A DNA stretch of 64,000 nucleotides, taken from Candidatus Marinacidobacterales bacterium. GTDB lineage: Bacteria > Acidobacteriota > Vicinamibacteria > Marinacidobacterales > SMYC01. Of the stretch, positions 1-64,000 are shown in pieces; position 1 is the stretch's first letter; each line of letters begins with the position of its first letter. Position numbers and translations under genes: made by a program. Where the stretch lies: NCBI GenBank assembly GCA_965237955.1, contig OZ250169.1, positions 4,960,001 to 5,024,000 of the forward strand. The letters are read 5' to 3'. The notes under the pieces were generated by a model. The model saw only the letters and a program-made list of their open reading frames with translations. It had not been told where the DNA came from and did no database searches.

Positions 1-527
1 AGGCGCTGATCCACTGGGTACTTAGCCGACTTCGGCGGCGGCGGTCCTCCCTTGCCCCCCTTGCCCCCCTTACTCATGACACGCCGCATTTCTTGCTTCC
101 ATTCGCTCCAATCCTTACCGTCGATCCACATGTCCCTCAGCTTCAGCCAGAACGTTGCGTGGACGATGTGAAAGATGATCGTGGCGATAAACGCGAGACC
201 AGCAATCCAGTGAATGGCCAGCCAGTTGAACTGGATGCCCAGCACCGGGAAAAAACCAGTCACGAGGAGAACGAACACGGCAACGGTCATCACCCAGTGG
301 AACAGTCGCGACGAGACTGAGTGCCGGACGACCTTGTCGGGAATGCCCGCAACGGAAGCGTCCGTCACTGCGCCCTCCGCTTTTGCGGGCGGGTTCTTCG
401 CGCGATAGATGAGGTGTCCGATAACGAAAGCCGCCCCCACCGCCATGGAGAGCCAGAACAGATCCCATGAGATCCGGATGAGGGTTTCCTGACCCCAGGG
501 ATTCTGCGCCCACTGGAATATGCTCAT
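1..527 (-). CDS. Cytochrome b (formate dehydrogenase gamma/FdnI-like) membrane subunit, runs off window edge
   Basis: Not in ORF track (no stop in window). Manual translation from ATG 527: MSIFQWAQNPWGQ...VVRHSVSSRLFHWVMTVAVFVLLVTGFF...IHWIAGLAFIATIIFHIVH...KYPVDQR. R-x-x-H-W and H-W-x-x-G heme-ligand motifs lie in TM helices; start is 1 nt after the stop of the FAD subunit. Confidence 0.8.
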   Translation of the reverse strand, partial: MSIFQWAQNPWGQETLIRISWDLFWLSMAVGAAFVIGHLIYRAKNPPAKAEGAVTDASVAGIPDKVVRHSVSSRLFHWVMTVAVFVLLVTGFFPVLGIQFNWLAIHWIAGLAFIATIIFHIVHATFWLKLRDMWIDGKDWSEWKQEMRRVMSKGGKGGKGGPPPPKSAKYPVDQR

Positions 528-528
528 G

Positions 529-1533
529 CTAGGCTCCCTGGATGGCGCGCTTCACGAGATTCCGCATGAGCGGGATCTTGTACGCGTTGTGCTGAAGCGG
601 ACGGTTGCCGAGAATCGCGAGCTCACCGGCAGCCTTGCCGACGTCCTCGGTCGCTGAGAGTCCCTTCAGCTGGCGCTCCACATCACGGAGACGAAGCGGC
701 CGCGGCCCGACAGCGTTCACCACGATACGAATGTCCTCGATCGTGTTGCCGGAAAGTTTCATCGCGGACGAAACGCTCACGAGCGCGAAGTCCCACGCCT
801 GCCGATCCCGGACTTTCTCGAAGTAGAACCGCGCACCTCCCCACGTGCCGGGAATACGGATCGACGTCAGGAGGTCACCAGGCTCGAGGATGGTCATGCG
901 GGTGATGTCGATTGCCGGTGTGATGAAATAGTCTTCGGCGTCGACGACCTTCTCGCCGCCCGGACCCTGGATGACGAACTTTGCGTCGAGGGCGATGAGC
1001 GCCGGAGCGGTATCGGACGGGTTGACAGCCACGCAGCGGTTCGCCTCGAACAGCGCGTGCTCGCGGTTGATGGAGGTCGGTGTATCAGCGTAGCAAATAT
1101 TGCCACCCGCTCGATAGCAGGGCCAGCCGCCACGGTAGTACCAGCAGCGCGTGTCCTGCGAGACATTGCCGCCGATCGTTCCCTGGTTTCGGATCTGCGG
1201 CGTCGCCACCTTGGAGGCCGCGTCGGACAAAAGCCCGAATCTGGACTGGATGCCGGCGTGAGCAGCCACCTCGGTGAGCGTCGTCATCGCGCCGATCTCG
1301 ACGCCGTCTTCGAGGTCAGGGACGTCACGGATACCGCGAAGCTCTTCGATGCCGCCGAGGTCGATGACGGCATCGGGTCGCTTGATGCGATCCTTGAACC
1401 AGTCGAGGCTGTCGAGCCCACCCGCGTATGCCCAGGAGGCTTTGCCGTAGCGGCGCTTGAGCGCCAGGGCGTCTTCGAGGCTCGAAGGCTGAAAGAGCTC
1501 GAAGGCTGGAATCGTGTCACGGATCACGGCCAT
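529..1533 (-). CDS. Xanthine dehydrogenase family FAD-binding subunit (PaoB/YagS type, with 4Fe-4S insert)
   Basis: AGGLD, QIRNQGTIGGN, CWYYR..C....C...HA.F....C...NPSDTAPAL, KVRDRQAWDFALVS motifs. Confidence 0.92.
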   Translation of the reverse strand: MAVIRDTIPAFELFQPSSLEDALALKRRYGKASWAYAGGLDSLDWFKDRIKRPDAVIDLGGIEELRGIRDVPDLEDGVEIGAMTTLTEVAAHAGIQSRFGLLSDAASKVATPQIRNQGTIGGNVSQDTRCWYYRGGWPCYRAGGNICYADTPTSINREHALFEANRCVAVNPSDTAPALIALDAKFVIQGPGGEKVVDAEDYFITPAIDITRMTILEPGDLLTSIRIPGTWGGARFYFEKVRDRQAWDFALVSVSSAMKLSGNTIEDIRIVVNAVGPRPLRLRDVERQLKGLSATEDVGKAAGELAILGNRPLQHNAYKIPLMRNLVKRAIQGA

Positions 1534-1545
1534 TGCATTTCCTCC

Positions 1546-3951
1546 TTAGACGTCGGTCTCGAGGACCTTGATGGGCTGCGGCCTGTTCTCGAGCTGATTC
1601 AGAATCAAGTCGGTCGTCATCGGTGAGCGCTTGAGGTCGAACTCACCGATAGCGTCCTGGATGGCGCACAGAACAGCCGCGACGCCGGCACCGAACGGTG
1701 CCTCGCCGATGCCTTTGGCGCCGACAGGATTTTGCGGATCGGGCAACTCGACCGCGCCCGCCTTCATATCGAGCGGAACATCCAGTATGGACGGCGGCTT
1801 CGCGGTGTAGAGCCGTTGCGTGAACGGTACGCCCCATTTCGGGTCGTACACCCACTTTTGGCTCCGGGCGAGTCCAAAACCCTGGATGCCGCCGCCCAGG
1901 ATCTGGGCGCTCAGGCCTCTTGGGTTCAAGACGCTGCCGGTGTCGCATACAGCGGTGTAGTGCTGGATGTCGACGCCACCGGTCTCACGGTCGACTTCGA
2001 CCTTGGCGACGCCGACCACGAAGGACCAGAGGTCACCCTCGCCGCCGTAGTTGTCCTTGGCGGCGCCCATGACGCCTTGTCCGGCCAGCCCGGCTGCGGC
2101 CGCCTTGGTCCAGTTGTTCAAGTCCTCGGCCACCTCGTGCCCGTCGAACGTGCCACCAAGCTCGATCGCGCGCGCGGCCGCACGGGCCAGTGTCATGCCG
2201 CTCGCGCGGTTACCTTTGCGGTGCACGCGACCACCGGACACATCGTAGCTGTCCGGCGACCCACCGAGGTCTTTGGCCGCGATCTCCTGGAGATTTTTCT
2301 TGAGCGCGGTTGCGGCCGCGTGGTTGGCGCGCGTGTGAGCATGGGTCGTCTGGCTTCCTGCCTGGCTGGCCGAGTGGGGGAGATGTTTGCCGGTGTTACC
2401 CCACACGACCACGGTGTCTTCCCAAGGGATGTCGAGCACGTCGCACGCCACGCGCGCCGTGTCGAAGGTCGAGTGGGTCCCGAGGTTGCCGATACCTTGA
2501 TGGACGTAGAGCTTTCCATCCGGCCTGATGACCATCAGACCGTCGAAGCCGCGGCTTCCGGCCACGTAGGACGACAGCGCGACGCCGACGCCGGTAACTT
2601 TGCTGCCGTTCGTCTTGCCGCTTTCCTGCTTGAGCTCTTCCCAGTTCACCATCTCACGGGCTTTGTCGAAAGTCTCACGGACGTAGGCGGAGGTGACGTG
2701 GTGCTGGTTCGAGCCGTACACGGTGTCGTTGTCGGGCGCGTTGATCTTCCGGATCTCGATGCGGTCGAGGTTGAGCTCCTTCGCCGCCTTGTCAATCACC
2801 GGTTCGACCATCGCCGTTATCTGGACACCACCCGGTGCTCTCTGCGCTGCCCGCGTGGGCGTGTTGGTGAGAATCGAGATACCGCGGAAGCGCATGTTGA
2901 GCGGCGTGTAGTTGAGCGACACGCACCGGCTGGCGCTCTGGAAATCTCCGGAGCGTCCGTACCCGCCGTTGTCCTGGATGATGTACATGTCGATCGCGGT
3001 GATACGGCCGTCGGCCCTGAAGCCCATCTTGATGCGGCCTTGGAAGCCCGGTCGTGCACGACCGTAAGCGTTTTCTTCCTCCCGGGTCACACGATGCATG
3101 ACCGGCCGGCCCGCCTTCTTCGACAACAGGGCAGCGATGGCCATGTTCACCGTGCCGCCGATCTTGCTCCCGAATCCGCCGCCGCAGTACTCGGCGATGA
3201 GCACTACCTGCGTCGGGTCGATACCGACTTGTTGGGCGACACGGCTAGCGGTGCGCTGTGTGCTCTGGGTCGACGGGTGGACGTAGAGCTTGTCGTTTTG
3301 CCAGTACGCCATGCAGCTTCTTGTCTCGAGCGGGTGATGTGTCTGCGACTGGTGGTAGAGGGTTTCGTCGAGGACGAGGTCGGCCTCTTCGAAGCCTTGC
3401 GCCACGTCGCCGAGCTCGAACTCTTCCTCGGGCTGACCCATGGGCATGTCTTCGCCGGCGTCGCTGAAGTCCTGCGCCGTCCACTTGATCTCGACGACCT
3501 CTTTCCTGTCCTTGACGGTGTTACCGCCTTCCCGTGCGTTCGGGCCACCAGGACGAAGGCTGTCGAGCGGGTTGATCACGAAAGGCAGAGGCTCGTAATC
3601 GACTTTGATCGCTTCGATGGCGTTGGCGGCGGTTTCCTCGTCTACCGCGGCGACGGCGAGGATGGGCTCGCCCTGGTACATCGGCTCCATGGTGAGAGCG
3701 CGATCGCTACCGATGAGGTTGTCGGTCTCCGGCAAGTCGTCGGCAGTGATGATGGCCTCGACACCTTTCATCCTTTCGGCGGCGCGGGTGTCGATGTTGC
3801 GGACACGTGCGTGAGGCATGGGGCTCATGAGAAGTCTCGTCATGAGCATGCCCTCGGCCCGGAAATCTTCCGCATACTTCGCCTTTCCCGTCATCTTCGC
3901 GACGAGATCCGGCGCGGAGTAGTCGGTTCCGAACAGTTTTCCGTTGGCCAC
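1546..3951 (-). CDS. Xanthine dehydrogenase family molybdopterin-binding subunit
   Basis: TGKAKYAED, GGGFGSK, RAPG and GAKGIGE (catalytic Glu) motifs; 801 aa. Confidence 0.93.
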   Translation of the reverse strand: MANGKLFGTDYSAPDLVAKMTGKAKYAEDFRAEGMLMTRLLMSPMPHARVRNIDTRAAERMKGVEAIITADDLPETDNLIGSDRALTMEPMYQGEPILAVAAVDEETAANAIEAIKVDYEPLPFVINPLDSLRPGGPNAREGGNTVKDRKEVVEIKWTAQDFSDAGEDMPMGQPEEEFELGDVAQGFEEADLVLDETLYHQSQTHHPLETRSCMAYWQNDKLYVHPSTQSTQRTASRVAQQVGIDPTQVVLIAEYCGGGFGSKIGGTVNMAIAALLSKKAGRPVMHRVTREEENAYGRARPGFQGRIKMGFRADGRITAIDMYIIQDNGGYGRSGDFQSASRCVSLNYTPLNMRFRGISILTNTPTRAAQRAPGGVQITAMVEPVIDKAAKELNLDRIEIRKINAPDNDTVYGSNQHHVTSAYVRETFDKAREMVNWEELKQESGKTNGSKVTGVGVALSSYVAGSRGFDGLMVIRPDGKLYVHQGIGNLGTHSTFDTARVACDVLDIPWEDTVVVWGNTGKHLPHSASQAGSQTTHAHTRANHAAATALKKNLQEIAAKDLGGSPDSYDVSGGRVHRKGNRASGMTLARAAARAIELGGTFDGHEVAEDLNNWTKAAAAGLAGQGVMGAAKDNYGGEGDLWSFVVGVAKVEVDRETGGVDIQHYTAVCDTGSVLNPRGLSAQILGGGIQGFGLARSQKWVYDPKWGVPFTQRLYTAKPPSILDVPLDMKAGAVELPDPQNPVGAKGIGEAPFGAGVAAVLCAIQDAIGEFDLKRSPMTTDLILNQLENRPQPIKVLETDV

Positions 3952-3952
3952 G

Positions 3953-4588
3953 TTAACCCCTCCGCGAATAGTCGGCCGCGCTCACCGCGCAGTCGAGAAT
4001 CTTGTTGTAGTCGCAGCACCGGCAAAGGTTGCCCGCGAGGGCCTCGGCCGCTTCCGCGCGCGTGGGACTGTGGTTCGCATCGACCATCGCCACCATGCTC
4101 ATGATGAACCCGGGCGCGCAGAAGGCGCACTGGAAGCCCGCTCCGTCGACGACGGCTTGTTGCACGGGATGGAGAGTGCCGTCCGCGTCTTGGAGGCCTT
4201 CGATCGTCGTCACTTCACGACCGCGAACGCTGTGCGTGAGCACGGAGCACGCGTAATGAGTCGTGCCATCGAGAAGCACGGTGCAACTACCGCACTCGGC
4301 TCGATCGCAACCCATCTTGGTGCCGGTAAGCCCGAGCTTGTAACGAAGCGTCGTGGTCAGCGTCTCTTGTTTCAAAACGTCGACGCGGCGGTCCTGGCCG
4401 TTCACGCGCAGCGTGATAAGCCGTTCGACAGCGCCGGGCGCACCCGATTGGGCGTGAGCGACGCCCGCGCGGAAGAGATAGCCGGCGGAGTACGTCGCTG
4501 CTCCTCCGGCGATGACGCCTTTGATGAAGTTGCGTCTCGAATAACTCTGGTCTTGATCTAATCTTGGCTCAAATTCTGTCTCTGCCAT
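3953..4588 (-). CDS. (2Fe-2S) small subunit with twin-arginine signal peptide
   Basis: SRRNFIK Tat motif and AHA cleavage site; GTKMGCDRAECGSC, QCAFCAPG and NLCRC motifs; SD AGGAG upstream of ATG 4588. Confidence 0.92.
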   Translation of the reverse strand: MAETEFEPRLDQDQSYSRRNFIKGVIAGGAATYSAGYLFRAGVAHAQSGAPGAVERLITLRVNGQDRRVDVLKQETLTTTLRYKLGLTGTKMGCDRAECGSCTVLLDGTTHYACSVLTHSVRGREVTTIEGLQDADGTLHPVQQAVVDGAGFQCAFCAPGFIMSMVAMVDANHSPTRAEAAEALAGNLCRCCDYNKILDCAVSAADYSRRG

Positions 4589-4688
4589 GGGAAGGTCACC
4601 TCTCCTTCGATACACGAAGGGCGTGCGAAAAGTGGTTCTAGGGTGCGCGGCCCCTAGCTCCGTGCTCCAAATACGTGGTTGGGAATAT

Positions 4689-4708
4689 CACAACATAGAG
4701 TGGTTGTG
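4689..4708. promoter_or_regulatory. Palindromic candidate operator CACAAC-N8-GTTGTG
   Basis: Perfect 6-bp inverted repeat in the AT-richer divergent promoter region upstream of the molybdoenzyme operon. Confidence 0.35.
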
Positions 4709-4775
4709 CAAGTGCCGAGCATACTCTGGCTTGCGGTTCTGTCTGGCCGACAATAGACTGTTACCCGAGCGCGCC

Positions 4776-5240
4776 GTGTACTCACTCTACGCTTTGTTGG
4801 GACGTACCAACGACTTGGAGCCGAAGCCGCAGTCGTTCACGAGTGCCCGCTGCCTGCGCCTGGGCGGTGGGCTCAGCATGGTTCCGCTCGCCGAAGACCT
4901 CCTTGCGGAGATACAGAAGGCGGGGGCGGCCCCGGGTGGGGCCAGTGTCGCCGGGGCGTTCGAGTTTCTTTCCCCGGGAATCGAAGCGTGGGTCCAGGCG
5001 CTTTCGGCGGGCACCGCGCTCGCGTACATCGAGACCGAGTATGTCGGGGGTGAAGGTTTCGAGCGCGCGGGTGTGTGGAGCCACGGCAAGATAGCACTCG
5101 GCCCCCTCGATGGAGCAGGCTCGATCAACCAGGCGCTTCGTGCCCTGGGAGTCCAGCCAGCCCCGGGAATCGAAGAGTTCGAGCTCGTCGGCCTCGGTCG
5201 CTATCGAAGCCTGGACGAGTGGCATCAGGACGCCGGCTGA
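4776..5240 (+). CDS. Hypothetical protein
   Basis: Coding-like part of ORF 4587..5240 from GTG 4776 (MYSLYALLGR...AYIETEYVGGEG...INQALRALG). Confidence 0.6.
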   Translation: MYSLYALLGRTNDLEPKPQSFTSARCLRLGGGLSMVPLAEDLLAEIQKAGAAPGGASVAGAFEFLSPGIEAWVQALSAGTALAYIETEYVGGEGFERAGVWSHGKIALGPLDGAGSINQALRALGVQPAPGIEEFELVGLGRYRSLDEWHQDAG

Positions 5241-5666
5241 TCAGACTCCGTGTAGAGCCACGCGCCCGCGACCGTCGCGAGGGTGACCTCGACCAGGCTC
5301 CACACGGTCGCGATCACAAGGAGATTCATGGGAAACCAGCCCATCGCCATGAAACTGATGTTCGGGACAAGCCACCCCAGAGCCCAGACCGTGAGGCCGG
5401 CGCAGGCGGCGGTCTTCGCTCCTGGGCCGAAACGCGGGCGGATGGCCGCATACAGCCACACCGCCAAGATCCCGACGGCGAAACCCATGATCACGAAAAT
5501 CATGATGGCGCCTGAGCCAGGGGGCTCCTGGTTCATGCCTGCCATGACTTCCTTGAGCTCGGCGCCCAGAATCGGCTCGTTCAGAATGAACTCTCCAATA
5601 TTGATGATGAGACCGGCCAGGAGACCGCCTCCGAACAACGCGTGCCCAATTGATATTGTCCTTCAC
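5225..5666 (-). CDS. Four-TM membrane protein (frameshift near 5640)
   Basis: MKDNINWARV in one frame joins LFGGGLLAGLIIN...LYAAIRPRFGPGAKTA in another; hydrophobic helices. Confidence 0.7.
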
Positions 5667-5778
5667 AGCTCACCTCCTACAGTGGGCGGCATTCTAATAC
5701 GCAATTGGCTTCGCCGCCGAGTTCACGCTATAGTCCGCGCGGTTCGGGTTCGGGTTCAATCAATGAAAGCGAGGCTCG

Positions 5779-6399
5779 ATGCGAAAACTGTGCTTGCTCT
5801 GGATCGTGTTCTTCGTTGCGGGAATCGCCACAGATGATGCTCACGCCGAGAGCGCGCTCACGGTCTTCGGCGGCGCCAACATCGGCGGCGATCTCAGCCT
5901 CCTGACCGATGGCGGCAACCTCGACCTCGCGACGTCGATCAAGAACAGCCCGATTTTCGGCATGCGCGTCGGCTCGTACGGCTTTCCCATCGGCTTCGAA
6001 GGGAGCTTGACCTACAGCCCATCTGCGCTCATCGGTGGCATCAACGATCAACTCGACATCAAGACCAACATTCTCTATGTCGAAGCGAATGCTCTCGTGA
6101 TCATCCTTCCGGGGCCAATTGCGCCTTTCGTCACTGGTGGCATCGGCGTTCATTACTTGAACTTCGATCTCGCCGACTTGACGACGACGAGCCAGACGAA
6201 GTTCGGTTGGAATCTCGGAGGCGGGTTGAAAATCAACGTCGCGCGGGTCGCGTTTCGAGTGGACATCCGCGACCACATCACGACGCTAGGCCTCAGCGAC
6301 TTCGGGCTCGGTATCATCGGCGACATCCTCGGTTTGGCGAGCACCGACGCACGCGTCCATAACGTCGAGCTCTCGTTCGGCGTCGGCATCCGCTTTTAG
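5779..6399 (+). CDS. Outer membrane beta-barrel protein
   Basis: Signal peptide (AHA), alternating beta-strand pattern, PFVTGGIG, FGWNLGGG, C-terminal GVGIRF. Confidence 0.85.
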   Translation: MRKLCLLWIVFFVAGIATDDAHAESALTVFGGANIGGDLSLLTDGGNLDLATSIKNSPIFGMRVGSYGFPIGFEGSLTYSPSALIGGINDQLDIKTNILYVEANALVIILPGPIAPFVTGGIGVHYLNFDLADLTTTSQTKFGWNLGGGLKINVARVAFRVDIRDHITTLGLSDFGLGIIGDILGLASTDARVHNVELSFGVGIRF

Positions 6400-6409
6400 A
6401 TCCTTTTTT

Positions 6410-6492
6410 AACGCAAAGGCGCAAAGGCGCAGAGACGCAAAGTCCATAAGGTCGCTTTTCTTTGCGCTTTTGCGCCCTTGCGCCTTTGCGTT
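6410..6492. repeat. Palindromic extragenic element of 4 x CGCAAAGG-like octamers and 4 inverted copies
   Basis: aaCGCAAAGG CGCAAAGG CGCAGAGA CGCAAAG, 17-nt loop, then CTTTGCG CTTTTGCG CCCTTGCG CCTTTGCGtt. Confidence 0.85.
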
Positions 6493-6854
6493 TCGTTTTT
6501 CCAGCGTTTCGAGTCGTGGTGTTTTTCCCTCGATTCGGCGGGGTAGATCGGCCGCGCTTTGAGTCACGGTAACGGCACGCTACTTCGTCTACAGTATTCC
6601 CATGGTGATCGAACAAAACCCCAACGTCATTCCTCAACCGAGTGGAGTGGTCCCGCCGTCCCCAACGGCGGGGCGTTCCTCCTAAACTGCATTCGAACCA
6701 ACGCGCCCGCGCTCCTCGCGCGGGCTAGCCCTCCGCTCGACTTCGCTCGCTGCGGAAGGCGGCCCACCACAACGGCCAATTTCGCAGTCACTTACAGGCC
6801 TCGGCGTCTGATTTTGCTATAATCCGTGCGCTTGCCGGCCCAATAAATGCCAAA

Positions 6855-7838
6855 ATGACTGGAATCGAAGCCATCAACGATCGTGTCAAAGAAGAGGCGG
6901 TCTTCGTCGACACCCTGTTGACGGAGCTCCGCAAAGTCATCGTCGGCCAACAGGACATGCTCGATCGCATGCTGATTGGCCTCTTGAGCCGGGGTCATGT
7001 GCTCCTTGAGGGCGTCCCCGGGCTCGCCAAGACCCTGGCGGTCCGGAGCTTGGCTGACGCCATCCACGCCCAGTTCCAAAGAATCCAGTTCACGCCCGAC
7101 CTGCTTCCGGCCGACCTCATCGGGACGCTCATCTACAACCAGAAAGAAGGCACGTTCGTCCCCAAGAAAGGGCCCATCTTCACGAATTTGCTGCTCGCGG
7201 ACGAGATCAACCGCGCGCCCGCCAAAGTGCAGAGCGCGCTCCTCGAAGCTATGCAAGAGCGCCAAGTCACGATTGGCGATACGACCTACCCGCTCGACGA
7301 GCCCTTTCTCGTGCTGGCAACGCAAAACCCCATCGAACAAGAAGGCACGTACCCTCTCCCCGAAGCGCAGGTCGATCGATTCATGCTCAAGCTCAAGATC
7401 GACTATCCGAACCGCAAGGACGAGCGCGAGATCCTCGAGCGGATGTCGACCGAGGATCAGCCGCGCGCCGATCGTGTCGTAGAAGCGGAAGAGATTCTCA
7501 AAGCGCGCAAGGTCGTCGATGACGTCTACATGGACGATCGCGTCAAGGAATACATCCTCGAGATCGTCTTTGCGACGAGAAATCCAGATGAGTTCGGGCT
7601 CGATATTGCTCCGCTCATCGAGTTCGGCGCTTCGCCCCGGGCGACGCTCTTTCTCGCGCAAGCCTCCCGAGCACACGCGTTCATCCGTCGACGTGGTTAC
7701 GTTACGCCCGAGGACGTCAAGTCCATTGGACCCGATGTGTTGCGCCACCGCGTGATCCTCTCCTACGAAGCCGAGGCCGAGAACATCAAGCCCGAAGAAA
7801 TCATCCAGCGTATTTTCGACACGGTGGAGGTGCCGTAG
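6855..7838 (+). CDS. moxR: MoxR family AAA+ ATPase
   Basis: GHVLLEGVPGLAKT, RIQFTPDLLPAD, LLADEINRAPAKVQSALLEAMQE, ATQNPIEQEGTYPLPEAQVDRF. Confidence 0.96.
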   Translation: MTGIEAINDRVKEEAVFVDTLLTELRKVIVGQQDMLDRMLIGLLSRGHVLLEGVPGLAKTLAVRSLADAIHAQFQRIQFTPDLLPADLIGTLIYNQKEGTFVPKKGPIFTNLLLADEINRAPAKVQSALLEAMQERQVTIGDTTYPLDEPFLVLATQNPIEQEGTYPLPEAQVDRFMLKLKIDYPNRKDEREILERMSTEDQPRADRVVEAEEILKARKVVDDVYMDDRVKEYILEIVFATRNPDEFGLDIAPLIEFGASPRATLFLAQASRAHAFIRRRGYVTPEDVKSIGPDVLRHRVILSYEAEAENIKPEEIIQRIFDTVEVP

Positions 7839-7902
7839 TGTCGCGTACGGCGTGCCGCCATCGGCCATCGGCCGTCACCCATCAGCTCGTGTAATCCACT
7901 CC

Positions 7903-8784
7903 ATGCTTCCTCGAGAAGTCATCGAAAAAGTTCGGCGCATCGAGATCAAGACCCGCCGCATGGTCACCGACGCCCTCGCGGGTGAGTACCACAGCATCTT
8001 CAAAGGCCGCGGCATGGAGTTCTCCGAAGTCCGCGAGTACCAGATGGGCGACGACATCCGCACCATCGACTGGAACGTCACGTCGCGCACCGGAAACCTC
8101 CACGTCAAGAAATTCACCGAAGAGCGTGAGCTCACGGTGTTGCTCGTGCTCGACGTCAGCGGATCTTCCGATTTCGGCACCCACGCCCACTTCAAGCGCG
8201 AAGTTGCCGCCGAAATGGGAGCGCTCCTCGCGTTCAGCGCCATCAAGAACAACGATCGCGTCGGCGCCATCGTGTTCACGAGCGAGGTCGAGATGTACAT
8301 CCCTCCTCGTAAGGGACGCGCTCACGTCCTTCGCGTCATCCGCGACCTGCTCTACTTCGAGCCGAAGGGCAAAGGAACCAACCTCGCCCACGCGTGCGAG
8401 TACTTGAACCGCATCACCCGAAAGCGCGCCGTCGTTTTCGTGCTTTCGGATTTCATGGACTCGAAGTTCGAAAAGCCACTTCGAGTGGCCGCGAAGAAAC
8501 ACGACCTGATCTCGATCTTCATCTCGGATCCGCGCGAGAGTGAGTTCCTCCCCGTTGGCCTCGTGGAGCTGCAGGACGCCGAGACCGGGCAGAAAATTGT
8601 GCTCGACACCTCCGATCGCAACGCGATGGCTGCGTATCGCGAAACTGTCGAGGCGCATCGGACGGACCAGCAGGCGGCGCTCGCCAGCATGGGCGTCGAT
8701 CTCATCGACATCCACACTGACGTTCCCTATGACAAACCGCTGCTTCGGTTCTTCGAGATGCGGGCGAGAAGGCTTCGACGATGA
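7903..8784 (+). CDS. DUF58 domain protein
   Basis: GMEFSEVREYQMGDDIRTIDWNVT, LDVSGS; follows moxR. Confidence 0.93.
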   Translation: MLPREVIEKVRRIEIKTRRMVTDALAGEYHSIFKGRGMEFSEVREYQMGDDIRTIDWNVTSRTGNLHVKKFTEERELTVLLVLDVSGSSDFGTHAHFKREVAAEMGALLAFSAIKNNDRVGAIVFTSEVEMYIPPRKGRAHVLRVIRDLLYFEPKGKGTNLAHACEYLNRITRKRAVVFVLSDFMDSKFEKPLRVAAKKHDLISIFISDPRESEFLPVGLVELQDAETGQKIVLDTSDRNAMAAYRETVEAHRTDQQAALASMGVDLIDIHTDVPYDKPLLRFFEMRARRLRR

Positions 8785-9719
8785 AGCGAGCTGCCCTCTT
8801 CGTATCGGCTCTCGTTTGGTTGGCCGGCTGCACTCGCGAAAACGCGCCCGAGATTCCCGAAGGTCCGGTGGAGTGGTCCGTATCTGCATCGAGTACGAGC
8901 CCTGAAGTGCAGGTCGGTGACGACTTCACGTTCACGCTCGCGTTGACGCACCCTCCGGAAGGTGACTTCGTCCCTCCGTCGGAAGTCGATTTCGAGCCTT
9001 TCGATGTTCTCGAGACGTGGACCGAGGAAGTTTCCCCCGTCGAGACAAGGCTTCATTTCCGGCTCGCCGCGTACCAGCTTCCCGAGGAGCTCGAAGTGGC
9101 GCCGCTCACGATCCGCTACCGTGACGAGGCCGGTGAGATGGCGAGAGTCGAGAGCGAGCCCGTCGCGGTTCGGGTGGTGACGTCGTTGACCCCGGATGTG
9201 ACCGATATCCACGACATCAAAGACCCCATGGTGCTCGAGGTCCCCCGGGATTGGAGCTTGCTGTTGTGGCTCTTCCTCGCGCTTCTCGCGAGCCTCGTCG
9301 CCTACCTTATTTATAGAAAGCTCCGGAAAGACACCGAGGACGAGGCTGCCCCTGCCTGGGTACCGCCGCCGCGGCCCCCGCACGAAGAGGCCGAAGCCGC
9401 TCTGGCGCGTCTCGCCGAGAAGGGTTTGATCGAAAAGGGCGAGATCGCGCTCTTCTACACGGAACTGACCGACATCATGAAGCGTTATGCGGGTAGGCGG
9501 TTCGTGGTGCCTTATCTCGAGAGAACCACCGAGGAGGTTTTGTCGGATCTGGCCGCCAAACAGGTCTCGACACCGCCGCTGCGCGCTATTCTGGAAATCG
9601 CTGATCTCGTGAAATTCGCGAAGCAGATGCCAGGACAGCAACAAGGCCGCTCGTCGTTGACCATGGCGTTGGACCTCGTGCGCGACACGCGGCCGCCGGC
9701 GCTCGAGGCGACGTCATGA
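8781..9719 (+). CDS. Bat-operon accessory lipoprotein/membrane protein (DUF4381-like)
   Basis: Lipobox LAGC, DIHDIK before a TM helix, ERTTEE and ADLVKFAK motifs; position in the operon. Confidence 0.75.
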   Translation: MKRAALFVSALVWLAGCTRENAPEIPEGPVEWSVSASSTSPEVQVGDDFTFTLALTHPPEGDFVPPSEVDFEPFDVLETWTEEVSPVETRLHFRLAAYQLPEELEVAPLTIRYRDEAGEMARVESEPVAVRVVTSLTPDVTDIHDIKDPMVLEVPRDWSLLLWLFLALLASLVAYLIYRKLRKDTEDEAAPAWVPPPRPPHEEAEAALARLAEKGLIEKGEIALFYTELTDIMKRYAGRRFVVPYLERTTEEVLSDLAAKQVSTPPLRAILEIADLVKFAKQMPGQQQGRSSLTMALDLVRDTRPPALEATS

Positions 9720-10705
9720 CCCGCTTCGCCTATCCGTGGATGGTGCTGGCGCTCGCGCTCGTGCCGCTCCTCGTCTACTTGCGATTTCGCTGGGGCGAGC
9801 GCGTGCCATCACTTCGCTATTCGGACGTCGGTGGCCTCGCGCGGCTCCCGCGCTCCGTCTGGGTTCGTCTCTCGTGGCTTCCATTCGCGCTGCGCGTGGC
9901 GGCTATCACGCTTCTGCTGGTTGCCCTGGCGCGACCTCAAAGCGGGGCGACGGGCGAAGAGATCCGTGCCGAGGGCGTCGACATCATGCTCGTGATCGAC
10001 GTTTCGAGCAGCATGCTTGCCGAGGACTTCCGTCCCAACAATCGTCTCCACGTAGCCAAAGAAGTGGTTTCTGATTTCATCAAACGACGAGACAACGACC
10101 GCCTGGGGATGACCGTCTTTGCGCGGCACGCGATCACGAAGACACCCCTCACTCTCGACCACGACATCTTGTTGACCCACCTCGACGATGTCGCGATTGG
10201 CACCATAGCGGACGGAACCGCCATCGGTAACGCCATCGCGTCGTCCGTGAATCGCCTGAAAGACTCTGACGCTGAATCGCGCATCATGATCCTGCTGACG
10301 GACGGTGAGAACACCGCGGGTGAAATTGATCCCTTCACCGCCGCGCAACTCGCGAAGACGTTCGGCATTCGCGTGTACGCCGTGGGTGTTGGAAGGGGCG
10401 GCTTGGTGCCGTACCCGTTTCGCGATCCGCTGTATGGAACGGTGTATCGCGAAGTCGAGATCCCGATCGACGAAGAGGGTCTCGAAGAGATCGCGACTAT
10501 CACCGGTGCCCAGTTTTTTCGCGCTCGCGATGCGGAGTCGCTGAAAGCCGTCTACGAGGAGATCGACGCTCTCGAAACCACGGAGATCGAGCAGATTCAA
10601 TACGTGCGCTACACCGAGCTGGCGACGTACTTCATGTTGGCCGCGCTCGGATTCCTTGCGGCCGAGACGCTCTTGTCGCGAACGCGTTTGGCGAGGTTTC
10701 CCTGA
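9716..10705 (+). CDS. batA: BatA VWA domain protein
   Basis: ALARPQ, MIDAS DVSSSM, GTAIGNA, LLTDGEN. Confidence 0.9.
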   Translation: MTRFAYPWMVLALALVPLLVYLRFRWGERVPSLRYSDVGGLARLPRSVWVRLSWLPFALRVAAITLLLVALARPQSGATGEEIRAEGVDIMLVIDVSSSMLAEDFRPNNRLHVAKEVVSDFIKRRDNDRLGMTVFARHAITKTPLTLDHDILLTHLDDVAIGTIADGTAIGNAIASSVNRLKDSDAESRIMILLTDGENTAGEIDPFTAAQLAKTFGIRVYAVGVGRGGLVPYPFRDPLYGTVYREVEIPIDEEGLEEIATITGAQFFRARDAESLKAVYEEIDALETTEIEQIQYVRYTELATYFMLAALGFLAAETLLSRTRLARFP

Positions 10706-11733
10706 TGCAGTTTCACACGCCGAACGCGTTCTATTTGCTGCTCTTGCTGCCGGTGCTGGCGTGGTTCATCTACTGGAGCATGCGGCGTAAGCGAAAAGCG
10801 GCCGAAGCTCTCGGGGACGTCGATCTCATCGATCGGCTATCGTTGCGGGTGAGCCCATCACGCGAACGCATCAAGCCGGCGCTTATCGGCGCCGCGGTGT
10901 TTTTTCTCGTGCTCGCGATCGCGCGGCCGCAGTGGGGTCAAGGCGAGCAGGAAGTGTTCGCTCGCGGCGTCGATGTGTTTCTCGTTCTCGATACGTCGTT
11001 CAGTATGGACGCGCCCGACATCGCGCCGTCGCGCATGGAGCGAGCGCGCTACGTCGCGTCTCAGCTGATGGGTAGGCTTCAAGGAAATCGTTTGGGCCTC
11101 GTCGTGTTCTCGGGAGCATCATTCGTCCAGTGTCCACTCACGCTGGACTACGGCGCGGCCCGCATCTTTCTCGACACCGTGGCCACCGGTATCGTCCCCG
11201 TGCCGGGAACGAACATCGTTCAGGCGATCGAGGCTGCCAAGCGTGGCTTCGTCTCGCGAAACTCCAAGTACAAAGTCATCGTTCTTCTGACCGATGGAGA
11301 GCAGCAGACCGGCGATGTGATTTCCGTGGCGGAGCAAGCGCGCGACGAAGGCATCGTGATCCACACCATCGGGGTGGGTACTCCGGGGGGCGAGCCGATT
11401 CCGGTGTTGAACGAACGGGGCGAGGTCTCGGATTATGTGCGACACGAGTCGGGCCAGCCTGTTTTGAGCCGCTTGGACGAAGAGACGCTTTCCACGCTCG
11501 CACTCACCACCGGCGGGAAGTATTTCCGCGTATCCGGGCAGGACGAAGAGATCGAGGGTATCGCAACACGCATCATGGATATGGAAGGCGAGGACTTGGA
11601 ATCGCAGCTCTTTACCCGCTACCAAGAGCGCTTCTACTGGCCGCTGGTCATTGCCCTCACGCTCTTGGTCGTGGATACCGTCCTGTCGAGGCAAAAGCGT
11701 GAGGGCCGCGAACCCACGGGAGAGATGACATGA
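10705..11733 (+). CDS. batB: BatB VWA domain protein
   Basis: IARPQWG, DTSFSM, CPLTLDY, LLTDGE, GVGTPGG. Confidence 0.88.
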   Translation: MQFHTPNAFYLLLLLPVLAWFIYWSMRRKRKAAEALGDVDLIDRLSLRVSPSRERIKPALIGAAVFFLVLAIARPQWGQGEQEVFARGVDVFLVLDTSFSMDAPDIAPSRMERARYVASQLMGRLQGNRLGLVVFSGASFVQCPLTLDYGAARIFLDTVATGIVPVPGTNIVQAIEAAKRGFVSRNSKYKVIVLLTDGEQQTGDVISVAEQARDEGIVIHTIGVGTPGGEPIPVLNERGEVSDYVRHESGQPVLSRLDEETLSTLALTTGGKYFRVSGQDEEIEGIATRIMDMEGEDLESQLFTRYQERFYWPLVIALTLLVVDTVLSRQKREGREPTGEMT

Positions 11734-12377
11734 AGGTCCTAACAGCTTGGTCGAGCGCACTGGTCGTGGCTCAGCTGCTGGGGCCCGCCGAGGATCGCAC
11801 GACCAAAGCAGGTAACGACGCCTATCAGGAAGGCGAGCTAGACGAAGCGCTCAAGAATTACACCCGAGCGCAGGTCGAGCACCCCTATGCACATGAGCTT
11901 CACTACAACATCGGCAACGTACAGTTCCGCAAGGACGACCTCGACAAAGCGCTCGAGGAGTACCACGCCGCGCTCTATGCTGACGCGGAGTTGAAGCGGC
12001 GCGCGCACTACAACGCCGGCAACATCCGTTACTTGCGCGAAGAGTGGGAGGATGCTGTCAAAGCGTACAGCGATGCGCTCCGCATCGATCCTGACGACGT
12101 CGAAGCGCAGCAGAACCTGGAGCTCGCGCTTCAAAAGCTGCAGGAACAGCCGCAACAGAGCAGCAACGAGGACGAAAGCGAGCAAGAGCAATCACCGCAG
12201 TTGTCGCCCAATGAGCAGGGCGCGGAAGAACAGGATGCCCAACAGCAGCCGATGGAGATGACTCGAGAAGAGGCTGAGCAGATCCTTCAGGCACTCGCTC
12301 AGATGGAGCAAGCCCAGCAAATGGAGCAGCAGCCAAAGCAGGGGGCCAAAGTTCGAGCGAAAGGCAAGTACTGGTGA
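11730..12377 (+). CDS. batC: BatC TPR protein
   Basis: TPR repeats (YNIGN, YNAGN), Q/E-rich linker, EAEQILQAL, C-terminal W. Confidence 0.85.
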   Translation: MKVLTAWSSALVVAQLLGPAEDRTTKAGNDAYQEGELDEALKNYTRAQVEHPYAHELHYNIGNVQFRKDDLDKALEEYHAALYADAELKRRAHYNAGNIRYLREEWEDAVKAYSDALRIDPDDVEAQQNLELALQKLQEQPQQSSNEDESEQEQSPQLSPNEQGAEEQDAQQQPMEMTREEAEQILQALAQMEQAQQMEQQPKQGAKVRAKGKYW

Positions 12378-14164
12378 GACTCCTAGTACTCGCGCTAGCT
12401 TTTTCCACCGGCGCGCTCGCATCCGCCGCGCAGGAGGTCCGCGTCGAGGCGAGCGTCAATGCGAATCGCATCGGTCGAGAAGACGTACTTCAGCTGACGA
12501 TCGCGATCGAGGGCGGCGCCGGTGAGCCGCAGCTTCCCCAGATCGAGGGTTTTCGCGTGTACGGCCGCCGCTCGACATCCAGCCAGGCCTCGATCGTCGG
12601 CGGACAGATGACGTCGACGAACTCCTACATCTACCAGCTGCTGCCTGAAAAAGAAGGGCGATTCACGATCGGGCCTATCACCGTCAACGTCTCGGGTGAG
12701 GAACATCGCACCGAGCCGATCGAGATCGAAGTCGTCTCCGGCTCGGTAGTTCCTCGCGGGCGCGGTGTGAGTCCGTTCGGCTCGATGTCGCCGCGATCAC
12801 GACGAACGCCTTCGGTCACCGCCGGCGATGCCTACTTGAAAGCAGAAGTTTCGAAGAGCTCCGTCTACCAGGGCGAAGAGATTATCGTGACCTATCGCCT
12901 CTACAGCCGCTACGTTCCCCTCGGTCCACAGATTGAAGACGACCCGCCGCTGACCGGCTTCTGGGCGGAAGAGGTCGATCTCGACGACAGCGACACTGCC
13001 AAGCGCCAGACGATCGATGGGGAGCCGTACCTCGTGTTTCCTTTGAAACGGCGCATCCTGTTTCCGACCAAGACGGGTGAGCTCGAGGTTCCACCGCTGA
13101 CGTTGTCGACGGCGTTTCGGCTGACGTCGAGTGACCCCTTCGACTCCTTCTTCTCCCGCGGCTCGAGCCCGATCGTCGTCCGATCGGCGCCGGTGAAGGT
13201 CGATGTCAAACCGCTTCCTTCGGCTGGCCGCTCGCGGGAGTTCGCGGGCGCGGTGGGCGAGTTCGAGCTCACGGCGGAGCTGAATCGGGAAGAAGTGGAA
13301 GCGGGCGATGCGGTGACGCTGACACTTTCGATCGCCGGTCGGGGGAATCTTCGCACCATCGAATCGCCGTCTCTTCCCGATACCCCCGGGTTTCGCACGT
13401 TCGATCCCAAGACTGACGAAACGATACGCGCGAGCCGTCGGGGACTGCGCGGCTCGAAGCAGTGGGAGTACGTCCTCGTTCCCGAGTCGGGAGGTACGAA
13501 AGAGATTGGACCGTGGAGCTTTCAGTACTTCGATCCCGCCGCCGGCAAGTATGTCGACACGACCGCGGGACCGCTGACGCTTCGTGTGTCGGGCTCCGCC
13601 GCCGGTGCGGCACCGGCCCCGAGCTCGCGCGGTGAAGTCACGCTCTTACGGCAGGACATTCGATACTTGAAAGAGGCGCCTCGGACGTTGGGCGTTCAAT
13701 CGACGCCGTACTACGGAAGCACCCTCTTCTATCTCTCGCTCGCGCTTCCGATCCTTTGGAATCTCGGGCTCGTCGCTTATCTGCGGCAGCGTGAGAAAGA
13801 AAAAACTCACTCGAGTCTTTTCCGTAGCCGCCGCGCCCATCGCATGGCGCAAGATCGACTGAAACGCGCCGCCAAACTCGCGGCCGAGGGCTCCAAGGAT
13901 TTCTACGAAGAAATCGCCGCGGCGCTCTACAAATACGTCGGCGACAAGAAATCGGTCAGCCCCTCCGGTCTCACGACGCAGAGTATCGACGCTCTTCTCG
14001 ACGACGGCGGTGTTTCCCGCGCAACGCGTGCGAAGTTCCTCGCGGTCTTGTCGAAATGCGAAGAGGCGCGCTTCACTCCCGGAACGCGCACGCGCGATGA
14101 GATGGAGACGCTCCGCGCTCGCACAGAGGCTTTGATCGTCTGGGTGGAAAGACAACTCGCATGA
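12374..14164 (+). CDS. batD: BatD family protein
   Basis: Signal peptide, repeated Ig-like segments, FAGAVGEF, YFDP motifs, late TM helix. Confidence 0.88.
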   Translation: MRLLVLALAFSTGALASAAQEVRVEASVNANRIGREDVLQLTIAIEGGAGEPQLPQIEGFRVYGRRSTSSQASIVGGQMTSTNSYIYQLLPEKEGRFTIGPITVNVSGEEHRTEPIEIEVVSGSVVPRGRGVSPFGSMSPRSRRTPSVTAGDAYLKAEVSKSSVYQGEEIIVTYRLYSRYVPLGPQIEDDPPLTGFWAEEVDLDDSDTAKRQTIDGEPYLVFPLKRRILFPTKTGELEVPPLTLSTAFRLTSSDPFDSFFSRGSSPIVVRSAPVKVDVKPLPSAGRSREFAGAVGEFELTAELNREEVEAGDAVTLTLSIAGRGNLRTIESPSLPDTPGFRTFDPKTDETIRASRRGLRGSKQWEYVLVPESGGTKEIGPWSFQYFDPAAGKYVDTTAGPLTLRVSGSAAGAAPAPSSRGEVTLLRQDIRYLKEAPRTLGVQSTPYYGSTLFYLSLALPILWNLGLVAYLRQREKEKTHSSLFRSRRAHRMAQDRLKRAAKLAAEGSKDFYEEIAAALYKYVGDKKSVSPSGLTTQSIDALLDDGGVSRATRAKFLAVLSKCEEARFTPGTRTRDEMETLRARTEALIVWVERQLA

Positions 14165-14907
14165 GCTTCGTCTTCGCGCTTTTGATGCAGCTCGCGGTAG
14201 AGTCGCCGCAAGAGGCGTTCGCCCGGGCGGAAGCGCTCTATCAAGAGCAACGCTATGACGAGGCGGCTGGAGTCTACGAGAGCATGCGGGCACTCGGCAT
14301 CGAAGACGCGGCGCTCGACTACAATCTGGGCAACGCTTACTTCAAAGCCGGGAGGCTCGGCCTGTCGGTGTTGAGCTACGAGCGGGCATTGGTGCTAGCG
14401 CCTAGCGACGAGGACGTACGGACGAATTTGTTGTACGCCAACGAGCTCGTGGCGGACGCCGTCGAGGAAGCGCCGCTACCACTCGCGGTCCGATGGGCGG
14501 TGGACGTCTACCGGAGCTTGCAGCCCAACTTCCTCGCAATCTTGTTGAGCATTGCTTTCGTTCTCGGCGGTGTGGCACTCACGCTCGTGCTCTACGACGC
14601 GTGGCGTCAACCTCAATGGGGGCGTTCATCTGCCGTCGTAGCTCTCGTCATCTGCGCGACGCTGGCGCTTGCCTCGGGAGGCGCGCTGGCGTCAAAAGTA
14701 AACGCAGCCGCGAATCGTGTCGAAGCCATCGTTTTGACCGAGAACGCCTACGTGCGCAGCGGACCCGGCGACGCCAACCCGCGACTAGCCGAGATCCACG
14801 AAGGTCTAAAAGTGCGCGTCATCTCCGAACGCGAGGGCTGGTATCAGGTCACTCTCGCAAACGGGCTGACCGGATGGTTACGCGCGGCCGAGATCGAGAC
14901 TATATAG
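14161..14907 (+). CDS. batE: BatE TPR + SH3 protein
   Basis: YNLGNAYFK TPR, two TM helices, VRSGPG...HEGLKV...GWL SH3b. Confidence 0.87.
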   Translation: MSFVFALLMQLAVESPQEAFARAEALYQEQRYDEAAGVYESMRALGIEDAALDYNLGNAYFKAGRLGLSVLSYERALVLAPSDEDVRTNLLYANELVADAVEEAPLPLAVRWAVDVYRSLQPNFLAILLSIAFVLGGVALTLVLYDAWRQPQWGRSSAVVALVICATLALASGGALASKVNAAANRVEAIVLTENAYVRSGPGDANPRLAEIHEGLKVRVISEREGWYQVTLANGLTGWLRAAEIETI

Positions 14908-14910
14908 CTC

Positions 14911-15816
14911 ATGCGGCAAAGCCGCCCGAGCTTCACCGCTACCAAGATCGCTCGCGGCATCGTGTTCGTTGCCGAAGATCCACGCGTGCGAGACCTCCTG
15001 CCTCCGGGAACTGTCGAGCTGAATTCGAAACTGCTGACCGAGGCGCAGCTAATCAAACCGTGGATGGTCGAGCTGTACCGCAAACCGTGGTTCCGAAGCT
15101 TCGCCCACCGGGTCGCACGCCACACGACGCCCTGGCAGATGATGACGCTTCCGATTCGCAAGCGCTTCATGGACTATGAAGCTCGGCGAGCCATCGATGA
15201 AGGGGCGCGTCAGCTTCTGATCGTCGGCGCAGGGTTCGACACACTCGCACTCCGCATAGCGGAACAGCTTCCCGACGTGCAATGTTTCGAAATCGACCAC
15301 CCAGCGACGCAGCAGGTCAAACGTGCGGCTGTCGAATCGTTGAAGCTCGAGCGTTCCAACTTGCATCTCGTGGCCGTCGATCTTGCTTCCACGAGTCTTC
15401 CCGATGCGCTCGAGCAAGCTCCCAGTTGGAAGAGCGGTGTGGTCACCGTCGTCACGGCCGAGGGCGTTTTGATGTACCTCGACGAGTCGGATGTGACCAA
15501 GTTTCTCGACGGCGTGCGCGCCACGACCGCGACGGGAACCACGTTGTTGTTCACCCATATCTGCACCGGCGAGCACGGAGAGCTCGTCACTGGCAAGCAC
15601 ACCGGCTTCATGCGCGCTGCTCTCAAACTCGTCGGAGAGCCTCTGAAGTGGGGGATACGCCAAGATGCGTTGGCTGGCTTTCTGGGAGCGTACGGCTATA
15701 CTCTGGAGGAATCGCCGACGCCGGAGCAGTTGCGGGAGCGCTACCTCGAGCCCATAGGACTCGGAGACGAGATCGTGGGCGACATCGAGCTGATGGCGGC
15801 GGCCAGGGTGAGGTGA
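14911..15816 (+). CDS. SAM-dependent methyltransferase (LCM/YktD family)
   Basis: GAGFDTLALR, FEIDHPATQQVK, AEGVLMYL. Confidence 0.9.
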   Translation: MRQSRPSFTATKIARGIVFVAEDPRVRDLLPPGTVELNSKLLTEAQLIKPWMVELYRKPWFRSFAHRVARHTTPWQMMTLPIRKRFMDYEARRAIDEGARQLLIVGAGFDTLALRIAEQLPDVQCFEIDHPATQQVKRAAVESLKLERSNLHLVAVDLASTSLPDALEQAPSWKSGVVTVVTAEGVLMYLDESDVTKFLDGVRATTATGTTLLFTHICTGEHGELVTGKHTGFMRAALKLVGEPLKWGIRQDALAGFLGAYGYTLEESPTPEQLRERYLEPIGLGDEIVGDIELMAAARVR

Positions 15817-15817
15817 C

Positions 15818-16234
15818 ATGCCGAGCGAGAAAAGTCGGAAGCGGATGGACAAGCTCGTCGAAAGTTTCACCAAGAAGTCGGGAACCACGACCCATCCCGA
15901 CAAAGGTGTGACCGATGCGGTCGTCGAAGGCCTCGCGAGCCATCTCGACGAGCTCGGAAAACCTCTTTGCCCGTGTCGCTTCTATCCCGACAAGCAAGAG
16001 GAAGTGAAGCACCGAACGTGGATCTGCCCGTGCGACGACATGCAGATCTACAAGTATTGCCACTGTCTTCTGTTCGTGGACGAGAAAGGCCAACCGATCA
16101 CGGAGTATCTCCCCGAAAACCACGACGGCCGGCAGATTTATGGAATCGTGACCGATCCGACGCCAGACCAGGGCCGCGCCCTCCGTGACAAGGCTGCTGA
16201 GCGCGAAAAAGAGCGCAAGGAGCGTCCGTCGTAA
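15818..16234 (+). CDS. Ferredoxin:thioredoxin reductase catalytic subunit
   Basis: CPC...CPC...CHC triple motif (LCPCRFY, ICPCDD, YCHCLLF). Confidence 0.9.
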   Translation: MPSEKSRKRMDKLVESFTKKSGTTTHPDKGVTDAVVEGLASHLDELGKPLCPCRFYPDKQEEVKHRTWICPCDDMQIYKYCHCLLFVDEKGQPITEYLPENHDGRQIYGIVTDPTPDQGRALRDKAAEREKERKERPS

Positions 16235-16267
16235 AAAAAATGGGAGCGGGGGGCCTCCCCGCTCCCA
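16233..16267 (-). terminator. Rho-independent terminator
   Basis: 11-bp stem TGGGAGCGGGG/CCCCGCTCCCA followed by T8 on the minus strand. Confidence 0.85.
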
Positions 16268-16335
16268 GTGCCTGACGTTTCACCCAACACTGGCTACGGA
16301 CACAAAGGGGTCCGTGGGAGCGATCCGATCAGGAA
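16233..16335 (-). ncRNA. Small structured RNA, Acido-Lenti-1-like
   Basis: Hairpins ACGGAC..GTCCGT and CCAGTG-TTGGGTGAAACGTCAGG-CACTGG followed by a terminator; TTGACA upstream at 16363-16368. Family name is from recalled resemblance only. Confidence 0.5.
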
Positions 16336-16389
16336 AAACTCTCGAAGGAGCCGTAATAAATCTGTCAAGAATGTAACGCCAACGCTCCC

Positions 16390-16551
16390 GATCGTCGCGA
16401 TCCTGACGAGTCCGGAAAGTGTGAGCACGGAAAGGGCGAACGGCTGTGGCCCGGTGGCGAGCTGGGTCAACCATTCCGCGTAGTGTGGATGATCCGAAGT
16501 CGAATCCTCCCGATGGGCGTAGATCAAGACATTCACGTCGGGGAGGAGCAT
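16390..16551 (-). pseudogene. vapC: Truncated VapC/PIN toxin
   Basis: MLLPDVNVLIYAHRED...LSGLVRIAT, then similarity ends; the later catalytic Asp residues are absent. Confidence 0.8.
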
Positions 16552-16814
16552 CAGCGCTTGCGCGGCTGCCTGGCAAAGATCGCCTCATCGTCCTCGGCGA
16601 CAAGGGCTCTTGGGCGATCGAGTTCGATTTCGGGGTGAAGCCCCTCCCCCTTCACCGTGACCAGCCGGAAAGGAGGGGATGACTGCGGAGCCATCCGCTT
16701 CAGAGCATCGTCGAGCGTCCTGGCAATGAAGGCACTGACGCTCAAGCCCTCCTCCTCCGCCCTCCGGCGAACCTGCTGGGCGAGACGATCCTCCAGGGAA
16801 ATCGTGGTTCTCAT
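16551..16814 (-). CDS. VapB-type RHH antitoxin
   Basis: MRTTISLEDRL...SVSAFIARTL...FRLVTV; overlaps vapC start. Confidence 0.8.
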   Translation of the reverse strand: MRTTISLEDRLAQQVRRRAEEEGLSVSAFIARTLDDALKRMAPQSSPPFRLVTVKGEGLHPEIELDRPRALVAEDDEAIFARQPRKR

Positions 16815-16864
16815 ATGCACAGCATGACGAAATCGCATCGACGCATCAAGCTGACCACTGAGGA

Positions 16865-17586
16865 TTAAGCTTCATTCTTCAAGAGCCTGTACGCCAGGCG
16901 CCCTTGCGCCGCGTCCAGAAGGGCGTGAAGAGCCATGGGAATCCAGAGTGTCCCCGTGCCGATGTAGAACAACACGAAGACAAACCCCACGAAGATGATC
17001 TTTACCGCCTGTCGACGGCCTTGATAAAGATGTCCAAGGCCGAACGCGACTCCTGACAGAACCGAAGCCGCGGGTAACCCGACGTAGACGGCCAAATACC
17101 AGATCAGGTAGCCGCGAAACAGAACTTCTTCGCAGATCCCGGCGGTGATCGAGAGTGCGGTGAAGTACCGAAGCTCGCCGACACTCGAGGGTAGCAGCGG
17201 CCGCACTGCGTTCAGCTGGCTCATCAGGCGCTCGCGGCCTGCCTCGTCGTTCATCGCCGCCAGAAACATTCGACGCCACGTGATGGCGAGTGCCGCTGCG
17301 GCGACGAGTCCAATCCAAAAACGCGGGCCGGATGGAACCCCGAGACCGAGCTCCTCCACGGACCGGCCGGCGTGGAACCAGACGGCGATCGCTGCGAGCG
17401 CGAGCGACCACTGCCGCACGGTCGTTCTCCGGTACTGGCGCGAGCGGGCCTCCGGCACGCCGGACTCCAACGCCCTTTTGAAGCGAGGATAGTTGTACCG
17501 CGCATACACAGGGAGAACGATCGCGAAGCGAAAACGACGAGATGGTCCCAGGGCGAGATCACGTTCAGCTCTTGTACCACAGTCAT
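16865..17586 (-). CDS. CPBP/CAAX family intramembrane metalloprotease (frameshift near 17530)
   Basis: EEVLFRGY, FGLGHLYQG, HALLD motifs; N-terminus MTVVQELN...DHLVVFA is in another frame. Confidence 0.85.
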
Positions 17587-17704
17587 GGGAAACCCCCACG
17601 GGGCGTGGGCTGGAGCCCGCACTTTGGTCCTCGCCACGGGCGTCGTTGTCGTACAAATCACGGCCTGACAAGCGCTTAGATGAAAATCCCGGTTACCTCG
17701 TAAC

Positions 17705-17719
17705 TGGCACGACTGTTGC
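17705..17719 (+). promoter_or_regulatory. Sigma-54 promoter (-24/-12)
   Basis: TGGCAC-GACTG-TTGC, exact consensus, 40 nt upstream of ATG 17760. Confidence 0.8.
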
Positions 17720-17759
17720 GTTCTATAAGGAGGATCGTCACCTCAATCAGGAGACCACC

Positions 17760-20528
17760 ATGCCCACCATTATCGACAAGTTGCTCAACCGAGACACGGA
17801 GACCAAGCCTTCCGCCGAGGAGCTCCGACAAATCGCCGACCTCGCTCAGGAGGAAACCACCCGCCTCGCGCAGCTCATCGACCAGGCTCGACGGGAGCTG
17901 GAAGCCAAGGCCGGCATGCAGGAGTCCATCAAGTCAGTCGAGTCCCGCATCTCGTCTGCGGATGGCACTCTGAAAGCGTTCGAACAACGCGCTACAGCAG
18001 CGCGCGAAATGACCGAGGCGTCGGCCGAGCTCGAAGGCCGTATCGGAACGCTCGATCAGCTCGTAACCTCTGCCGATGCGCGGATCCGCCAAGTGGAGGC
18101 GCGCAACGGAAAGCTGAGCGAAGCGCGGGCGAGCATCGAGAAGCTCATCTCGTCGAGCGTCGAAGCGGATGCGAAAGTTGCGAGCTTCAAGAATCAGGCG
18201 AAAGCAGTCGCGGGCGTTCAGGGCGACGTCCAGCGGGTGAAGGGCGGTCTCGACCAGCTCGAAGAGCAGTTCGGCCTCATTCGTGACGACTACGAGCGAC
18301 TGCAGGATACGATCTCGACACTTCGCAAGGAATCCGGCAACATCGACGACAAAGCGCGTTTCGTGAAAACCGAGCTCGCGCGCGCCGAAGACATCACCCA
18401 CCGCGTCGAAGACGTTGTCAAGAGCCTGACGAACTCACAGGCGCTCTCCAAATCCACCCAGGATCAGCTGCGGCAGTTGAATGCGCTCGCGCAGCACGTG
18501 AACCAGAAGCTCCGCTCCCTCGGCGCCACAAAAGAGCTCGTCGATCGAGCCAGCGGCCAGTTGAACGAAGTCAACGAGCTCGTGTGGGACATGGATCGCA
18601 AGCTCAAGAAAACGGCCGAGGAGAGCCAGTGGCTCAAAGAGATCGAAGGCAACGTCGAGCGGTTCCAAGAGCTGCAACAGCAGTTCGCGAATGACTTGCA
18701 GGCGTCCCGCGAGCAGAAGAGCCAGTTCACCGAAGAGGTCGCGAAGCTCAAAGCGGACATCGCGGGAGCTCTAGGGGAGATTCAACAGCGACTCGAGAGC
18801 GCCGCATTGCTCAAGGAAGAAGTCGAGGTTGCGAACCGGCGCGCGATGGAGGTCTACGACAACATCGCCAAGCTTGAAGAGCACTTGAAGGCGCTCGCGA
18901 ACAAGGACGACACGATTCGCACGGCGATACAGCAGGCCGACGAGCTGAGCTCACGTCTCGATGCCCAGAGAAAAGATGTCGAAGGCATCGAAACCAAGGT
19001 GCAGTCGCTCAAGAACTTCGACGAGCGTCTCAATTCGATGAAGGCGCTTGCGGACAAGGTCTCGGAGCAAGCGCAAGCCGTGGCCGCCAGCGAGAACATG
19101 GTCAAGGAGACCCGTGACCAGATCGCCGAGTTTGGTGAGACCCGCGCCGCGCTTAGTGACGAGCTCGAGCAGTTGAAGCGGAGTCACGAGGACGTCGAAA
19201 AAGCACGCCACCTCGTGACCGAATTCAGAAAGGCCGCCGTGGCCGCGGAAGCCTCGGTTCGGGAAATGACACCCAGGCTCCAGATCGTCGACGCGGTTCA
19301 GTCCCGGTTGGCGACCCTCGACAATCTGTCGTCGAAGCTCGAGACGCGGATCGAAGAGCTTCGACCACGTGCGGAGTTCGTGGAGAGCGTCGAGGCGCGC
19401 TTGAACCGTCTAGGCGAGATCAGCAAGGAGGTCGACGGTCGTATCGATAGTCAGCTCTCGCGTAAGAGCGAGCTCGATTCGATGAAGGTGTCCCAGGAGG
19501 GTTTATCGGCGCACGTCAAGGACCTACAGAAGCTGGTGACGTCCCTGAAGGAAGACAAGAGCTTGCCGCAGATGGAAGAGCGCACCGTGTCGATGGCGAG
19601 CAGGCTCGAGTCGTTCGACGAAAAGCTCCAGGCGTTCGAGCTCATGGAACAGGCATTTCAGGATCGCGAGAAACGCGCCGAGGAGCTCGGCGACTACTTG
19701 GCGGGCTTGCAGAGCACCGTCGGGCAGAACAATGACCGCGTGAGCGTCTTGAACGAAGAGCTCGGCCGCCTCAACGACGGACGCCGTGAGTGGTTGCAGG
19801 AAGTTCACCGCGTGGGCGAAGAGCAGAAATCCGTTCAGGCGCAATCGAAAGCCACCAACGAACAGCTTGCCGAGCTTCGCGCGCTCACTGCCGAGCTCGA
19901 GCAAAAACGCGCCGAGCTACAAGCTTCGGAACAGCGCATTGCGAAACACGAGGAGAGGCTAGCGAAGATCGAGGGGATGATGCAAGGCCTGGATGGAAAG
20001 ATCGCGGAGGTCGGCCAGAAGCAACAGTCCGTGGAACAGGTCAAACAGCAAGTGGAGAATCTCTTCGAAGCCACGGAGCAGACACGCAACGACGCGATGA
20101 ACGTCCTCGAGGCGCGCCAGGACGTGCTCGAGACCGGAAAGCGTCTCGAGTTCCTGCTGCGCGAAGCCTCGGTGCTCAACGCCAAGTACGAGGGGCTCGA
20201 GAAGCGGCGCGGAGCCATCGACCAGGCCGAGGCCAAGATGGATCACCTCGCGAACGTGATCTCCGATGTCGAAGCGAATCTCGAGAACCTCAAAGAGCAG
20301 CGAAGCGTCGTCGATCACGTTGCCGAGAAGCTGGCGCGGCTCGATTTCGCTCTACAGCGGGCCGAAGCGGCTACCCGCGAGCTTCGAGAAGAGCGTGCGC
20401 TCGCGGCTCGCATCTACAAGAACATGCAGCAGCAGAAAGCGCCGCAACCGCAGCCGCAGCAACAGCAGAAAGGTGCGGCGCCGCAACCGCAACGGCAGAG
20501 AGCATTGAAGGCTCCCAAACGCCGCTAA
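17760..20528 (+). CDS. Long coiled-coil protein of unknown function (922 aa)
   Basis: SD AGGAG before ATG 17760; E/K/Q/L/A-rich heptad composition throughout; no Walker motifs or TM helix; Q/P-rich tail. Confidence 0.85.
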   Translation: MPTIIDKLLNRDTETKPSAEELRQIADLAQEETTRLAQLIDQARRELEAKAGMQESIKSVESRISSADGTLKAFEQRATAAREMTEASAELEGRIGTLDQLVTSADARIRQVEARNGKLSEARASIEKLISSSVEADAKVASFKNQAKAVAGVQGDVQRVKGGLDQLEEQFGLIRDDYERLQDTISTLRKESGNIDDKARFVKTELARAEDITHRVEDVVKSLTNSQALSKSTQDQLRQLNALAQHVNQKLRSLGATKELVDRASGQLNEVNELVWDMDRKLKKTAEESQWLKEIEGNVERFQELQQQFANDLQASREQKSQFTEEVAKLKADIAGALGEIQQRLESAALLKEEVEVANRRAMEVYDNIAKLEEHLKALANKDDTIRTAIQQADELSSRLDAQRKDVEGIETKVQSLKNFDERLNSMKALADKVSEQAQAVAASENMVKETRDQIAEFGETRAALSDELEQLKRSHEDVEKARHLVTEFRKAAVAAEASVREMTPRLQIVDAVQSRLATLDNLSSKLETRIEELRPRAEFVESVEARLNRLGEISKEVDGRIDSQLSRKSELDSMKVSQEGLSAHVKDLQKLVTSLKEDKSLPQMEERTVSMASRLESFDEKLQAFELMEQAFQDREKRAEELGDYLAGLQSTVGQNNDRVSVLNEELGRLNDGRREWLQEVHRVGEEQKSVQAQSKATNEQLAELRALTAELEQKRAELQASEQRIAKHEERLAKIEGMMQGLDGKIAEVGQKQQSVEQVKQQVENLFEATEQTRNDAMNVLEARQDVLETGKRLEFLLREASVLNAKYEGLEKRRGAIDQAEAKMDHLANVISDVEANLENLKEQRSVVDHVAEKLARLDFALQRAEAATRELREERALAARIYKNMQQQKAPQPQPQQQQKGAAPQPQRQRALKAPKRR

Positions 20529-20533
20529 CGTCT

Positions 20534-20938
20534 CTATTCCACGAGCTCGATAACGGTGTCGATGTCGATGTCGTTTCTGAGCGTGTGGAACACGCTGCAG
20601 TATTTGTCGAAGGACAGCTTGACCGCGCGCTCGGCCTTGTCGCGCGGAACGTCGCCTCGAATCCGGATTTGTAGGCGCATGCGATGGAAGTAGCGCGGGG
20701 GCTCGGCCACGCGCTCGCCTTCGACGGTGATGCTCAACCCTTCGAGACCGACGCGCATCTTCTCGAGGATGACGACGACGTCGATTCCCATGCACGCTCC
20801 GAGCGACGACAGGAGCGCTTCGGTAGGTGAGAAGCCGCTCTCGGTGTCGCCGTTGAGAGTCAAGCTCGAACCGGATGCGTCGGTTGTATCGAATCGTTGC
20901 CCAGATACCCACGCGAGCTCGACGCGAGTGGTGGTCAC
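20534..20938 (-). CDS. OsmC family protein
   Basis: SPTEALLSSLGAC...SFDKYCSV two-Cys motif. Confidence 0.9.
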   Translation of the reverse strand: MTTTRVELAWVSGQRFDTTDASGSSLTLNGDTESGFSPTEALLSSLGACMGIDVVVILEKMRVGLEGLSITVEGERVAEPPRYFHRMRLQIRIRGDVPRDKAERAVKLSFDKYCSVFHTLRNDIDIDTVIELVE

Positions 20939-20939
20939 G

Positions 20940-22169
20940 TCACGGCGCTCCTAGAACCAAAGAGACATTGGTGCCGCCGAAGCCGAACGAGTTCGAAAGC
21001 GCAATGCTCATCGACTTGTCGGTCGGCTCCAAGACGGGCGGATAGTCAACGAGCTCGGGGTCGAGCGGCAACGCGTTCACACTCGGCGCGATCCAACCGT
21101 CGCGCATCATCGCCATCGTGAAGACCGTCTCGATCGCACCCGCGGCGCTCACCGGATGGCCGGTGTAACCCTTGGTCGACGAGTACGCGATCTTGCGCTC
21201 ACCGAAGAGCTGCCGCATCGCCCGCACCTCGGACAAATCGCCGAGGGGTGTCGATGTGCCGTGGGTGTTGATGTAGTCGATGTCATCGGGCTCGATGCCG
21301 GCATCGTTCAAAGCGTTCTTCATGGCGGCGAAGGCCCCTTCCCATGACGGTGCGACCATTTCGCCCACGCCATCGGAGCTCATCCCGAAACCTTTGAGCA
21401 CGCCGAGGATGGGCGCGCCGCGCTTTTCCGCTACCTCACGTGCCTCGAGAATGACGATGCCGGCGCCTTCGGAGAAGATGAACCCGGCGCGGTCCTTCGC
21501 GTAGGGACGCGACGCGCGCTCGGGGTGGTCGTTGTCTTGCCCGTTGTACGCGCGCATCGAGTCGAATCCGGCGTAAAAGTGTGGGTCGGCGACCTCCACC
21601 CCTCCCGCGAGCGCGGCGTCGATGATCCCGATCTCGATGAACCCCGCGGCGAGCAAGATGTTGTAGGCGCCGCCGGAGCACGCCGCGCTCGCCGTGAACG
21701 ACGGCCCTTTCGTGCGTAGCGCGTTGACGAGGTTCGCCGAGACGGTCGAAGCCATCAACTTGGGAATGACGGTGGCGGAGATACGTCGCATGCCGTGTTG
21801 TTCGAGTTGTGCCGCGACCTCGCGGTGGCTTTCGACGTTGCCGGCGCCGCTTCCGACGATGACGGCGAGCGGGGTCGGGTCGACGCCCGATTGCTTCAAG
21901 GCGTGCCGTGCCGCCTTCAGCGCGAGCTTCGGTGCGCGGCCCATGAACCGCGCTTGCTGCTTGGTGAGGTCGAGGTCGTTGAGCTCGAGCTCACCCGGAT
22001 ACAGCCCGATGATTTGGCAGCGGCCGCCGTAGCGGACCGCTTCGTCATACGTTACGAAAGGAGTGTTCTTTCCGGAGCGAAGTTCCGCGGTGATCTGGTC
22101 GAGATCGTCGCCGAAATGGCAGCAAACACCCGCCCCGGTCACGACGATCTCTCTGGTGTGTCGCGTCAT
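20940..22169 (-). CDS. Beta-ketoacyl-ACP synthase (FabB/FabF family)
   Basis: AACSGG, INTHGTST, STKGYTGH, SNSFGFGG (Cys-His-His triad). Confidence 0.93.
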   Translation of the reverse strand: MTRHTREIVVTGAGVCCHFGDDLDQITAELRSGKNTPFVTYDEAVRYGGRCQIIGLYPGELELNDLDLTKQQARFMGRAPKLALKAARHALKQSGVDPTPLAVIVGSGAGNVESHREVAAQLEQHGMRRISATVIPKLMASTVSANLVNALRTKGPSFTASAACSGGAYNILLAAGFIEIGIIDAALAGGVEVADPHFYAGFDSMRAYNGQDNDHPERASRPYAKDRAGFIFSEGAGIVILEAREVAEKRGAPILGVLKGFGMSSDGVGEMVAPSWEGAFAAMKNALNDAGIEPDDIDYINTHGTSTPLGDLSEVRAMRQLFGERKIAYSSTKGYTGHPVSAAGAIETVFTMAMMRDGWIAPSVNALPLDPELVDYPPVLEPTDKSMSIALSNSFGFGGTNVSLVLGAP

Positions 22170-22369
22170 AGGCGGAGTAGTTTATCCTATCCGCGATGAA
22201 GCGACGGGAACAGGCCACGGGCAGGGGAGCGTTTGGAAGTCCGACGTTAAACGCGCGCTCGCGAAGAAAGTGCTCACGCGCGCCCGCGCCCTCGGCATTC
22301 GCTGCATGTCCGTGTTGTCGTACGGTGGCTTTCCCGAACCGGTCCGCGCCTTATCCGCGCGCATCGATG

Positions 22370-22547
22370 ATTCGCGCCCGACATTGCGAATCGTCTCGAG
22401 GGTCGCGTTCCGCTGCGCCCACGTGCCCTCGGCGCTGTCCAAAGGCACCGCCCCTCGTCGAGGTGGGATCACGATCTTGATGTCCGCGGTGCCGACCTCA
22501 CCGAGCAGCTCGTACACCGACCGAGTATCGTAGGCCCCATCGGCGGT
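22370..22547 (-). mobile_element. IS5 family (IS903-like) transposase fragment
   Basis: TADGAYDTRSVYE...IVIPPRRGA...QRNATLETIRNVGR. Confidence 0.75.
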
Positions 22548-25342
22548 TCATCGTCTACGGGCTCTCCTCACCCTCGTTCGGGCTTTTCTTTCATCACGAT
22601 CAGGGTATTCATCGACGATGGTAGCGGTCCATCGAATCGTGCCCCTCTCAATGGGCGTGTAGGATGGGAACTCGTACCTGGCCCGACTACGTGATTCCGG
22701 TGCGACCAACAGACTCTCGCGATAAACCTCGACCCTGTTCTGTACACCAACGACGGTGGCCACTCTGGCACCTTCACCCGTGACTCGGCTCCGAACCACC
22801 ATCTTGATCTGGACGCCCCCAGCGCCCAGTCTCACGGCCCGGCTCACTTTGAAACGGGCGATGTCGAGGTCCAGATCGACGTCTTCAGCTGGGCAAGACT
22901 CGAGCGCAACGTCGTCGATGAAGAAGCTGGAAGATGCGTGGGCTCCTCCTGCATCGAAACCCGTCGTGCGCGATTCGATACGGAGTCGATGCGTTCCGTC
23001 ATCGCCAAACGTGGAGACATCCCGCTCGATCTGAACGTAACCGCCGGCGTAGGCCGGCTCGCCCTCGAGCACGGAGAAGACTTCCGTGCCATCCAGGAGA
23101 ACCCTGGCGAAATCGACGCCGTTGTCACTCGACGTCGGAATCCAGAGAGAGAATTTCAAGGTCGCGGATCCGCGGGGGATGGTTAGCGTTTGCTCGACGG
23201 CACCTTCCTCGACGCCTCCCGCGAAACCCCCGAACCAGAGGTCCAGTCCCCGGTCCGCGCGAAGGCTGAGCCACAGGTGTCGCCATCGCACAGGGGCGTC
23301 AAGAAGTTGCTCGAGAATTCGCTCCAGTGAGGACTCGGGGTGCCATCTTCGAAGCCTCCGTCCGCTACGGCATCGACACAGCTCAGTGCACTGGCGGTCC
23401 GAAAGCTCCACATCGGCCCGTTGCTCGTCGCTCCCTCGCTATCGTGCGCGACAACCCTCCAGTAGTACACCGCGCCATCCACGAGCGTGTCCGGATCACA
23501 GCTCGTCGTGGGCTGGTCGAAGCTCGCAAGCGGCGGATCAATCGATGTGCCGAAGTGGACGTCGTAGGTCACCGTATCGCCCGGGTCCGGATCCCCGCCT
23601 GTCCACGATAGGGTCACTACGGTGGAAACGTCAATTTCTCCGGCCGTCGGCGACGGACTGGATGGAATGGACGGAGGTAGGTTGAAGCTACCTTCCTGCT
23701 CTACGGAGAAAGTCAAACCGGCGATGGTCATCGTACTGCTTCGGGCCGAGCCCGGGTTGACGTCCACGATATAGGTGTTGATGCCGTCGCCTGCTCCGCC
23801 GCTTGGCGAGTCCACGTGGATCCAGGCCGCGTGGCTCTCGGCGGTCCAGTCGCATCTCGCGTCTGCGGTCACGGTGACGACGCCGGCGCCGCCGTCCAGC
23901 GGGAAAAACGCTGTCGTCGGGTCGATGGAAAAGCCGCAGGCTGCACCCGACGATAGGGTCACCTGAAAACCAGAAGGTGAGCTGCCGTCCACCGATATCG
24001 TGATGTCGTGCGTGTCGTCGGTGAACGTCTCTCCGGGAAGCCACATTGCGGCACCGTCGTTCGGGTCTCCGTTCCCGTCCGGATCGACCACCTGAGATTG
24101 ACGGTCGCCGCGGGTCGAGTCGACGCGGTTGATCAGGATGGCCTCGCCGGGGGTTTGGTCGTCGTATCCCACGAAGCGTCGTGCCTCGACGGTATAGAAC
24201 TCGGTGCCCGATCCGGCGATGGGAACTTTCGCCATGAGATAGCCGTCGCCGGAGATGGGTCCGCCCAAAGGCTCCAGGGTGATGGACTGCCTGCTCCCGT
24301 CGATGGCGACATACTGACGCGAGGGGGGAATCCATCCCATCAAGTCCATGTGATGCGCGACGGTATGGACTCCCAAACAACCGAATTCGGCGTGCGACGG
24401 TGAGCATATTCCGCCGGTGCTCATCACATCCCACTTAGAGTCGTAGGGTGTCGCGTACGGACCCGAGGAGTGGGGTAGTCCGAAACCGTGTCCCATTTCG
24501 TGACCCATGACGCTTTGATTCTCGTAGGCGAACGGCGGCATCCACGTCGTGCTGTAGGTCTTCACCAGTCCGTCCCGATCGAGTACATGAGCTCCGCCCC
24601 AGGCGCAGCAGTCGAGGCTGTCATTGAAGACCAAGTGGATGCCGGCGAAGTCGGGAAAGAACACATCCGCGTCCGCGACCCCGGTGCAATCTTGGGCGAG
24701 ACCATCGAAGCTGATGCCAGGCATGCCGATATCGTCGAAGACGTAATCGGATCTCGGACGAGGCAAGTCATACCACCCGGCGACGACGCTACCGGTCAAG
24801 TTGACGTTGTCGTAGGAGACTTCTCTCCAAAAGTGATCCATTCCGGGCCTGGAACTACCCATCAAGTTTTCGAAATAGGATCGGGGCTGCGGGGTCACCG
24901 AGGCAGAGTCGGAAAAACGACACAGGATCGTCACCCAGGGCTGCGACCCACTCACCGCCATCGGTAGAGACGGATCGGCCGATAAGGCCGCAGGCTCATC
25001 CAGTTGGATCGATAGAGGCCGAAGCGGAGCGGGGCGAGACCCGACGTCGTCGAGAGCGATCGCTCGCTCGTCGATAATGACCGTCACTCGCCTGCGGTCC
25101 AGACCCGCCGGCCCCCCGAGATTCCTGAGCTGAGCCTCGCTGAGATCGAGCTCCGTCACCCGACCCTGGTCGTCGGCAACGACATACCTTGCGAGCGCGA
25201 TTCCGGATCCCGGGGGGCCGTCCCCCCGAATCACCGAGGCCGTGCCTGATAAGAACCTCTCCTGGGCGGAGGCCTCTTCGCCCGCGAATTGCCAGGTCAA
25301 CAACAAAGCGATAACCGCGGAAACGGTCCGAGCTAATCTCAT
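22548..25342 (-). CDS. Secreted M6/M11-like zinc metalloprotease with BACON and Fn3-like domains (frameshift near 23250)
   Basis: Signal peptide, HEMGHGFGLPH, WDVMS Met-turn, C.FSIDPT...CDWTAES..WI BACON repeat; C-terminal module continues in ORF 22548..23411. Confidence 0.8.
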
Positions 25343-25799
25343 GGCTATTTCCTGTCTACGGCACTTTGCGGCTCGAGACGCCTGGAGCCTTCGGCTGGGA
25401 GTGTGGCGCCTGGTACGACGCTCAACGCGTCCTCGTTGTTATTCCTTCGTAGTGTCTGGCCGTCATGCCTATCGATATAGCAAGAACTCTGCCAGCCTCA
25501 CGATGTGCACGGCTCACCGCGAGAGTTGCGTGAAACGGGGAGAAACCGAGTGGATCGCACCAAAAGGATTCGGAGCGAATACGATTTTCATACGCTCGGA
25601 GCGTAACGTCGTTCGATGGGAGCGTGAGCGCTGTCACGAACGAAGATGGTTTTGTGATCTGTATCATGCGTCTGTTGGACCGAGAAGAGCGTTGCGCTTT
25701 TCTCGATAGAGGTGACGCTTTTGGAAGGAGCGAAAGTCGAGAGCGTTAAAAACCAGGGGGTGCGGCAAACACGGCGGCTGGACTGACGTACGCTCCAGC

Positions 25800-25913
25800 C
25801 ATGAAATCTCCCGGATCTATCAGTACAACTTCATTGACAACTCGGAGCTGGAGAATCGCGTCGAAGAGATTCTACCGCTCGAAGCGGGCCGCCTTTACCC
25901 GGTTTGCATAGGC
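25800..25913 (+). pseudogene. Plasmid pRiA4b ORF-3-like fragment
   Basis: YQYNFIDNSELENRVEEILPLEAGRLYPVCIG resembles YEYDFGDxWxHxIxxE...YPxCIxG. Confidence 0.5.
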
Positions 25914-25926
25914 TCTCGTATGTCCG

Positions 25927-26030
25927 TTGAAGGCGGTGTTGCCTGAGCACACGAGCCCGGAACTGCTCTATCTAGAAACGAAATGGGCCTCGTTAATGCC
26001 CTATCGCACCGCAGCCACAATGCTGCGAGA
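25927..26030 (+). mobile_element. ISKra4-family transposase fragment
   Basis: LPEHTSPELLYLETKWASLMPYRTAATMLRE. Confidence 0.65.
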
Positions 26031-26114
26031 GTCGAAGAAGAGGTCGAAAGCCTCGGCCTCGCCCGCTAACATGCTGTCAACGAGCGCTTTGTCATTTCCT
26101 CGCGCCTCGGTCAT
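26030..26114 (-). pseudogene. ECF sigma factor N-terminal stub
   Basis: MTEARGNDKALVDSMLAGEAEAFDLFFD, cut at the IS fragment. Confidence 0.5.
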
Positions 26115-26249
26115 TTCGCTCCAACCGTTAGAGGCGTCCAGCACGTTCAATCCTTCGCAAAAAAGAGCAGATTCTCCTGAAAGTATACGACGGGGCGTTT
26201 GGCATTGTTCTAGTGTGCCTGATTGCACTGCAAATCAGGGGCTCATACA

Positions 26250-26469
26250 ATCCAAAGTGACGGCTTTTGCCGAGGCCCTCTCCGGTCCGACGACGCCGCC
26301 GGGCGAGCGGGTGCAGCTCCACAACGCGCCGGGGTCGGAGACCGGTCCGGGGCAGGTCGTCACCTGGGGAAAGGCCAACGACAATCGCGTCGACGCCTTC
26401 GGATTCCAGTGGGACTGGGCGGGGAAGTCGGCTGCGCACATTCCGTTTGACTGGACCGGCCCGGCGTGA
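26250..26469 (+). pseudogene. DUF1326-like C-terminal fragment
   Basis: TWGKA...DAFGFQWDWAGKSAAHIPFDWTGP; no N-terminal part. Confidence 0.5.
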
Positions 26470-26587
26470 GCCTGCGCTACTGAGAGCGCGACTGTGGCGC
26501 TCAGCTACCCGTCATCTCCTTCATCACCGAGCAGAAGCTGACCCTACGGGCATCCGGATTAATGAATGATGAGGGACAACCGCCGTC

Positions 26588-28078
26588 TCAGCCTCGCGGG
26601 TGCTCGTCGAGCCGCGAAAGCAAGTCCGCCAGCGGCACCGTCGCGATGCCCACGCCCATGTCCGAGAAGCCGTAGGGGAGGACCAGCCGTCCGTTGTGGA
26701 CGATCGCCCCGCACGTGTACGCGACGTTCGGGACGTAGCCGTCGCGCTCGTCCTGCTCGGCCACTAGGAACGGCTCGTTGAGCTTCCCAATGACGCGCTG
26801 TGGATCGTCCAGATCGAGCAGCATCGCCCCGATCACGTAGCGGCGCATCGGTCCGACGCCGTGCGTCAGAACGAGCCATCCCGCTTCGGTCTCGATCGGT
26901 GACCCACAATTCCCGATCTGGATGATCTCCCACCAGCTCTGCGGCGTCTGAAGCCTTTCCGCCTCGTGCCAGAACCGGATGTCGTCGGAGGTCATGACGT
27001 GGATGTTCTTGCTGTCGTGGCGCGAGAGCATCGCGAACTTCCCGTCGATGCGCCGGGGGAACAGCGCCATTCCCTTGTTCGCGACGAGGTGCCCGTTCAG
27101 GGTCCGGACGCTGAAGGTGACGAAGTCAGTGGTCTCGATCAGCTGCGGAAGGATGTCATGTCCGTCGTAGGCCGTGTACGTCGCGTAGTATCGGACGGTC
27201 CTGTCGTCGTCGACGAAACGCACGAACCGCGCGTCCTCCATGCCACGGCTCTCATTCGGGCTGGCGGGGAAGATCACGCGCTCGGAGACCGCCGAGTCAA
27301 GTGGGAACTCGACTTCGTAGTTGGACGTCGCCAGCCAGTGTATCGCCTCGATGGTCTCGCGCCTGGTTCGCGCCCGGATCTCGCGGCGCTCCGACGAGGC
27401 GCAGGCTTCCGTCAGCTCGGTGAAGCTGAAACGATCGGCAAGAGCGTCGAGTACGGCACGCGACAGGTCGTTGTCGAGACCGAGCTCCTCGAGCTTCCTC
27501 TCGAAGACCTCCTTCTTGTAGGACGGATTCGGCGTGCGGTGCCCGGTCGAGACGAAGGGGCTCCTGGCGTCGAAAACGATCTTCCCACGCGGTCCGATCA
27601 CTCCGGAACGGAACTCGATCGACGAGATATGCCCCTCGCCGACCGCCCGCAGACTCATGACGAAGCGAAGCGCGCCTCTCGGCAGGTCCGACTGGTCGGG
27701 CGCCGGAACGAGCGACGGGTTGAACAGCGCGGCGCCTTCGATCGAGTACTCGTGCGTGAAGTAGGCGCCGATCAGAAGTCTTCGCGCAGAGGAGATCCGA
27801 TCGCCGTTCTCGAGGTGACGCGCCACGAGCTGGAAGTGGTCGTCGAGCACCTTCGTGAGGTCGCGGTGACGAGGCGAGAACGCGCCCCGGACTTCGTCCA
27901 GCAGCGCCTGAACCTGCTCCTCCGGAATCGCGAGGATCCGCTCGAGGACGAGATCGACGCGGGACTGCCCGTAGACGAAACCCTCTTCGCCCGGCACGAA
28001 CGGCCGCGTGATGACGCGTTTCGGATCGGGTAGAAACCTGTGTCGCGTCCTCGTCAGTCGCAGCTTCGCCGCCTTCAT
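26588..28078 (-). CDS. Glycoside hydrolase family 130 protein, long form
   Basis: PDPKRVITRPF, HEYSIEGAALFNPS, GMEDARFV, NKGMALFP, GNCGSPI, GYVPNVAYTCG. Confidence 0.9.
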   Translation of the reverse strand: MKAAKLRLTRTRHRFLPDPKRVITRPFVPGEEGFVYGQSRVDLVLERILAIPEEQVQALLDEVRGAFSPRHRDLTKVLDDHFQLVARHLENGDRISSARRLLIGAYFTHEYSIEGAALFNPSLVPAPDQSDLPRGALRFVMSLRAVGEGHISSIEFRSGVIGPRGKIVFDARSPFVSTGHRTPNPSYKKEVFERKLEELGLDNDLSRAVLDALADRFSFTELTEACASSERREIRARTRRETIEAIHWLATSNYEVEFPLDSAVSERVIFPASPNESRGMEDARFVRFVDDDRTVRYYATYTAYDGHDILPQLIETTDFVTFSVRTLNGHLVANKGMALFPRRIDGKFAMLSRHDSKNIHVMTSDDIRFWHEAERLQTPQSWWEIIQIGNCGSPIETEAGWLVLTHGVGPMRRYVIGAMLLDLDDPQRVIGKLNEPFLVAEQDERDGYVPNVAYTCGAIVHNGRLVLPYGFSDMGVGIATVPLADLLSRLDEHPRG

Positions 28079-28437
28079 CTCCGGCCCGTCCCCAGCGGGC
28101 GACCCTCCGCCACCGCAGGCGGCGCGCGAAGACCCTGTCCACACACTCCTGCAATGGTACCGGCTCTCTTGCTGGATGGGATGAGAGCAAGGGACCTGAA
28201 GGCGGTCGTCGCGTCCCTCTCCGCGGCGCCACCGTCGAGTCCGTCGCCGACTAGGTCGTGCATGGCGAGAAGCGCGAGGAGGAGCGAGACGAGACTCTCC
28301 GCGCCCTGGTTCTCGTTCAAGCTCGCGCAGCGGGTCGCCGGCTCGGCCACGACCGGGCGGCTCATCACGACGTACTTGAGCTACTTGCACCACTCGCAGC
28401 GCGAGGACGGGCTTTTCCACAACTTCATGGACTACCG

Positions 28438-29883
28438 GGAGATGCCCCTGAGATAGTTGAAGGTTAGGAGTGGCGGCTCCTAAGGCCGGGTTCGATAGAA
28501 TCCGGCTGTGAAGGAAAAAGAAAGGAGCCACCACGATGTCAAATTACCAAATCATCGATGCGAAGAACAGGAAGAAGCTTCGAGAGATACTGAGCTCGAA
28601 GGGGCAAGCTCTGTTGCCGTTCTTGGATGCGATTGAGCGAACCGAGATAGCGATCGACGAAGTGATCGACGTTGCTGGCCGAGCGACGATCGAAGCGGTC
28701 TTGGATCTGTCAGCCCAAAGTGTGGCTGGGGAGAAACACCTGGGGAAGAAGGGTAGCGATGTTCGCTGGCACGGCCGGCAGGGTGGCGTAGTAAGCCTTG
28801 CGGAGCGGAAGTTGAGAGTGAGCCGGCCACGTCTGCGGCGTAAGGGAAAGGCAGAGGGAGGGGAGGTTGCGATTCCTGCCTACGAAGCGGTGAACAACTC
28901 GTCTCGGCTGAGCCAACGCATCTGGGAAATCCTGATGCTGGGTGTGTCGACGCGCAAGTACGCGTCGGTTCTTCCCGAGATGGCGGAGACGGTAGGGGTT
29001 AGCAAGAGCGAGGTGAGCCGTGAGTTCGTGGAAGCAAGCGCGGAGCAGTTGCAGGGGCTGATGGAGCGTCCGCTGGACGAGCTGGAGATCGCGGTCGTGT
29101 ACCTGGACGGGATTCGCTTCGGCGAGCACCACGCGCTGGCGGCAATCGGCGTAGATACAGAGGGATACAAGCATGTTCTGGGGCTTCGGGATGGAGCATC
29201 GGAGAACCAGATAGTGTGCAAGGCGCTGCTGGAGGACCTGGTCGAACGAGGCCTGAGCCCAGAGCGGTGTCGGCTGTTCGTGATCGATGGCTCCAAGGCG
29301 CTACGGGTCGCCGTCGACGCTGTGTTCGGTACCCACAACAAGGTCCAGCGTTGCAGGAAGCACAAGGAGCGCAATGTGCTCGGTTATCTGCCGCAGGAGC
29401 TGAAGCCGCAAGTGCAAGCGAGCCTGCGTTCGGCCTGGCAGCTCCCAGCAAAGAAGGGCAAAGCGCGGTTGGAGCAACAGGCGAAGTGGCTCGAGGACGA
29501 CTACCCCTCGGCGGCGGAGAGCATCCGGGAGGGGCTCGACGAGATGTTCACCATCAACGAGCTCGACCTCCCCGCATCTCTGAAACGCTGCCTTGGATCG
29601 ACGAACATCATCGAGTCGTGCTTCAGCGGTGCGCGAGGTCGTACCCGTTCGCGTCACCCGCTGGCGCAATGGCAAGATGGTTCTGAGATGGGCCGCTTCG
29701 GCTCTGCTCGCCACGGAGAAAAATTTCCGTCGTATCATTGGATACCAATCGCTACCGATCCTCGAAGCGAAGTTAGCGGAGGTCACTGAGAATCAAGCGC
29801 TCGACAAGCACGCCAAAGTCGGGTAAACCATGTGTCAGGAGCCGCCACCACCTCGAACCTTCAACTATGGTGGGGGCACCTCC
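28438..29883 (+). mobile_element. IS256 family insertion sequence
   Basis: TIRs GGAGATGCCCCTGAGATAGTTGAAGGTT and AACCTTCAACTATGGTGGGGGCACCTCC; 8-bp target duplication GACTACCG at 28430-28437 and 29884-29891. Confidence 0.93.
28536..29826 (+). CDS. IS256 transposase (frameshift near 29648)
   Basis: GVSTRK, YLDG, IDGSKAL, QRCRKHKERN, STNIIES; C-terminus RVTRWRNGKM is in a shifted frame. Confidence 0.9.
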
Positions 29884-30519
29884 GACTACCGCCGGAACAT
29901 CGACAGCGAGCCGGGTTCGGAAGACTGCGTCGGTCGGGCGCTCTGGGCGCTCGGGACAGCCGTCCGATTCGGACCCGACGAAGGATGCCGCTCGCTCGCG
30001 AAGGAGATGTTCGACCGAGGCGTGGGTCGCGCGCTGGGATTCGGCCCGCGGGGATGCGCGCTCGCGATCCTCGGGCTCGTCGCCTACCTTGAAGCCGAGC
30101 CCGGCGACGGCATCGCGCGCGCGACTCTCGAGTCGCTCGAGCGCGCTCTGATCGAGCGCTTTGAACGGCAGGCCGACGGCAAGTGGCGCTGGTTCGAGCC
30201 GAAGTTGACGTACGAGAACGCCGTGCTGCCGCTGGCGCTCTTCGAAGTCGCAAGGCTCACGACCGACGAGACGGCGCTCGGAGTCGCACGAGAGACTCTC
30301 GCGTTCCTCGAGGAGATCTGTTTCTCCGAGGGGTACCTGACGCTGATCGGCAACAAGGGATGGTACGAGCGGGGAGCGCAGAGGGCGGTTGTCGACGAGC
30401 AACCGGTCGACGCGGCGGCCTTCGTACTCGCGTTTCACGCCGCGTACGCGGCGACCGGCGACCATCAGTACCTGGCGCTCATGCGCGAGTCGTTTGAATG
30501 GTTCCTCGGCGCCAATCGC

Positions 30520-30652
30520 CTAGTCCCCCGGATCTTTGATTACTATACAAAGTTAGGCTTTTCGCCAGCCCATAAGATTCATAAGATTCATGCACTTAGA
30601 AGGGTTTCGGCAAGCTCTGCTTTATCTAGTTTGTTCTGATACAGGGGACTAG
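30520..30652. mobile_element. MITE copy 1 (129-bp insertion, CTAG duplicated)
   Basis: CTAG-TCCCCCG...CAGGGGA-CTAG; AT-rich; matches 38709-38841 apart from 1 nt; removal restores NRL-GLSLYD. Confidence 0.92.
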
Positions 30653-32289
30653 GGCTGTCGCTGTATGATTTCTCCACCGCCGGCTGCCGGGGCAGCGCGA
30701 CGAGCAGTGCCCGCGCGTTGTCGTCGACGCAGTAGCCGTGGCGACGGTCGGGCACGTTGCGGGTCGCGTGCTGGAGGAGCCCGGTGTCGTCGGTCATCCG
30801 GATCAGATGGTCGAGTCGCAGCTCGGGCAGGCTGCGCTTGCGCGCCGGTCGCGGCGCGCGCGCAACTGCATCGCTCAACACGCGCCGCGCGAGTCCGACG
30901 TACGCGAGCCCGACCGGCCGCCAGATCATCTGCCGTCCGAACGCATACGCCGATCGCTGGGCCCGCGCCATCGCCTGCTCGTCGGCCAGGAGCTGCCCGA
31001 GGACGGTTCTCAGCCCCTCGACGTCGCCGAAACCGAACAGCCGCCCGCGACCCCCGGCGAGCAGCTCCTTCGCGTACCAGTACGGCGTCGAGACGACGGC
31101 GGCCCCCGACCCCATCGCGTACGCTAGCGTGCCGCTCGCGATCTGCGCTTCGCCGAGGTATGGAGTGATGCAGACGTCCGCCGCCTGCAGGTACCTGCAT
31201 AGCTCGGCGTCGTCGACGAACTGGTTCCGGAAGACGACGTTGTCGGAGATGTTGAGCGACTCGGTGAGGCGCTTCAGCGAGTGGCGGTACTCCTCGCCGT
31301 TGCGGCGCTTCACCTCCGGGTGCGTCACGCCGACGATGAGGTAGACGAGGTTGGGAAACCTCTCGATGAGACCCGGGAGTGCCCGGATCACGACGTCGAT
31401 CCCCTTCGCGGGGCTCAGCAGGCCGAAGGTGAGCAGCACGCGTCGGCCGGCGACGCCGAACCCGGCCTTGTGCGCGTCGCGCTCGCCCGCCGGTATGTCC
31501 GGAATCCCGTGCGGGATCATCTCCGTTGTCGAACGCGGGATCCCGTAGGATCTCTCGAGCAGCTCAACAGCAAGTTCGCTCATGACGACCAGGCGCTCGC
31601 AGCGCTCGGCCATCCTCAGCACGATCTCCCGCTGCGATTCCGTCGGGTCCTTCAGGACGGTGTGCAGCGTTGCGATCGCTGGCTTGCGCAGCGCGGCGAG
31701 AAAGTCGAGGACGCGCGCGCCGTTGGTCCCTTCGAAGATCCCGTACTCGTGCTGGATCGAGACGAGCCGGATATCGCTGACGTTGACGAACTCGGCTGCG
31801 CGCCGGTAGTCGGCGTCCACCCCCCGGCGGACCTCGAAGCGGACGCGCTCGGGCTGCTCGTAGGTCGAGTCGGCGTCCGTCATCGCGAGGACCGTCGCGC
31901 GCACGCTCTCGTCCGCTGCGATCACGGCGTCGCTCAGGTCGTGCGTGAACGTCGCGATCCCGCACATGCGAGGCGGATAGGTCCCGAGGAAGGCGATCGA
32001 CAGATCGTCGGCATGCTGGCGTCCGGGGTCTCTTCTTCGCTCATGCATCATCGGCTTGTCCGCCGATGGCGGTGCCGTACTATCCACAAACTCGATCACC
32101 GTCACAACTCCTTGCCCAGCGGGTAAGCGCAACAAGCTGGGTTTCCTGCCATCCACCGGAAAGCTTCACCCAGGGGATGCTACAAATAACGTGTCGTTTC
32201 GCTTTTATACTACGTTAGCAACCTCAAGACGGTTGAACAAGCCGACAACCGCGAGGCTGACTTGGCGAGCTTCGGAAGCATCGCTCCGG

Positions 32290-33400
32290 CTAGTGTCCCC
32301 ACGAGTGAGCGGTTCCCTCGGAGGCCAGCGAGACGTAGACGGTCTCGTAGCCCCTCGCCATGGTCTCGACCGAGAAGCGTCTCTCGGCGTTCGCGCGGCA
32401 GGCGGCGGGAGAAATGCCGTCGAGGTCCTTGACCGCGGCGGCCGCCTCGTCGAGCGAGTCGACGACAAACCCCGTCTCGCCGTCCACGATGATCTCCGGC
32501 AGGGCGCCGTGGCGCGTCGCGATCAGCGGCGTGCCGGAGGACTGGGCCTCGACGGCCACGAGACCGAACGGCTCGCACCAGTTGATCGGGAAGAGGACCG
32601 CCGCCGCCTTCTGGTAGTACGGCGCCAACTCCTGCTGCGACAGCAGGCCCAGGTACTCGATCTGCCCACCGTCGAGGTGGGGCCGCACCCGGGCGTCGAA
32701 GAACTCCTGGTACCGGGCCTCGATCATGCCGGCCATGAGGAGGCGTCTGCCGGATCGCTTTGCCACCTCGATGGCCCTGTCCGGACCCTTCTCGGGTGAG
32801 AGGCGACCCGCAAAGAGCAGGTAGTCGTCTTTTTCGGCCTCGAACGGAAACTGCTCGATCCGAATGCCGTTGTAGACGGTCGCGACGTAGTTGAGCTCCG
32901 GCAGCATCCGCCGCTCGGCGTCCGAGAGAGACACGAAAGGCAGCTCCCGGTAGGCGCCGCAGGATCGGGTGCGTTGCCCGCACCCACGCCGAGCCGTGCA
33001 GCGTCGTGACCAGCGGGCAGCGGATCAGGCGGCCGAAGACGAGCGCATGGACGTGCAGGTGCGAGTGGACGACGTCGAACTCCCCCTCGGCACCGCGTTG
33101 CATGCAGGCGGCAATGTGCAACTCTTCCAGCACGCGCGCGTCCGGCGGGCCTTCCAGGTGGCCCGTATCCGGATCGAACTCCGTCGTCCTGCAGCGTTCC
33201 GCCTCCGGCCAAGTCGAGAGCGCGTGGGGAACGGTGGTCACGACCTTCGCGCTGCTCCGCGTGCCGCCGGCGGCAAAGAGGGTCACGTCGTGACCGAGCC
33301 GCACGAGCGCCTCGGTCAGGTTGTACGCCACCAGCTCCCACGGTCCGTAGCCGCCGAGAGGAAGCGGCCAGCTGATGGGAGCGAGCATGGCGATGCGCAT
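32290..33400 (-). CDS. GT4 glycosyltransferase (frameshift near 32950)
   Basis: MRIAMLAPISW..GYGPWE, TTLHG, GRLSPEKG, EPFGLVAVEA. Confidence 0.85.
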
Positions 33401-33406
33401 GGGTGG

Positions 33407-34476
33407 CTAATACGTCCTGCCCGCGAGCCCGCGGCGAAGATCGTAGGCCGGCCGGCCGGTGCGGGGGTCCATGGGATAGCGGCGGCAGAGTTCGGCGAGC
33501 ACGTCCTCGTGGCTGAGAGCGACGTTCATGACGGTGTCGTTGCCGCCGTAGTACACGAGAACGGTCCCGTCTTCGCGCCTCAACGCGCCGCACGTGAACA
33601 CGACGTTCGGAACGTGGACGTAGTCGGTGTCGCGCACCGCACAGTCGGCGCGGCTCGGCGTCAGAATCGGGATGGCCGACACCCGCACCGTCGCCGGGGC
33701 CTCGAGCTCGTGCAGGGCGACACCGAGAACGTACGGGTTCCCGTCCATCGTGGTGCGGACCCCGTGGAAGATGTCGAGCCAGCCGTGCGGGGTCCTGATC
33801 GGCGGCGCGCCCGGACCGATCTTGTCGGCGAACGCCGACGGCCCCCCCCGGCGCGCCACAGCGGCTCGTCGGAGATTTCCCAGCGGCCGGACTCGATGCG
33901 GTCGGTGGTCCCGATCCTGATCTCGGCGAACGCCTGGTTGGGGCGAAAGAGCGCCCAGAACCTGCCGCCGATGGCCTCCGGGAAGATCACGACGTTGCGC
34001 ATGTCCGTTTCGAGGACGGGGCCGTGGCGGGTGAACGCGTTGAAATCCGTCGTCGTGGCCAGCGACACCCGCACCCTGTCCTTCATCCGGGCGTGATAGG
34101 CGCTGTAGGTCACAAAAAAGGTGTCGCCGATCTTCGAGATGCGCGCATCCTCGACGCCGCCCGCCTCGTTTTCGACCAGCCGGGCCCGGTCGACGCCGTC
34201 CGCAAAGAGATCGCCCTCGCGGCACGGAAGCATGGCCGGCTACGGATCGACCCGCCAGTCGTGGAGGCCGTCGGCGCTTCGGGCCAGGCCCAGCACGGAG
34301 ATGCCGTCTCGAAGGTGCGACCTGAACAGCATCAGGCTCTCGCCGCCGTGCTCGGCGATCCCCGCGTTGTGAACCGTCCTGACCTGGAGGTCAGGACTCT
34401 TCCAGACGGCGTTGACGTCGTGGCACGTCAGGATCGGATTGCCGTCGAAACGCTGGACGGGTGCATCGAGATCCAT
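33407..34476 (-). pseudogene. GH130 glycosidase/phosphorylase, short form (in-frame TAG at 34240, frameshift near 33845)
   Basis: [44 protein letters not shown] spread over three ORFs. Confidence 0.8.
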
Positions 34477-34509
34477 CAGCCCGAGACCACCTTGGGCCCC
34501 GCGGCGCAG

Positions 34510-34632
34510 TCGAAGCCACTCGGAGCGGAAAGTTCCCTCTTCGTCGAACCGCTCGTAGGTGTGAGCGCCGAAGTAGTCGCGCTGCGCCTGTAGGGGGTTG
34601 TGCAGGAGCCGCTCGCTGCGGTACCCGTCGGC
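34510..34632 (-). pseudogene. gnd: 6-phosphogluconate dehydrogenase C-terminal fragment
   Basis: [24 protein letters not shown]...F.SEW signature C-terminus. Confidence 0.8.
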
Positions 34633-34764
34633 CATGCTGGGTCTCAAGGCGTATGCTACCATGCGACCCGTGACCATGTCCCCACGGGAGTTCTGCGAGC
34701 GTTTCTGCGGCCAAGGATCGTCTGCGAGAAGAAATGGAAGTTCGGTGTTTGACGGCCCAAACCG

Positions 34765-35050
34765 AGCCCTTGCCGATGTATTCGAGCGACGGATCATCGG
34801 ACAAGAGCTCGCGCTGCAGGCGCTGACCTGCACGTTTCCTCGCGTCCTGGCCGGCCTTCGCGATCCTCGCGTCCAGTCTTGAGTGTATTATTATTGGGTC
34901 CGACGGAGCGTTGGGACAAACGGAGACGGCCTAAGCGCTCGCTCTAACGCTCTTCGGCTCGGAGAACGCGCTGACCCGTGTGATAGTGCTCTTCGATGAG
35001 ATCGAGAAAGCGCACCCCGTGCTCTGGAACGCCCTGCTCGGGATCCTGAG
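34765..35050 (+). pseudogene. ClpA/ClpB-like AAA domain remnant
   Basis: RIIGQE, degenerate LLLGPT..ETA Walker A, LFGSE, VLFDEIEKAHP.LWNALLGIL with stops, indels and an internal deletion. Confidence 0.75.
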
Positions 35051-35125
35051 GCTTTGTCGGTGCTGAGCGGCTGACGGAGCCTGTGAGAGTGATGTAAGTA
35101 CGTTGCAATCTAGAGCCACGAATCA

Positions 35126-35368
35126 TCAATCCTTATCGATATCGTTCAAGATATCGTGAATCGTGTCTGGCTGCGCGGCATAGTTGTGCGTCATGTTGGT
35201 CGTGAAGATTTCCTTTGCGGCCCGGTCGCCGGCGTCGTCGGAGGATAAGCCCTGGTTCGTAAGCGCACGTACGCGGTCCCTCCATTTTCTAACCTGGGCA
35301 GGCGTTGGCTCGTCCTGAAAGAGGCCATACAGAATCCGAAGCTTGTGCTGCGCATCGCGAATGCTCAT
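35126..35368 (-). CDS. Hypothetical protein (80 aa)
   Basis: SD-like AGGAG/AAGG upstream; plausible composition. Confidence 0.5.
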   Translation of the reverse strand: MSIRDAQHKLRILYGLFQDEPTPAQVRKWRDRVRALTNQGLSSDDAGDRAAKEIFTTNMTHNYAAQPDTIHDILNDIDKD

Positions 35369-35577
35369 CCTTTTTCTCCTGTCGTCGCTTGTAAATGCTG
35401 CATTACGACAACCTTATTTTTTCAAATCGAGCGTAGGCATAGCTTAGTGAAATTAACGGCGATTCTGGAGGAATTCTGGGGAATGCGCGGGCTGAATGCA
35501 AACGGTCGTTCCAACGCGGACCGTTTTTTGGTGTTGGGAAATCTGTTGGGACTCAGGTGGCGAAACTCGGGTAAAAA

Positions 35578-35680
35578 ACCGTGCAGGAGCTCGGTGGCTG
35601 GAAGTCGCTTCAGATGGTGGAGCGCTATCACGCACCTGTCACCAGCGCACCTCGCGAACGCGATTGAATCCATCGTTGGG
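35578..35680 (+). pseudogene. Tyrosine integrase C-terminal remnant
   Basis: TVQELGGWKSLQMVERY + HLSPAHLANAIESI (catalytic Tyr box), frameshifted. Confidence 0.8.
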
Positions 35681-35760
35681 CGTAAAGGTCCCAACGGTGA
35701 GAAGACGACGAAACGCGGGACCGCGAAGCTAGGCCCTGCTAAGCGAGGCGTACGGTAATT

Positions 35761-35806
35761 TTCATTACTCTAGGGACCGGATCCTTTTCACTACGCTATT
35801 CACTAC
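35761..35806 (+). repeat. Integrase arm-type direct repeats TTCA(C/T)TAC x3
   Basis: TTCATTAC 35761, TTCACTAC 35787 and 35799, between the integrase remnant and the tRNA junction. Confidence 0.55.
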
Positions 35807-35864
35807 ACTCGGGATCTTGGAAATATAACCCTTTTACTTTCAACTCGTTAGGTTGCTAACGTAT

Positions 35865-35908
35865 CAGTTTCTGAGACTGCTGCGTCTGCCAGTTTGCGCC
35901 ACCTGGGC
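35865..35908 (-). tRNA. tRNA-Leu(CAG), 5' half only
   Basis: GCCCAGG TG GCGCAAACTGGCAGACGC A GCAGT CT CAG AA ACTG, then non-tRNA sequence; no variable arm, T arm or 3' acceptor strand found. Confidence 0.85.
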
Positions 35909-35949
35909 ACACTTGTCCTGTTCGAATGACCTCCGTGTGGTTGCCGGGC

Positions 35950-35985
35950 AAAAAAAAGCCCCTGCGGCCGCGCCGAAGGGGCTTT
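35950..35985 (-). terminator. Rho-independent terminator (candidate attenuator)
   Basis: AAAGCCCCT...AGGGGC stem followed by T8 on the minus strand. Confidence 0.85.
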
Positions 35986-36005
35986 GATTCGATCTTCGAT
36001 CGAGT

Positions 36006-36089
36006 CTAGACTTCCACCTCCGAAGCGGACCGGTGCACACCGCCTCTTGGGCCGCTAAGTAACTCGGATAGCCGAAGCCGCTGTATCAT
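36006..36089 (-). CDS. Putative Leu-sensing leader peptide MIQRLRLSELLSGPRGGVHRSASEVEV
   Basis: 27 codons with Leu as CTT, CTA, TTA, CTT; extended -10 TGtTACTAT at 36100-36108; terminator 20 nt after the stop. Confidence 0.65.
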   Translation of the reverse strand: MIQRLRLSELLSGPRGGVHRSASEVEV

Positions 36090-36140
36090 GACGATCGAAA
36101 TAGTAACACGTTTTATCGTGGACGTCGCGGGTTTTCACGC

Positions 36141-37028
36141 ATGGATGCCATTGCGCGCGCACGGCTGAGTCTCGAAGGGCTGTCGCTCGGAGACGGATTT
36201 GGCGAGCGGTTCTTCTGTGCGCCCGAAGTGCTCGACTTCCTACTTCGTGAACGGGCGATGCCCACCGGACCGTGGCGCTATACCGACGATACGGTGATGG
36301 CGCTCTCTATTGTTGAAGTGCTCGAGCGTCACGGGGAGATCGAATCGAACCGTCTCTCTGTTCTGTTCGCGAAGAAGTATGCCGAGGATCCGGATAGGGG
36401 TTACGGCAGCAACGCCCACCGCATCCTCCGGGCGGTCGGCAACGGTGAAGACTGGAGGGACGTTGCGCCGAGCGCTTTCGGCGGTGCCGGCTCGATGGGG
36501 AACGGGGGAGCGATGCGGGTGGCGCCTCTGGGCGCGTATTTTGCCGACGACATCGAGCGTGCCGCTTTCGAAGCGCGGCGCTCGGCCGAAGTAACTCACG
36601 CGCATTTGGAAGGGCAGGCGGGGGCGATCGCTGTCGCAGTGGCGGCGGCCGCTGCCATCAACGGTGAGGATCTCCTGGATGCAGCCCTACGACTTACGCC
36701 GGCGAGCGAGACGAAGCACGGGATCGAGCGCGCCGCGGCGCTGTCTCCGGATTCGAGCGTCGCGGTTGCAGTGGAAGATCTCGGAAATGGCTCGCAGGTC
36801 GTTGCTCAGGACACGGTGCCGTTTTCGCTTTGGTGCGCCGCACGCCATCGGGACGACTTCGAAGAAGCGATGTGGACGACGGTGAGCGGGCTCGGCGATC
36901 GCGACACGACGTGCGCGATCGTCGGCGGTATCGTGGCCGGTGTCGTTGGAGAGGATGCGCTGCCCGCGTCCTGGCTCGAGCTGCGGGAGCCGCTTACGAC
37001 CTTTGCCGGTCATGGCTGGCCGTCGTGA
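36141..37028 (+). CDS. ADP-ribosylglycohydrolase family protein
   Basis: GDGFG, YTDDT, GNGGAMRVAP, GDRDT motifs. Confidence 0.93.
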   Translation: MDAIARARLSLEGLSLGDGFGERFFCAPEVLDFLLRERAMPTGPWRYTDDTVMALSIVEVLERHGEIESNRLSVLFAKKYAEDPDRGYGSNAHRILRAVGNGEDWRDVAPSAFGGAGSMGNGGAMRVAPLGAYFADDIERAAFEARRSAEVTHAHLEGQAGAIAVAVAAAAAINGEDLLDAALRLTPASETKHGIERAAALSPDSSVAVAVEDLGNGSQVVAQDTVPFSLWCAARHRDDFEEAMWTTVSGLGDRDTTCAIVGGIVAGVVGEDALPASWLELREPLTTFAGHGWPS

Positions 37029-37047
37029 TCCTTTTTGTGGAAAGATA

Positions 37048-37650
37048 ATGTTCATCCATTCGATCGACGAGAACACGACGCTTGCGTTGGTCGAGATGCG
37101 CGACGCCGATGAGCTGTTCGAGCTCGTGGACGCGTCGCGCATGTACCTTCGGGAATGGCTTCCTTGGGTCGATGCCAGTGTGTCGGTGGAGGATACGAAG
37201 GCGTTCGTCTACGCAGCGCAACAGCAGTATGCTCTCGGTGACGGTTTCCAGTGTTGCATTCGCTACCGGGGGAAGATCATTGGCGTCATCGGATTTCACC
37301 GAGTCGATCGGTTCCACAAGCACGCCGAGATCGGCTACTGGTTGGCGGAGGAGTATCAAGGTCGCGGGATCATGACCGCGTGTTGCCGCTCATTCGTCGA
37401 TTTTGCCTTCCGCGAGTACAAACTGCACCGCGTCGAGATCCGGGCGGCGGTCGAGAACCAGAAGAGCCGCGCGATTCCGGAGCGTCTCGGCTTCACCCAC
37501 GAGGGAACGCTCCGCGAGTCGGAGTGGGTAAACGACCATTTTGTGGACGGCGCGGTCTACGCGATGTTCGAGCGCGATTGGACCTCTCCCCCGTCGGGGG
37601 AGAGGTTGAAGACTGCACCGTTCGTCCCCCGTGGGGGAGAGGACAGGTGA
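37048..37650 (+). CDS. RimJ/RimL family GNAT N-acetyltransferase
   Basis: LREWLPWV, EIGYWL..YQGRGIMT, NQKSRAIPERLGF. Confidence 0.92.
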   Translation: MFIHSIDENTTLALVEMRDADELFELVDASRMYLREWLPWVDASVSVEDTKAFVYAAQQQYALGDGFQCCIRYRGKIIGVIGFHRVDRFHKHAEIGYWLAEEYQGRGIMTACCRSFVDFAFREYKLHRVEIRAAVENQKSRAIPERLGFTHEGTLRESEWVNDHFVDGAVYAMFERDWTSPPSGERLKTAPFVPRGGEDR

Positions 37651-37689
37651 TGGGACGCACGTGACCTGGTTGTAGTAAGCTCCCTCCCC

Positions 37690-38712
37690 GTGGCTATGAA
37701 GAACGTTCAGAAACGAAAAACGAAGCTCAAGAAGCCGCCCATTCTCTTTTCGAAGACCCAGCGCATCGTGCGGGCGATCGCCGAAGAGACCGATGGGACG
37801 TTTCTCACCTACTGGAACTCCGCCGGCGGCAGCGTGTGCCACAACGATGTCATGGGTTTTTACGAAGTGCTGCAGCGCATCGGTCACCAGGACGACCTCC
37901 ATCTCTTCATCAAGTCGGACGGCGGTGATGGCACGGCATCGCTCCGCATCGTCAATTTGCTCCGGCGCTATGCCGAGCGGCTCGTCGCCCAGCTCCCGCT
38001 CGAGTGCGCGTCGGCGGCGACGATGGTGGCACTCGGCGCGGACGAGATTCAAATGGGACCGCTCGCGTTTCTCACCGCAGTCGACACCTCGATCACCCAC
38101 GACCTCTCACCTATGGATGTCCACAATCGACGCGTGAGCGTGAGCCAAGACGAGCTCAACCGTGTGGTGAAGCTGTGGCACGAGGAGTCCGAGGCGAAAG
38201 ACTCCGAGAATCCTTATTCGGATCTATTTCCCCACGTCCATCCGCTCGTCATCGGGGCGGTCGACCGCTCGAGCTCGCTCTCGGTAAAGCTCTGCAGCGA
38301 GATCCTCGGCTTCCATCTCGAGGACAAGTCGAAGGCGGAAGCGATCAGTATCCACCTCAACTCGGCGTATCCCGCGCACGACTACCCCATCATGCGACAA
38401 GAAGCGCAGCGAGTGGGGCTCAACGTGAGAGATCTGGACCCGCGGCTCAACCAGATGCTTCTCGATCTGCACGGTCTGTACTCGGAAATGGGACAGTCGG
38501 CGGTGACCGACTTCGACGAGCGGAACTATCACAACAACGAGATCCTCAACATCATCGAGAGCATCGGCATTCAGGTCTACTACCAAACCGACAAGGATTG
38601 GCACTACCGTACGGAAGAGAAGCGCTGGGTGCCGCTCAACGACGAAAGCTCATGGCGGAAGGTCGAAAGGATCGGGACGAAGACGGTGAGCTCCGTCATC
38701 CACATTCGCTAG
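37690..38712 (+). CDS. SDH-family Clp-fold serine protease
   Basis: LFIKSDGGD, CASAATMVALGADEIQMG, YPAHDYPI. Confidence 0.8.
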   Translation: MAMKNVQKRKTKLKKPPILFSKTQRIVRAIAEETDGTFLTYWNSAGGSVCHNDVMGFYEVLQRIGHQDDLHLFIKSDGGDGTASLRIVNLLRRYAERLVAQLPLECASAATMVALGADEIQMGPLAFLTAVDTSITHDLSPMDVHNRRVSVSQDELNRVVKLWHEESEAKDSENPYSDLFPHVHPLVIGAVDRSSSLSVKLCSEILGFHLEDKSKAEAISIHLNSAYPAHDYPIMRQEAQRVGLNVRDLDPRLNQMLLDLHGLYSEMGQSAVTDFDERNYHNNEILNIIESIGIQVYYQTDKDWHYRTEEKRWVPLNDESSWRKVERIGTKTVSSVIHIR

Positions 38713-38841
38713 TCCCCTGGATCTTTGATTACTATACAAAGTTAGGCTTTTCGCCAGCCCATAAGATTCATAAGATTCATGCACTTAGAAGGGTTTCGGC
38801 AAGCTCTGCTTTATCTAGTTTGTTCTGATACAGGGGACTAG
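38709..38841. mobile_element. MITE copy 2
   Basis: CTAG-TCCCCTG...CAGGGGA-CTAG inserted at the TAG stop of the upstream gene. Confidence 0.92.
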
Positions 38842-38849
38842 CCGGCGCT

Positions 38850-39101
38850 AGGCGAGCCCGAGCTTTCTGAGCGCTTCTTCGGGACATCCCGTCAATTGTC
38901 GAGGAGCGCTTCCCGCTCGGAGGCGTCGCAATGCGGGTGACGTCGACTTCATGGATGATGCGCCCGCCGGGAAGAGGATTCCGTAGTTTTCTTCTTTCGT
39001 CGGCTCCGGCTTCGGTGAGCACTTTCGCCGCCATCCCGCCGCCGGCACCCGAGCCTACAATCGCGACGTCGTACGTCTTCGGTGTGCGGATGAGTTGACA
39101 T
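38850..39101 (-). pseudogene. GMC oxidoreductase remnant with large internal deletions
   Basis: YDVAIVGSGAGGGMAAKVLTEAGAD joined within a few codons to PGGRIIHEV. Confidence 0.75.
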
Positions 39102-39266
39102 TATAAATGAGTCCCTCAAACGCGACGCGCCCGTTCACTGGGACTTCACCCAGGAAAAACTGAAGACGTAGAGCGCAGGCTCCCGTCATCCGAGGTTGCT
39201 TTTGTTGGGGATGCCGCGTACTCTCGTCCAATTCGAATCGACAACTGGAAGCGACACAAGTCGAGG

Positions 39267-40137
39267 ATGCTGCCGCGAAGGTCAAAAACGCGAATCGGTT
39301 TCGGGCTCCGATGTCTTTTTCTCGGGTTGTTGCTTCCCGGAACAGCGCTAGCGGACGCGTCTAGCATCTTTCCGGCGTTTGCGCCCATTCAGTTCGAACC
39401 GGACTTCCGCGGTGGCGCTCCTTCGAACCAAATCTCGGTGGAGTACGTGTTCTTGAGGGAGCTCGCCGAGGGCGGCATCAACATTCCCATCGGTTGGAAC
39501 GTCTCGTATGCTCGGAATCTCAATCGCTCGCTCGGAATCGTCGGCGAGGTCGGCACGAGCTACAAGAGCGAGGGGGGCATTTCCGTAGCCCTGTGGGATT
39601 TCATGGGAGGCGTGCCGGTTGTCGAGTCGTAACAATAGCGCGGTCACGCCTTACTTCGAGGCCCTGGGCGGCGTCGCGGTGCTCGGGGTGTCGGATGGCG
39701 TCACCATCGTTACGTTCACCGAGCCCTCTGTCCAATCCCAGCCCTACCGCTGCCGGAGATGCAGGAACTGCCCCCGCCACCGGCCCAAGTGGAGAAGCCT
39801 GCTCCGATCGAACCGCTGCCACCGCCGCCGAGACGGCAACTTCGAGCTCGCCGCCGTCGCGTTCACGGTGCATCTCCGGCAGGAAGACCAGAACCAGTTC
39901 ACCGCCGCGATCGGTCTCTTCTGCGATCGCAACAACGTCGCCGCGCACGTAGTCAACTCCGGCTACGCACCCGAGCTGTTCCTGCTCAGCGTTCCCCGGG
40001 TTGGTCAAAGCTGCTTCGGGATCTATTGGGGTCTCTTCGGTTCGCGCGCGGAAGCGCAACGCGGTATCGAGACCATGCCTTCCGGCATTCGCACTGCCGG
40101 ACCGGTGGTGATGCCGATATCGCGTGTCGTCCGCTAG
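39267..40137 (+). CDS. Exported protein: beta-strand-rich N-part, Pro-rich linker, SPOR-like C-domain (several frameshifts)
   Basis: Signal peptide (ALA), strands GWNVSY/TPYFEALGG, PPPPAQVEKPAP linker, C...C.GIYWGLFGSRAEAQRG. Confidence 0.5.
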
Positions 40138-41135
40138 AAGGTCAAGTCGAGCCGGGTGAGGCGCCCGTCGGGGCCGACGAGAAAGCCCGTGCCCGAGGGA
40201 GTGAACGCGAGGCTCCAATAACTGTCGGCCGAGATCGAGGCCCAGGTGCTGCCGTTGTCGATCGAGTAGCTCGCACCGCCCGGTCCCACGGCGACGAGCG
40301 TCAGCGTGCGCGCGCCGGGAACGTACGCGATCCCGTAAACCGCGCCGGGAAACGTCGGCCCGGCGACGAGCCACCAGCTTTCGCCGGCGTCCTCCGACAC
40401 CGCCACGGTGTCCTCGTAGTCGTCCGGAGTCGAGATATCGCCGCCGGCGGCGACGCCAGCGCCGCTTTCGAGAAACGCGACCGACGTCAGGCCTGACGTC
40501 TCGTTATCGTGGGGAACCGGCGTGCGGATCACGTCCCAGCTCTCGCCTCGATCCCTCGTGCGGAGGATGCGGGCTCCGTTTACTCCCATCGCGATGTACG
40601 CCGTCGATGAGCCGAGGACGGTGACGCACGTCCCGCTCGCGGCGAAGCCGCCTTCGCCCGCGAGCGCGGGCGGCAAGCGATCGGCGCTGATGCGCTCCCA
40701 CGTCGCACCGTCGGCCGTTTTGATGACGACGATCTCACCATCGACGGAATCACTGTAAGCGAGGCCGTTGTTCTCGTCCCAGAAATCCATGCAGTCGAAA
40801 AACGCTTCCGGGATCGGGTTCACGAACTGAACTGTCCAGCTCGCGCCACCATCGATGGTTTTGTAGATGCGTGATGCGTCCCCCGGGCCCGCGCTCAGGA
40901 GGTAAGCCGTGTCGGCGTCAACGGCATGAACGTCGCGAAACTGTCGCTCCTCGGCGCCGGCGACGACGCCGGCCGTCCACGTCGCGCCGCCATTGATCGA
41001 GCGGACGAACGTCCCCTCGAGCCCGCTCGCCCAGATCACGTCGTCGCCGGAGGCACTGATCGCCTGCAGGCGTGCCGTCGTTCCCGACGGCTGCTGCGTA
41101 AGCGCAAACGTTGCGGCGAGAACGAACGCGATCAT
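40134..41135 (-). CDS. YCF48/BNR-repeat beta-propeller protein
   Basis: Repeated S/T-x-D/N-G-G-x-T/S-W Asp boxes; EGGFAASG. Confidence 0.85.
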   Translation of the reverse strand: MIAFVLAATFALTQQPSGTTARLQAISASGDDVIWASGLEGTFVRSINGGATWTAGVVAGAEERQFRDVHAVDADTAYLLSAGPGDASRIYKTIDGGASWTVQFVNPIPEAFFDCMDFWDENNGLAYSDSVDGEIVVIKTADGATWERISADRLPPALAGEGGFAASGTCVTVLGSSTAYIAMGVNGARILRTRDRGESWDVIRTPVPHDNETSGLTSVAFLESGAGVAAGGDISTPDDYEDTVAVSEDAGESWWLVAGPTFPGAVYGIAYVPGARTLTLVAVGPGGASYSIDNGSTWASISADSYWSLAFTPSGTGFLVGPDGRLTRLDLTF

Positions 41136-42037
41136 GACGCCGGGGTCAGAACGATGTTGCGATAGAGAATGCGACCGTGATCTCCTTGGAGGTAGATCGG
41201 GCCGGGGTCGCCTTCGTTCGCATCGAGTGCCCCTCCGGTAATGCCGGGAATCTCCTGGTGGTCGATGATGGTCTCGCCGTTGAGCTCGACGGTGACACAG
41301 CGACCGAGAAGGGTGATGTCGAAGCTTTGCCACTCACCGGCGGGAAGCGCGGGGTTCGAGGTCGGTGTGACTTGCCCGTACACACCACCCATGTTGCGGT
41401 TATGGGGCTCCTTGCCATGATCGTCTTGAACTTGAATCTCGTGCCGGCCGCGCAGATAGATGCCGCTGTTGCTGTGTTCGGGAACGTTCACTTCGATATG
41501 GAGCTTGAAGTCATCGAAGGATTCTTTGGTCCTGAAGTTGGCCCCTGACTCTTCGTTCACGAGCACACCGTCTTCCGCTCTCCACTGATTCTCTCCGCCG
41601 GGAAGCAGGACCCAACCGGTCAAGTCCTCGCCATTAAAGAGCTCGATGGGTTCGCCCCAGGTCGGGTTGTCGGGCGCGGCGAGAACCGGCGCCCGTACCG
41701 CGGTCCATTCGAAGCTCGTCTCACCTCGGGAGCCGGTACCCTTCCAGGTGTCGCCGTCGAAAACGCCTTCGTAGCTCGTCTCGCCGACCGTCATCGAGAG
41801 TGTGTCACCAGACGCTTCTACACGTTCGAAAGCAAGCGCGTGGCCGCCTCGTGGTTGCAAGCGACCGCCGAGAGCTCCGCGATCGCCGGTGAGCTCGAAC
41901 CACAGTGGGTAGCTGTTCTCGCCGTGGACGGTGACGTCCCAGCGGCCGAACATCCCGCGATAGTCCCATGTGTCGTTGCTCGTGCTCGTGCACGACACGA
42001 ACGCGGCGATTGCGAAGACGAATGCGAATCTATGCAT
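41132..42037 (-). CDS. DUF1080 (3-keto-disaccharide hydrolase-like) lipoprotein
   Basis: LFNGEDLTGW, NSGIYLRG, GEWQSFDI, LQGDHG; lipobox FVSC. Confidence 0.9.
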   Translation of the reverse strand: MHRFAFVFAIAAFVSCTSTSNDTWDYRGMFGRWDVTVHGENSYPLWFELTGDRGALGGRLQPRGGHALAFERVEASGDTLSMTVGETSYEGVFDGDTWKGTGSRGETSFEWTAVRAPVLAAPDNPTWGEPIELFNGEDLTGWVLLPGGENQWRAEDGVLVNEESGANFRTKESFDDFKLHIEVNVPEHSNSGIYLRGRHEIQVQDDHGKEPHNRNMGGVYGQVTPTSNPALPAGEWQSFDITLLGRCVTVELNGETIIDHQEIPGITGGALDANEGDPGPIYLQGDHGRILYRNIVLTPAS

Positions 42038-42978
42038 CGAGCTCCTCCGTGAGCGCATCCCAGAAACTGCTCGGGATGTCCGTGGCCATCATGCCGACAT
42101 TTTCTCTGACTTCCGCCGCGGTGCGAGCCCCGGCCAGAACGCACGCCACCGCGCGGTGTCTCGAGGGAAACTGGAGCGCCGCGGCCTTCAGCCGTACATC
42201 GTGATCCGCGCAGAGCTTGTCGAGGCGTTTTTTTTCTCGATCATCGCGTGCGGCGCCGCCTCGTAGTTGTAGTGTTCGCCACCGGCGAGGATGCCGCTAT
42301 TGTACGGACCACCGAGGATGATGGAGATGCCGCGGTTCTCGCACTCGGGGAACAGCAGCTCCGAGGCGCTCTGGTCGAGGAGCGTGTATCGGCCTGCGAG
42401 CAGAAAGCAGTCCACGTCGACCCGGCGGGCGAACTCGTAGAGCATCTCCGATTGGTTCATCCCGGCCCCGATGGCGGTGACGAGTCCCTCTTCCCGCATG
42501 CGTATGAGCGTGGGGAACGCTTGCTCGATCGCTTTTTCGAAGTGGTCGTCGGGATCGTGCAGGAGCGCGATATCGATCCGGTCGAGGCCGAGCCGCTCGA
42601 GGCTGGATTCGAACGAGCGCCGGATGCCGTCCGGGCTCAAATCGAACACCGAGTTGTAATCCAGGGTGTCGCGGTACGCGTGATCCTCGATCGCACCGCC
42701 TTCTGCCGGAACCAGAACCCGCCCGACTTTCGTCGACAGGACGAAGTCGTCCCGTGGGTATTGCCGCAAGACGCTGCCGAGGCGTCCTTCGGATTTGCCG
42801 TGCCCGTAAAACGGCGCGGTGTCGTAGTAGCGGATGCCGGAGTCGTAAGCAGCCAGCACCGTGTCGGTGGCGGTGCCCTCGTCGACACCCGTGAAGAGTC
42901 CTCCGAGGGGAGCGCCGCCGAAGCCGAGTCGCGTGACGCGAAGTCCGGTGTGGCCGATCTCCGCTGTGTCGAAGGGAA

Positions 42979-42982
<4 letters not shown>
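42030..42982 (-). CDS. Aldo/keto reductase (sugar dehydrogenase type; frameshift in A-run near 42235)
   Basis: GFGGAPLG, DTAPFYG, STKVGR, LLHDPD, AGRYTLL; C-terminus AAALQFP in a shifted frame. Confidence 0.88.
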
Positions 42983-44238
<1,256 letters not shown>

Positions 44239-44249
44239 GGCCGAGATTC

Positions 44250-44501
44250 TACCACCTGGAACGAGAGCTCGTAGACTTCCTCGAGAGACGTCGTCGTGTA
44301 CGCGAAGTCGAGCGGCTCGATGGCGGCAAGACCCGCCGTCCACTCGGTCGGTATCGCGTCGTATCCGAACATGACGCCGAGAACGCCCGCAGCGGTTGCG
44401 GGGTTGCAATCCGAATCGGCGCCTGCACGGATGTTGTAGCGAGCCATTTGGTTCGAATGTTGATGGGCGCGACGCCAACGGATCCATCCGCGATGAGCCA
44501 C
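44250..44501 (-). pseudogene. ADP-ribosylglycohydrolase-like remnant
   Basis: HSNQMARYNIRAG fused directly to ADSDCNPATAAGVLG..GYDAIP..W. Confidence 0.6.
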
Positions 44502-44505
44502 CTGG

Positions 44506-45891
44506 TTATTTCGGATCTCCTTCGGTCAGTACGTAATCGAGAATCTGGTCGGAGTCGGTCCAACCGTGCTCGTCCTGGACCTCGCGACAGTGCTCCAGTA
44601 TAGCTCCGAAGCTCGTGCCTGGCTTCAAGCCGCGAGCGATGAGATGCCGGCCCAAGACGATGTCTTGGGGCGCTTCGTCCTGGATCTTGAGCTCTTCCAT
44701 TTGCTGGCGGAAGTGATCGCCGGCGGGGAAGCGGCGCGCGAGCGCGTCCTCGGTCGTTCGTCCCAGATGATCCGCTGTGGCCACGCGCAACAGAAGCTCC
44801 ATGCTCGTGCCGGCCGCTTCGAGCTCCCGGGCGAGCCGGCGATAGGCTTTTGGTTTGGCGCCGCCTCGGTAATAGAGCCCCGGCGCGAGGTGGTGTTTCA
44901 CGAGAGCGCCGACTTGTCGGACGAGGTTCGCGGGCGCTTTCAGCCGCCCGAGAAATCGTTCGGTCACGACAACACCTTCGATATCGTGAGTGTGCGAGCG
45001 AATACGCCCAGCGACTTCCTCCGTCGTGAGCGGCTTGCCGAGATCGTGACAGAGCGCACCGTACATGAGGGCTCGGTCATCATCGTCGCCCGTTCGCAAG
45101 CGAGCAGCTTCGTCGATCACCAGCATCGTGTGGACGAACACGTCGCCTTCGGGATGCCACTCGGCATCCTGAGGGACGTCGATCATCGATTCGATCTCGG
45201 GAAAAAAGCGGAGCAGAGCGGTCTCGTGAAGAAACTCGAACGCGATCGATGGGCGATGGGATTTCAGCAAAATCTTGTCGAGCTCGTCGAGGATGCGCTC
45301 GACCGATAGCTCAGACAAATCGAGCTCGGCGCAAAGACCTTTCAGCTCGCCATCGGGTGTCATCTCGAAACGCGCGGCAAATTGGGCGACGCGCAACCCG
45401 CGGAGCGGGTCTTCGGAGAAGTGCTCCGGATCGGTCGCGCGCAGGATCTGGTCGTTCAAATCTTTCTGGCCATCGAACGGATCGAGAAGCTCACCGCTCG
45501 AGATGTCGTAGCCGAGGCTATTGATGGTCACGTCGCGGCGGCGGGCGGCGTCCTCGAACGACATGTCGGGGTCATAGGTGACCTCGAAACCGGTGTGGCC
45601 GTCGGCGACTTTGCTATCGGTGCGGGGTAGGGAGAAGTCGACGTCGATACCTTTGACCCGCAAAACGCCGAAGGCACGTCCGGCGTGAGTGATGTCGCCG
45701 AAGCGCGCGAGAACCTCTTCGAGCGCTTCGAGCGTCAAGCCGAAGACTTCGATATCGACGTCTTTCGGTGGAATCGAAAGCAGGGAGTCGCGAACGTGGC
45801 CCCCGACGAGAAGCGCGCGCCCAGAGGCGTCATGAATCGCTGCGGCGATGCGCGCTAGCGGCTCTTCGAGGTCGATTTTCAAGTGCGCCAT
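44506..45891 (-). CDS. CCA tRNA nucleotidyltransferase with HD domain
   Basis: VGGHVRD, DVD, RRDVTINS, EDPLRGLR, HPEGDVFVHT, LCHDLGK. Confidence 0.92.
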   Translation of the reverse strand: MAHLKIDLEEPLARIAAAIHDASGRALLVGGHVRDSLLSIPPKDVDIEVFGLTLEALEEVLARFGDITHAGRAFGVLRVKGIDVDFSLPRTDSKVADGHTGFEVTYDPDMSFEDAARRRDVTINSLGYDISSGELLDPFDGQKDLNDQILRATDPEHFSEDPLRGLRVAQFAARFEMTPDGELKGLCAELDLSELSVERILDELDKILLKSHRPSIAFEFLHETALLRFFPEIESMIDVPQDAEWHPEGDVFVHTMLVIDEAARLRTGDDDDRALMYGALCHDLGKPLTTEEVAGRIRSHTHDIEGVVVTERFLGRLKAPANLVRQVGALVKHHLAPGLYYRGGAKPKAYRRLARELEAAGTSMELLLRVATADHLGRTTEDALARRFPAGDHFRQQMEELKIQDEAPQDIVLGRHLIARGLKPGTSFGAILEHCREVQDEHGWTDSDQILDYVLTEGDPK

Positions 45892-46322
45892 TCGACGGGA
45901 TCGCCCACGGAGATGGTCCCGTCGTCGAGCACCTCACCGAACGCTCCTCCGCGCCACGGGGCTTCCATGGCGGTCTTCAATCCGGGCTGCGCCTCTTCCA
46001 TGCGCTCACACGGTCGGCTCTCACCGTGGATGCGGATACGGACGTTACCGATTGCGAGCACTGGTCCTCGGATCTCACTCAAATCGACGCCGCTCACCAT
46101 GAGGTTCGCGCGCCGCGAGGCAGGTTCCTTGTCGCCACCGACCTCGTCCATGAGCTTCTCCCACATCTCTTTGGAAATAATGGTGACCTGGCGTTTGCCT
46201 CTCTGGTTGGCGTTGCCTTCGATGCCGCGGCCCTTGACCATGGTGGCCTCGGAGCTCGGGTCCATGGGGCCTCGTTTGAATCGTTTGATCCAGATGGCTT
46301 CCAGACGTCCCTGCTGAGTCAT
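45879..46322 (-). CDS. MOSC domain protein
   Basis: RQVT, RRANL, PCERM, RGG...ISVGD. Confidence 0.9.
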   Translation of the reverse strand: MTQQGRLEAIWIKRFKRGPMDPSSEATMVKGRGIEGNANQRGKRQVTIISKEMWEKLMDEVGGDKEPASRRANLMVSGVDLSEIRGPVLAIGNVRIRIHGESRPCERMEEAQPGLKTAMEAPWRGGAFGEVLDDGTISVGDPVEWRT

Positions 46323-46360
46323 GTGGGTATTCTAGACGAGATTTGGAGCATTCTCGGGGC

Positions 46361-46411
46361 ATGACGACGCCAAGACGCGAGTTCCTGAAGACGTTGGGGC
46401 GCTCGCCTTGA
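46361..46411 (+). pseudogene. Tat-signal gene stub
   Basis: MTTPRREFLKTLG, then a stop where it meets the opposing VWA stub. Confidence 0.5.
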
Positions 46412-46424
46412 TCGAGCCGGCGCT

Positions 46425-46635
46425 CCGCGAGCGCGCGAGCTCCATCCGCCGGTTCGTCATCGACTCCGAGCTATCGAGCACCGCTATGAGCTCGACAGGC
46501 GCCCTCTCTACGTCCGCGTGCGCCTCCAGAGACAGCGTTCCGTCACTCGCCGGTGATGAGCCTCCGCGGGGCTCGCGCCGGCAGCGAAAACGAGATAGCC
46601 CAAAGTGCCAGGGCCAACGAGGCAGCGTGTCGCAT
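46425..46635 (-). pseudogene. Secreted VWA-domain protein stub
   Basis: Signal peptide MRHAASLALALWA, then RAPVELIAVLDSSESM (MIDAS start); truncated. Confidence 0.6.
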
Positions 46636-46771
46636 TTGTAATCCCTCCTCGATCCCTTATAGCCGCGACCGAGTCGAAGGGTGCAAAACCGTCGTGAAAT
46701 ACTGACAGGAATAGTTTTACGTTCTATTTACAAAAGGACCAAAACCGCCCCTGTAGAATGGAAGAAGGCCC

Positions 46772-47449
46772 ATGCAAAGATACGCCAAACCCTCGGTACT
46801 GCTCGTGGAGGACGAGACGAGCATTCGGCGAGGGCTCGAGGACGTCTTCACGTACCACGGCTACGACGTCGTCGCGTTCCGAGACGGAGAGGGGGCTTTG
46901 GCGCACAGCGAGAGTCAAGCGTTCGACATCGCGATCCTAGACGTGATGCTGCCGGGGCTCGACGGGGTTCGAGCTTTGCGGGCGCCTTCGCGAGACCCGC
47001 TCATGCTGACCGCCAAAGGCTCGGAAGACGACATCGTCACCGGATTTCGCTCCGGTGCCGACGATTACGTGACCAAGCCGTTCTCGATCCGCGAGCTCTT
47101 GATGCGGGTCGAAGCGCTCTTGCGTCGCGTCGGCGCGGTGGACGCGACACCCGAGAAGATTCTCTTCGGACCGTGGACGGTCGAGCCCGCCTCGTTGCGC
47201 GCGAGTGCGAACGGCGATGTTCGGGAGCTCACCCCGCGCGAGCTCCAGCTCGTCGTGCTTTTCGTTCGCGAGAAAGGACGGGTGGTGAGTCGCCGCACAT
47301 TGCTCAAAGAAGTGTGGGGGATGTCGCACGCCGACGAGATCGAAACCAGGACCGTCGATATGCACATCGCGAAGCTGAGAAAGAAGCTCGATCCCGACGT
47401 GAAGCTCCTCACCACGATCCGCGGCGCCGGCTATCGTTTCGACGGCTGA
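46772..47449 (+). CDS. OmpR-family response regulator
   Basis: LLVEDE, LDVMLPGLDG, ADDYVTKPF, RTVDMHI; compensating indels near 46965-47000. Confidence 0.92.
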   Translation: MQRYAKPSVLLVEDETSIRRGLEDVFTYHGYDVVAFRDGEGALAHSESQAFDIAILDVMLPGLDGVRALRAPSRDPLMLTAKGSEDDIVTGFRSGADDYVTKPFSIRELLMRVEALLRRVGAVDATPEKILFGPWTVEPASLRASANGDVRELTPRELQLVVLFVREKGRVVSRRTLLKEVWGMSHADEIETRTVDMHIAKLRKKLDPDVKLLTTIRGAGYRFDG

Positions 47450-47450
47450 A

Positions 47451-49216
<1,766 letters not shown>

Positions 49217-49220
<4 letters not shown>

Positions 49221-49678
49221 ATCCAGCGCCGCACAGAAGCTTTGTACCTCAAATAGTCTTCGCCGAACGTTCGCTCCAAGTACGCTTCCTCTCGGGCGAT
49301 GACTTGCGTCGTCATGACGATCCCGACGGGGATCAGCATCGCAACGACCCACAGGTTGTTCGTCCACAAGCCGATCCCGAGCTGCAGCGCGCTGAGCGAG
49401 ACGTAGAGCGGGTTCCTGGTGAACCGATAGGGGCCGGTTTTGACGATCGCCGACGACGGCTCGTCCGGGCGTATGGTCGTTTTGTGCCGTCCCAATTCGC
49501 GGAAACCAAGAAAGGCGAGGGCGATTGAGGCCATGATGAAAGCAACGCCGAGGGGCATCGCTAGGTTTTCCGGCACGACACTCATCGGTCGCGCCCAGTT
49601 CAACCCCAGCCCGATCAGGATGGAAATCAAGAAAATGAACGGCGGTGGGACCTTGACGCCCGCGCTGTCCTGGCTCAT
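49217..49678 (-). CDS. Isoprenylcysteine carboxylmethyltransferase family protein
   Basis: GPYRFTRNPLY, REEAYLERTFGEDY, VRRWI. Confidence 0.9.
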
Positions 49679-49789
49679 GCTCCCGTTGTAGCTCATCGAC
49701 GTACTGAGTTCCAACAAAATAGGGGGATTTCTTTGTCACTGAAAGAGAAGCTCGACCGAACGCGCGCGCGTTTTCGTGAAACGGCTCCG

Positions 49790-49925
49790 TTCGAACGGCG
49801 CTCCATCGAGGGTGAGCGTTTCGCCAACCACGTTCGGGGACGCGCCGAATCGTCGCTGCCACAGGCCGTGCCCGAGGATGACCACGCGGTCGCTCCCGGG
49901 GTCGTTCTCCTCTTCGAGAAACCCG
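49790..49925 (-). pseudogene. ADOP/MacB-type ABC permease internal fragment
   Basis: GFLEEENDPGSDRVVILGHGLWQRRFGASPNVVGETLTLDGAPFE. Confidence 0.75.
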
Positions 49926-49973
49926 CCCCCGGCCAGGTCTCCGGAAAAGGTTGCCGAACGGTATATTGGAAGC

Positions 49974-51044
49974 GTGAAAATTGCGATCTTGCTGTCCGGA
50001 GGCGTGGACAGCTCCGTCGCGCTGAGCCGTTTGAAGGACGAAGGCCACGACGTGACCGCCTTCTATTTGAAGGTCTGGCTCGAGGACGAGCTTCAATATC
50101 TCGGGCATTGTCCTTGGGAGGAGGACCTCGAGCTCGCGCACGCCGTCTGTAAGGAGTTCGATGTCCCACTCGAGGTCCGCTCGCTTCAAAAGCCGTACTG
50201 GGACCGTGTGGTGCGCTACACCATCGACGAGCTCCAGGCCGGCCTGACGCCCAGCCCGGATATCTTCTGCAACCAGCGCATCAAGTTTGGCGCGTTCTTC
50301 GACGAGATCGACGCGAGCTTCGTGCGCGTCGCCTCGGGTCACTACGCTCGCCTCGAGCGCCGCGGCGGTGCTGTCCGACTGAAAAAGGGCGTCGATCCCG
50401 TCAAAGATCAGACGTACTTTCTCTCGCACCTGTTTCAGGACCAGCTCCAACGGGTCATGTTTCCCATTGGTCACCTGACCAAGAAGCAGGTGCGCGAACG
50501 CGCAAAGACGCTGGATCTACCGAACAAAGCGCGGCGAGACAGCCAGGGCATCTGTTTTCTCGGAAAGATCAAATACAGCGAGTTCGTCCGCCACCATCTC
50601 GGAGAGCGGCAAGGCGACATCGTGGAGCTCACGACCGGGGACGTACTGGGCAGCCACCAAGGCTACTGGTTTCATACCATCGGCCAGCGCCAAGGCCTCG
50701 GTTTATCGCACGGTCCCTGGTTCGTTCACAGCAAAGACATCGAGCGGAACGTCGTCTACGTGGCGCACGCCGACGATCTGCCGGACTCGTCGAGGGATGC
50801 GTACACTGTTGAAAAGCTCCATTGGACTTGTGGCCCGCCGCAGCGAGGCGACCTGCAAGTCAAGGTCCGCCACGGCTGCTCTCTCTTCAACGCCGACGTC
50901 GACGTTGTTTCCGACCGGCGCGCGTGTGTACGACTCGACCGCAAGGAGCCCGGCATCGCGCCGGGGCAGCTCACGGTGTTCTACGACGGTGACGTCTGCC
51001 TCGGCGGCGCCACGATCAGCGCGGACCCACCACCTGAAGGATGA
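49974..51044 (+). CDS. mnmA: tRNA 2-thiouridine(34) synthase
   Basis: SGGVDSS, TPSPDIFCN, SGHYAR, KDQTYFL, DSQGICF, HTIGQRQGL, APGQ. Confidence 0.95.
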   Translation: MKIAILLSGGVDSSVALSRLKDEGHDVTAFYLKVWLEDELQYLGHCPWEEDLELAHAVCKEFDVPLEVRSLQKPYWDRVVRYTIDELQAGLTPSPDIFCNQRIKFGAFFDEIDASFVRVASGHYARLERRGGAVRLKKGVDPVKDQTYFLSHLFQDQLQRVMFPIGHLTKKQVRERAKTLDLPNKARRDSQGICFLGKIKYSEFVRHHLGERQGDIVELTTGDVLGSHQGYWFHTIGQRQGLGLSHGPWFVHSKDIERNVVYVAHADDLPDSSRDAYTVEKLHWTCGPPQRGDLQVKVRHGCSLFNADVDVVSDRRACVRLDRKEPGIAPGQLTVFYDGDVCLGGATISADPPPEG

Positions 51045-51118
51045 GCCATCGACGGAGCCCAGACGGAGCCCCTGCAGGTTTTCGCTCCCACCCGATATGT
51101 TGACCGCCGTAAGTTCGG

Positions 51119-53221
51119 GTGCTAGTGTTGCGCCCCCCAACCAAGCGCGAGCGCGTATGTCGAAGGTCGCTGTACAACAACGGCGGGAATACTTTCCAGT
51201 GGTTGCCAACGATTGCGGTCGCAGGGACGTACGAGGTTTACGCGTGGTGGACGTATCACGCGAATCGTTCGAGCGCGGTGCCGTACCGGATATCGCACGC
51301 CGGTGGGATCACGGAGACGATCGTGAACCAGCACGACCTGTCGTTGGGTGGGCAGTGGAACCTGATTGGTACGGTGCCGATGGACGCGAGCAGCTCGCAC
51401 TACGTCGAGGTTTCGAGCGAGAACGGTCAAGCCTCTGCCGATGCCGTCCGTTTGGTCTTCGTCGGTGATGAGCCACTATCCATCGTCGAGGACACTCTCC
51501 CTGACGGTGCCGTCAATACGCCCTACAGCGCACGCCTGAATGCGACGGGGGGCCTGCCTCCCTATCTCTTCTCTTTGGAGTCCGGACGCCTGCCTTCGGG
51601 GCTGACGCTCGCGCCTTCCGGGACCATCAGCGGGGATCCGACCTGGGGCGAGACGACGACCTTCACCGTTCGTGTGGAGGACGTCAGTCTCGACGTCGCG
51701 ACGCGCGAACTGGAGCTCACGATGAGTCCGTTCGTGGGAGCCGACTTTGGGCATCCGTACCTTCAAAACTCGACGATGAACGGAATCACCGTGCTCTGGT
51801 GGACGCCGACTGACCGAGCCGGCTTGTTGGAGTACGGGATTGGAAGTTTCGACAACTCCGTGATGTCGAGCCCCGAGCCGGTTACCTTCACCCGTCCCGA
51901 CATCGCGGGCAACGTCACACGTTACAAGCACGAAGTACGCCTCAGTGGCCTGACGGCGGGCGCGGGATATCAGTACCGGGTGACGCAAGACGCAATCGCG
52001 TTCGTATCACAATTTCAAACCGCCCCGGCGGAGACGCTTACGCCCATTCGCTTTGTGGTGTGGGCCGACACCGAGATGGAGCTCGCCTCCCATGGGAGTT
52101 TGGGCTCAGGAGCGCCCTCCGGCTATCCCATGGATCAAAACGAAGGCATCATGGCCGGCGTTCTCGCGAGCAGTTCCCTCGATCCTGATTTCATCCTGAT
52201 CGCAGGGGACATCGTCGAGCAGGCCGGAAGACTCGACGACTGGGACGAGTTGTTTCGAAAAGTCAACGACCGAAATTACGCCTTCTACACGGCCACGCCA
52301 CCCCTCGCAAGCCGCATTCCAATTTTCGCTGCACTAGGAAACCACGACTATTACGGTTTCGGCTTCTCTCAGCCCGGAAGCGAAATCCACGGGGTGCACA
52401 AATATCTCGAGCATTTCGATAATCCTTCGAACACGGCACCGACGACCATCATCGATCCCGCCTGGCCCTCGGAATTGACCCCGGCTGTGCGCGCGGCGCA
52501 GGACGAGCGCTACTTTGCTTTCGACTACGGCCCGGCGACGGTCATCGCCATCGATGTCAACAACCAATCTCCCAACGGGTCGAGCAACGACACGAACTTC
52601 AATATTCTCGGGGAGAACGACCCGGATGGCGGGTTCGCGCCCGACTGGGCTCCGGGCTCGCGCCAGTATCAGTGGCTCGAGGAGCAGCTACAGAGGGCCC
52701 AGGCTCGCAGCCCGTTCATCTTCGTTTACTGGCATCACGCGGCCTTCTCTTCGGGTCCACATGCGTTGCCACCAGGCATCGACGATCAATCCGGCCTTCC
52801 CACGCGGCAGCTCGATGAGCTATTCCACCGCTATCGAGTGACCGCCGTCTTCAACGGACACGAAGAGATGGTGGAAATGAGCGAGACGAGGGGAGATTCT
52901 GGCCTGGGAGGCGATCCGAGCCACGTGATCCGCTACTTCGTCGCCGGATCGATGGGCGACGGCATTCGTGACGAGCTGAGTAGCTTGTTGAACCCCAACC
53001 AGGTTTTCCACTACACCGACAGCACGATTGGGCGCCACTACGGTTTCGTCCTCGTGGAAATCTTCGCCGACCCGGGGGATCCCGGCACGTGGAAAGCGAC
53101 GTTCCGGCAAGTGTGGATCAATCCAGCCTGGGCCGGCGACCGCGCGCTCGACCCGTTGGGCGGTTATTACGATGACGCAGACCCTGCTGCGTATTACGAG
53201 GCAACGTGGTCGCCGCCATGA
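51119..53221 (+). CDS. Purple-acid-phosphatase-like metallophosphoesterase with golvesin-like and Ig-like N-terminal domains (N-terminus probably lost)
   Basis: WAD, AGD, GNHD, WHH, NGHE motifs; GTYEVYAWW...ADAVRL; LPSGLTLAPSGTISG. Confidence 0.8.
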   Translation: MLVLRPPTKRERVCRRSLYNNGGNTFQWLPTIAVAGTYEVYAWWTYHANRSSAVPYRISHAGGITETIVNQHDLSLGGQWNLIGTVPMDASSSHYVEVSSENGQASADAVRLVFVGDEPLSIVEDTLPDGAVNTPYSARLNATGGLPPYLFSLESGRLPSGLTLAPSGTISGDPTWGETTTFTVRVEDVSLDVATRELELTMSPFVGADFGHPYLQNSTMNGITVLWWTPTDRAGLLEYGIGSFDNSVMSSPEPVTFTRPDIAGNVTRYKHEVRLSGLTAGAGYQYRVTQDAIAFVSQFQTAPAETLTPIRFVVWADTEMELASHGSLGSGAPSGYPMDQNEGIMAGVLASSSLDPDFILIAGDIVEQAGRLDDWDELFRKVNDRNYAFYTATPPLASRIPIFAALGNHDYYGFGFSQPGSEIHGVHKYLEHFDNPSNTAPTTIIDPAWPSELTPAVRAAQDERYFAFDYGPATVIAIDVNNQSPNGSSNDTNFNILGENDPDGGFAPDWAPGSRQYQWLEEQLQRAQARSPFIFVYWHHAAFSSGPHALPPGIDDQSGLPTRQLDELFHRYRVTAVFNGHEEMVEMSETRGDSGLGGDPSHVIRYFVAGSMGDGIRDELSSLLNPNQVFHYTDSTIGRHYGFVLVEIFADPGDPGTWKATFRQVWINPAWAGDRALDPLGGYYDDADPAAYYEATWSPP

Positions 53222-53343
53222 CGACGACTCACTGAGAAGATGGTAACTGCATCTCGAGATTTTCTGGTACAACGCGTCTTCGAGGCATCGGGGGCATCGG
53301 CGGGTGAGGATGGCGCTCACTCGTGAGCGCGAGGGTTCGGGCA

Positions 53344-53923
53344 CTAGCGCTGGCAGTGATAAACGACCGCCGGCGGAACGCTGCGCCACACGACGTCGCT
53401 GCGCTCGACCGAGCGAAACCGGCGCTCGAGTTTTTCACGAAACCGCAGCCCCGACTTGAGCACGAGACCGTGCACGTACGAGAACGTCGCGAATTGGCCG
53501 TCCGGTGCGAGCACGCTCATCGTGGCATCCAAAAGCTCGTCCTGGACGCCGTCGGAAAAGTTCGCCCAGGGAAGGCTGCTCACGACGGCGTCGATTGGGG
53601 TCGCGCCATGAGCGGCGGCAATCTTCTTGATGTTCGCGACGGAGTCCCAATAGACCGAGAGCTCGGGAAACTGCTTGGACAACGCGTCCGCGTAGGCTTC
53701 GTTGAACTCGATGGCAAAGAAATCCTGGCCGTCGAGCCGCTCGAGCAACGCTTTCGTGATCGAGCCGAGCCCGGGGCCATACTCGGCAGCGACCCGGACT
53801 CCGATCCCAATCGATGCTTCCCGCGAGCGCCGCCGCCAGCTCCTCCGAGCTCGGGGCGATGGCGCCGATTTTCTGGGGGTTGGTGACGAACTCTTTGAAA
53901 AAGTTAACCGCCGATCGTTGCAC
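53344..53923 (-). CDS. Phospholipid N-methyltransferase-like SAM methyltransferase (frameshift near 53800)
   Basis: NPQKIGAIAPSS, EYGPGLGSIT, VVSSLPW, FATFSY, VPPAVVY. Confidence 0.85.
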
Positions 53924-54032
53924 TCCGCTCCGTCCTGCAGTGTGTGGGTCATGAGAACTCGAAAATCGCGCATAAGCATATGGGAAGAAACGGGTTCTTG
54001 TAAAGGCGGCGGGTCAGGCCTTGAGGCCGGAT

Positions 54033-54155
54033 TTAGGTCCGGAGCTCCTGCTTGGCCTGGTGCGAGTCCGCGTCGGGATTGCGCGGGTTTTGGCCGGCGC
54101 AATAGATCTCGAACGCGCGGATACGGATCTGGTCATCGGTGACGGTTGGCGTCAC
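54033..54155 (-). pseudogene. DUF2934-like small protein or remnant
   Basis: DQIRIRAFEIY...PDADSHQAKQEL. Confidence 0.5.
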
Positions 54156-54248
54156 GGGTGCTGCCGCGACCGTTTTCGCGATTTCACGTTGTTGTGAACG
54201 ACATGAAAAGATTAAGCAACTCGAGACGACCGCCGCAAGATCGAATCC

Positions 54249-54743
54249 CTACTGCAATCCCCCACGCACCGAGGTAATCCGGTTGGTGTTGAATCCCAGC
54301 CAGTGCATGCGTCCGACATAGCGTGCGTGCTCGACCTTGATGCAGCGGTCCATGATGACCGATAGCCCGCCGTCCTCCGCGATACGACCGCCTTGTTCGT
54401 TGATGACGGTGAACTGGCACCACAAGTTGGATGCTTTGATCGAGACCGCTTCTTCGGCGATTCCCGGGAGCGCCGCCGGCGCGCGAAAGACGTTCACCAC
54501 GTCGACGGGGATGGGCACGTCGCTGAGGCTCTTATAGCTCGTCTCTCCCAAGATCTCCGACTCGCGCGGGTTCACCGGTATGACGCGATACCCGTGACGC
54601 TTCAAATAGAACCCGACGAAGTAGCTCGCCCTGAGGACGTTGTTCGACAGGCCTATTACCGCGATCGTCTTCGCGTTGTAGAGGACCTGCTGGATGGTGC
54701 CCGTGTCCTGATACCGCGTCAGGTCGAACGTGGCGGTGCTCAT
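54249..54743 (-). CDS. CoA-binding protein (YccU-like)
   Basis: IAVIGLS, VIPVNP, VDVVNVFR, MDRCIKVEH. Confidence 0.9.
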   Translation of the reverse strand: MSTATFDLTRYQDTGTIQQVLYNAKTIAVIGLSNNVLRASYFVGFYLKRHGYRVIPVNPRESEILGETSYKSLSDVPIPVDVVNVFRAPAALPGIAEEAVSIKASNLWCQFTVINEQGGRIAEDGGLSVIMDRCIKVEHARYVGRMHWLGFNTNRITSVRGGLQ

Positions 54744-56056
54744 GCGCGGACGACTTCCTTGCGGTTGAGTTTCTCGAGTTCGGAGAAGCCCTGGCCCAGA
54801 TCCCAAATCAAGTCGTCGAGGTCTTCGATGCCGACGGAGAGGCGTATCGTTCCAGGTCGGACACCGGCGGCCGCGAGCTCGTCGTCATTCAGCTGTCGAT
54901 GGGTCGTGCTCGCCGGATGGATGATGAGGCTTTTGGAATCTCCGACGTTCGCGAGATGCGACCACAGCGTCACCCCGCGGATAAAATCCTGCCCGGCTTG
55001 CCGGCCCCCGCGGACGTCGAAGGAAAACACGGCGCCGGCGCCCTTGGGCAGGTACTTGTCGACGAGTGGCCGGTACCGGCTTCCTGGAACCCCTGGATAG
55101 GTGACGCGCTCGACCATCGGATGCGCCTCGAGGTGGTTCGCGACCGCGAGAGCATTGTCGACGTGACGCTCCATGCGGAGCGAGAGCGTTTCCAATCCTT
55201 GAAGGAACAGGAACGCGTTGAACGGGCTCATCGCCGCGCCGAGGTCGCGTAGCGTCTCCGCACGGAGCTTCATCAGGTAGCCATAAGTGCCGAAGGTCTC
55301 GTGGAACGAGAGCCCGTGATACGCCGGGGATGGATCGGCCACCACGGAGAAACGGCCGTTCGACCAGTTGAACTCCCCCGAATCCACGACGACGCCCCCG
55401 ATGCTCGTGCCGTGGCCGCCGATGAACTTCGTCGCGGAGTGGATGACGATGTCGGCACCCCACTCGATCGGGCGGCACAGATACGGCGTTGCGAACGTGG
55501 AGTCGATCATGAGCGGGATGTCGCGCTCGTGTGCCATCGATGCCAAGGCTTCGATGTCGAGCACGTTGCCGCCCGGGTTTCCGATGGTCTCGGCAAAAAA
55601 GAGCTTCGTGTTGTCTTGGATCGCGCTCTTCCACGCCTCGAGATCATCGGGATCGACCCAGGTCAGCTCGATCGACATTTTGCGGAAGTAGTGTTTGAGC
55701 TGGTTGACGGTGCCGCCGTAAAGAGCCGCCGAGGAGACGACGTGATCGCCGGGCTCGAGGAGCGTGAACAGCGCTCCCGCTTGAGCGGCGATCCCGCTCG
55801 CGAACGCGACCGCACCGCAGCCGCCTTCGAGATTCGCCACGCGCTCTTCGAACGCTGCCACGGTGGGATTCATGATGCGCGAGTAAGTGTTCCCGTATTC
55901 TTTGAGGTTGAAGTACGCCGCCGCCGACTCCGGATCTTCGAAGACGTAGCTCGTCGTCTGGAAGATGGGAACGGCGCGCGCTCCGGTGTTGGGGTCGGGC
56001 CTTTGACCCGCATGTACTTGTCGCGTCTCGAAGCCGAAGTCACGAGACTCTTCCAT
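54740..56056 (-). CDS. metY: O-acetylhomoserine sulfhydrylase
   Basis: PIFQTTSY, YSRIMNPT, HSATKFIGGHG (PLP Lys), HLANVGD, IRLSVGIE. Confidence 0.93.
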   Translation of the reverse strand: MEESRDFGFETRQVHAGQRPDPNTGARAVPIFQTTSYVFEDPESAAAYFNLKEYGNTYSRIMNPTVAAFEERVANLEGGCGAVAFASGIAAQAGALFTLLEPGDHVVSSAALYGGTVNQLKHYFRKMSIELTWVDPDDLEAWKSAIQDNTKLFFAETIGNPGGNVLDIEALASMAHERDIPLMIDSTFATPYLCRPIEWGADIVIHSATKFIGGHGTSIGGVVVDSGEFNWSNGRFSVVADPSPAYHGLSFHETFGTYGYLMKLRAETLRDLGAAMSPFNAFLFLQGLETLSLRMERHVDNALAVANHLEAHPMVERVTYPGVPGSRYRPLVDKYLPKGAGAVFSFDVRGGRQAGQDFIRGVTLWSHLANVGDSKSLIIHPASTTHRQLNDDELAAAGVRPGTIRLSVGIEDLDDLIWDLGQGFSELEKLNRKEVVRA

Positions 56057-57269
56057 GGCTGCCCTCCATTAGAAACTTCCGAATCAACGGGATTTGACGC
56101 GCTTCCTCGAGCAGGAACGAATCGTGCCCGTACGGTGCCTCGATGATGTGGAGCTCGACCGACTTGCCGTTCGCTTCGAGCGCGTCCGCGAGCTCTTGCG
56201 AGTTCTCCGGCGGATATAGCCAATCGGAGCTGAAGCAGATCAGGAACGTGTTCGCTTCGACGTTTTGCAACGCGGTCTCGAGACTTCCGTCTCCGTGCTC
56301 CTGCGCGAGGTCGAAATAGGATAGCGCCCGGGACGTGTAGAGATAAGTGTTCGCGTCGAAGCGTTTGACGAACTTGTCCGCCTGGTGGCGAAGGTAGCTC
56401 TCGACCTCGTACTCGGGGATGGTCAGCTCGTAGTTGATGTCGTCGCCTCGCTGCAGCCGCCGGCCGAACTTGTCTTTCATGGACGGGGCAGACAGGTAGG
56501 TGATGTGGCCGACCATCCGCGCCACGCCCATCCCCGCGTGCGGTGCTCGTCCGGTCTCATAATAATGTCCACCCTGCCAGTCGGGATCGGAGGTGATGGC
56601 GTTGCGTGCGATCGCATTCCAGGCGATGCCCTGGGAGCTCAGCGCGTGGGTGCTCGCGATGGGGACGATGTTTTGGACCGCCTTCGGGTAAAGCACCGCC
56701 CACGTCAGGGCTTGCATCCCCCCGAGAGAGCCTCCGGACACGGCGTGGAGTGTTTCGATGCCGAGCTCGTCCAAGACCGCCCGCTGGGTGCGCACCATGT
56801 CGGCGACGGTGATGACGGGAAAATCGGTGCCGTAGGGCTTTCCCGTCGCGGGGTTCAACGACGACGGCCCTGTTGTCCCTCGACAGCCTCCGAGAAGATT
56901 GGTGCTGACGACGTAGTAATCGTCGGTATCGAACGCTTTCCCGGGACCGATCATGCCGTCCCACCATCCGAGGCCGGTCTTTTTCGCGATGTCGCGCTCG
57001 TCCGCGCCGAAGCCGTCCAAAGCACTTTCTTCCGGAGGCTTTGTGCTGTAACCGGCTGCGTGCGCGTCGGCACTGAGCGCATGGCACACGAGGATGACGT
57101 TGTCGCGAGCAGGGGAGAGCGTGCCGTATGTTTCGTAGGCGACACGGACCTGGGAGAGCTCCCGACCGCAATCGAGCGGCAGAGGTCGCGGCAGGTCGAG
57201 GTACTGCGTTTCAACGACGCCGACGGAGCCTTCTCGAGGCCCTTTATTTTCGGCCACCGGCTTCGTCAT
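56040..57269 (-). CDS. metX: Homoserine O-acetyltransferase
   Basis: CHALSADAH, GGCRGTTGP, GGSLGG nucleophile, DWLYPP, GHDSFL. Confidence 0.93.
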   Translation of the reverse strand: MTKPVAENKGPREGSVGVVETQYLDLPRPLPLDCGRELSQVRVAYETYGTLSPARDNVILVCHALSADAHAAGYSTKPPEESALDGFGADERDIAKKTGLGWWDGMIGPGKAFDTDDYYVVSTNLLGGCRGTTGPSSLNPATGKPYGTDFPVITVADMVRTQRAVLDELGIETLHAVSGGSLGGMQALTWAVLYPKAVQNIVPIASTHALSSQGIAWNAIARNAITSDPDWQGGHYYETGRAPHAGMGVARMVGHITYLSAPSMKDKFGRRLQRGDDINYELTIPEYEVESYLRHQADKFVKRFDANTYLYTSRALSYFDLAQEHGDGSLETALQNVEANTFLICFSSDWLYPPENSQELADALEANGKSVELHIIEAPYGHDSFLLEEARQIPLIRKFLMEGSHGRVS

Positions 57270-57312
57270 GTGCGCATGATAGCGCCCCGCCTTCGCCAAG
57301 GCGAAGGCGAGA

Positions 57313-58845
57313 CTAGCGCGCGCGGGGCTCGAGGAGGATTTCGCCGAGGATCAGAGCTTCTGCAACATCGCGTCCGGTGAGGTGCGCGAACGGCTGACCT
57401 GTCGCCACCGGTTTGGCCGTGCGAGCCCGTGCCTTTGTCTTCCCGGTCGGGGCCGTCGGTTTCGGCGCGCGAGCGTGGACCGTGCTGAGAGACTCGTAGA
57501 GCGCGGCGTGGATTATCGTGTTGGCTTCCGGACTCGCGAGCGCGGCTTCGATCGCGCCGGCCACGATGGCGCGCACGGATCCCTGCGCGCGTTCACCCGC
57601 GAGAAGCGACTCTTTCGCGCTCGTCGCCTGGCGCGCATGGCTTTCCCAGCCGGCGAGCCCAGGCACCTGAGCGAGACGCACCTTGCCGAACGCATCGAGC
57701 GGGAGTTGGAACAGCTCGTCCGTCAGCTGCGTGGCCGCAGCGAGCACCGGCGCCACGGGGAGGCTCGTCATCGAGCCCCAAAACCCAAAGGTGTCGGGTG
57801 AGCCATGCCGCTCGTCCCACTCGCGCCAGATCTCCGTCGCCTCTGCCGCGTAGCCCATGCGGGTCACCCAGCGCGCGGTGACATGAACGCGCACGTGCAC
57901 TGGCGGCTCCGTGTGCACCGTCCCGTCTTGGTTGAGCACGATCGACGTCACCTGCGCCGGCCCTGCCGGCTGCGCATAGAGCTGCGCTATCGAAAGAAGG
58001 TACGACGGGCCGAAAAAGAGTGCGCCCATCGCGTCGGATACGATGCGCTCGATCCACGAAGCGAACAACACCCGCGTGAGCGCGGCGGGATCGTTTTCCA
58101 CCTGTGCCTCGGCGGCCCCGAGCTCCAAACCCTGATAGATGTCCTGATAGAGCGTCGGCGCCGACGCGCCCAGGTAGCGCGCCATCTCAGGGGCCATCAG
58201 AGACCAGTGCGAAGGGTCTTGAAGAACCGTGCGGGGAACGAAGAGCGTCGCATCGGCGAGCGCGGATTCACGCAGTCGATCCTGGGCGGCAACGTCCCAC
58301 ACGATGGCAACCGGCGGCGGTAACGGGTTTCCGACGTTTCTCGGTTGATCGAGCTCCGCGGCCACTTGATCAGCGATGACGCGCGGCCCCTGAAGCTCGC
58401 GGCGCTGTCGGATGCCTGAATGAACCCGCGCTGTCTGCAAGAGCCCACGATAGTGCGACAACAGCCACTGGGTCTCTTGGCTCACACGCGCAAACTCGGG
58501 CGAGGATTCGTTACGGAGCTCGCTCTTGAGTGCCTGTGCTTTGTCGCGATAATCGTGGTCAACGAGAAAGGACACTTGAGCGCGCACCTTCTCGTCGATC
58601 TCGAGAAGGGTCGCTTCGATCTCCTGCTCGAGGTCGCTCAAGCTCAACAGCCAGCCTTCGCCCCGTTGTTGTTGTTCCTGAGAGGGTGGTGCCGGTCGGG
58701 GAGCGACTGGCTTCGGCGGTGGGGTGGCCGTTTGCTGTTGCGCCGCTTGCTGTTGTCGTTCCTTGTTCTTCTTGACTACTTTAGCGATCTGCGAGAACAG
58801 CCACAGCGCGAAAAAGACGAGGGGGACGAAATCAGAACCCTCCAC
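57313..58845 (-). CDS. Membrane-anchored hypothetical protein of the floA operon
   Basis: N-terminal TM helix, Q/P linker, C-terminal ALILGEILLEPR motif. Confidence 0.75.
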   Translation of the reverse strand: MEGSDFVPLVFFALWLFSQIAKVVKKNKERQQQAAQQQTATPPPKPVAPRPAPPSQEQQQRGEGWLLSLSDLEQEIEATLLEIDEKVRAQVSFLVDHDYRDKAQALKSELRNESSPEFARVSQETQWLLSHYRGLLQTARVHSGIRQRRELQGPRVIADQVAAELDQPRNVGNPLPPPVAIVWDVAAQDRLRESALADATLFVPRTVLQDPSHWSLMAPEMARYLGASAPTLYQDIYQGLELGAAEAQVENDPAALTRVLFASWIERIVSDAMGALFFGPSYLLSIAQLYAQPAGPAQVTSIVLNQDGTVHTEPPVHVRVHVTARWVTRMGYAAEATEIWREWDERHGSPDTFGFWGSMTSLPVAPVLAAATQLTDELFQLPLDAFGKVRLAQVPGLAGWESHARQATSAKESLLAGERAQGSVRAIVAGAIEAALASPEANTIIHAALYESLSTVHARAPKPTAPTGKTKARARTAKPVATGQPFAHLTGRDVAEALILGEILLEPRAR

Positions 58846-58851
58846 GGCGAT

Positions 58852-59028
58852 CTACTTCCCGCGCGGGCGCCTGGTTGCGCGTGCCGAGTTCGACTGCCGT
58901 GGCTTACTCTCCCCCCTGCGGAGGGAGCGGGGCGGCGCCAGTGCGATCGCGAGAATCAATTTCTTCCGGAGCTCGACCGGATCCTCGAGCGCCTTCTCGA
59001 GCAGTCGCGTCTCTTCTGATTTATTCAC
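58852..59028 (-). CDS. Small YqfB-like protein
   Basis: GTG overlaps the floA stop; [18 protein letters not shown] motif. Confidence 0.5.
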
Positions 59029-59998
59029 TGGGCTTGTCGTCGGATTTATCGGTCGAGCGCGAGATCGAATCGCGCATGCTGGTGTCCGCGACAACGTTCT
59101 TCATGTTGTAGTAGTCCATGATGCCAAGGTTGCCGTCGCGGAAGGCCTGGGCCATGGCCAGGGGCACTTCGGCTTCCGCTTCGACGACTTTCGCGCGCAT
59201 CTCGCCGACCCGCGCTATCATTTCCTGCTCTTGAGCCACGGCCATGGCACGGCGGCTTTCGGCTTTCGCCTGCGCGATCTGCTTGTCGGCCTCGGCCTGC
59301 TCGGTCTGGAGCTTCGCACCGATGTTCGAGCCCACGTCCACGTCGGCGATGTCGATGGAAAGAATCTCGAACGCCGTGCCCGCATCCAGGCCTTTGGCCA
59401 GCACGGTTTTCGAAATGGCGTCCGGGTTCTCGAGGACGGCTTTGTGCGACTCGGACGAGCCGATCGTGGAGACGATGCCTTCTCCTACGCGCGCGACGAT
59501 GGTCTCTTCGCCGGCGCCACCCACGAGCCTATCGATGTCGGCGCGCACGGTGACGCGGCTGAGCGCGATGAGCTGGATGCCGTCTTTGGCCACGGCGGCG
59601 ACTTTCGGCGTGGTGATGATCTTGGGGTTGACGCTCATTTGTACGGCTTCGAGCACATTCCGGCCGGCGAGGTCGATGGCGGTCGCTTGCGCGAACGAGA
59701 GCTTGATGTTCGCCTTGTCCGCGGAGATGAGCGCATTCACGACGCGATCGACGTGACCGCCCGCGAGGTAGTGCGCTTCGAGCTCGTCGACGCTCACGCT
59801 CAAGCCGGCTTTGACCGCGCTGATGCGCGGATTCACGATCGCCGAGGGCGGCACTCGACGCAGTCGCATCGCGATGAGCGTGCCGATCCCGACATACGCG
59901 CCGGATGAAAACGCGGCGATCCAGAGTGCGACCGGCACGAAGTAGAGGATGAAAATGATTCCGACGAGAATGAGTAGAGCAGTGGCAGCTAGACCCAT
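59021..59998 (-). CDS. floA: Flotillin-like protein FloA
   Basis: [46 protein letters not shown]. Confidence 0.95.
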
Positions 59999-60013
59999 GG
60001 GTTAAAACCTCCT

Positions 60014-60499
60014 TTAAGTGGGCTCTTTGTCTTCCGGTGCGAGCTCGACGACGATGCGGGAGCCTTGAACTTGGGTGATGACGATTTTCGAGTCGGTGGC
60101 GATGAACTCGCCTTCGGTGACGACGCTTTGGCGGAGCTCGCCGAAGCGGGCGAATCCAGCGGGACGGAGGTCGGATTCGGTCACGCCTACCTGGCCGGTC
60201 GCGAGCTCGGTCTCGGCGGCGCGCGCGTCCGCGAGAGTCGACGAGTGCACCACGTCACGACCGAACCGGCTCTTGGGAATCCACAGTAAAACCGCGGTAG
60301 CGGACGCCATGACCAGGACGATGGTCAGGGCACCGTAGGCTGGCCCAAAGTGTTCGTACGCCAGGTAGCAACCGGCTCCGAGACAGATGAAGCCTCCGAT
60401 GCCGGCGACGCCGAAGCCGGGGATCACGAAGATCTCGGCCGCCATCAAGAGATAGCCGGTGACGAGCAAGGCGACGACGGTGATGGCCGGATCGGTCAC
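60014..60499 (-). CDS. Short NfeD family protein
   Basis: EIFVIPGFGVAG, DLRPAG, VTEGEFI. Confidence 0.88.
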   Translation of the reverse strand: MTDPAITVVALLVTGYLLMAAEIFVIPGFGVAGIGGFICLGAGCYLAYEHFGPAYGALTIVLVMASATAVLLWIPKSRFGRDVVHSSTLADARAAETELATGQVGVTESDLRPAGFARFGELRQSVVTEGEFIATDSKIVITQVQGSRIVVELAPEDKEPT

Positions 60500-60502
60500 G
60501 TG

Positions 60503-61922
60503 CTAGTCGTCCTCGCGCACGACGGCGTTACCCGATCGCCACGCGATGATCTTGACGGTGGCGCCGGCGGCGATGAACTCGCCTTCGGAGACAGCGTCGA
60601 TCCGGTCGGTGTCGATGCGAATCTTGCCGGCAGGTCTGAGATCGGTGATGGCTTCGCCCATGGTTCCGAGCGGAAATTTATCTTTCTCGGTCTCGTCGTG
60701 CGAAGTGAAGCCCTTGTCGGTCGAGAGCGACTTGCCGAGAACGAAGCGCCGGGTGACGCCGGTCGCGGGCAGCAGGCGCAGCATCAATACTCCACCGACC
60801 GCGGTCACGATGACCGACGTCGATACCATCATCAACGCGCGGTTGATGAAACCGAGATCCCAGGAAACACGGAGTTCGAGCCCGACGAGGAGACAAAACG
60901 ACACCGACCAGCATCAAAGCGACGCCGGCAACGCCAAAGACACCGAATCCCGGAATGACGAACACCTCCACCGCGAGGAGCGCGGCGCCGATCGCGAAGA
61001 GCAAGAGCCCTTCCCAGCCCGCGAGCTGCGCCACATGATGACCGAAGAAGAACGTTCCCAGCGCGACCGCGCCCAGAGTTCCCGGAAGACCCCAGCCGGG
61101 CTGATAAAGCTCGATCATGATCCCGAGAAACCCGATGCTCATCAGCAGCGAGCTGACCATCGGCTCCGAGACTGCGCGGGCGATGACTTCGGCCCAATTC
61201 ATCTCGCGCTCTCTGACTTCGGCACCCGATAGGTTCAACACCTCGAGTACTTCTTGGAGCGTCGCTGCTTGGTAGTCCGCGATCTCGAGCTCGAGCGCTT
61301 CGTCAGTGCTGAGCGTGAGCACTTTGCCTTTTTCGACGACGCCTTCGATCTCGACGTCGCGATCCACCATCGCTTCCGCTACATCGCCACGCCGGCCGCG
61401 GGTCTCAGCCGTGGTGCGCATCTCGGTGCGCACGTACGACATGTACTTTTCGCCGACGGCGGTGGGCTCTTCGTCGCCGCCCCCGCCAGTAATGGGAGTC
61501 GCGGCGCCGATGGAGCCGCCCGGCGCGATGACGACGTCTTCACACGCGAGCGAGATCAGGGCACCGGCGGAAATCGCGCGGGGGTGGATGAAGGCCACGG
61601 TTCGGATCGGCGCTTCGATGACCGCATCACGGATGAGCACCGCGGCGTCGACGCGTCCGCCGAAAGTATCGATGTCGAGGATAACGACCCCTTCCACCCG
61701 AGACGCCTCTTCGACGACGCGCGCGACGAACGGCGCCATCCCGAGATCGACCGTGCCTTCGATAGGCACGCGGAAAACCGTTAACGGTTGGGTCAACGGC
61801 CGGGTCGACGGTGTGTCCGGCTTTTCAGCTTCTTGGAGTCCGAGAACGTGTCCACCGACGCCGAGACAGAGCATCAGTTGCCAGAGGGATCTCGTCACGG
61901 TTGGCGTCGACTTCGTCGTCAT
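60503..61922 (-). CDS. Long NfeD family membrane serine protease (frameshift near 60900)
   Basis: DTFGGRVDAA, AISAGALISLA, SIGAATP, EVFVIPGFG, TDLRPAG. Confidence 0.88.
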
Positions 61923-62078
61923 ATTTGCCCTAGGTCTCGTGCCAGATGGGCGTGGGAGTTGTCGTTTGTGCCGATTGGTAGATGCTCAGAAATCTACTTC
62001 ACATTGTATAACAAAAGCGCTTGCGATCCAGGAAGTTACCGTGGTCTACTTCCCAACAACAAAGGTGACAACTCAGCC

Positions 62079-62555
62079 ATGAAGCTCGAACGAGGGCCGG
62101 TCCCTATCGATTTCGCGCGGGAGCTCGTCGAAGAGGCGCTCGTGGTGGCTTCGAGACGCGCGGATGCCGAGCTTCAGGCGGCGTTCCTGGAGGAAAGGGA
62201 AGCCGTCCACAGTATCGAGACTATCGACATTCTAGAAAAACACCTCGATGCTCTCGACAGCCGATGGATGGATAGACTGCGCGTGGCCGAGGCGCTCGAG
62301 AGGGTTCTCGCCCGCCACCCGGGCCTCGAAGACGTCGTATCGCGGTGTTTTCTGAAACTCGCCCGGGGCAAAGAAGACGAAAAGGCCTTTCTGTACACGG
62401 ATGACGCCTCCCTGTCGGGCACCGACGCTGCGAAACCGGCCCTCGTCATCCAACTCACCGGGGACACGCTACTGGCCCTGGACAAATTAGAACCCCTGCT
62501 GATGACCACGCTCGCACGAGCAAGACGTCCTTCTTCAGTTATTCCACATCACTGA
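62079..62555 (+). CDS. Hypothetical protein
   Basis: ATG 62079 after an AAGGTG SD-like site; helical composition. Confidence 0.6.
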   Translation: MKLERGPVPIDFARELVEEALVVASRRADAELQAAFLEEREAVHSIETIDILEKHLDALDSRWMDRLRVAEALERVLARHPGLEDVVSRCFLKLARGKEDEKAFLYTDDASLSGTDAAKPALVIQLTGDTLLALDKLEPLLMTTLARARRPSSVIPHH

Positions 62556-63093
62556 GCAGCGGCCGCAAATTCTGCGGCACCGGAATCCGGAACGCGTTCA
62601 GCGACAACGCGACCAGGCTGTAGTAGCCGATGAGAATGGTCAGCTCGGTAACACCACGGGGACCCAGGTGCTCGGCCGCGGCCGAGAATACGTCGTCTTC
62701 GACGAAGTGGTCGCGCAGCAGCTCGAACGTGTACTTGTAAACGGACTCCTCGTCGCGCTGTTCGAACTCCGGCGTGCGGCGGCGCTTGATGTCTTCGATG
62801 ACCGCGCGTAGAATTCCGGCTTCACGTCCGGCGGGTTCGTGGATGGACCACTCGATCTGCGCGTCCCAGAAGCGGGCGGTGACGAGGATCGCGAGCTCAC
62901 GGATTCGGGGCGGTAGGGTGGTACGGAAACGCGCGTGCTCACCCAGCTGCTGTGCGCGCTGAGCCAGCTCGGGACTGTGAAGCCACACCCGGAACGGGCC
63001 ATGGAGGCTCCCGCGAGAGGCCAAAATCGCGTCGTAGACCTTCGTCTGCTCTGGTGAGAGCTGATATCTCTCGAGCTCGGGAATCCGACTCAC
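62539..63093 (-). CDS. Carboxymuconolactone decarboxylase/AhpD-like protein
   Basis: GPFRVWLHSPEL, RELAILVTAR, EWSIHE, IGYY. Confidence 0.88.
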   Translation of the reverse strand: MSRIPELERYQLSPEQTKVYDAILASRGSLHGPFRVWLHSPELAQRAQQLGEHARFRTTLPPRIRELAILVTARFWDAQIEWSIHEPAGREAGILRAVIEDIKRRRTPEFEQRDEESVYKYTFELLRDHFVEDDVFSAAAEHLGPRGVTELTILIGYYSLVALSLNAFRIPVPQNLRPLLSDVE

Positions 63094-63172
63094 ACGAACA
63101 CCTCCTCCTATTTTGGGGGGATCATCCTCAATATTAATAGAATCGGGTCGACAATGGGTCTCGATTTGACGC

Positions 63173-63268
63173 CTCACCGAAGAGGAGACCGACGCTCTGA
63201 TCGCGATGATGGAAGCGTTGGAAGGCGAAGGGTATATGGATTCACCGCCGACGTCGTTTCCTCAGTAG
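63173..63268 (+). pseudogene. Cytochrome c peroxidase-like C-terminal stub
   Basis: LTEEETDALIAMMEALEGEGYMDSPPTSFPQ*; rest of the gene absent. Confidence 0.5.
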
Positions 63269-63768
63269 TCGAGGGCGTAGTCGAGCATGACGTCGTCGTC
63301 GAACAGGTAGCGGCCGTAGAAGCGCACGCCGTCGAGGACGTGTGGAATCCATAGCTTGTCGTCTTCCCACATCTCCTCGTAGGGAATCGCGTCGACGGGG
63401 GACCAGATGGGCGACGCCTCGTCGGTCTCGGTCGGCTCGCCCTCGTAATCGCCGGCTTTGAACACGTGTACGTGGATGGAGTAGCCGTCCACGAACTGGA
63501 ACAAGTTCTCGCCCGCGTAGGAGAGATTCAGGGGTGTGATGCAAAGCTCCTCTTGCGCCTCCCGAATCGCAGCTTCGAGCGGCGCTTCGCCCGGCTCCAG
63601 CCGGCCTCCGGGAGCATTGATCTTCCCGGCGCCGAGCCCGCGCTTCTTGCGAATCAGAAGCATGTGGCCGTCTTTCACCACGAAGACGAGAGTCGCGGGG
63701 TCCTTGGCTTCCCAGGTGTCCCAATCTATATCGGCAAGCTTCTTGGCATTCTTCATGGGGAGCGCCAT
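63262..63768 (-). CDS. 8-oxo-dGTP diphosphatase (MTH1-like Nudix)
   Basis: KKRGLGAGK, GGRLEPGE..AAIREAQEE Nudix box, MWEDD. Confidence 0.9.
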   Translation of the reverse strand: MALPMKNAKKLADIDWDTWEAKDPATLVFVVKDGHMLLIRKKRGLGAGKINAPGGRLEPGEAPLEAAIREAQEELCITPLNLSYAGENLFQFVDGYSIHVHVFKAGDYEGEPTETDEASPIWSPVDAIPYEEMWEDDKLWIPHVLDGVRFYGRYLFDDDVMLDYALDY

Positions 63769-63785
63769 TGTGTCACAATCAATTT

Positions 63786-64000
63786 ATGGGCAAGAAGGGA
63801 TGGGCGATCGTCGGCGGGGCGGCGGCGATCGTGGTCTCTTACTTTGCGTGGACGATGTTCTTGTCGCTGGAGGCGCGGGTCGAGCGAACGATCAAAGGGG
63901 CCGCCGTTGCTGCCGAAGAAGTCGATGCCGCGACGTTTCTGTCGTTTTTCGATGCGAGCTACTCGGATTATGTGCACGCCGATCGGGCGACGTTCGCCGA
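63786..64000 (+). CDS. Hypothetical membrane-anchored protein, runs off window edge
   Basis: MGKKGWAIVGGAAAIVVSYFAWTMF..., open to the end of the window. Confidence 0.6.
   Translation, partial: MGKKGWAIVGGAAAIVVSYFAWTMFLSLEARVERTIKGAAVAAEEVDAATFLSFFDASYSDYVHADRATFA

Follow-up and report, generated by a model that had tools for sequence, protein, structure and literature searches.

Can a leader-peptide attenuator have a tRNA gene as its target? Attenuators of this kind are known for enzymes and synthetases, and E. coli leuL is a leader-peptide transcription attenuator. The question is raised by the minus strand of the window (the whole 64,000-nt stretch of Candidatus Marinacidobacterales DNA analysed here), where the initial annotation placed a leucine attenuator in control of a tRNA-Leu(CAG) gene. 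That proposal survives in the sense that related units precede intact tRNA-Leu genes; it does not survive for the copy in the window, which makes no tRNA, and the target appears to be a spare type of tRNA-Leu.

The elements upstream of the tRNA are as described (Table 1). The extended -10 box is present, as is the 27-codon ORF with the leucine codons CTT, CTA, TTA and CTT, which are uncommon in this genome as claimed (10.9, 3.9 and 1.3% for CTT, CTA and TTA among the leucine codons of its long GC3-rich ORFs). Taken by itself, this leader has 4 Leu in 26 codons and no excess over chance (p=0.26); its length and stop position are the same as in the homologous unit L029. The strong terminator was also recovered, its hairpin followed by a run of eight T. 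The -35 hexamer looks decayed, or else this copy relies on the extended -10, and the start would be of the leaderless type. A simple promoter/terminator scan of the window flagged neither this promoter nor this terminator, the whole-region fold of the window is not unusual (z=0.49), and Rfam returned no match in the window at gathering score, nor any tRNA up to E=10. A contig from run X18, which may be an RNA run, spans 36063-36150 and carries no information on expression. Within the spacer, positions 35909-35935 are ~84% like a hairpin at G000:C1:1453556-1453587 and in G013 (L009), over 32-38 nt.

Table 1. Features of the leader-terminator-tRNA locus and of the adjoining element debris, in window coordinates.
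Feature	Position	Strand	Details
Degenerate -35 hexamer (3/6)	36123..36128	-	17 nt from -10
Extended -10 box	36100..36108	-	10 nt before ATG, without Shine-Dalgarno
Leader ORF, 27 codons	36006..36089	-	Leu at codons 5, 7, 10, 11
Predicted segment 1	36064..36079	-	Codons 4-9, includes Leu5 and Leu7
Predicted antiterminator, segment 2	36014..36023	-	Codons 22-25; pairs with terminator 5' arm
Intrinsic terminator	35950..35985	-	Stem 35982-35958 (-17.9 kcal/mol), 8-T tail 35957-35950
41-nt spacer	35909..35949	-	~26 nt longer than that of L029; contains non-conserved GGAGG
5' half of short-arm-type tRNA-Leu(CAG), pseudogene fragment	35863..35908	-	Acceptor 5' strand, D arm, anticodon arm with A37
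Integrative-element end	35780..35862		35781-35816 resembles DNA that adjoins tRNA genes and integrase remnants in G033 (L007, L010; 87-89% over 35-38 nt)
Frameshifted C-terminal scrap of tyrosine integrase	35575..35755	+	14/18 residues identical to L007 fragment (PF00589)
End of second element	35300..35576		94.7% identical to G012 (L002) over 282 nt

A tRNA-like sequence does begin at 35908, after the annotated 41-nt gap; it is only a 46-nt 5' half (35908-35863), lacking the T arm and the acceptor 3' strand and not forming a complete cloverleaf. The fragment has an intact-type relative. ARAGORN calls no tRNA gene in the window, and pattern searches across the 8.13-Mb genome did not find the 3' half; the genome has five ordinary long-arm tRNA-Leu genes, CAG among them. 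An intron-containing or split gene was considered and rejected, as ARAGORN with introns calls none here, Rfam has no intron match and the 3' half is missing genome-wide. An assembly error at the break was likewise discarded: two contigs, one of 4709 nt from run X1 (covering 35000-36018) and one of 394 nt from run X2 (covering 35514-35907), each agree with 0 differences. In sister-strain contigs the ATG has become ACG at 36088, with loss of the start, and a D-stem pair is broken at 35884. Judged from its sequence, the window copy cannot yield a tRNA. Its switch may still fold, but its output would be a tRNA half, and the copy is therefore likely a decaying relic. It is a poor test object.

The 3' half is lost beside integrase scars. 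DNA downstream of the tRNA half is element debris that differs between strains (Table 1); some sister-strain contigs are without 303 bp of the scar, and the T arm is absent there too. The integrase scrap has no Pfam match by itself. In G033 (L007:1402-1540 and L010:1400-1540), integrase remnants are accompanied by an element end abutting the 5' end of an intact tRNA-Arg or tRNA-Met gene, whereas in the usual case, exemplified by L003, it is the 3' end. That the region is a mosaic of broken genes can be seen from an ORF (34243-34833, minus strand) into which a C-terminal scrap of 6-phosphogluconate dehydrogenase is fused, and from a transposase-like ORF, labelled by eye (28536-29789, plus strand). 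Genes for an ADP-ribosylglycohydrolase and a RimJ/RimL-type acetyltransferase (36141-37650, plus strand) are transcribed away from the leader. In G009 and G013, ~50 nt resembling the leader 3' end adjoin the same acetyltransferase gene, whose start follows directly; this stretch is likely a further remnant. Outside the window, G000:C1:1295353-1295426 (minus strand) holds a gene of tRNA shape whose acceptor stem is tmRNA/Ala-like (G3-U70) and whose anticodon arm is odd; it lies 4.5 kb from tRNA-Leu(CAG), and ARAGORN calls it Cys(ACA), while Rfam scores it at 18.4 bits.

Intact units exist elsewhere. A DNA search of 41 relatives returned one full homologue, in G031 (L004, the same as L029), whose leader matches in length and whose terminator is the same, followed by two intact tRNA-Leu genes of 77-78 nt. 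A D-arm pattern, applied over the genome collection, gave 23 loci, of which 14 have tRNAs and 7 the leader-terminator-tRNA layout. Metagenome and viral scans covered at least 119 and at least 120 stretches, and together with a family search they added L035, L062, L133, L145 and L287. At least 10 further independent loci, in records titled Acidobacteriota or Gammaproteobacteria and in metagenome contigs, combine a promoter, a 23-28-codon ORF, a terminator and 1-3 intact tRNA-Leu genes that lack the long variable arm. The 10 homologues used below (L029, L011, L016, L021, L022, L028, L287, L035, L062 and L145) make, with the window, 11 independent units sharing the layout; the duplicates and near-copies L004, L008, L051, L033 and L133 were left out. 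tRNA-Leu lies directly after the terminator in 10 of 10 homologues, and the near-copies L033, L133 and L051 also have intact tRNA-Leu straight after it. Intact units are shorter than 400 nt and have sigma-70-type promoters.

Two other readings of the downstream region were ruled out by these comparisons. A deleted leuA, ilvB or leuS gene had been raised, with the orphan GGAGG near 35930 as its Shine-Dalgarno sequence; none of the three genes occurs at any of the 10 homologous units, where intact tRNA-Leu follows in every case, and the GGAGG is missing from the closest homologue. A promoter belonging to the tRNA itself, in the 41-nt gap, fares no better: the promoter scan of the window gave none, and in 5 of the 11 units the terminator-to-tRNA gap is 10-16 nt, which therefore leaves no room there for a separate promoter. 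Model R1, run on 55 + 149 genomes, gave no strong match at any other gene among the candidates scored. Its weak matches, at 8 loci, are ordinary terminators except for L305 (L305:1437-1600, in G588), a 29-codon Asn-rich ORF and terminator before a gene that we take to be asparagine synthetase B, and hence a candidate Asn attenuator. By eye, no leader of the kind seen in the window is visible within 330 nt upstream of this genome's leuS.

The cassette is rare and patchy across genomes, the short-arm pattern occurring in 0 of 401 genomes of the phylum, 1 of 55 in the order and 7 of 201 in the family of G455, where only G455 and G628 of the 7 have short-arm tRNA-Leu. Short-arm tRNA-Leu is common in arrays and phages, and of the 54 Leu-only clusters that have it, 43 are without the leader-terminator; the tRNA type therefore does not imply the switch.

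As a group, the leaders are rich in leucine. Over the 11 units, 56 of 258 codons are Leu and 49 of these fall within codons 5-16, while base-shuffled leaders contain 24.5 +/- 4.4 and reached 56 in 0 of 3000 trials; the Leu codons, whose conservation was the point at issue for the annotated leader, are conserved and enriched across the family. The leader peptides are not conserved beyond their leucine content and a tail motif. Twelve of 13 units have a -10-like hexamer 6-10 nt upstream of the ATG, none of the 13 has a Shine-Dalgarno motif, and a -35 with 5-6 of 6 matches at 17-18 nt spacing is present in 10 of 12 homologous units; the closeness of the -10 to the ATG, together with the lack of a Shine-Dalgarno motif, points to leaderless translation of the leaders.

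The 11 leaders had been chosen by eye among candidate ORFs, and a rule-based test was therefore run on 138 clusters with a short tRNA-Leu, of which 85 had a candidate ORF and 81 were scored (no more than 8 amino-acid types). The amino acids of the upstream ORF match the tRNAs of the cluster (81 clusters, p=0.0004, inflated by related loci), and the match is still there with Leu excluded (38 clusters, p=0.0015, likewise inflated by related loci). Matching leaders include Ala/Leu/Pro (L093), Leu/Ser/Trp/Tyr (L160 and L099) and Met/Leu/Gln (L056). Multivalent leaders with terminators, matching mixed tRNA clusters, were seen at L093, L096, L056, L161, L194 and L232, their sets including Ala/Pro/Leu/Gly/Asp, Met/Leu/Gln, Pro/Leu/Ser/Cys and Ser/Leu. 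Leaders rich in Leu/Ser/Tyr/Trp/Cys also end just before tRNA arrays at L023, L099, L276, L160, L105, L108 and L069; no intrinsic terminator was called in the scanned loci among these, and they possibly represent a Rho-dependent or processing-based version. A finer match, between leader codon type and cassette anticodon, was tried and dropped, most leaders using CTA, which CAG/GAG cassettes do not read.

An intrinsic terminator lies between leader and target in 11 of 11 units, 23-37 nt past the stop. The leader tail carries, 13-15 nt upstream of its stop codon, a nearly invariant purine motif in which three G are the same in all 10 aligned units. In folds of partial transcripts, the mean probability that the leader holds the terminator arm was 0.27 for naked RNA, 0.76 when a ribosome was placed on the first Leu codon and 0.25 when it was placed on the stop; none of 60 codon-order shuffles and only one of 60 synonymous shuffles matched this stall-specific fold. 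The antiterminator is accordingly modelled as one that would be freed only by a stall at Leu codons. In the window, the naked fold pairs segment 1 with segment 2, and segment 2 pairs with the terminator 5' arm once the codons to Leu5-Leu11 plus 12 nt are masked. Masking the leader codons, as had been suggested, does predict a stall-dependent antiterminator, at codons 22-25 (36023-36014) and not at codons 12-16. The pairing originally proposed right after the Leu codons is possible (-19.4 kcal/mol), but the conserved segment is at codons 22-25; codons 12-16 would lie under a ribosome stalled at Leu10/11, are not conserved and, in the fold model, pair only with a ribosome at the stop, and they were rejected as the antiterminator.

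Covariation, expected of both folds, was found for one. In the terminator, 5 of 12 consensus pairs are changed on both sides (10 units); the antiterminator cross-pairing shows no covariation (p=0.43), its motif being nearly invariant, and its duplex is no stronger than those of composition-matched leader-tail shuffles (167/500). With the full transcript at equilibrium, the terminator wins in 9 of 11 stalled folds, and the predicted switch must therefore be kinetic. The arm is still sequestered with the ribosome at the stop in L016 (0.81), L145 (0.63) and the window (0.44).

The tRNAs of the cassettes are themselves unusual. Nineteen of 24 parsed with a 5-nt variable loop, the other 5 being 76-77 nt long, and they have the features of type I tRNA-Leu, namely a Leu anticodon, a Leu-type D arm and the 5-nt variable loop. 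Their anticodons are CAG, GAG and sometimes UAG, UAA or CAA, in 1-3 genes per cassette, all Leu. A73 is present in most copies, A15-U48 and Leu-like acceptor stems are kept, and in the D arm C13 replaces the usual G. The tRNA-Leu(GAG) of L021, L028, L035 and L287 has C33 instead of the near-universal U33. A37 occurs in 20 of 20 cassette NAG tRNAs, including all 12 whose loci had not been chosen on that basis; G37, by comparison, needs TrmD methylation. Ordinary long-arm tRNA-Leu was found in 5 of 5 hosts examined (G458 and G459 lie outside this set), with G37 in 13 of 13 genes found; long-arm CAG was seen in 4 of the 5 (completeness of the G031 genome is 73%), and a single LeuRS is encoded in each of 5 genomes. 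Because the hosts keep long-arm G37 tRNA-Leu, the short-arm A37 cassette genes can be regarded as spares, and on sequence grounds the target is a spare short-arm tRNA-Leu, not the housekeeping tRNA-Leu. In an uncontrolled sample of 14 neighbours, Pfam searches gave several proteins with roles in RNA or translation, namely RtcA, EF-Tu, a cyclic-phosphate receiver domain (cREC), a 3'-5' exoribonuclease and, below cut-off, PTH2, the others being unrelated; in the window, the neighbour is the ADP-ribosylglycohydrolase. An EF-Tu gene (L062) and a PTH2-like gene (L287) lie on the same strand after the cassette and may share its control.

We hypothesize, with a probability of about 0.7, that the window holds a broken copy of a sporadic cassette and that the intact unit is a feedback attenuator, supplying backup tRNA-Leu when leucine decoding slows. 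Leader translation, regulation, trigger and charging are what we infer, and the fold switch is a prediction. Without a ribosome, segment 1 would hold segment 2 and the terminator would form; a ribosome at the stop would cover segment 2, and the terminator would form again. A ribosome paused at Leu codons 5-11 would instead allow segment 2 to capture the terminator 5' arm, and polymerase would read into the tRNA genes. The useful trigger would be the loss of working Leu-tRNA (through cleavage, inactivation or a missing modification) more than a lack of leucine, because extra tRNA does not cure an amino-acid shortage. The host's one LeuRS would load the spare tRNAs with Leu.

Charging is where an opposing reading begins, in which the leader senses leucine starvation and the short-arm tRNAs carry another amino acid, or escape editing, for deliberate mistranslation at Leu codons. 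The type I tRNA-Leu of S. coelicolor is charged by the LeuRS of that species but not by the E. coli enzyme (PMC6614811); the E. coli failure speaks for mistranslation and counts against the backup explanation. One host LeuRS with no cassette-linked synthetase, C13 in the D arm and C33 in four GAG tRNAs would also fit, and mistranslation would give starvation induction a purpose. We nonetheless consider it unlikely: A73, A15-U48 and Leu-like acceptor stems are retained, S. coelicolor LeuRS is reported, as 'data not shown', to charge and edit both types alike (PMC6614811), and mixed cassettes with ordinary Ser, Tyr, Gln, Ala and Pro tRNAs obey the same leader rule. That rule also bears on whether the unit is a general sensor of translation stress or antibiotics, opened by any stall in the leader, with the Leu codons incidental. 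The spread of the Leu codons, which do not form one run, the EF-Tu and PTH2-like genes that follow two cassettes, and the induction of a cyanobacterial tRNA array by chloramphenicol (PMC8421152) would suit such a sensor, which becomes rather improbable when Leu is doubled against background and confined to codons 5-16, and when leader amino acids track cassette tRNAs with Leu excluded too.

Dispensing with a switch altogether would leave a constitutive terminator behind a gene for a small protein or sRNA, with leaky read-through as the source of the tRNAs. The dominance of the terminator in equilibrium folds and the lack of covariation in the antiterminator cross-pairing (p=0.43) are what one would then see, whereas peptides unconserved apart from Leu content and tail motif, a stall-specific fold that beats both shuffle controls and the codon-cassette match make this very improbable. 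It is harder still to believe that the window copy remains in use, making a tRNA 5' half or driving the downstream scar DNA; this genome does preserve its ORF, ATG and terminator, but the -35 is decayed, the ATG and a D-stem pair are lost in sister contigs, and what lies downstream is element debris varying between strains.

The backup attenuator can be set beside known systems. The leu/ilv, leuS, trpS and pheST attenuators likewise have a short cognate-codon ORF and an intrinsic terminator, along with the segment 1:2 / 2:3 / 3:4 logic that is predicted for the cassette, whereas the cassette would target tRNA genes and not an enzyme or synthetase, has a probable leaderless-type start and spreads its Leu over codons 5-16. 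The cassette would work like a leuL-type attenuator, yet is outside the leu/ilv/leuS family by its target; Rfam leader families have no match in the window. T-box riboswitches bind uncharged tRNA directly and control a terminator without a leader ORF; the cassette would also sense the state of tRNA but has a leader ORF, and no T-box match was found by Rfam in the window. Candidate leuS leader attenuators have been described in Streptomyces (PMC1262725), and S. coelicolor ilvB is reported to be unaffected by leader-codon changes (PMC1262725), which counts against the attenuation reading. The S. coelicolor type I tRNA-Leu(CAA) shares with the cassette tRNAs the 5-nt variable loop, long-arm isoacceptors alongside and one LeuRS (PMC6614811); its gene resisted deletion (PMC6614811), whereas the cassette genes appear to be A37 spares behind a leader-terminator.

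The nearest published parallel is the stress-induced, promoter-controlled tRNA operon of Anabaena PCC 7120 (PMC8421152). This L-array or trn operon likewise consists of extra, horizontally spread tRNA genes that are silent until translation is impaired, and rtcB is co-regulated with it (PMC8421152). It differs in having 23 tRNAs, promoter direct repeats and a hypothetical repressor (PMC8421152), against 1-3 tRNA genes, all Leu, in the cassette, and the words 'attenuat' and 'leader' are absent from the main text of PMC8421152. A full-text literature search, with most subscription journals outside its coverage, found no account of tRNA genes under the control of a leader-peptide attenuator. The cassette would thus be a familiar type of switch, with what looks like good comparative support and a tRNA-gene target that we did not find in print.

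More speculatively, the cassettes could belong to a modular tRNA-rescue system, in which a leader written in the cassette's own codons senses the loss of those tRNAs and induces replacements that dodge the lesion, having no variable arm, and A37, so that TrmD m1G37 is not needed; Leu-only and multivalent versions would be distributed among bacteria and phages, frequently next to genes for RNA repair. This wider proposal is tentative, and we hold it as a possibility to be doubted. The units in any case supply many natural short-arm tRNA-Leu for tests of LeuRS recognition. If the feedback attenuator is real, the ribosome gauges tRNA supply and orders more, closing a direct loop on tRNA genes. 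This would give a testable reason for extra tRNA genes in bacteria and phages, and the amino acids of a leader would become a label for the stress that a cassette answers.
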